Numbered from the stretch's first letter, positions 1-32,365 are shown. The stretch: 32,365 bases of DNA from Aestuariivirga sp. (GCA_036510015.1 DATCEN010000365.1:1-32365), one strand, 5' to 3'. Notes: generated by a model from the sequence alone, not told the origin. Numbers and translations are program-made.

Positions 1-22
1 CTCCATCGACGCTACGAAATTC

Positions 23-55
23 GAAACCCCGGGCGCGAGCTCGGGGTTTTCTTTT
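23..55 (+). terminator. Rho-independent terminator, probably bidirectional (serves an upstream + strand gene outside the window and cysA)
   Basis: GAAACCCCGGGC-GCGA-GCTCGGGGTTTTCTTTT: GC-rich stem with one G-U pair, a GNRA tetraloop and a U-tract. It abuts the cysA stop codon (54-56). Confidence 0.85.
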
Positions 56-857
56 ATCCCTCAGCCCCCATGAATTTGCTATGCGAGCGCAAATCTCTGA
101 CATTGCTTGCTGCGACATTCATATCGCTCAGAAAGTCCTGCACAAATGAACTTGCCGGGCGCGCGGCCACGCTGCGCGGCGTTCCAATCTGCTCAATGCG
201 TCCTTGGTTGAGAATGGCTACACGATCCGCCAATTCAAAGGCCTCATCCTGATCATGGGTGACGAAGATTGTCGTGTGGCCGGTTTGCTTGTGCAGGTCC
301 CGCAGCCACTGGCGCAACTCTTTCCTGATCTTGGCGTCTAATGCGCCAAAGGGCTCATCCAGAAGCAACACGCGAGGTTCAATCGCAAGCGCACGGGCCA
401 AGGCCACGCGCTGGCGTTGGCCGCCAGACAGCTGCGTGGGGTAGCGTTTCTCCAATCCATCAAGCTGTACCAGTTTGAGCAGGTCGAAAACCCGCGCCCG
501 AATATCAACTTCATTTGGCCGCTGGCTGCGTGGCCGCGCCCGTAGCCCGAAGGCGATGTTGTTTTCCACGGTCATGTGTCGAAATAACGCGTAATTTTGA
601 AATACAAAGCCGATGCGCCGTTCGCGAAGCGAAAGTTGGTTCGCATCGATGTCGCCAAACAGAATTTGGCCGGCGTCCTGAAACTCAAGCCCTGCTATGG
701 TGCGCAACAGTGTTGTTTTGCCCGAACCAGAGGGGCCGAGCAAAGCCAGCAGTTCTCCCGCCTCAACGGTGAGCGAGACATTATGCAAAACACTTTGTTG
801 GCGAAAATTCTTAGCAATGTTTTGGATGTGAACAGCAACAGACATGGGAGACCTCAT
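54..857 (-). CDS. cysA: Sulfate ABC transporter ATP-binding subunit (short form, no C-terminal TOBE domain)
   Basis: Walker [50 protein letters not shown]. Start placed at the ATGA overlap with the cysW stop (alternative ATG at 845). Confidence 0.93.
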
Positions 858-1699
858 TGTTTTCGGGATGCAGCCAGCTGATCGGCATGGCGCCATTCCA
901 GAATGGTTTTGAGAATAAGTGTGACAAGGGCAAGGCTTGCAAGAAGCGTGGCCACCGCAAAGGCCGCGGCGAAATTGTATTCATTGTAGAGAATCTCGAC
1001 CTGCAGAGGCAGGGTATTGGTCAGTCCGCGGATATGCCCGGAGACAACCGAGACGGCGCCAAATTCGCCCATGGCGCGGGCATTGCACAGCAACACGCCG
1101 TAAAGGAGTGCCCATTTGATGTTGGGCAGTGTCACATGCCAGAACGTATAAAGCCCAGACGCCCCCAAAGACAGGCCGGCTGCTTCTTCATCTGTTCCTT
1201 GCGCTTGCATGAGGGGGATAACTTCGCGCGCCACAAAAGGAAATGTAACAAAGGTTGTGGCAAGCACAATGCCAGGCAAAGCAAAAATGATGTCCAGATG
1301 ATTGGCTTTTGCCCATGGCCCAAGCCAACCCTGCGCGCCAAAAAGCAGCACATACACAAGGCCAGAAATAACTGGAGAAACCGAAAAGGGCAAATCAATC
1401 AGTGACAGAAGAAGGGTCTTTCCAGCGAAGTTGAACTTCGTGACACTCCATGCCGCACACACCCCCACCAGGGCATTAAACGGCACGGCAATGGCCGCCA
1501 CCGTGAGAGTCAGGCACAGAGCCGCGAGAGTTTCAGAATCATGCAGCGCCGAAAGGTAAGTGCCAAGACCTTTGCGCAAGGCTTCCGAAAAGACGATCAC
1601 CAGCGGCAGAAAGATGATGAGCGCCAGGAAGGCAAGGCTGATGCCGATCAAACCCCAGCGGACGAAATAGCTCTCGCTGATGGGATCACGTTTCGCCAT
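854..1699 (-). CDS. cysW: Sulfate ABC transporter permease CysW
   Basis: [55 protein letters not shown]; operon context. Confidence 0.95.
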
Positions 1700-2537
1700 G
1701 TCGAGCCCACAAAATGGATTGAAGTTTATTGGCAGAAAACAAAATCAGCAGCGAAATCGCAAGCGTCACTGTCGCAATCACTGTGGCCCCCGCATAATCA
1801 AATTCCTCAAGCTTAATCACAATGAGCAAGGGGGCAATTTCCGAAACAAAGGGAATGTTTCCGGCAATGAAAATAACCGATCCATATTCTCCTACCGCGC
1901 GGGCAAAGGCCAGCATGGTACCCGTCAGAAGTGCGGGATAAACGGCAGGCAAAATCACCTGACTGATGGTCCGCCACCGATTTGCGCCCAAAAGCGCGGA
2001 GGCTTCTTCCACGTCGCGTTGGTCCTCTGCCAATACGGGCTGAACACTACGCACAACAAATGGCAGGCCGACGAAAATCAGGGCAAGCGAAACACCAAGC
2101 GGCGTGAAGGCAATTTTCATTCCGGCCTTGGCGGCAAGTGCACCAATCCAGCCATTCGGCGCATAAAGTGTTGCCAATGCAATGCCTGCCACGGCTGTAG
2201 GCAAGGCGAAAGGCAGATCAATCGCCGCATCAATCAATCGGCGGCCAGGAAATTCATATCGCACCAGAACCCAGGCAATCAGGAGGCCGAACGCGGCGTC
2301 CACCAATGCTGCAATGGCCGCCGCACCGAACGAGAGGCGCAAGGCGGAGAGCACACGCGCACTTGTGGCAATCTCGTAAAACGCTGATGGCCCAACACTG
2401 GCGGCTTTCAAAACCAACGCCGTCAGCGGAATGAAAACAATCAGGGCAAGGGCCAACAACGTGAAGCCAAGCGTCACCCCGAAGCCCGGGATGACGCTTG
2501 GACTTTTCAAGCGCGGGAGGATTAGCGCCGAAGTCAT
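1686..2537 (-). CDS. cysT: Sulfate ABC transporter permease CysT (CysU)
   Basis: PSVIPGFG, AWVLVRYEFPGR, DLPFALPTAVAGIAL, GEYGSVIFIAGN; operon context. Confidence 0.95.
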   Translation of the reverse strand: MTSALILPRLKSPSVIPGFGVTLGFTLLALALIVFIPLTALVLKAASVGPSAFYEIATSARVLSALRLSFGAAAIAALVDAAFGLLIAWVLVRYEFPGRRLIDAAIDLPFALPTAVAGIALATLYAPNGWIGALAAKAGMKIAFTPLGVSLALIFVGLPFVVRSVQPVLAEDQRDVEEASALLGANRWRTISQVILPAVYPALLTGTMLAFARAVGEYGSVIFIAGNIPFVSEIAPLLIVIKLEEFDYAGATVIATVTLAISLLILFSANKLQSILWARHGET

Positions 2538-3569
2538 TTAGTTAGCAGGCTTGTAGATTTGGTCAAAGACGCCACCATCAGCGAAGAATTTTTCCTGTGC
2601 CTTGCCCCAGCCGCCAAAGTCCTTATCAATGGAAACGAGTTCAATTTTTGGCAGCTTGGCCAGATCAGTGGGGTCGGCGGCGGATGGGTCAGAAGGCCGG
2701 TAATGCAAATGCGCCGCAATCTTTTGGGCCGGGGCCGTGAAGAGATAGTCCAGATAGGCTTGCGCCTGCTTTTGGGTGTTGTTGGATTTCACATTTTCAT
2801 CGACCAGCGCCACTGGTGTTTCGGCATTGATCGAGACGGAGGGATAGACGATCTCAAACTTGTCGGTGCCAAATTCATCCAGCGCAAGCCATGCGTCGCT
2901 TTCCCACGAAATCAGCACATCGCCAATGCCGCGCTCCGCAAACGTAGTGGTGGAACCGCGGGCACCCGTATCAAGCACCGGCACATTCTTGTATAGAGCC
3001 GAAATGAAGTTCTTGTTTTTGGCCTCATCACCACCGTAGGTCTTATTGGCCCAAGCCCAAGCGGCAAGGAAGTTCCAGCGTGCACCACCAGATGTTTTCG
3101 GGTTTGGCGTGATCACTTGCGTACCAACCTTGGCAAGGTCGCCCCAATCCTTGATGCCTTTGGGGTTGCCCTTTTTGACCAAGAACACAATGGTAGAATT
3201 AAATGGTGTTGAGTTATGCGGCAGGCGTTTGGCCCAATCCTGGGGCAAAAGCTTGGTCTTAGCGGCGATGGTATCAACGTCGCCAGCCAGAGCCAGTGTC
3301 ACCACATCGGCTTTCAACCCGTCAATCACGGCGCGCGTTTGTTTGCCCGAGCCGCCGTGCGATTGGTTGATGGTGACAATCTCACCAGTCTTGGCCTTCC
3401 AGTCGGCTGCAAAAGCTTCGTTGATGGCTTTGTAGAGCTCGCGCGTGGGGTCATATGAAACATTCAAGAGGCTTGTATCAGCAAACGCCGCTGCTGCTGA
3501 CAACGATAAAGCAAGGCTCGGGCCGGCAAGGGCTGGGAACCAGTTGCGGTGTGAAATTGAAAAACGCAT
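2538..3569 (-). CDS. sbp: Periplasmic sulfate/thiosulfate-binding protein (Sbp/CysP family)
   Basis: Signal peptide, [49 protein letters not shown] at 3569 is preceded by AAAGGA. Confidence 0.93.
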
Positions 3570-3597
3570 GGAGTAATTCCTTTCATTGAACGATTTC

Positions 3598-3625
3598 ATA
3601 CTATACTAAGTTAGTATAGATTCAA
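3598..3625 (-). promoter_or_regulatory. Putative sbp-cysTWA promoter with a perfect 9-1-9 palindromic operator in the spacer
   Basis: CTATACTAA-G-TTAGTATAG at 3601-3619. On the minus strand, TTGAAT (3625-3620)-N16-TAGTAT (3603-3598). Confidence 0.7.
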
Positions 3626-3693
3626 GTGAATTGTTCGTTTTAACGAACGATTTTTGAATTTCGTTCTTTTTCAACCTCTTGAGCTTTAGGTAT

Positions 3694-4122
3694 TTAGGCC
3701 AGCGGCACCTGATCGGCCAACAATTGCGCCAATGTGGTGGATTCAAGTCTGGCCAAATAGTCGGCATAAGGCTGGTGGAACGCGCGGCGGATCTCACAAG
3801 ATGCCTCGTCACGGCAATCTTCACACTTGCGGTAGGCCGTGCGCGAAAGGCAGGGCAACGGCGCAATTGGCCCATCAACGAGGCGCAAAAGCGGCCCGAT
3901 ATGGATCAAATCAGCGGGCTTGAGCAGCTCATAGCCACCTTCGCGTCCGCGCCGACTGGAAATGTAACCCGCTGTTCGCAACGTTGTCAAAATCTGCTCA
4001 ATGAATTTGCGTGGCAGCTTTTCCTGCTCACACAACTCGCGAATATTCAGACCTTGTCCAGGCTTTGCCTTAGCAAGGGCCACAATGGCTTTAAAAGCGT
4101 AGCGTGCGCGCTGGGATATCAT
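3694..4122 (-). CDS. Rrf2-family transcriptional regulator (CymR/IscR-like) with C-terminal Cys cluster
   Basis: MISQRARYAFKA, wHTH KFIEQILTTL...SRRGREGGYEL, DGPIAPLPCLS...CEDC...SC. Start set at the family-typical MISQR. Confidence 0.92.
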   Translation of the reverse strand: MISQRARYAFKAIVALAKAKPGQGLNIRELCEQEKLPRKFIEQILTTLRTAGYISSRRGREGGYELLKPADLIHIGPLLRLVDGPIAPLPCLSRTAYRKCEDCRDEASCEIRRAFHQPYADYLARLESTTLAQLLADQVPLA

Positions 4123-4157
4123 ACCAATCTTGTAGGCATTCCAGCGGATAAAAGCAA
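4120..4157 (-). promoter_or_regulatory. Putative leaderless rrf2 promoter with an overlapping degenerate operator
   Basis: TTGCTT-N17-TACAAG-N6-ATG with no SD. TAC-N7-GTA at 4122-4134 matches the core of the 3601-3619 palindrome. Confidence 0.5.
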
Positions 4158-4222
4158 ATGTTCCCATTCAATAGCCAGTCCACTTCCCCTCCTCTCCACT
4201 CTCCCCTAAAGCCCCCATCATC

Positions 4223-5845
4223 ATGATCCGCATTGACTCCATCTCCAAACAAAACGGCCATCAGCTTGTGTTCGTCGAAGCTTCGGCTGCATTAAACCGC
4301 GGCGAGAAAATTGGCCTCGTCGGCCCCAATGGTGCTGGCAAAACCACGCTGTTCCGCCTCATCACTGGCCGCGAAGAAGCCGATGAGGGCGTGGTCTCCA
4401 CTGATAAAGGCATCACCATTGGTTACTTCAGCCAAGACGTGGGCGAAATGGCCGGGCGCTCTGCTGTGGATGAAGTGATGGAGGGCGCTGGCCCGATAGC
4501 AGCCGTGGCGGCCGAGTTGAAATCCCTCGAAGACGCGATGGCAGACCCCGCCCGCATGAATGAGATGGACGAAATCATCGCGCATTATGGCGAAGTGCAG
4601 GCGCAGTTTGAAAAGCTTGATGGCTATGCCCAGGAAGCCCGCGCGCGTGAAGTTTTGAGCGGCCTCAGCTTCAGCCAAGAGATGATGAATGGCGATGTGG
4701 GCAAACTTTCTGGCGGATGGAAAATGCGTGTGGCCTTGGCGCGTATTTTACTGATGCGGCCTGATGCTATGCTGCTGGACGAGCCTTCCAACCATTTGGA
4801 TCTCGAAAGCCTGATCTGGCTGGAAAACTTCCTCAAAACTTATGACGGCATGTTGTTGATGACATCGCATGACCGTGAATTTATGAACCGCATCGTTACC
4901 AAAATTATCGAGATCGATGGCGGCGAACTCACGTCTTATTCCGGCGATTATGAATTCTATGAAGCCCAACGCGCACTTGCCGAAAAGCAACAGCAAGCTT
5001 CGTTTGAACGCCAGCAGGCGATGTTGGCCAAGGAGCTCAAATTTATCGAACGCTTCAAAGCCCGCGCGTCTCACGCCGCCCAAGTGCAAAGCCGCGTGAA
5101 GAAACTGGAAAAAATTGAACGCGTTGAAATGCCCAAACGCCGTGTGACAGTAGATTTTGATTTCGCCCCAGCTCCGCGTTCTGGAGAAGACGTGGCCATG
5201 CTCAGCGCTGTTCACAAAGGCTATGGCTCTAAACAAATTTACGCTGATTTGGATTTTCAAATCCGCCGCAAAGAGCGCTGGTGCATCATGGGCATCAATG
5301 GCGCAGGCAAATCCACTCTGCTGAAATTGATCGCTGGTGCGGCAGAGCCAGACCAAGGCAGCGTGAACATCGGCGCATCAGTGAAGATGGGATACTTCGC
5401 CCAACATGCAATGGAATTGCTGGACGGCGAACACACGGTGTTCCAGTCACTCGAACACGCTTTCCCGCAAGCCACGCAAGGATCGCTTCGCGCATTGGCA
5501 GGGGCCTTTGGTTTTTCCGGCGATGATGTGGAGAAAAAATGCCGCGTCTTATCTGGCGGCGAAAAGGCCCGTTTGGTGATGGCGCAGATGCTTTATGATC
5601 CGCCAAATTTTCTGGTGTTGGATGAGCCCACGAACCATCTCGATTTGCTCACCAAGGAAATGCTGATCAAGAAGTTGAGCGAATATGAAGGCACAATGTT
5701 GTTTGTGTCGCATGATCGCCACTTTCTAGCGGAGCTTTCCAACCGCGTATTAGAGTTGACCCCTGATGGCATCCACCAATATGGCGGCGGCTATACGGAA
5801 TATGTTGAACGCACCGGATATGAAGCGCCGGGGTTGCACATTTAA
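4223..5845 (+). CDS. ABC-F family ribosome-associated ATPase
   Basis: Two ABC domains (GPNGAGKT/LSGGWKMR/LLDEPSNHLD and GINGAGKS/LSGGEKAR/LDEPTNHLD), inter-domain linker FIERFKARASHAAQVQSRVK, no TM segments. Confidence 0.93.
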   Translation: MIRIDSISKQNGHQLVFVEASAALNRGEKIGLVGPNGAGKTTLFRLITGREEADEGVVSTDKGITIGYFSQDVGEMAGRSAVDEVMEGAGPIAAVAAELKSLEDAMADPARMNEMDEIIAHYGEVQAQFEKLDGYAQEARAREVLSGLSFSQEMMNGDVGKLSGGWKMRVALARILLMRPDAMLLDEPSNHLDLESLIWLENFLKTYDGMLLMTSHDREFMNRIVTKIIEIDGGELTSYSGDYEFYEAQRALAEKQQQASFERQQAMLAKELKFIERFKARASHAAQVQSRVKKLEKIERVEMPKRRVTVDFDFAPAPRSGEDVAMLSAVHKGYGSKQIYADLDFQIRRKERWCIMGINGAGKSTLLKLIAGAAEPDQGSVNIGASVKMGYFAQHAMELLDGEHTVFQSLEHAFPQATQGSLRALAGAFGFSGDDVEKKCRVLSGGEKARLVMAQMLYDPPNFLVLDEPTNHLDLLTKEMLIKKLSEYEGTMLFVSHDRHFLAELSNRVLELTPDGIHQYGGGYTEYVERTGYEAPGLHI

Positions 5846-5875
5846 AGTGTCACCCTTTCGCGGCAGCTTCCAACC

Positions 5876-6235
5876 CTAAACTGACCTACCATCGAAATGA
5901 CGAGAATTCAGTTGCCTCGGTTCAACACCGTCGAGGCAATTGACGTTGATGGCAGCAAACAATTTGTCTGAATTCGGTGGAATGCCGCGAGCAAAACTTT
6001 CAATCCCGCAGACCTTGCAGAAGAAGTGGTGAATGACGCCCTTGTTGAAAAGATATTCGGTCAGATGTTCGTCGCCTTCCAACAGTTTAAAACTTTCTTC
6101 AGACGTGAAAGCCAACACAGAACCCAAGCGTTGACAGCGTGAACAATTGCACGTCACCGTAGATGCGAGATCGACGTCGACTTCGTAACGCACCGCACCA
6201 CATTGGCAACCACCTGTATAATGTTGAAGCATCAT
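5876..6235 (-). CDS. GFA/CENP-V family Zn-binding protein
   Basis: GGCQCGAVRY, CNCSRC, HFFCKVCGI, AINVNCLD; SD GAGG upstream. Confidence 0.9.
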   Translation of the reverse strand: MMLQHYTGGCQCGAVRYEVDVDLASTVTCNCSRCQRLGSVLAFTSEESFKLLEGDEHLTEYLFNKGVIHHFFCKVCGIESFARGIPPNSDKLFAAINVNCLDGVEPRQLNSRHFDGRSV

Positions 6236-6329
6236 TATTTCCTCGTTTTAATTTTTCGCATTGGAAATCGGAGCGCCAAGCGACTATATGTTGTGTAGGC
6301 GTAATTTAGTGATGCTAAAGCATGCGGTG

Positions 6330-7199
6330 TTATGAGACGGAATCCTCTGCCAATACCCTTAAAAGCTCTTGCATGAAATGAGATGGGTGTTCTCGGTGTA
6401 CGGAGTGCCCACCTGGCATGCTCACGACCTCGTAACGATTCAAGTAGCACTTGCGTGCGCCCTCAAAGGCTGCGGGTGGGATTCCGCTGGTTCCGCAGAA
6501 AGCTATTGAAGGCACTGACACCTTTATCCTCTGTGCGGTGGTAGGGAGGCCCGGGCCGTTCACTGCACGGTAATAGCCCAGTGCCGCTTCTAGGCTGCCA
6601 GGTGTCTCGAACGATTTCTTGACTTCATCGGTTTCACCCAATGGAACATTCCAACCAGGCGACCAACGTTGTACCAGTGTGTCGAGATAGACCATGTTCT
6701 TGGCTTTTATCCGATCGGCTGCGTTTTTCCGAGAAAGCCAGAAATAGTGGCGGCAACCCCACATTACGAAGGGCCAAAAAAAGAATGGCATAAACGTGAG
6801 GCTCAACGGATGCGGGAGAGCCAGAGTGATGAGTTTACGAATTCGGCTAGGCATGAGCCCCACCGCAGAGAAAGCAGCGCTTGCCCCCCAATCGTGTCCG
6901 ACTAAAATCGCCTGCGTCTCACCCAGTGCCTCTATCAGAGCCAAAATATCACGGCCAAGTGTGTCGGCATCGAAAGCCTCTTCGCGCGGTATCTCTGTGG
7001 GCGCATATCCGCGAGTGAAAGGCGATACTGCTCGAAATCCGGCGGCGGCTAGAGCAGGCCGCACCTGATCCCAAGTATGTGCCGTGTCAGGAAAGCCATG
7101 GACGAGGAGTACCAAGGGGCCGGAGCCTTCTTCAAAATAGGCAAACTTCAGGCCATTTGCTTGGATATATTTCAGTTCAGGAATTGATATCGTGGTCAT
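6330..7199 (-). CDS. Alpha/beta-fold hydrolase, epoxide hydrolase-like
   Basis: LLVHGFPD oxyanion motif, RGYAPT, nucleophile elbow GHDWGA, ALGYYRA, C-terminal His in PGGHSVHRE. Confidence 0.88.
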   Translation of the reverse strand: MTTISIPELKYIQANGLKFAYFEEGSGPLVLLVHGFPDTAHTWDQVRPALAAAGFRAVSPFTRGYAPTEIPREEAFDADTLGRDILALIEALGETQAILVGHDWGASAAFSAVGLMPSRIRKLITLALPHPLSLTFMPFFFWPFVMWGCRHYFWLSRKNAADRIKAKNMVYLDTLVQRWSPGWNVPLGETDEVKKSFETPGSLEAALGYYRAVNGPGLPTTAQRIKVSVPSIAFCGTSGIPPAAFEGARKCYLNRYEVVSMPGGHSVHREHPSHFMQELLRVLAEDSVS

Positions 7200-7297
7200 A
7201 TAAAACTTTCGAAATAAAAGTTAATAAACGAATTACATGGGTATCGAGCTGCAGAGAGCAACACTAATTTTCATTGCTGAAATTATTTTCCTTCCTG

Positions 7298-8056
7298 TTA
7301 CCTCGTGTTAGACAGCAATGAGAAATGCGCGCTCTGTGGGTCAATTGCATTGACGGTCCACTGCCCGCCCGGCACCTCATGTGGCCCCATGACGATTTTG
7401 CCACCCGCCTTGGTGATGCGCGCAGCGGCAGCATCGATGCCATCCACGTTGAAATAATAATTCCAAGTTGGCTTTGGCGTGGAATCCATTTTTTTCATCA
7501 TGCCGCCCACATCTTTGCCGTCGATCTGGAACAACTGATAGTCACCGACTTCGCCCATCGGCATGGTGGCACCTTTGGCCCAGCCAAACAGCTTGGAATA
7601 AAAATCCCAAGCGACGTTGAGATCGCCCGCATGCAATTCATTCCAACCAACTGTGCCCACAGCGCCGGGCTTTGGCATGGGTCGTTGTTCGGTTGAGAGC
7701 GGCTTCATAACCATCAGGCCCGAACCCATCGGATCGCCGATCACGGCCATTCGCCCCACGTCTGGAACATCCCAAGCCTCTCTATAGATCTTGCCCCCGA
7801 GTTGGACCGCTTCTTTGCAGGTTGCATCAACATCTGGTGTGAAGACATAGCCCGTCCACACTGACGGCATGCCTTTCATTTCTGCCGGCGTATCCATAAT
7901 CCCACCCATTCCAACGCCATTTGCTGAGGCGACACTGTAAGTGGGCATCTGATTTGTGAAAGTCCAACCCACGACAGCGCCGTAAAATTTCTTCGCTGCT
8001 TCCGCGTCACTTGTCATCAAGTCATGCCAGATAAAGGGGCTTTGCATCTTGCTCAT
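7298..8056 (-). CDS. Two-domain VOC (glyoxalase/bleomycin-resistance) family protein
   Basis: FIWHDLMT...FYGAVVGW and GWNELHA...FYSKLFGW, GPHEVPGG..DPQ; SD GGAGG. Confidence 0.92.
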   Translation of the reverse strand: MSKMQSPFIWHDLMTSDAEAAKKFYGAVVGWTFTNQMPTYSVASANGVGMGGIMDTPAEMKGMPSVWTGYVFTPDVDATCKEAVQLGGKIYREAWDVPDVGRMAVIGDPMGSGLMVMKPLSTEQRPMPKPGAVGTVGWNELHAGDLNVAWDFYSKLFGWAKGATMPMGEVGDYQLFQIDGKDVGGMMKKMDSTPKPTWNYYFNVDGIDAAAARITKAGGKIVMGPHEVPGGQWTVNAIDPQSAHFSLLSNTR

Positions 8057-8072
8057 GATCGTCCTCCTGTAT

Positions 8073-8687
8073 TCAGTTGTTCAGTCCATCAAAGGGCGCG
8101 CGCCAGGCTGGCAATTTCATCAGTTGATTGTGCCAGCGCAGCATGTTTGGAAAATCCGCCAGCGGAATCTGCGCTTGCGCTGCAAAGGGTAAAGCTGAAG
8201 CCGCGCGGAAATCTGCATAAGATAGCTGACCTCCCACCAACCACTTTCTATCGGCAAGATAGTCATTCAACACAGCGGCGTGTTGCACGAAATTGCGCAG
8301 GCCTTCATCCAATTTTTCTTGCGGCGGCGCTTCGCTCATAAATGTTGGCCAAACCACACGGAAAAAATACAAGGGATCAGCTGCACGATTTAAATGATAC
8401 GTGGCCCAACTGATCCAGCGGATCATATCTGGCTGCTCATCACCCACACGCCAAAAATTAGATTTAGCAATTGCAGAAAGGCGACACACAATTGCATCTG
8501 TTTCCCAAAGTGTTTTGCCATTCTCTTCCAACACAGGCGCGAGAGCGTTGGGATTTAGCGCCTTGAACGCCTCCTTATGGGCAGGATGCTGCGGTTCAGA
8601 TAAAACAAATTCAACCGGAGACTTGAGATAGCGCGCCGCTGCCACGGCCACGCGCGGGTTAAGGTTTTGGGTATAGTAGAGTTTCAT
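8073..8687 (-). CDS. Glutathione S-transferase family protein
   Basis: MKLYY, ALNPNALAPVL..LWETDAI, WLVGGQLSYADF. An alternative TTG start at 8696 overlaps the tetR stop. Confidence 0.9.
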   Translation of the reverse strand: MKLYYTQNLNPRVAVAAARYLKSPVEFVLSEPQHPAHKEAFKALNPNALAPVLEENGKTLWETDAIVCRLSAIAKSNFWRVGDEQPDMIRWISWATYHLNRAADPLYFFRVVWPTFMSEAPPQEKLDEGLRNFVQHAAVLNDYLADRKWLVGGQLSYADFRAASALPFAAQAQIPLADFPNMLRWHNQLMKLPAWRAPFDGLNN

Positions 8688-8692
8688 GAACT

Positions 8693-9313
8693 TCAATCCT
8701 CCTTGGCGTGATGAAACAACAACTCAATATAACGGCGCAGATGCAAAATCATGTCAGCGGCCAGCGTCACATCATTTTTTGCTTTTGCTAAAACGAAAGC
8801 GCCCTGAATGACCGCCTGTGTGTAAAGCCCCAAGTTTTCGACGTTCCAACTTGCATGCGGTGCGTGCCGCGCTTTGGCCGCAGCAATCATCTTGCTCACT
8901 TCTGCGGCGTGAAAGTGAATGCCCTCATAACAGGCATCGCGAATAGCCGGACTCGTTTCAAATTTCTCCTGCACCATGGTGCCAAGCAAACAGGTGCATT
9001 CTGGCAATGTGCTCCCATGCACAAGCTGAAGACGAAAATCCACATAGCCGATCAGTTGATCCAATGGGTCTTCAAACCTGTTGTATTCAGCTTTTGCGAA
9101 AAGCTGTGCGGCATTTTCAGTCCAGAACTGTGTGGCAGCAATGGCCAGTTCGTCCTTGCTTTTGAAATGATGAAAGAACGCGCCCTTGGTCACGCCCACA
9201 CTTTCGCAAAGACTGTCAACCGATGTGGCATCATAGCCCTTTTCGCGCACCAGCTGCACGGCCGCAGCCAGTAGTTTTTCGCGCGCATTAGGGCGAGTTT
9301 GAGTTTGCGTCAT
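8693..9313 (-). CDS. TetR/AcrR family regulator, NemR-like
   Basis: N-terminal HTH KGYDATSVD...GVTKGAFFHHFKSKDEL, CTCLLG, IQGAFVLAKA. Confidence 0.92.
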   Translation of the reverse strand: MTQTQTRPNAREKLLAAAVQLVREKGYDATSVDSLCESVGVTKGAFFHHFKSKDELAIAATQFWTENAAQLFAKAEYNRFEDPLDQLIGYVDFRLQLVHGSTLPECTCLLGTMVQEKFETSPAIRDACYEGIHFHAAEVSKMIAAAKARHAPHASWNVENLGLYTQAVIQGAFVLAKAKNDVTLAADMILHLRRYIELLFHHAKED

Positions 9314-9348
9314 AGGTGAGCATTACCAACCAGTTGGTATGTTGTCGA
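9314..9348 (-). promoter_or_regulatory. TetR autoregulatory operator within a putative leaderless promoter
   Basis: Perfect palindrome TACCAAC-CA-GTTGGTA (9324-9339) lying across the spacer and -10 of TCGACA-N17-TAATGC-N6-ATG. Confidence 0.72.
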
Positions 9349-9417
9349 GTCAAAATTCTAACAAGTGCTCAACACATGCCTAAATAAAAACCCTATGCAG
9401 GCGGAAAACGCCGTTGT

Positions 9418-10284
9418 TTATTTAGTCTCGCTCATCAATGAAAAATGAGCACCTTGCGGGTCCTGACCAGAAACGATCCAATCACCAGTGGGCACTTGCA
9501 TTGGGCCATTGGTGATCTTGCCGCCATGTTGGGTAATGCGCTTGGCACCAGCATCAATACCCTCAACAAAGAAATAGAAACCCCAATAATCGCGCGGGAT
9601 AAAACTGGCGCGTTTCATCATGCCGGCATGTTCATGCCGTTTCACCTTCATCACCTGATATTTGCCAAACTCCGGCCCCATATCATGCGTGTCACCTTTG
9701 GCCCAACCAAACATCTTGGCGTAAAATGCAGTCGACTTTGCCAAATCTGAAGTCTGTAATTCATTCCACCCAACGGTTCCAACCGTGCCACGCTTATGCG
9801 GCTTCATACTGCCGTCCATCAGTGGATGGTAGACATTGAACACGGCACCCAATGGCTCAGACACAACGGCCATGCGCAAGATATTTGGAACATCCCATGG
9901 CCCCTTATGCACCGAACCGCCCGCCTTTTTTATCGCCGCGCAATGTTTGTCGACATTCTTAACCATGATATAGCCAAGCCAGAATGGTGGCGTGTCGCTG
10001 GCTTCCGCAGGCTGGGCCATGATGCCGCCGATGCCTTGGCCATCAACCATCAAAACCTCATAGTCTGGCCCTTGTAGCGCGGTTTGCCAGCCCACCACCG
10101 CTTGGTAAAAACGTTTGGCACCGTCCACATCGCGCGTCATCAAATTGTGCCAATTAAAGCCATACTGAACTTTAGCTGGTTTCTTGGTGGCCTTCTTGGT
10201 GGCTTTCTTGATGGCCTTTTTAGCGACTTTCTTTGCCGGCTTTTTGGTGAGTGATTTGGAAGTCTTGCGTATTGGCTTTTTCAT
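9418..10284 (-). CDS. Two-domain VOC family protein with Lys/Ala-rich N-terminal extension
   Basis: FNWHNLMT..FYQAVVGW, GTVGWNELQT..FYAKMFGW, GPMQVPTG..DPQGAHFSL; paralog of 7298-8056. ATG at 10284 follows AAAGGA. Confidence 0.9.
   Translation of the reverse strand: MKKPIRKTSKSLTKKPAKKVAKKAIKKATKKATKKPAKVQYGFNWHNLMTRDVDGAKRFYQAVVGWQTALQGPDYEVLMVDGQGIGGIMAQPAEASDTPPFWLGYIMVKNVDKHCAAIKKAGGSVHKGPWDVPNILRMAVVSEPLGAVFNVYHPLMDGSMKPHKRGTVGTVGWNELQTSDLAKSTAFYAKMFGWAKGDTHDMGPEFGKYQVMKVKRHEHAGMMKRASFIPRDYWGFYFFVEGIDAGAKRITQHGGKITNGPMQVPTGDWIVSGQDPQGAHFSLMSETK
10181..10252 (-). repeat. Six imperfect 12-bp tandem repeats encoding xxKK units
   Basis: + strand: ttcttggtggcc ttcttggtggct ttcttgatggcc tttttagcgact ttctttgccggc tttttggtgagt. 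The encoded stretch reads LTKKPAKKVAKKAIKKATKKATKK. Confidence 0.8.
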
Positions 10285-10435
10285 TTGCTTTCCTTTGCTT
10301 AACTTGAAATCTAAAACCTGCCGACTTAAAGCCCGAAACATTAAATTATGCCAATGCGAGAATACGACGGATTTTTGGCTTAGAAAACGTCTAATAGAGC
10401 CCGGATTAACTTGGACTGGGCATTTGAGGGACTAC

Positions 10436-11665
10436 ATGAACAACGGTATGAAATTGACTTTGACTGTAGCAGTTTTGCTGGGCTTGGGGCTGGCCCAGTG
10501 GAAATACAACCTAATTGGACAAATCCGGAATGATATCCACCCTGAACAAGCCCAAGCCAGCGATGCCAAAACAGCTGTTCCCGCCACGCGGGCTCCGATT
10601 TCACAGCTGGTCAAAATTGCCCTCGTCGGAAAAACCGATTTCCCTTTGATCGAACGCGGCTATGGCACCATGACCTCACCGCAAGTTGTGGCCATTAACG
10701 CGCGCATCACCAGCCAGATCACCAAGGTCAATGTTCAAGATGGCCAAATGGTCAAGGCGGGTGACGTTTTGATTGAGTTGGACGACCGTACTCTGCAAGC
10801 GGTTTTGGCCAAAGATGTAGCAACCTTAGCAAAAGACCAAGCCGTTTTGGACAATAATGATATCCAATTGCAGCGTGCTAAAACTTTGGCCGCTCGCAAC
10901 GCTGGCCCTCAGCAAGATGTGGACAATGCTGTGGCCGCGCATTCCTCGCAGCTGCAAGTCATAGACTCTGACAAAGCGGTTATCGATGCCGATAAGTTGC
11001 AATTGGATTTTGCTAAAATTCGCGCCCCCTTTGATGGCAAACTTGGCGCCATCAGTGCTGTGTTGGGCGCGCTGGTTAGCCCTCCCGGTAATTCAGGTAC
11101 ACAGTCATCGCTGTTAAGCATCACTCAAATGCAGCCCTTGCGCGTTACCTTCCGCTTGGCTGAACAAGTACTGCCGCCTTTGCAGGCAGCCCTCGCCAAA
11201 AATCCTGATGCCGCAACAGTGAAGGTCTATGCCTCTTCATCCAAAGATGAATTGGACGAAGGTAAACTTAACTTCGTTGACAGTTCCGTGGACGTAACCT
11301 CAGGCACCATCGGTCTTGCAGCTAATATTGGTAACGCCAAACTCAATCTCTGGCCTGGCCAACGCGTAACAGTTGATCTGCAATATGGCACCACTCTTGG
11401 CGCAATCACCGTTCCAACCGTTGCTGTGCAGCAAGGCCAAATCGGCTCATACGTTTGGGTGATCGATGATCAAAATGTTGCAAAAGCCACACCTATAAAA
11501 GTCTCGCGTTTTGAAGGCGACTTGGCGGAGGTTAGCGATGGCGTAACCGAAGGCACTAAAGTGGTGGTGGAAGGCCAAGCCAAATTGGCCAATGGCACAC
11601 ACGTTACCATCGGCGGTGCTGAGACAGCCAGCGCTAAACCTGCCGCGAGCGGAACTCAGCCATGA
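10436..11665 (+). CDS. RND efflux periplasmic adaptor (MdtA-like membrane fusion protein)
   Basis: N-terminal anchor, lipoyl half-motifs (VQDGQMVKAGDVLIELD; AKIRAPFDGKLG), LWPGQ, VPTVAVQQG. GAGGG precedes ATG 10436. Confidence 0.9.
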   Translation: MNNGMKLTLTVAVLLGLGLAQWKYNLIGQIRNDIHPEQAQASDAKTAVPATRAPISQLVKIALVGKTDFPLIERGYGTMTSPQVVAINARITSQITKVNVQDGQMVKAGDVLIELDDRTLQAVLAKDVATLAKDQAVLDNNDIQLQRAKTLAARNAGPQQDVDNAVAAHSSQLQVIDSDKAVIDADKLQLDFAKIRAPFDGKLGAISAVLGALVSPPGNSGTQSSLLSITQMQPLRVTFRLAEQVLPPLQAALAKNPDAATVKVYASSSKDELDEGKLNFVDSSVDVTSGTIGLAANIGNAKLNLWPGQRVTVDLQYGTTLGAITVPTVAVQQGQIGSYVWVIDDQNVAKATPIKVSRFEGDLAEVSDGVTEGTKVVVEGQAKLANGTHVTIGGAETASAKPAASGTQP

Positions 11666-14600
11666 ACATCTCAACCTTCTGCATCAATCGTCCTGTCGCC
11701 ACCATCTTGATGTCTGCCGCCATTTTGATCGGCGGATTATTTGCGTGGTCTCTTTTGCCAGTGGCCGCTTTGCCGCGGGCTGAGTTTCCGACAATCAGCG
11801 TTACTGCTGACATGGCGGGTGCCTCTCCTGATATTATGGCGACCTCTGTTGCCACTCCCCTTATCAAACAGTTTTCCACAATTGCGGGTGTTGATGCCAT
11901 CAGCACGACCAGCTCGCTTGGCACCACCAACATCACCATTCAATTCGTGCTAAGCCGATCGATAGATGCCGCCGCCGCAGATGTGCAGGCCGCCATTTCG
12001 CGCGTGTCGCGAAAACTGCCGCAAAACATGACGGAACCACCAAATTTCCGCAAAGTGAACCCAGCTGATGCGCCAGTGCTATTGTTGGCGCTGAAGTCAG
12101 ACGTTGCCTCACTCACTGATTTGAACAACATTGCTGTGAATATTATTTCACCAACCCTCTCCACCGTTGATGGCGTGGCTCAAGTTCTCATTTTCGGCCA
12201 GCAAAATTATGCGGTACGCATTGAGCTGGATCCCGACGCGCTAGCCGCAAAAGGTATTACCGTGGCGCAAATGCAAGCTGCAATTGCGGGTGTCAATCAG
12301 ATCAGTCCCCTCGGAACACTAGATTCCAGCAAGCAACAGCTCACCCTAATTGCTAACACTTCGCTGCAAAACGCGGCGGAATTTGCCAATCAAGTAATCG
12401 CTACACATAATGGCGCAACTGTGCGCTTGAGAGACGTGGCCCGCGTGATTGACTCGGTTGATAACTTCCATTCCGCTGCTTCGTATGATGGCACACGCGC
12501 TATCATTTTGGCCGTTCAACGACAACCTGATGCCAACACCGTTGCTGTGGTTGATAAGGTCAAGGCCGCTTTGCCGCAATTTGCGGCCCAGTTGCCAGGT
12601 TCTGCCACATTGAGTTTACTGAGTGATCGTTCAGCTTCTATACGCTCTTCGGTCCACGATGCACTTTTCACTTTGGGTCTCACCATCTTGTTGGTGATTG
12701 CAATTTGTTATGTGTTCATCCGTTCAGCCCGCGCCACATTAATTCCGGCCATTGCCGTGCCGATTTCCTTGATCGGCACTTTGGGCATTATGTATCTGCT
12801 CAGCTTTTCCATTGATAACATTTCCCTCATGGGCATCACCTTGGCCGTCGGTTTGGTTGTGGATGATGCCATTGTGATGATGGAAAATATTGTACGCCAC
12901 ATGGAAGAAGAACACCGTGGAGCTATGGATGCAGCCATACATGGCGCATCAGAAGTGGGCTTCACCATTATGTCGATTTCCGTTTCGTTGGTTGCGGTTT
13001 TCATTCCGGTGCTGCTCATGGGCGGCGTGATCGGCCGTATCTTTAACGAATTTGCGGTGGTGGTCACCGTTTCCATCATTGTTTCGATGTTCGTCTCACT
13101 CACGCTCACGCCCATGATGTGCTCGCGCATTTTGAGCGAAGATCACACACCGGGCTTTTTGGGCCGCATCTTTGAGACGCTGTTGAATGGTTTAACATCG
13201 GGCTATGATTGGCTGCTCAGCCTCTGCTTGAAATTTCATCCTGTGGTTTTCGTGGTATTTCTCTGCACCATTTTTGCTACCGTGTTCATGTTCCAAACTT
13301 TGCCGAAGGGCTTCTTCCCAACTGAAGATATTGGCCAAGTGCAGGTTGGCACTCAGGCGCGCCAGGACATTTCCTTTGACCAGATGAAAATTTTGCAGGA
13401 TCAGTTGGTCGCTAAACTTCGCCAAATGCCCGCCATCGCGCATGTGGTTGCGGCTGTTGGATCAAATACCGGCTCGATGAATGCGGGTCGCATGTTTGTT
13501 GAGTTGAAGCCCAAAACCGAACGCGGCAACTTACAGAAAGTGCTTGGTGATATGCGCAAGGTTCTTAACAGCATTCCTGGCATCACGGGAACGGCAAATC
13601 CGACGCAGAACCTGTCGCTCGGTGCCAGACCTGGTGCAGCACTCAATCAAATCGTCGTACAATCACTCAGCTTTGATGACATGTATGCTTGGGCGCAAAA
13701 ACTGGCCGATGCGATGGATAAAGACCGGGCCTTCTTCGCTGATGTGAACACTGATGCGCAGATCAGTGCACAACAGGCAATCGTGAAAATAGACCGTGAC
13801 AAGATGCAAGCGTTGGGTGTTGGCGTTGATACGTTGCGCAACACGCTTTACGGCGGCTTAGGTGGCGAACAAGTGGCCACCATTTATCAAGACGGTAACA
13901 ACTATCAAGTGATCGCTGAACTCGATCCTAAAGTGGATTGGACACCCGAACGGTTGAAGAACTTCCAAGTAGCCACCGAAACCGGCGCGTCTGTGCCACT
14001 GGCTTCTTTTGCCACCATCACGCGCGGTGTGGGTGCACTGACAGTGAACCAACTTGGCCAGTTGCCCGCTGTAAGTGTTTCTTTCAACTCACCACAAGGT
14101 GTGGCCCTTGGTGCCAGCGTTGATGAAATCAAAAAACTCAAAACACAATTGGGCTGGCCACCAAACGTTTCATCCAGCTTTTACGGCAACACCAAAACCT
14201 TCCAAGATTCAACCGCAGGCCAAGGCTTGCTGATCTTGGGTGCCATTCTCACCATCTATATTGTGTTGGGCATTCTCTATGAAAGCTTCATCCATCCGCT
14301 CACCATTCTATCGGGCCTTCCGGCCGCTGCGGCGGGTGCATTGGGTTCGCTTTGGCTTTTTAATTTTGATCTTTCCATTATCGCCGTAATTGGCTTGCTG
14401 ATGCTGATTGGCATCGTCAAGAAAAATGCCATCATGATGATTGACGTGGCCATCACCTTGCGGCGACAAGGCATGACTGCACGAGATGCTATCCACAAAG
14501 CCTGTCTCATGCGTTTCCGCCCGATTATGATGACAACCTTGGCTGCCTTGATGGCTGCTTTGCCAATTGCAATTGGAACAGGTGCCAGCGCTGAATTGCG

Positions 14601-14769
14601 TCAGCCCTTAGGCGTGGCGGTGGCGGGCGGGCTCATCGTATCACAAGCCCTCACACTGTTCATCACGCCTGTGCTTTATATGTATATGGAAGGCTTTTCC
14701 AACTGGCTGACACGCAATAGAGCACCGGCAGCCGCCAAAGCCGCACATGTGATGCAACCTGCAGAGTGA
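11662..14769 (+). CDS. RND efflux permease (MdtB/MdtC-like)
   Basis: RPVAT N-terminus, KVNPADAP, GLVVDDAIVMMEN, GIVKKNAIMM, RFRPIMMTT; ATGA overlap with the adaptor gene. Confidence 0.95.
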   Translation: MNISTFCINRPVATILMSAAILIGGLFAWSLLPVAALPRAEFPTISVTADMAGASPDIMATSVATPLIKQFSTIAGVDAISTTSSLGTTNITIQFVLSRSIDAAAADVQAAISRVSRKLPQNMTEPPNFRKVNPADAPVLLLALKSDVASLTDLNNIAVNIISPTLSTVDGVAQVLIFGQQNYAVRIELDPDALAAKGITVAQMQAAIAGVNQISPLGTLDSSKQQLTLIANTSLQNAAEFANQVIATHNGATVRLRDVARVIDSVDNFHSAASYDGTRAIILAVQRQPDANTVAVVDKVKAALPQFAAQLPGSATLSLLSDRSASIRSSVHDALFTLGLTILLVIAICYVFIRSARATLIPAIAVPISLIGTLGIMYLLSFSIDNISLMGITLAVGLVVDDAIVMMENIVRHMEEEHRGAMDAAIHGASEVGFTIMSISVSLVAVFIPVLLMGGVIGRIFNEFAVVVTVSIIVSMFVSLTLTPMMCSRILSEDHTPGFLGRIFETLLNGLTSGYDWLLSLCLKFHPVVFVVFLCTIFATVFMFQTLPKGFFPTEDIGQVQVGTQARQDISFDQMKILQDQLVAKLRQMPAIAHVVAAVGSNTGSMNAGRMFVELKPKTERGNLQKVLGDMRKVLNSIPGITGTANPTQNLSLGARPGAALNQIVVQSLSFDDMYAWAQKLADAMDKDRAFFADVNTDAQISAQQAIVKIDRDKMQALGVGVDTLRNTLYGGLGGEQVATIYQDGNNYQVIAELDPKVDWTPERLKNFQVATETGASVPLASFATITRGVGALTVNQLGQLPAVSVSFNSPQGVALGASVDEIKKLKTQLGWPPNVSSSFYGNTKTFQDSTAGQGLLILGAILTIYIVLGILYESFIHPLTILSGLPAAAAGALGSLWLFNFDLSIIAVIGLLMLIGIVKKNAIMMIDVAITLRRQGMTARDAIHKACLMRFRPIMMTTLAALMAALPIAIGTGASAELRQPLGVAVAGGLIVSQALTLFITPVLYMYMEGFSNWLTRNRAPAAAKAAHVMQPAE

Positions 14770-14783
14770 GTTGACGCTTCAGA

Positions 14784-15989
14784 TCAATGCCCAGTCAATT
14801 TCGCGATGAATTCCGGCGTGGGATAGCTATCCGCAGGCCAGCCTAGTTTCATTTGCTCTTTCTTTACCGCTGAGCGCGTGCCCGAACCGATCTTACCATC
14901 GGCCTTGCCCACATCATAACCCTTCGATGTTAGGAACTGCTGCAAGGCCACAACTTGCTCATAGCTTGGCACATTCACTGCCGCACGCCCTGGTGATACT
15001 GGTGCAGCGCCAGCAATGCGCGTGGCAAGATAAGCTGCCGTGGTTGAATAAATCAGGCTCTCATTCCATTTGAGATAGGCCGTGGTGAAATTGTGATAAG
15101 CCAAAAAGGCCGGGCCATCCTTGCCCATTGGTAACAGCAATGCGGCTGGCATTGCATCTGCTTTAAGGGAGCCACCATCCACACCCGTGATGCCCCATGC
15201 GGCCCATTCTTTGCGCGAATGATTGATTGCCAAATCGGCTTGGTCCCACGGCAAATCCTTGGTCACTTTAACTTCTTGCAGCCAAGGCTGGCCAGCCGCC
15301 CATCCACTTTTCTTCAAGAGATTGGCGGTGGAGGCCACAACATCAGGCACGGAATCGCGCAAATTGACTTTGCCATTGCCCTCAAAATCCACACCCGAAG
15401 TGTCATAATCATAAGCCATGAATTGCGTTTGGCCGATTTCACCAGCCCAAGCGCCACGCATTTGTTCAGGCGTCAACCACCCTTTTTGAATGAGATGCAA
15501 AGCTGGAATAATCTGCGGGCGGAACTTTTCTGGGCGGCGGCAATCCCAAGCGAGTGTAACGAGCGACTGAATGGTGGGCGAATTTCCTAACACTGAACCA
15601 AAATCAGTTTCTAATGCCCAGAAGGCGGCAATCACTGGCGCTGGCACACCATATTGTTGTTGCACGGCATCGAATGTGGCTTGGTTTTTGGCAATCAAGG
15701 CCCGCGCTTTAACCACGCGCGCTTCGGTTGCCATGCGCGATGAAAATTGCAAAAAGCTCTGCGCGAAAACATTCTGCGCGCGGTCGCGCTTGATAATGCC
15801 GGCATCATATTGCACGCTGTCGAGCTGGGCCAAAGCCAGGCCAGAAATGCCCGCCGCCGCCGCCTGTTTTTTGACTTGCGCCAAAAAGCCGTCAAAGCCT
15901 TCGGCACTGTTGCCACAACTGGCAGCGAGGGCAGAAGTTGAGGCAGCACAGAACACTGCAAAGGCAAAGGCGGAGCCGCGTAAAGTCAT
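14784..15989 (-). CDS. Lytic murein transglycosylase (MltB/SLT_2 family) with C-terminal peptidoglycan-binding domain
   Basis: Signal peptide, catalytic AFWALETDFG, GAWAGEIGQTQF, DFEGNGKVNL, C-terminal LQQFL..KGYDVGKADGKIGSGTR. GGGAG precedes ATG 15989. Confidence 0.92.
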   Translation of the reverse strand: MTLRGSAFAFAVFCAASTSALAASCGNSAEGFDGFLAQVKKQAAAAGISGLALAQLDSVQYDAGIIKRDRAQNVFAQSFLQFSSRMATEARVVKARALIAKNQATFDAVQQQYGVPAPVIAAFWALETDFGSVLGNSPTIQSLVTLAWDCRRPEKFRPQIIPALHLIQKGWLTPEQMRGAWAGEIGQTQFMAYDYDTSGVDFEGNGKVNLRDSVPDVVASTANLLKKSGWAAGQPWLQEVKVTKDLPWDQADLAINHSRKEWAAWGITGVDGGSLKADAMPAALLLPMGKDGPAFLAYHNFTTAYLKWNESLIYSTTAAYLATRIAGAAPVSPGRAAVNVPSYEQVVALQQFLTSKGYDVGKADGKIGSGTRSAVKKEQMKLGWPADSYPTPEFIAKLTGH

Positions 15990-16066
15990 TAAATTCTCCC
16001 GAATCAAAATTCGCCAATCAAATAGTTTATGGAACTTACCATCAAATAGAGCAGTGCCCCAATTGG

Positions 16067-17347
16067 TCAAGGCTGATGGTGATGTTTGGGCGCCTGTAGG
16101 AATTCACGGGGGCCAAGCACAAAGGCTAAAACCACTCCCGCAAGAATGCCCGTGGTGAGATCCACAAATATCGTCAAAAGGAATGTGGCCAAAAGAACCA
16201 ACGCTGATGCTTTGCGCTCACGCAGCAAGTGCCAAAAACCCACCTTATCGGCCATATTCCAGCAGACAACTGCAAGTATGGCTGCCAATGCCGCTAGGGG
16301 AATGTATCCAAGCAAAGGTGCCGCGACCAGCATAAATAACAGCAGAAATACGGCATGCAGCATCCCGGCAAGTGGGCTCTTACCACCCGCTTTGATATTC
16401 GTGGCGGTACGCGCAATTGTGCCGGTGACCACAATGCCACCAAATAACGGCGAAGCGATATTGGCCAAGCCTTGCGCGATCAGTTCTGTGTTAGAACGAT
16501 GCAATCGCCCACTCATACTGTCGGCCACCATGGCCGAAAGAAGTGATTCAATGCCCCCCAAAAGCGCCAGTGAAAACGCCGACGGCAAGAGTTCCATAAA
16601 ACGCGACCCGCTCACCTCTGGCATATGCGGCATTGGCAATGCCGAGGGTATAGCGTGAAAGCGCGTGGCGATGGTTTCAGCAGCCCCCGGCACTAACAGC
16701 GCTGCCAAAGAAGCCACCACCACAGCAATCAACAATCCTGGCCACGTTGGCCGCAGCTTTTTCAACACCGCAATCAGGGCAATACTGCCCGCCGCAATGG
16801 CAAGCGCCATCGGATGCAATGTGCCTGCTGCGGTCCAAAGTGCCGCCAACTTTGGTAGAAGGGCCGAAGGCTCAGCCGTTAAAGTTAAGCCAAAAAGCTC
16901 CTTAATCTGGCCAGCAGAAATGATGATGGCAATGCCCGCCGTAAAGCCAACTGTCACCGCATGTGGAACATAACGAATAAATCGCCCAAGACCTGACGCA
17001 CCGACGGCGATCATAATCACGCCTGCCATCATCGTAGCTAAAAGCAAACCATCAAGCCCCTTTGTGTCAACGATTGAGGCCACAAGCACGATGAAAGCCC
17101 CGGCGGGGCCGCCGATCTGAAAGCGGCTTCCTCCCAACGCTGAAACCAGAAAGCCGCCGATGATAGATGTGTAGAGCCCACGCTCTGGTGAAACATGTGA
17201 GCCAATAGCAATCGCCATCGAAAGCGGAAGTGCCACTATTGCAACGGTTAAAGCAGCGACTATATCGGCGCGCAATTCGTTTCGGCCATAGCCGTCGCGC
17301 CATGCTGTTAGTACCTTCGGGTGAAAGCCAGTTTGTAGACGGGGCAT
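16067..17347 (-). CDS. SulP/SLC26 family anion transporter without a STAS domain
   Basis: VAIVALPLSMAIAI, GGSRFQIGGPAGAF, GIESLLSAMVAD, TGTIARTATNIKAG. The ORF ends right after the last TM helix. Confidence 0.92.
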   Translation of the reverse strand: MPRLQTGFHPKVLTAWRDGYGRNELRADIVAALTVAIVALPLSMAIAIGSHVSPERGLYTSIIGGFLVSALGGSRFQIGGPAGAFIVLVASIVDTKGLDGLLLATMMAGVIMIAVGASGLGRFIRYVPHAVTVGFTAGIAIIISAGQIKELFGLTLTAEPSALLPKLAALWTAAGTLHPMALAIAAGSIALIAVLKKLRPTWPGLLIAVVVASLAALLVPGAAETIATRFHAIPSALPMPHMPEVSGSRFMELLPSAFSLALLGGIESLLSAMVADSMSGRLHRSNTELIAQGLANIASPLFGGIVVTGTIARTATNIKAGGKSPLAGMLHAVFLLLFMLVAAPLLGYIPLAALAAILAVVCWNMADKVGFWHLLRERKASALVLLATFLLTIFVDLTTGILAGVVLAFVLGPREFLQAPKHHHQP

Positions 17348-17468
17348 TGCGAAGTCACTTTCTACGCGTCAACTGACAGCAGATTTACTTTAATCTTCCC
17401 GCCAAAAAGACCGTGAGTCCGCAGCTTACCACGGGCCCTTGCCTTAAGTGCAAGAATATACTTGCAAA

Positions 17469-18161
17469 TTATATACAATGACTACTGAGCTCACGCACCA
17501 AATACTTCACCCGCTCATCCTTGGTCGCAGCTTTCCTTGCTGCTAAAACTGCACAAGATTTCAAAATCAACCCGTCATCCAAAATTTTAAGATGATTGGC
17601 GCGAAGCGTTGAACCGCTGGTGGTGATATCCACAATCAGCTCCGCACTGCCCGCAGCGGGCGCACCTTCTGTGGCACCTAAGCTTTCGACAATACGATAG
17701 CCTGTCACGCCCTTGGCAGCAAAGAACCTGCGCGTGAGATTGAAATATTTAGTTGCCACGCGAAGCCTTCGTCCGTGTACGGAATAAAATTGCCGCGCCA
17801 CGTCATCGAGATCTGCCATCTGGGCAACATCTGCCCAGAAGTCCGGCACGCCGACCACAACATCCGCTGGGCCAAAGTTCAATCGCAAAACCACATCAGC
17901 CACTTTATCGTCCGGCGCTATGGTCTCGCGCAGCAAATCTTCGCCAGTGATACCAAGATCAACAGCACCAGATTTAAGCCCGCTGGCAATATCTTGGGCT
18001 GAGAGAAACGCAACCTCAATATCATCTAATCCTATCAAGCGGCCACGGTAGCCGCGCTCCGAACCAATGCGCTCAATGCTATAGCCAGCTTTTACCAAAA
18101 GCTCTTGGGCCTGTTCCATCAGGCGGCCTTTGGACGGAATGCCAAGGATTAGCTTTTTCAT
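17469..18161 (-). CDS. hisG: ATP phosphoribosyltransferase catalytic subunit (short form)
   Basis: IPSKGRL, DLGITGEDL, RVATKY, SLGATEGAPAAG.AELIVDITTSGSTLRANHL. Confidence 0.96.
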   Translation of the reverse strand: MKKLILGIPSKGRLMEQAQELLVKAGYSIERIGSERGYRGRLIGLDDIEVAFLSAQDIASGLKSGAVDLGITGEDLLRETIAPDDKVADVVLRLNFGPADVVVGVPDFWADVAQMADLDDVARQFYSVHGRRLRVATKYFNLTRRFFAAKGVTGYRIVESLGATEGAPAAGSAELIVDITTSGSTLRANHLKILDDGLILKSCAVLAARKAATKDERVKYLVRELSSHCI

Positions 18162-19285
18162 TTCAGCACCGCCTGCAGGCGCTCAGCATGAATGGCAAAG
18201 CCAAAAGCTGGAATGCGCTCACTTGCACCTAAATCGGATAGCATGTTGTCATAACGCCCGCCGCCCGCCACTACCACGCCGCTCACTTCGAGTTGAAACA
18301 CAAAGCCGGTGTAATATTCAATCTCACGGCCGAAGCTTGCCGAAAAACGCATGGCGTTGACATCAAGCCCTTGCTTATTAAAGGCAGCAAGCCTTTTGGC
18401 GAAGGATGAGGCAGCGGCCTGATAATTTTTACCCGCGTCAACTGCGTTGAGTTTGGTGGACGCCGCAACCGCGTTGCCTGACAGCTTCAAATGCCGCTCA
18501 ATCAACGCAACACTGGCAGGAGATAATGGCGCTTCCGAACGATCGGCCAATTTTTCTTGCAATCGTTCATAAACTTCTTCCACACTGCGGCTGCCTTGCT
18601 GTGGCAATTGATTTTGCGTCATCCACTTGGAGGCAAAATCTTCGCTCGCGTCAGTTGTCATTGCATCAACCGCAGCAGAAACACTGGTGCGCTTTTTGAC
18701 TTGGCCGCCAGCAAAAGAGTTCAGCAAATCGCTGAACGCCAGAGGTCGCCAAAACTGATGCCGCAAACGCCTGCGCCAACGCGTTGGCATGGGCACATCT
18801 CCCAGCAAACCTGCAAACAAGCCCACATCACCAATGGTGATTTTCGGCGTTGACGCACCTGCGGCCTGTACTGCGGCCACGGCCAGCTTTAACATTCGCG
18901 CTTCAACGCCGATGGAATCTTTCGCGCCAAACCATTCGAGGCCAACTTGCGTAAATTCTTGCGGGGAAAACCTTTCATCAGGGAAACGAAAGGCGGTGCC
19001 CGAATAAGAATAGCGCGCCTCTTTACTGAGTTTCTTGGCGTGGCTTAAATGAAAGCGACAGGCAGGAACTGTGAGATCGGGCCGCAGGCAAAGCTCTTGG
19101 CCCTCAGGATCATTAAACACAAAAGTTCTTGAGCGAATATCCTCGCCGGATAGTTCAAGAAAAATATCGGCAGGCTGAATAATATCGGGCGCAATCTGTT
19201 CAAATCCGGCACGCTTGAACACAGCCATGATGGCAGCATTTTGCTTTTCCAGTGATGCGCGTTGTTGTGATGTGCGACCAGCCAT
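18158..19285 (-). CDS. hisZ: ATP phosphoribosyltransferase regulatory subunit
   Basis: SGEDIR, LCLRPDLTVP, EFTQVGLE, FGREIEYYTGFVF, GGGRYD; lies between hisS and hisG. Confidence 0.94.
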   Translation of the reverse strand: MAGRTSQQRASLEKQNAAIMAVFKRAGFEQIAPDIIQPADIFLELSGEDIRSRTFVFNDPEGQELCLRPDLTVPACRFHLSHAKKLSKEARYSYSGTAFRFPDERFSPQEFTQVGLEWFGAKDSIGVEARMLKLAVAAVQAAGASTPKITIGDVGLFAGLLGDVPMPTRWRRRLRHQFWRPLAFSDLLNSFAGGQVKKRTSVSAAVDAMTTDASEDFASKWMTQNQLPQQGSRSVEEVYERLQEKLADRSEAPLSPASVALIERHLKLSGNAVAASTKLNAVDAGKNYQAAASSFAKRLAAFNKQGLDVNAMRFSASFGREIEYYTGFVFQLEVSGVVVAGGGRYDNMLSDLGASERIPAFGFAIHAERLQAVLK

Positions 19286-20766
19286 CAGCCCAACATTTTC
19301 TTAACAGTTGCAACCAAATCTGCTTCCGGCACAGAAACTTGTGCAAGGCGTTGGCTGGCATATTCTTCGCGCGTTTCAATTTGTGCCGCGAGTTCGGAAC
19401 CAAGACGCAAATCTTTAATTTGCACTTCTCCCTTGGCCTTCTCGTCGCCGCCTTGGATCACCACAATCGGGCTTCCACGCTTGTCAGCATATTTCATCTG
19501 CTTGCCCATGTTGGATGTGCCGATATACATTTCAGCACGAATGCCAGCAGCGCGGAGCTGTTGCACAAACTTCCAGTAATCGCCTTGGCGGTCTTTATCC
19601 ATCACGGTGACGACAACAGGTGCGAGTGTCTGCGAAACCTTGGCCTTGCCGACAAGTTTCAACGCTGAATAAAGCCGTGACACGCCGATGGAAAAACCCG
19701 TGGCTGGAACCGATTGGCCCGTGAAACGTGCGACGAGATCATCATATCGCCCACCACCGCCCACCGAGCCAAATCGAACGGTGTTGCCATCTTCGTCTTT
19801 GGTTTCCATCAGCAGTTCGCATTCAAACACGGGGCCAGTGTAGTATTCAAGGCCTCGAACGACTGACGAGTCAATTTTAATGCGGTCTTTCCCGTATCCA
19901 GCACTGACAAAAATTGACTCCATTGCTCGCAATTCGGAGAACCCTTCGACAAACAGTTTGTTTTGGGCGAAAGCAGCAGAATATTCTGTACCAGTGGCTT
20001 GGGTGATACGAGACTTGTTCAGAAGCAGCGCCATTACTTGTTCTATTTGAATTTCAGACAGTCCTGCACCTTTTGTGAAATCACCACTTGCGTCTTTGCG
20101 ACCCGGCCCAAGCAAAGCACTGACTCCAGACTCGCCCAATTTGTCGAGCTTATCCATTGCGCGTAAAACTGTAAGGCGGCGTTCAAATGATTCTGGGCCG
20201 CTCAGACCAATAATCTCCATCGTGCCGTCAAGAATCTTTCGATTGTTGACTTTCATCACATATGATCCCCGCGCGATCCCCAGCGCCTCCATCGTATCCG
20301 CCGCCATCATGCACACTTCAGCATCAGCAGCAGGGCTCGATGAACCCACCGTATCGGCATCAAACTGCATGAACTGTCTGAACCTACCCGGCCCCGGCTT
20401 TTCGTTGCGGAACACCCAGCCTTGGCGATAGCTGCGATAAGGCGATGGCAATTGCCCTTGATTATTCTCCGCCACAAAGCGTGCCAGCGGAGCGGTTAAA
20501 TCATAGCGCAGGCTCAGCCACTGCTCATCGTCATCCTGAAATGAAAACACCCCCGCATTGGGCCGGTCTTGATCTGGCAGAAACTTGCCCAGTGCATCGG
20601 TATATTCAATGAAGGGCTGCTCCACTGGCTCAAAGCCATAGGATTCATAAACCCGCTGAATAGTGGCCAGCATCTCACGCTGCCCACGAATTTCATCGGC
20701 ATCAATATCACGAAAGCCCTTGGCTACGCGGGCCTTGGGGCGGAAGGTTTTTTTACTGTCACTCAT
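19285..20766 (-). CDS. hisS: Histidyl-tRNA synthetase
   Basis: [47 protein letters not shown], anticodon domain KQMKYADKR. Confidence 0.97.
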
Positions 20767-20801
20767 GGCGGCCTTCTAATAGAGGGCGACGCTGAGGGCA
20801 A
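20764..20801 (-). promoter_or_regulatory. Putative hisS promoter (leaderless geometry)
   Basis: TTGCCC-N17-TAGAAG-N6-ATG. Confidence 0.45.
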
Positions 20802-20837
20802 GCAGGGCCGTAACCCGCTGTGCCCACACAAATTTGC

Positions 20838-21227
20838 TCATGCTTCGCGCAGGTGGCTTTTGTCGCCAAAGTGCTTACACATAAAAGTGGTTATATATTT
20901 ATGGCCTTTAACTCTGATGCGCAAAATCTTCACAAACTTAGTGCCCTTGCTGTTGCAGTTTTTTGCTGCGCGCTTCTCTAACTTGGCGGTTGAATCGCGG
21001 AGCAAACAAGTTGCACGGCCGTGAGCTTTACCCAACCCCATAAATCTCTCGCCGAACTTTCGCTGACACAGGCTTTTTAATTGAGACCTTTGGCTTTGCT
21101 CAGAAACTAACAGCGCGTGTTGACCATCCGTAGCAGCTGACTGCCGCGGCAGGGGTGGCATCGCTTCAGCCACACTAAAACTCAAACTAAAGACGATCAA
21201 AATTGCCCAGTTGAAGATAAGCCGCAT
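20838..21227 (-). CDS. Small secreted cationic four-cysteine hypothetical protein
   Basis: Signal peptide ending in AEA, SD-like AAGGGG, co-oriented and filling the gap between FAH and hisS. No family recognised. Confidence 0.7.
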   Translation of the reverse strand: MRLIFNWAILIVFSLSFSVAEAMPPLPRQSAATDGQHALLVSEQSQRSQLKSLCQRKFGERFMGLGKAHGRATCLLRDSTAKLEKRAAKNCNSKGTKFVKILRIRVKGHKYITTFMCKHFGDKSHLREA

Positions 21228-21246
21228 GAATTGCCCCCTTATTGGC

Positions 21247-22092
21247 TTACTTATCGCGCACAACCTTTTGACGCTGCACGCCTAGGCCCTCAATGGCGAT
21301 CACCATCTTATCGCCCGGCTTCAAATACTGCGGCGGCTTCATGCCCATGCCAACGCCAGGCGGTGTGCCAGTGGTGATCACGTCTCCCGGCATCAGTGTA
21401 AAAAACTTTGAGAGATAGGCCACAATATGCGCCACGCCAAACACCATGGTTTTGGTGGAACCATCTTGCATGCGTTTGCCGTTAAGCTCTAGCCACATGC
21501 TTAAATTTTGTGGGTCTTTCACCTCATCGCGGGTGACTAACCATGGGCCGATGGGGCCGAAAGTGTCATAGCCTTTGCCCTTGGTCCATTGGCCAGTACC
21601 TTCTGTCTGAAATTCCCGCTCAGACAGATCATTCACCACGCAATAACCTGCCACATGCTTCATGGCATCGGCTTCTTTGATGTTCTTGGCCTTGCGCCCG
21701 ATGATCACGCCAAGTTCAACCTCCCAATCAGACTTCTGAGATTTTGGTGGAAGTGTAACAGTGTCATTTGGCCCACTAACGCAGGAAACTTGTTTTGTAA
21801 AAACAACGGGTTCGACGGGAACCTTCAAACCGCTCTCAGCAGCATGATCTGCATAGTTAAGTCCAATGGCGATGAATTTCTGCGGATTGGCCACACAAGC
21901 GCCGATGCGTGGTTTGCCTTTGACCAGCGGCAGTTTGTTGGGGTTGAGCTTGCGCAACTTAGCAAGGCCCGCTGGCGAAATGGTTTCGCCGTCAATGTCT
22001 TTGACATGCTTGGCCAGCGAGCGAATTTTGCCGTGCTGATCCAGAATGCCGGGTTTTTCTTTGCCCTTGGGGCCATAGCGTAAAAGTTTCAT
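21247..22092 (-). CDS. Fumarylacetoacetate hydrolase (FAH) family protein
   Basis: MKLLRYG, IGLNYADHAAE, DWEVELGVIIG, NDLSER, KGYDTFGPIGP, GDVITTGTPPGVG; ATGA overlap with the upstream ORF. Confidence 0.94.
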   Translation of the reverse strand: MKLLRYGPKGKEKPGILDQHGKIRSLAKHVKDIDGETISPAGLAKLRKLNPNKLPLVKGKPRIGACVANPQKFIAIGLNYADHAAESGLKVPVEPVVFTKQVSCVSGPNDTVTLPPKSQKSDWEVELGVIIGRKAKNIKEADAMKHVAGYCVVNDLSEREFQTEGTGQWTKGKGYDTFGPIGPWLVTRDEVKDPQNLSMWLELNGKRMQDGSTKTMVFGVAHIVAYLSKFFTLMPGDVITTGTPPGVGMGMKPPQYLKPGDKMVIAIEGLGVQRQKVVRDK

Positions 22093-22661
22093 GTTCCATC
22101 CCATTGCAGCGCAGACTTATGCCAGCGCGGTTTGTAACCTTTGGCCAAAATGGCAATAATAGAAGGCGGTGTCAAAACCTTATCTGCTTTGCGCAAAGGA
22201 ATTGCATCTACATAGCCACCAAATGACCAACGCAACAGGCGATTGCCTTTAATGGCATAGGCTTGGTTATCAATCTCAACAATCACGCCACTGACCATTT
22301 CGACATGGTGGGATGGATTCAATCGCTCCTCATGCAACAGCCGATCAAACGCGCCAGCCTTCTCGCCGCACAGAAAAGCCTTGGCCTCTGCCCGCCTACA
22401 TTCCCAGCAGGGCCTATGGCCAGCGGCGAGAGCTGTGACCTCATCAAGAAAAAATAACTCGGTATAAGCTGGCCCCATCACTTCACGGTGGCGACCTCTG
22501 AAATGCAACTCGCAACATATCCATTGCCTGCTGGCCCAGCGCCGTCTTCCTAATGTCTTATCCTCGCGGTGAAACTTGCCGCCGCGATTGCCCATCATTG
22601 TGCCGCGCTCAGCAACAGCATAAAGCTGCCCCCAAGGATCAACGCGGTTTTGCAGCGCCAT
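22089..22661 (-). CDS. Conserved hypothetical protein with Cys motifs (Ada-like metal-binding signature)
   Basis: MALQNRVDPWG...MGNRGG, WICCEL, YTELFFLDEVTALAAGHRPCWECRR; translationally coupled to the FAH gene. Confidence 0.75.
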   Translation of the reverse strand: MALQNRVDPWGQLYAVAERGTMMGNRGGKFHREDKTLGRRRWASRQWICCELHFRGRHREVMGPAYTELFFLDEVTALAAGHRPCWECRRAEAKAFLCGEKAGAFDRLLHEERLNPSHHVEMVSGVIVEIDNQAYAIKGNRLLRWSFGGYVDAIPLRKADKVLTPPSIIAILAKGYKPRWHKSALQWDGT

Positions 22662-23805
22662 GGTGGAGGAGGTTGTGTCGGCCGATGCCGGCGATATTGC
22701 GCTCACCACACAAGCCCATTGTGGTTGAAAGTTCTTTCTGAATGATATCCAGCGCGTGGCTCACACCCGCTTCGCCGCCTGCACCGAGCCCATAGATATA
22801 AGCCCGCCCGATCATTGCCGCTTTAGCGCCTAAGGCCAGCGCCTTCATCACATCCATGCCAGTGCGAATGCCTGAATCCATCCACACTTCGGTTTTCTTG
22901 CCAACTGCATCCACCACCGGCCCTAACATGTCGATGGTTGGCGAACAGCCATCCAATTGCCTGCCGCCATGATTAGAAACAATGATCGCATCGGCGCCTT
23001 TTTTGGCGGCGATTTTGGCATCATCCACATCATTGATGCCCTTGAGAATAAGTGCGCCATCCCATTGCTTGCGGATGAAATCAACCGAACTCCAATCCAG
23101 CGATGGATCGAACTGGCGATGCGTCCAATTGGCCAAATCCGCCATGTCTTCTACATCTTTGGCGTGGCCATGAATGTTGCCAAATTTACGGTTTTTCGTG
23201 CCCAACATGCCCAATGCCCAGGCAGGCTTGGTTGCAATGTTGAGCATGTTTTTGAACGTCACTTTGGGCGGCGTTGAAAGCCCGTTCTTCACATCCTTGT
23301 GGCGCTGGGCCAATACTTGCAAATCCAAGGTTAGTACCAAGGCAGAGCATTTGGCAGCTTTGGCCCGCTTGATGAGGCTGGCAACAAAATCGCGGTCACG
23401 CATCACATAAAGCTGAAACCAGAACGGCTTTTCCACATGCGCGGCAACTTCTTCAATAGAACACACACTCATGGTTGACAGCGTGTAAGGCACGCCGAAT
23501 TTTTGCGCGGCACGGCAGGCATGGATCTCGCCATCCGCATAGTTCATGCCGCCAGAACCAATCGGTGCCAAAGCCACAGGCATGGCAACTTTCTGGCCTA
23601 AGATTGTACTTGCAGTAGAACGGTTGTCGATATTCACGGCCACGCGTTGGCGCAGATAGTGCTTTTTGAAAGCCTCAGTGTTTTCAACAAACGTCTGTGC
23701 GGTGTAGCTGCCCGTCTCACAATAATCGTAAAACATCTTGGGTACGCGCTTTTTGTAGAGGTCACGCAGATCGTCAATGGCCGGGGCCTGGGAAGGTTTG
23801 AACAT
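22639..23805 (-). CDS. lldD: FMN-dependent alpha-hydroxy acid dehydrogenase (L-lactate dehydrogenase-like)
   Basis: VPKMFYDY, FWFQLYVMRDR, LTLDL, LKGI, SNHGGRQLD, DSGIRTG.D, IGRAY. AAGGAG precedes ATG 23805. Confidence 0.9.
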   Translation of the reverse strand: MFKPSQAPAIDDLRDLYKKRVPKMFYDYCETGSYTAQTFVENTEAFKKHYLRQRVAVNIDNRSTASTILGQKVAMPVALAPIGSGGMNYADGEIHACRAAQKFGVPYTLSTMSVCSIEEVAAHVEKPFWFQLYVMRDRDFVASLIKRAKAAKCSALVLTLDLQVLAQRHKDVKNGLSTPPKVTFKNMLNIATKPAWALGMLGTKNRKFGNIHGHAKDVEDMADLANWTHRQFDPSLDWSSVDFIRKQWDGALILKGINDVDDAKIAAKKGADAIIVSNHGGRQLDGCSPTIDMLGPVVDAVGKKTEVWMDSGIRTGMDVMKALALGAKAAMIGRAYIYGLGAGGEAGVSHALDIIQKELSTTMGLCGERNIAGIGRHNLLHHGAAKPR

Positions 23806-23846
23806 ATTCACTCCTTAGCGTGAAATGGACGCTCACGCCAAGAGGA

Positions 23847-26800
23847 TCAGAACGAGCCTATCATATTGACGAAGACACCGTGGTTGTCATGGGCGATTTG
23901 AGCAAGATTGTCGCTAAATGTGCCAAAGTTATAGCCCAAACCCACTTTGAAATTCTCGCCCACCTGGCGGTAGATCGCAGCCACGAACCCAATATCGGTT
24001 GAATTATCAGTTGGCGACCACAGCATGCGCGCCTCCGCCAAAACGTCCCATGCTTTAACCACATGATAATCTGCACGAACAATGCCGAGATAAGCAGCAT
24101 CTGGCGTCCAAGTAGCACCTGGTACCGAGCGGTCTAAGATTTCGCCAACGCGGAAACCAAATTTGCCACCAAGGGCCAGCTTCTCTGTGACATTATAAGT
24201 GACATCACCAGAGAAGATGTTTGAAATTTGCTCTGGGCTGGTGGTGGTTCCATCAAGTGTCACCTGCCCTGCCCCTGGTGCATCATAAACAAAGTTATAT
24301 TTAATCAGTGCATTCATATGGTCATTGTCTGCTGGACGGTAGGCAAAACCAACTATTCCGTTGACCAGCGCAGAACTCAGTGTGTCATTGCTCGCATTAG
24401 ACCACACCAGATCAAGATTGGCCAAAGCACGCCAATCCTTGTTCATTTTATAACCAAGTCCAAGTTGCAACAGATAGCTCATGATTTCGGATGAACCGTC
24501 ATCCGCATAATCCCAGCGCACTTCGCCTTTGGCCTTGCCGTCCAATCCGGCCTTGTCGTGATAAACGGCAGATAATGAAAGAGCGTCGCGGTATATGTCA
24601 GGGTTCTTTAGGCTTGTGCTCGGGTTAATTGTGTTGTCATAAACTTGGCCAACTTGTGCGGCGGCTTCAATCTTCCACTTGTCAGTGGGCGTATATGACA
24701 CGCCGTAAGCGTTGGCCAAGCTTTGTCTTTCACCAAAATAATCATAGCTGGTTTCAGCAAAGCCAGACCATTGATCATTGAATTTGCGCCTGTCACCCAA
24801 AGTGACGGTGCCAAGATCAGAACCGCTCAACAGATAAGGATAGCCTGGCGATGTGCTACGATAAGCATCGCGGGCATAGCCGATGGTATAATGATCATCC
24901 GCAGTTCTGGCATAGTCAATTGAAGCATTTACACCTGGGCCCTGATCGCCGTAAGAAACCTCCCCTGCAGCTGTAAGGCGGTCATTGATCTTGCCCTTAT
25001 AACCAACGCCAGCGCGATTGTCGGAAAGCATCGTGTCAGTCAAAATAACTGTACCTTGGCCAAAAACATAGGCTTGGTGGTCACGGTCAAAATCTCTGAT
25101 GAGTTTTACACCAGCATCGCCGCGCGCGCCCGTTTGGGTGCTGACAAGAGCTGTGCCTTCTTGTTCGGTATATTTGGCATAAGGTTCAACCGTCCAGCCC
25201 TTGGTAACAATGACATCCACTGCCGCCTTGCCGCTGCGCATCAGGCTTTGCCCAAGGGCGTTGTTTTCACTATATTCGCCTTTGGCTGCCACATTGTCTT
25301 TTACTTTGACGTCGCCAGCCACGCCCCATTTATAGGTCTCAGCCGTGGTTTGGATCTGTGGCGATGAGAAGCCGGCATCATAATGTTCAAAGCGGCCCTG
25401 AACTTGGCCCTGCGCTTTGCCTTTGGTGACTTCATCAAGATCAGCGGCACCCTCAACACGCCATGCATTTGCTGGAACACCAGTGATACCAGCACCAGCA
25501 GTCGTCTGCGTAGAAATGCCGCCGTTGACTGAATAGGTTGAGCCAAAGCCCGGCCCTTCAGAATGGGCCACTTCACCTTCAACAAATGTTTTCGGCGAGG
25601 ATTGAATGTGAATATCAGCCCCACCCATGGTTTGATCGGCGGTATTCTGCTTTTCACGTAAGCCCGTTGCCCCCACGCGGATGTGATCTGACAGCCAAGT
25701 CTCAGCGCGCCCACCAAACACATAGGCATTTGTATCCGTGCCGACTGGCTCATAAGTATAATGAGCGATCAGATAATTTTCGTTGCCGGAAATATCATTG
25801 GAAGGCAGCGGCGAATTTAAGATCAACACGCCATTGGTAGGATCAAAAGTATAATCGGTTGTAGGTGTCAACTGCGTTGTGGAAATTACAAAGCCAGTGA
25901 TCGGATTACGAACCTCAACGCTCACCACATCACTGCCGGCGGTGATGTCACTATGCGCCATAAAATAAGTCGAACCACCCGTGCCGCGGAAAACATCGGT
26001 TTCCGGCACCGTCTTTGGCAAGGCCGCATAGGCATCAACTGAACGCTTGGCATTGCCGTCAGCGGTCACCGCATCAGAACGATAAACCCCGCCCGCGCCA
26101 TAAAGGGCGCGGCTTTCGGCCATGAACTTTGTGCCGGTGATATTGGTTTTGAAATTGCCCCACATGATGGAGCTTGGCCCGCGTTCAAGGCGCACATAGA
26201 TCTTGCCGCTGGTGGGCGCATCTTCAATCAACGTCGAGTCATCACCATAAACCGGATAATAATCATTGGCATTGATCTTCTTGATCATATCACGTGGGTC
26301 TTTGCCACCAATGCCCGTGAACATATCCGCCAGTGTGCCTTCACCGGTATCAGCCGAGGCAGTCAATATATATTGTCCTTTGATCTTGCCCTTGAGATAG
26401 AAGGCGGCGCGGCCAATGGCCCATGTGCCGGGGAATTCGTCAACGCCAGTGTGTTCAATAATGCCACCGCCAAAATTATTGCCAACGGTAAGATCAGCAA
26501 TGCCAACCCCAAACCATTCATTTTCTGGCACAACCACTTCGCGCGAGAAATGCAGACCTTTGCCATCTTGCAACACGCTGACATCAAGCATAGCAGCCCC
26601 TGGCGGCAGCAAGCGTTGCACCATGAAGCTGTCATTGCCATCCACTGGAACAACTTCGCCCATCACTTTTACTTCATGGTTCTTCGGCACTTTTTTGCCA
26701 ATCACTGTGACGGCACCACCAAAAACACTGATGTTGCGAACGGCCGTGCGGTCATCACCATAGCCCGGAGCCACAGCGTCCTTAGCTGAATCCGGCAGTG

Positions 26801-27326
26801 GCAAATTAGTGTCGCTGTGTTTTAAGGGCAAAGGTCTCGTTTCATCATAACGGCCATCTTTGTCATAGACCCGCAGCACATATTCCATCTCGGCAGGCGC
26901 ATCACCCGGCATCACCCATTCGGCAGCACCGGTGCTTGCCACAGGGATAGCAACAAACGGCTGCGAGTTTTGGTCATAGCCTGCTGCATAGATGCGCACC
27001 TCGGCCTTGTTGATCCAAGCCGCATAATTGAAGCTGGCCAAGAAGCGGATTTTGTCCGCCGAACGGAAGTTCACTTGCAGTGGGAAGGTTGAAACATTCA
27101 GCGCGGGCCGCACGCCGAGTCCATCAAACTTCACCTGAATATCGACACCATCTAGTTCTGCGGCTTCCATTTTCTCAACCCGCTTAATATCAGCGCTCGA
27201 GTCGACTTTCTTGCCATCGAAAGAAATGCTGAAGGGAAGATCATTATCCGCACGGGCGGGCAATGGCACCAACAAGAATGCTGAGAGCACAAATGTCGCG
27301 AGATACTTAAGTGTGGAGTGCGTCAT
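23847..27326 (-). CDS. Large outer-membrane beta-barrel protein (1159 aa) of an uncharacterised family, partner of the repeat protein
   Basis: Sec signal peptide (PARA-D), about 250 aa of soluble beta-rich N-terminus, then about 890 aa of amphipathic Gly/aromatic strands ending in a BAM-type signal (GVFVNMIGSF). ATGA overlap with the upstream gene. Confidence 0.85.
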   Translation of the reverse strand: MTHSTLKYLATFVLSAFLLVPLPARADNDLPFSISFDGKKVDSSADIKRVEKMEAAELDGVDIQVKFDGLGVRPALNVSTFPLQVNFRSADKIRFLASFNYAAWINKAEVRIYAAGYDQNSQPFVAIPVASTGAAEWVMPGDAPAEMEYVLRVYDKDGRYDETRPLPLKHSDTNLPLPDSAKDAVAPGYGDDRTAVRNISVFGGAVTVIGKKVPKNHEVKVMGEVVPVDGNDSFMVQRLLPPGAAMLDVSVLQDGKGLHFSREVVVPENEWFGVGIADLTVGNNFGGGIIEHTGVDEFPGTWAIGRAAFYLKGKIKGQYILTASADTGEGTLADMFTGIGGKDPRDMIKKINANDYYPVYGDDSTLIEDAPTSGKIYVRLERGPSSIMWGNFKTNITGTKFMAESRALYGAGGVYRSDAVTADGNAKRSVDAYAALPKTVPETDVFRGTGGSTYFMAHSDITAGSDVVSVEVRNPITGFVISTTQLTPTTDYTFDPTNGVLILNSPLPSNDISGNENYLIAHYTYEPVGTDTNAYVFGGRAETWLSDHIRVGATGLREKQNTADQTMGGADIHIQSSPKTFVEGEVAHSEGPGFGSTYSVNGGISTQTTAGAGITGVPANAWRVEGAADLDEVTKGKAQGQVQGRFEHYDAGFSSPQIQTTAETYKWGVAGDVKVKDNVAAKGEYSENNALGQSLMRSGKAAVDVIVTKGWTVEPYAKYTEQEGTALVSTQTGARGDAGVKLIRDFDRDHQAYVFGQGTVILTDTMLSDNRAGVGYKGKINDRLTAAGEVSYGDQGPGVNASIDYARTADDHYTIGYARDAYRSTSPGYPYLLSGSDLGTVTLGDRRKFNDQWSGFAETSYDYFGERQSLANAYGVSYTPTDKWKIEAAAQVGQVYDNTINPSTSLKNPDIYRDALSLSAVYHDKAGLDGKAKGEVRWDYADDGSSEIMSYLLQLGLGYKMNKDWRALANLDLVWSNASNDTLSSALVNGIVGFAYRPADNDHMNALIKYNFVYDAPGAGQVTLDGTTTSPEQISNIFSGDVTYNVTEKLALGGKFGFRVGEILDRSVPGATWTPDAAYLGIVRADYHVVKAWDVLAEARMLWSPTDNSTDIGFVAAIYRQVGENFKVGLGYNFGTFSDNLAQIAHDNHGVFVNMIGSF

Positions 27327-30300
27327 TTGCTCGGCTCCACGCTGGCGTTAATATCCAACGCATAGCCACCTTTGGCAGACGCAAAGGCTTCCTTCACCAA
27401 ACCCGCAACCGCATCAACACGTGCTTGCGCCAACTCGCCGCTGTCGCTGCCTTGATGATAAATAATTTGCAGGTCAGACCGGCGCTTGCGCAAGATGTCG
27501 ACCAATCGGTCAATGCCCAAGCTCCACTTTTCAGTGAGATCAGCACTGCCATTATCAAACGCCCGGCCAGTGATATCGACTTTCACTTCATGAATTTTGG
27601 TGGCACCGAAGTTGATCTCAGTCATCTTGCCGCGCGTAACGCGCACAACGCGTGGATTTTCGGTTGTGATTTTGTAACCCTGTGGAAGGGTGCGCGGATC
27701 AATTTTCATAATAAAGTTGGAACCAATGGCACCATCAGGAATGGCGGCACATGGAATGTGGAAGCGCCCTTCCGCATCGGTTATCACTAACGTGCCGTTG
27801 GCTGTGGCAAGGCGAACGCCGCCAAGGCCTTTGTATCCGTCGCGCATATAGCCATCGCCGCTAACATCATCAAACACACGGCCGATAATATCGCTGCAAT
27901 CAAATGTCGCTTCTGGGATCACCTCAACTGTGGCTTGGGCAGAGGCCAAAACAGCGTTGCTGGTCTGATCAATGAGGCGCGCATTGTTTACAAATTGGCC
28001 ACCGCTCAACGAAGCCTGCGCAGCGAGGTTCAACGTCAAGATTATTTTGCCGTTGGTGGGTGTGAGATTATTGAAGGTCAAAATCACGCCACTCACCACT
28101 GGCACCTTCACCACACCATTCACTTGTGCCGATCCCGTCACGAAGGCAAAGCCGGGGGGCATAATGTCAGCCAATTGATAGGTGCCACCATTGAGGTTGC
28201 TGGCGGTGATTGTGAAAGGCACTACATCGCCGCGCTTCACTTGGCTGCGCGCTGCCACTTTGGTTAACACAGGCTTCGTAACATATAGTTGCGTTACAGT
28301 TGGCTGCGGTATGGGTGCTGCTAAGCTAGATTTGTCGCTGAGAACACCTAACGGAAGTTCGGTCGAAGTAAATTTGGCTTGATTGGAATAGGAACCGGCG
28401 ATTGCATCAGTTGGCGAGACCAGATGAGTTGCTGTGAAAGTTGTGGTGTCGCTGATGCCTGGCGCTAAATTGACGATTGGGCTACCCGACACAGTTGCAC
28501 CGGCATCCGAAATAGTGATGTTGTTGAGATCTATATTACCGGTGTTGACCACAGTGAAAGTGTATTTTATGGTGTCGCCCGCATCAGCGATGCCATTGCC
28601 ATTGGTGTCGGCCACCGTAAAGCTCTTCACCACAGCCATTGCCGGGCTAACCGTGAGCGGCACAATCGTCACATTGTGTGTTGCAGGATTGCTTGAGTCA
28701 GATAGATCGGTGACAACAAGGTTCTTCGCGATGTTGGTGCCTGTGGCGAGAATTTGGTTATCAACATGGCCAGCCAACATTTCTGCATTGGTGATCTGGT
28801 GCTTCACTACAAAATGGGTTGAGTCAGATGCGCCAGCAGCCAAAGTAAATGGCGTGGCACCGGAGACATTGCCAGTATAAATCCCACTTTCAGCCACCGT
28901 CACAGTGTCAAACGGGACGTTGCCGGTGTTGCTAACCGTAATAGTGTAAACCGCAAAGGCTCCTGTGGCAGGCGCTGCGATGGTCGCACCGCCGGCATTT
29001 TCAAAATGGTTGAAAGTTTTCAGTGCCGTGACCGATGGATTGGCCACAATCAAGAACACAGTCGGATTTTGCTGGGTGTAATCCAGCGGGTCGGACAGCT
29101 TGGTCACCTGGATGGCCTGCCCGTTGCCAGCCGAAGCCGCCGCATCAGCGGCAATAGCCTTCGCCTGCGCCTTATAGATGCCCGATGCGATGTCATTGGC
29201 CGTCAACACGTGGGTTGCAGTAAAGCTTGTGGTGTCTTCCTGATTGGGCAGCAACGTCGAGTTCAGCGTCCCTACGACGGTAATGCCAGTGACATAGTCT
29301 TGCACTGTGATATTATTTAAAGGATCGAGGCCGGTGTTCTTGATCTTGACTTGATAGGTCAAGGTATCGCCCACATCCATAATGCCATCACCATTGGTAT
29401 CCGCATAGGTGGGGGCCACGAGAATGATCGAGATGGAAGGCGTTGGGTGAATGGTTGTGTCAGTGGTCGAATTGGTTGACGATGTTGGATCACCATTGAG
29501 TGAAGTAGCATTCACTTGTGTCGGACTAATCGGCTGACTGGCTACGATCGTGGCGCGGTTCTTGACTACGCCCGCAGTTTCATCCGCAGTGGTCACAGTA
29601 TAAGTTGCTGTGAACATGTTAGGGTTGGTAACGCCCGGCGCCATCGTTGCGCCCGGCGCTAAGTTCTGTACTTGGGCTGCTGCTAGCGCGTCTGTCAGTT
29701 GCAAATTGCTGAGCGTGACATTGCCGGAATTCACTACAGTGAATGTGTAATGCAGTACATCGCCAGCATTGAGAATGCCGTCATTATTTATGTCAACCCA
29801 TGAAGCCAGTTTCTTGTAGAGCACAATTTGTGGCTGCTGCACCAAAGGCTCTATTGTTGGGTTAGACTGAGTAGGCACAAGTGGATCTGAATCATGTGTA
29901 ACAGTGGTTCCATCCGGCGCGGTGCCTGTTGCTGTCGCGATATTGTTCACATGGCCCGCATCAACATCAGTTTGGGTGATTGGATAGCTTCCAGTGATCT
30001 GCGGGCTGGTCTGACCAGGGGCCAGTGAAACAATAGGCCCACCAGTGATGGTCACATTTGCTCCACCGCCAACTTTGTCGGTAATGTTGATATTGTGCAG
30101 CGTGACATTGCCGAGATTGTAAACCGTAAATTGGTAATGGATTACATCGCCTGCGTCATTGATGCCGTTGAGATTGGTATCCACAAGCGTGGTAACCTGC
30201 TTCAGCAAGCCGATCGCTGGCACTGGCGCAATTGGCGTTACAGTTGGACGGTGTTGCTTTGGATCAGCATTATCGGAAAGAACTGAGCTAGACCCACCAC

Positions 30301-32365
30301 CCTGCACGCTGGCTGTGACAGTCGCCTGATTTTGATATTTGCCGGCATCAATATCAGCTTGTGTGAGAATATATTGGGCAGTGATGGTGCTGCTGTCAGT
30401 CACACCTGGTGCAAGTGAGGCGATTGGCCCGCCCGAGACATTGATCAGCCCGTCAGTGATGCCAACATTCTTCAGAGTAACGTTGCCTAAATTGGTGACT
30501 GCAAATTTATAGACGATGACATCGCCAACTTGTGCAGAAACGCCGTTCGCTGGCGTAATAGTGCCTGTCTTCACCGCGCCAAAAAGTGGAGCTTGTTGGA
30601 GTGGAAGATCAAAACTTGCCGCTTTAATTAAGCTGGCACTACCACCGTCTTTGGCTGTGGCAGTGGCAAGATTGTGCACAGTGCCCGTATCAATATCGGC
30701 CTGCGTTAATGTGTATGGCGCTGTGAATGTGTAGCTTAATCCAGCATTCAGCTGCGGATCACTTGCCGGGCTGATTGAGGCCGTGGCAATGTCATCATAA
30801 GTTTTGATGCCGGACAGTGGCAACACGTCAGTCACGGCTTGCAAGGCATCATGGCCTTGCTGGGTTGAACTGACATAACCGTTGGAAACAACCGCTCCAG
30901 AGGCAATATCATCTGGCGTAAGTTCACGCGTGAAGATCATGCTGCTGGCGTCGGTTTCGCCTGCACCGAGCAAACTGACATGGCCGCCGAAGGTCAGGCT
31001 GTCCGTCTGTGTAACGGAGATATCAGAAACACCGTTCTTGCCGGAATTGGTGATGCTATAAAGGACGCCGATCTTTTCGCCGGCTTGCAGATCACCCGTG
31101 GCACCTGACATGCGCACCAATTGACGCGAGATCGAAAGTGTATCGGCCAAAGCCAACCCACCTGCGTCTCGTAAATGGGCACGGCGATTGTCGGCGGCAA
31201 CAATGCCACTGGTGCTTCCGACATGATCAAATGAGGCAGTCGCAAAACTGGCTGCATCAGGATTGCCCGCCAAATCCAATAGCGCCACCATTTGTTGCGT
31301 AGTTGTTTCGGCAGAGGCCAACAGCGGGTCAGAAACCGAAACATTAAAGAGTGGCGTTGCGCCAGTATTGGTGACTACGAGTGTGTAATTCACCGTATCT
31401 CCAGCCTTTGGCGGAACTGCTGGTCCATTGGCCAGCACACCAGACTTCGCAAAGCTCATAGCCGCATTCGTGTTCAATGTTGTGGTGGCGCTGCCATTGG
31501 CGGTGATATTGGGTGAACCAACTGGTGAAGGCGTGGCGGTTGCTGTGGCGGTATTGGTGTAGCTGCCCGCTGTAATGTCCGACGCCGTTAATGGATGTGA
31601 CGCAGTGAAAGTTGTGGTGTCGCTGATGCCAGGTGCCAAAGTGACAATTGGGCCACCCGAAACGGTTGCACCAGCATCCGAAAGGGTGATGTTGTGAAGG
31701 CTGACAGTGCCAGTGTTCTTGATAGTAAATTTATAGGTGATCGGATTGCCAACCACTGCGGCTCCGCTCAAAGTATCGATCTTGGTGACAGTCATGCTCG
31801 CGTTACCACCCAATGGTGTGACTGTTGGCGCGTTGGCGCTCGGCCCTGCGGTGACAGGATCAGATACATCAGAAACCGTGGTGCCCTTTGGCGATTTGCT
31901 GGTGACCGTTGCGGAATTACTCACTTGGCCAGCGTCCATGTTGGCCTGTGTGATGACATAGTTGTTACCCGAACAAGTCACGCTCGCCCCAGGCGCAAGG
32001 TTGCCTGGTGGGCAAGTTATATTCACAACGATACTGTCAGTGACAGTGATTGTATTCAGCGCCACATTGCCGAGGTTCGAGACCTTGAAGCTGTAAGCAA
32101 TGGTATCGCCCGCATCGAGCACGCCATTGCTGTTGGCGTCGAAAGGTGCGGCAGCGGTTTTGACCAAACCGATTATTGGATTTTGATTGAGTGTAACAAC
32201 CGTAGGCGAATTAGCCGATGGGCCAGATATGAGCGGATCCGAGAGGTCGCTTACTGTGCCACCTGAAGGTGTTGATGCCGTGGCTGTTGCTTGGTTGGTT
32301 ACTTTACCAGCATCTATATCCGACTGCTTCAGCACATAAGCCGGTGCCGTGCAGTTCATCACTTC
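27323..32365 (-). CDS. Giant Ig-like repeat surface protein (DUF7507/DUF11-type repeats, SdrD-B-like domain, degenerate OmpA-like C-terminus); 5'-partial
   Basis: Frame is open to the window edge (>1680 aa). Repeats of about 110-135 aa follow the pattern K...GD.I.Y.F.V.N.GNV.L.N..+.D...LAPG...T..D+DAG...N.A. Then DIIGRVFDD..GDG....GLGGVRL...TDAEGRFH, then AFDNGSADL...LAQARVDAV. Confidence 0.9.
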   Translation of the reverse strand, partial: EVMNCTAPAYVLKQSDIDAGKVTNQATATASTPSGGTVSDLSDPLISGPSANSPTVVTLNQNPIIGLVKTAAAPFDANSNGVLDAGDTIAYSFKVSNLGNVALNTITVTDSIVVNITCPPGNLAPGASVTCSGNNYVITQANMDAGQVSNSATVTSKSPKGTTVSDVSDPVTAGPSANAPTVTPLGGNASMTVTKIDTLSGAAVVGNPITYKFTIKNTGTVSLHNITLSDAGATVSGGPIVTLAPGISDTTTFTASHPLTASDITAGSYTNTATATATPSPVGSPNITANGSATTTLNTNAAMSFAKSGVLANGPAVPPKAGDTVNYTLVVTNTGATPLFNVSVSDPLLASAETTTQQMVALLDLAGNPDAASFATASFDHVGSTSGIVAADNRRAHLRDAGGLALADTLSISRQLVRMSGATGDLQAGEKIGVLYSITNSGKNGVSDISVTQTDSLTFGGHVSLLGAGETDASSMIFTRELTPDDIASGAVVSNGYVSSTQQGHDALQAVTDVLPLSGIKTYDDIATASISPASDPQLNAGLSYTFTAPYTLTQADIDTGTVHNLATATAKDGGSASLIKAASFDLPLQQAPLFGAVKTGTITPANGVSAQVGDVIVYKFAVTNLGNVTLKNVGITDGLINVSGGPIASLAPGVTDSSTITAQYILTQADIDAGKYQNQATVTASVQGGGSSSVLSDNADPKQHRPTVTPIAPVPAIGLLKQVTTLVDTNLNGINDAGDVIHYQFTVYNLGNVTLHNINITDKVGGGANVTITGGPIVSLAPGQTSPQITGSYPITQTDVDAGHVNNIATATGTAPDGTTVTHDSDPLVPTQSNPTIEPLVQQPQIVLYKKLASWVDINNDGILNAGDVLHYTFTVVNSGNVTLSNLQLTDALAAAQVQNLAPGATMAPGVTNPNMFTATYTVTTADETAGVVKNRATIVASQPISPTQVNATSLNGDPTSSTNSTTDTTIHPTPSISIILVAPTYADTNGDGIMDVGDTLTYQVKIKNTGLDPLNNITVQDYVTGITVVGTLNSTLLPNQEDTTSFTATHVLTANDIASGIYKAQAKAIAADAAASAGNGQAIQVTKLSDPLDYTQQNPTVFLIVANPSVTALKTFNHFENAGGATIAAPATGAFAVYTITVSNTGNVPFDTVTVAESGIYTGNVSGATPFTLAAGASDSTHFVVKHQITNAEMLAGHVDNQILATGTNIAKNLVVTDLSDSSNPATHNVTIVPLTVSPAMAVVKSFTVADTNGNGIADAGDTIKYTFTVVNTGNIDLNNITISDAGATVSGSPIVNLAPGISDTTTFTATHLVSPTDAIAGSYSNQAKFTSTELPLGVLSDKSSLAAPIPQPTVTQLYVTKPVLTKVAARSQVKRGDVVPFTITASNLNGGTYQLADIMPPGFAFVTGSAQVNGVVKVPVVSGVILTFNNLTPTNGKIILTLNLAAQASLSGGQFVNNARLIDQTSNAVLASAQATVEVIPEATFDCSDIIGRVFDDVSGDGYMRDGYKGLGGVRLATANGTLVITDAEGRFHIPCAAIPDGAIGSNFIMKIDPRTLPQGYKITTENPRVVRVTRGKMTEINFGATKIHEVKVDITGRAFDNGSADLTEKWSLGIDRLVDILRKRRSDLQIIYHQGSDSGELAQARVDAVAGLVKEAFASAKGGYALDINASVEPSK
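28286..32365 (-). repeat. Tandem array of divergent Ig-like protein repeats: one partial, nine complete and one nested
   Basis: Repeat starts GLVKT, TVTKI, SFAKS, (nested SISRQ), GAVKT, GLLKQ, VLYKK, SIILV, TALKT, AVVKS. Divergent at the DNA level apart from local matches. Confidence 0.85.

What the first reader, a model, noticed from the sequence alone, without database searches (positions are those of the whole stretch)
23847..32365. Candidate undescribed surface-fibre export system: giant DUF7507/DUF11 repeat protein coupled to a dedicated very large beta-barrel
Seen: the two genes overlap by ATGA (27323-27326). The first is a long Ig-repeat array ending in DUF11-like (28285-27893), SdrD-B-like (27892-27602) and degenerate OmpA-like (27601-27323) domains. 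The second has a signal peptide, soluble N-terminal domains and about 890 aa of barrel-like strands with a terminal Phe. I see no hallmarks of named pathways in the visible part: no RTX nonapeptides or T1SS ABC, no autotransporter C-terminal barrel, no recognisable POTRA/TpsB architecture, no T9SS CTD, no sortase motif, no TonB box or plug, no chaperone. Inference: the barrel exports or anchors the repeat stalk while the OmpA-like tail stays periplasmic. From memory, similar DUF11 plus barrel gene pairs or fusions recur in diverse diderms under vague annotations, and I know of no mechanistic description.
Basis: partly seen in the sequence, partly recalled or inferred. Interest (0 to 1): 0.85.

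Follow-up and report, generated by a model that had tools for sequence, protein, structure and literature searches.

The report
Giant pore anchoring a snap-together fibre
Two overlapping genes encode a long repeat stalk and a very large outer-membrane pore that is predicted to grip one domain of the stalk inside its channel, so the pair likely displays the stalk on the cell surface, where subunits encoded just upstream in close relatives would plug onto its end and likely lock covalently into a fibre, a route not found in the papers searched.

Summary
Observation confirmed. Gene A (5'-truncated by the contig end) has 11 DUF7507/CLIPPER_2 stretches, then DUF11, an SdrD_B-like domain and a degenerate OmpA-like tail. 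Gene B models as a ~40-stranded barrel with no family or PDB sequence match; it is not a TonB receptor, usher, Omp85 or SprA member. The pair is tightly coupled: 72 of 72 testable loci have the A module directly upstream, and 17 of 17 barrel homologues over 2,000 aa are A-B fusions. A complex prediction places the SdrD-like domain inside the barrel lumen (ipSAE 0.69, best control 0.00) on the most conserved barrel face. Best reading: dedicated export and anchoring pore for a donor-hairpin, probably isopeptide-locked fibre (0.7); export, polarity and bonds are untested. Not found in nine literature searches. This scan noted related split-DUF11 systems before on other DNA.

The parts
27323..32365 (-). 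Gene A, base/stalk protein, 1680 aa visible, 5' end cut by the contig end (about 390 aa more, with signal peptide and donor hairpin, in the 94%-identical relative L034)
28358..32362 (-). Array of DUF7507 (CLIPPER_2) Ig-like repeats, 11 Pfam stretches; of 8 complete repeats aligned, 6 keep Lys/Asp/Asn, 1 has Lys/Glu/Asn, 1 has lost both Lys and Asn (read by eye)
30782..31327 (-). About 180-aa insertion nested inside one CLIPPER_2 repeat, containing a degenerate repeat; the interruption recurs in orthologues
   Evidence: limits by eye
27914..28276 (-). DUF11 (CLIPPER) domain with conserved Lys, invariant Asp and Asn
27599..27913 (-). SdrD_B-like (CnaB-fold) domain, most conserved part of A, two invariant Cys; predicted to sit in the barrel lumen
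27323..27598 (-). Degenerate OmpA-like tail; Arg of the peptidoglycan-binding motif invariant in 67 of 67, the motif's Asp loop lost
23847..27326 (-). Gene B, 1159-aa outer-membrane barrel protein; start overlaps stop of A (ATGA)
27249..27326 (-). Signal-peptide-like N-terminus of B (residues 1-26; by eye and model helix, no predictor run)
26523..27146 (-). Two N-terminal beta-sandwich domains of B (about residues 61-175 and 190-268), inferred periplasmic; no Pfam hit
23850..26525 (-). Barrel region, residues 268-1159, about 40 membrane strands
26217..26258 (-). Conserved loop Y357-A370 of B, predicted to fold into the lumen and pair with the SdrD-like domain
25725..26021 (-). Inserted beta-domain of B (436-534) between strands 7 and 8, outer side by strand parity; weak likeness to a SprA segment and phage tail-tube domain

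Best explanation
Gene B encodes a predicted 40-stranded outer-membrane barrel that likely serves as the dedicated exit pore and anchor for gene A's repeat stalk, predicted to hold A's SdrD-like domain inside its lumen, and A's missing N-terminus, seen in close relatives, carries a two-strand tab that would plug into the incomplete last domain of an upstream subunit and likely lock there by a Lys-Asn isopeptide bond, extending the stalk into a surface fibre. Steps: (1) shown in sequence: all genes of the operon have signal-peptide-like N-termini, A and B are always adjacent or fused, upstream subunits end before the last two strands of CLIPPER_2 and mature N-termini supply them. (2) predicted: B's fold, and the A-B contact on the lumen face of strands 1-3 and 32-40 plus loop 357-370. 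(3) inferred: Sec export; passage of folded Ig domains N-terminus first through a pore of roughly 6-7 nm (my estimate from barrel geometry, no call) until the SdrD-like domain docks and the OmpA-like tail and B's N-terminal domains stay in the periplasm; head-to-tail order tip or free socket, shaft subunits, A, B; covalent locking by the subunit's Lys and Asp with the next chain's Asn. In other lineages the same pore displays one giant adhesin with no split subunits, or is fused to it.
For: Coupling: 72 of 72 testable loci (80 fetched, best of 557; 8 had no upstream DNA) have the A module directly upstream; 10 of 10 close-tier loci from a phylum-wide draw have an SdrD-bearing partner next to the barrel, 9 upstream and 1 downstream; 5 of 5 full-length plasmid loci opened likewise (6 of 26 records opened). 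Fusion: 17 of 17 barrel homologues over 2,000 aa among the 150 listed carry A's SdrD-like domain before the barrel; P0148 joins it to the barrel by about 20 residues, which puts its C-terminus near the periplasmic start of strand 1. Complex: ipSAE 0.69 in three runs, best of 3 controls 0.00; mark reached by 116 of 157 solved and 2 of 215 mismatched pairs (roughly, own alignments); runs share at least 86% of contacts, partner pLDDT at least 81. Interface strand residues average 0.76 conservation against 0.51 for other positions of the same strands and 0.46 for all other strand residues; D362, R997, K1055, R1100 are invariant and in the interface. Split: an HMM built only from 318 complete repeats of A orthologues matches the last domain of all 60 5'-closed subunit frames up to position 92-94 with the chain ending there; the Asn is position 98; Pfam gives 1-83 of 105 for the last domain of two tip proteins; Lys in 68 of 68 and Asp in 66 of 68 last domains; donor score above 5 after a signal-peptide-like site in 48 of 60 subunit frames, all 48 with Asn at +4, and in 0 of 73 barrel frames. 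All 27 A frames with a visible tab have a socket gene upstream; the 6 intact A frames without a tab have none in 2.0-5.9 kb (by eye). This locus: L034 (94% nt) has one shaft gene and A with a tab; one contig of run X1 spans the shaft gene's 3' part and A's N-terminus with the Asn codon unchanged, and a contig of run X2 bridges the window edge. CLIPPER isopeptide shown in a crystal, CLIPPER_2 triad predicted (PMC12617251).
Against: No experiment shows export, surface display, polarity or an intermolecular bond. The barrel model is middling (pLDDT 72.9, pTM 0.58) and below 50 over residues 267-383, so strands 1-3 and the count of 40 rest partly on parity; only 21 of 41 strand segments passed my crude amphipathicity test. 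The complex score may draw on solved barrels with an Ig domain in the lumen (FimD, SprA), though no sequence relative is in the PDB; it gives no orientation, and conservation of the interface is not independent of the alignment given to the predictor. Loci are close kin, not independent events. Five A orthologues have Asp, not Asn, at the tab. 12 of 60 subunit frames and 20 of 39 A frames scored under the donor threshold (tips, broken frames, Asp tabs, tab-less adhesins and heuristic misses). The window itself lacks A's N-terminus and the shaft gene, and its assembly holds no other DUF7507 gene (73% complete); run X1 may be the window's source. The nearest relatives encode no tip adhesin in the operon. 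No chaperone or energy source is evident.
Confidence: 0.7

Rival explanations
1. B exports and anchors A as a single adhesin (two-partner style); the split subunits only cap or lengthen A by one or a few copies, or join without covalent bonds, so there is no long polymer.
For: Many loci have only A and B with no split subunits (6 of 33 scored loci, plasmid loci L121-L124). No chaperone or assembly ATPase is seen. Five tabs have Asp for Asn. BsaA oligomers survive loss of the bond until heated (PMC11580942 passages).
Against: Shaft subunits carry both tab and socket, which permits self-polymerisation; Lys, Asp and Asn are kept across the split at rates like those of intact repeats; up to four different subunits are encoded in tip-to-base order.
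Confidence: 0.15
2. B is a SprA-like translocon that recognises the SdrD-like domain as a transient C-terminal signal and releases A or passes it on, rather than holding it.
Against: Scores are far under the 200-bit cut-off and cover one 75-aa motif also shared with a phage tail-tube family (18 of 44); A and B are often one polypeptide; a peptidoglycan-type tail follows the docked domain.
Confidence: 0.07
3. The pair is an envelope tether: the SdrD-like domain docks into B from inside and the stalk lies in the periplasm.
For: OmpA-like domains sit on A, on B (43 domains in 26 of 150 homologues) or in a separate gene (L124, L135); predicted contacts lie mostly in the periplasmic half of the barrel by parity.
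Against: Stalk length varies from about 1,200 to over 5,000 aa among kin, and partners begin with adhesin-type domains (Calx-beta, DUF4347, DUF6923, CshA-repeat hits); the system is patchy (13 of 24 same-genus genomes); the OmpA-like tail and the stalk leave opposite ends of the docked domain.
Confidence: 0.05
4. B is an uptake porin or TonB-dependent receptor, as databases label it, and A an accessory binding protein.
Against: No TonB_dep_Rec or Plug family hit; about 40 strands, not 22; receptor matches are partial arcs at rmsd 8-19; the lumen is predicted to be occupied by A; no substrate-use genes travel with the pair.
Confidence: 0.03

Closest known systems
Chaperone-usher pili (FimH-FimA-FimI on FimD; PMC12122975 and PMC13721041, passages read)
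   Different: About 40 strands against 24; no Usher family hit; donated element is a two-strand hairpin carrying an isopeptide Asn; CLIPPER_2 rather than pilin fold; no chaperone gene seen; anchor is a 1,200-5,000-aa stalk with an OmpA-like tail; pore and anchor are often fused.
CLIPPER (DUF11) and CLIPPER_2 (DUF7507) fibrillar adhesins, PDB 9IFR (PMC12617251: abstract, passages, sections 2.4 and Discussion read)
   Same: Same domains and Lys/Asp/Asn triad; the crystallised domain comes from a 2,129-aa Gram-negative adhesin with an OmpA-like anchoring domain.
   Different: The text read treats the bonds as intramolecular, has no occurrence of 'barrel' and describes no split domains or export route. 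Supplements were not read.
BsaA fibres of Clostridium perfringens, donor-strand exchange and lock (PMC11580942, passages read)
   Same: N-terminal Asn of one chain joins Lys of the next, catalysed by an acid in the acceptor; shown by mutagenesis.
   Different: TasA family fold, Glu catalyst, SipW peptidase, monoderm host, no outer-membrane pore.
Type Vb two-partner secretion and fused type Vd (PMC13721041, passages read)
   Same: One giant passenger gene beside, or fused in front of, its own barrel.
   Different: No Omp85 or POTRA hit; recognition element is C-terminal (SdrD-like), not an N-terminal TPS domain (TPS position recalled); barrel more than twice as many strands.
T9SS translocon SprA/Sov
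   Different: Half the length; far under the family cut-off; one barrel per substrate operon; proteobacterial; other T9SS parts not searched.

Membership tests
TonB-dependent receptor | 22-stranded barrel | tested here: not met
   About 40 strands in the model
TonB-dependent receptor | N-terminal plug domain and TonB_dep_Rec family match | tested here: not met
   No Pfam family at E<=0.01, no such NCBIfam family at E<=0.1
TonB-dependent receptor | TonB box and TonB dependence | not tested
   No call
Chaperone-usher pathway | Usher family (PF00577), 24 strands | tested here: not met
   PF00577 rings on C115 and C354 of this genome but not on C365; strand count
Chaperone-usher pathway | Structural homology to FimD | tested here: inconclusive
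Chaperone-usher pathway | Incomplete Ig fold completed by the next subunit's N-terminal extension | tested here: met
   Met in sequence, with a two-strand hairpin in a different fold; no structure of the subunit pair was predicted
Chaperone-usher pathway | PapD-like periplasmic chaperone in the operon | tested here: inconclusive
   Operon genes seen all carry DUF7507, SdrD-like or barrel matches; no chaperone profile was run on the loci
Two-partner secretion (Vb) / Vd | Omp85 barrel with POTRA domains | tested here: not met
   No Pfam hit for B or its N-terminal 267 aa; beta-sandwich N-terminal domains and about 40 strands
Two-partner secretion (Vb) / Vd | Passenger gene adjacent to or fused with its own barrel | tested here: met
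Classical autotransporter (Va) | C-terminal 12-stranded autotransporter barrel on the passenger | tested here: not met
   A ends in an OmpA-like tail; no autotransporter Pfam hit in A, B or 19 long homologues
T9SS SprA/Sov | TIGR04189 above 200 bits | tested here: not met
   Best 17.7 bits among 19 barrels, none for B
T9SS SprA/Sov | Remote common ancestry of the barrel | tested here: inconclusive
T9SS SprA/Sov | PorKLMN motor, PorV and CTD substrates in the genome | not tested
   Only TIGR04189 was searched, and nothing rang in the controls
CLIPPER_2 (DUF7507) isopeptide domain | Pfam match above cut-off | tested here: met
   11 stretches over the cut-off
CLIPPER_2 (DUF7507) isopeptide domain | Lys/Asp/Asn triad | tested here: met
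   6 of 8 complete window repeats by eye; 98%, 94%, 99% in 318 complete repeats of orthologues, a set selected for good full-length hits; 256, 275 and 221 of 292 by motif parse
CLIPPER_2 (DUF7507) isopeptide domain | Bond actually formed, within or between chains | not testable with these tools
   Needs mass spectrometry or a structure
OmpA-like peptidoglycan-binding domain | Fold and profile likeness | tested here: met
   hhalign 83%, E 9e-6, controls at most 0.85%; secondary structure; fold searches did not reach this part
OmpA-like peptidoglycan-binding domain | Both Asp and Arg of the binding motif (motif recalled) | tested here: not met
   Arg in 67 of 67; the Asp loop is deleted or variable
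TasA/BsaA fibres | TasA-family sequence and SipW peptidase | tested here: not met
   Only a sub-threshold Peptidase_M73 score in A (16.8 bits, cut-off 22.5); subunits hit DUF7507; no peptidase gene seen in the operons

The most novel reading that the evidence does not exclude
An unnamed secretion and fibre pathway of double-membraned bacteria: a ~40-stranded single-chain barrel, larger than SprA, that captures a C-terminal SdrD-like domain in its lumen to display either one giant adhesin or a chaperone-free pilus whose subunits are natural split-isopeptide pairs, locked covalently without a sortase. Thousands of proteins now labelled TonB-dependent receptor, OmpA family protein or hypothetical would be its translocons.
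Probability: 0.55. Interest if true: 0.92.

Novelty: categorically new. Interest (0 to 1): 0.82.

Why it matters
It would give an export and anchoring route to the many DUF11/DUF7507 adhesins of Gram-negative bacteria that end in an OmpA-like domain, whose path across the outer membrane the CLIPPER paper sections read do not address. It would add a barrel family of about 40 strands (3,224 representatives at 50% identity match it; 36 of 301 sampled genomes of the phylum) that is widely mislabelled. It predicts covalent, sortase-free and apparently chaperone-free pili in diderms and a natural library of split isopeptide tag and catcher pairs. Each claim is directly testable with two or three genes in harmless culturable hosts.

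Tried and rejected
Sequence searches of the PDB with B, its diverse profile and the insert profile gave nothing meaningful. Foldseek on the B model gave only generic barrels, TM-score at most 0.21 by query. Fold searches with A's C-terminal model were filled by the two Ig domains and did not test the tail. The protein atlas returned unnamed clusters only. SprA membership rejected; TIGR04189 search of the genome is uninformative because no control rang. No other contig of the own assembly matches A or B or continues C365; C305 holds the upstream kinase flank only. No RNA holder listed. Promoter and terminator scan downstream of B was at chance level. The link to three predicted 38-stranded barrels of Deinococcus radiodurans (PMC9388160, one passage) could not be checked because the supplement was unreadable; it may bear on whether this barrel family has been noted in print. 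Papers PMC6329079, PMC13297417 and 10.1101/2025.08.19.671072 (passages) mention DUF11 but not this system. A per-column recount of Lys/Asp/Asn in socket domains and a scripted unselected count of socket ends were not run; the latter was done by eye (68 of 87 repeat-bearing frames that are neither A nor B end at the helix; the 19 misses lie in L034, L063, L065, L085, L093, all with broken frames). No structure of a tab-socket pair was predicted, as the single complex job went to A-B. Searches of earlier scan notes by B's sequence and by a second word set found nothing.

Full report
Observation. The window is the whole of contig C365 of a 73%-complete assembly. Gene A is a minus-strand frame of 1680 aa, open at the contig end; gene B (1159 aa) starts in A's stop codon (ATGA, 27323-27326). 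A has 11 DUF7507 stretches, a DUF11 domain, an SdrD_B-like domain and a 91-aa tail. The tail has no Pfam OmpA hit in 67 orthologues but models as beta-alpha-beta-alpha-beta and aligns to OmpA domains at 83% probability, E 9e-6, against at most 0.85% for five shuffles and one unrelated profile; its Arg is invariant and the Asp loop is lost. B has no Pfam hit and no PDB sequence relative. Nearest named relatives are Aestuariivirga and other Hyphomicrobiales assemblies.

Coupling of A and B. Of the best 80 of 557 genomic loci, 72 had upstream DNA and all 72 carry the A module directly before B. These are close kin. Ten close-tier loci from the phylum draw all have an SdrD-bearing giant partner, nine upstream and one downstream, as do five of five full-length plasmid loci opened. 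Among the 150 listed representatives, all 17 longer than 2,000 aa, and 4 of 33 of 1,291-2,000 aa, are fusions with A's SdrD-like domain ahead of the barrel. P0148 joins that domain to the barrel by about 20 residues with no OmpA-like or N-terminal Ig domains, so the irreducible core is SdrD-like domain plus barrel. That domain is also the most conserved part of A (mean 66% identity against 50% for the barrel).

Predicted complex. Barrel (268-1159) with the SdrD-like domain (1485-1589) scored ipSAE 0.69 in three runs, best of three controls 0.00; 116 of 157 solved and 2 of 215 mismatched pairs reach the mark, roughly, as my own alignments were used; runs share at least 86% of about 220 contacts and partner pLDDT is at least 81. 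Contacts alternate along strands 1-3 and 32-40, the pattern of a lumen face, and include loop 357-370. Interface strand residues are more conserved (0.76) than other positions of the same strands (0.51) or other strands (0.46) in a more diverse alignment, and include four of the invariant charged residues. The model supports binding and does not show it; likeness to solved usher or SprA complexes could contribute, and it gives no orientation. Orientation (stalk out, tail in) is inferred from the fusions and the OmpA-like tail.

What the truncation hid. In same-genus relatives the pair ends a longer operon (idea noted). Upstream genes encode secreted proteins that stop three or four residues after the helix of their last CLIPPER_2 domain (64 of 68, four unparsed). 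A profile built only from 318 complete repeats of A orthologues matches these last domains to position 92-94 in all 60 5'-closed frames, while the isopeptide Asn is position 98, and matches most mature N-termini from about position 95. That set was chosen by its C-terminal motif; unselected, 68 of 87 repeat-bearing frames other than A and B end this way, and the 19 others lie in five loci with broken frames (by eye). Sockets keep Lys (68 of 68) and Asp (66 of 68). Tabs score in 48 of 60 subunit frames, all with Asn at +4, in 19 of 39 A frames and in 0 of 73 barrel frames (the script takes the best site in the first 330 residues, and for L090 and L092 it picked an internal one, though one search shows their N-terminal tabs). 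Larger first genes have a socket, no tab and Calx-beta, DUF4347 or DUF11 arrays, as a tip would. By eye, all 27 A frames with a tab (five with Asp for Asn) have a socket gene upstream, and six intact A frames without a tab have none in the 2.0-5.9 kb available; five broken frames and one without upstream DNA were left out. A distant tier fuses tab, DUF11, barrel and has DUF11-type subunits upstream (ten loci).

This locus. L034, 94% identical in DNA, shows one shaft gene and an A of about 2,050 aa beginning with signal peptide and tab. In run X1, which holds 97% of the window's words and may be its source, one 2,013-base contig covers the shaft gene's 3' part and A up to the window edge, with the Asn codon unchanged; a contig of run X2 bridges the edge; the 10-base duplication that breaks the shaft gene in L034 is absent from all three runs laid. 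So this organism very probably has a three-gene operon: shaft, base, pore. Its closest relatives encode no tip in the operon, so the fibre may end in an open socket or take a tip from elsewhere.

Mechanism. Shown: anatomy, coupling, fusions, the split and its residues. Predicted: barrel fold and lumen docking. Inferred: Sec export, passage of folded Ig domains, arrest when the SdrD-like domain docks, tip-to-base order, inter-chain isopeptide. The CLIPPER bond is established within a chain by crystal structure and the CLIPPER_2 triad by prediction (PMC12617251); exchange-and-lock between chains is established for BsaA (PMC11580942, passages). How subunits are kept from joining prematurely, and what drives export, is open.

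Comparison and novelty. It works like a chaperone-usher pilus crossed with two-partner secretion, but fails the defining family tests for ushers, Omp85, autotransporters, TonB receptors and SprA. Nine full-text searches found no description of the barrel family, the split CLIPPER domains or the pathway; the library omits most subscription papers, and the unreadable supplement of PMC9388160 lists predicted 38-stranded Deinococcus barrels that might be related. Earlier notes of this scan describe split-DUF11 operons with a giant barrel in other genomes; they are unchecked AI notes and no support.

Verdict. Real, well conserved, undescribed in the papers searched; best explanation 0.7; interest 0.82.

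Noticed in passing
window 30782-31327 (-): One CLIPPER_2 repeat of A is interrupted by a ~180-aa insertion holding a degenerate repeat (Arg in place of the Lys), which would form a side branch on the stalk; the same interruption shows in L042, L043, L045, L047, L050, L067, L068, L072.
   Followed up: partly
L042, L043, L045, L047, L072, N-terminus of A: The tab has Asp instead of Asn at +4, which could give a Lys-Asp bond or no bond.
   Followed up: no
L034:1781-1857 and L034:3-1610; own genome C305: A tRNA-like gene (anticodon GTG, by eye) and a divergent PAS histidine kinase gene lie upstream of the operon; the kinase and the downstream FMN-dependent dehydrogenase flank it in many same-genus genomes although only 13 of 24 have the barrel.
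   Followed up: partly
G001, G006, G007, G008, G011: These genomes have two barrel loci; the second has a different, often much longer partner (over 5,100 aa in L024).
   Followed up: partly
G000:C115:490-1896 and C354:2150-2458: The own genome also encodes a separate chaperone-usher usher, unlinked to this locus.
   Followed up: no
L127:7490-11243 (-): Two secreted proteins upstream of the SdrD-bearing gene end abruptly in a Cys-containing strand and have no DUF7507 or DUF11 hit with my profiles; possibly a third kind of split domain.
   Followed up: no
L123, L127, L130: FecR and CHASE2 or two-component regulator genes sit directly beside tab-less adhesin-barrel pairs.
   Followed up: no
L125:7951-21458: An Acinetobacter haemolyticus plasmid carries a distant-tier DUF11-barrel-OmpA operon whose upstream subunit gene is in several pieces, near arsenic-resistance genes and a transposase.
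   Followed up: no
L122 (Pelagibacterium plasmid): The record has three places matching the barrel.
   Followed up: no
control genomes: DUF7507 and DUF11 ring in Deinococcus radiodurans and Thermus thermophilus; three 38-stranded barrels are predicted in D. radiodurans (PMC9388160). A link is possible and untested.
   Followed up: partly
PDB 9IFR source protein B9T28_05395: The crystallised CLIPPER domain comes from an adhesin ending in an OmpA-like domain; it may be a substrate of this pathway.
   Followed up: no
window 22089-22709 (-) and 20838-21263 (-): Two ORFs downstream of the lactate-dehydrogenase-like gene have no Pfam hit; the first has clustered Cys and His residues.
   Followed up: no
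window 54-22104: Ordinary genes: sulfate-type ABC transporter, Rrf2 regulator, ABC-F ATPase, glyoxalases, RND efflux pair, lytic transglycosylase, sulfate permease, hisS-hisZ-hisG, FAA hydrolase.
   Followed up: no
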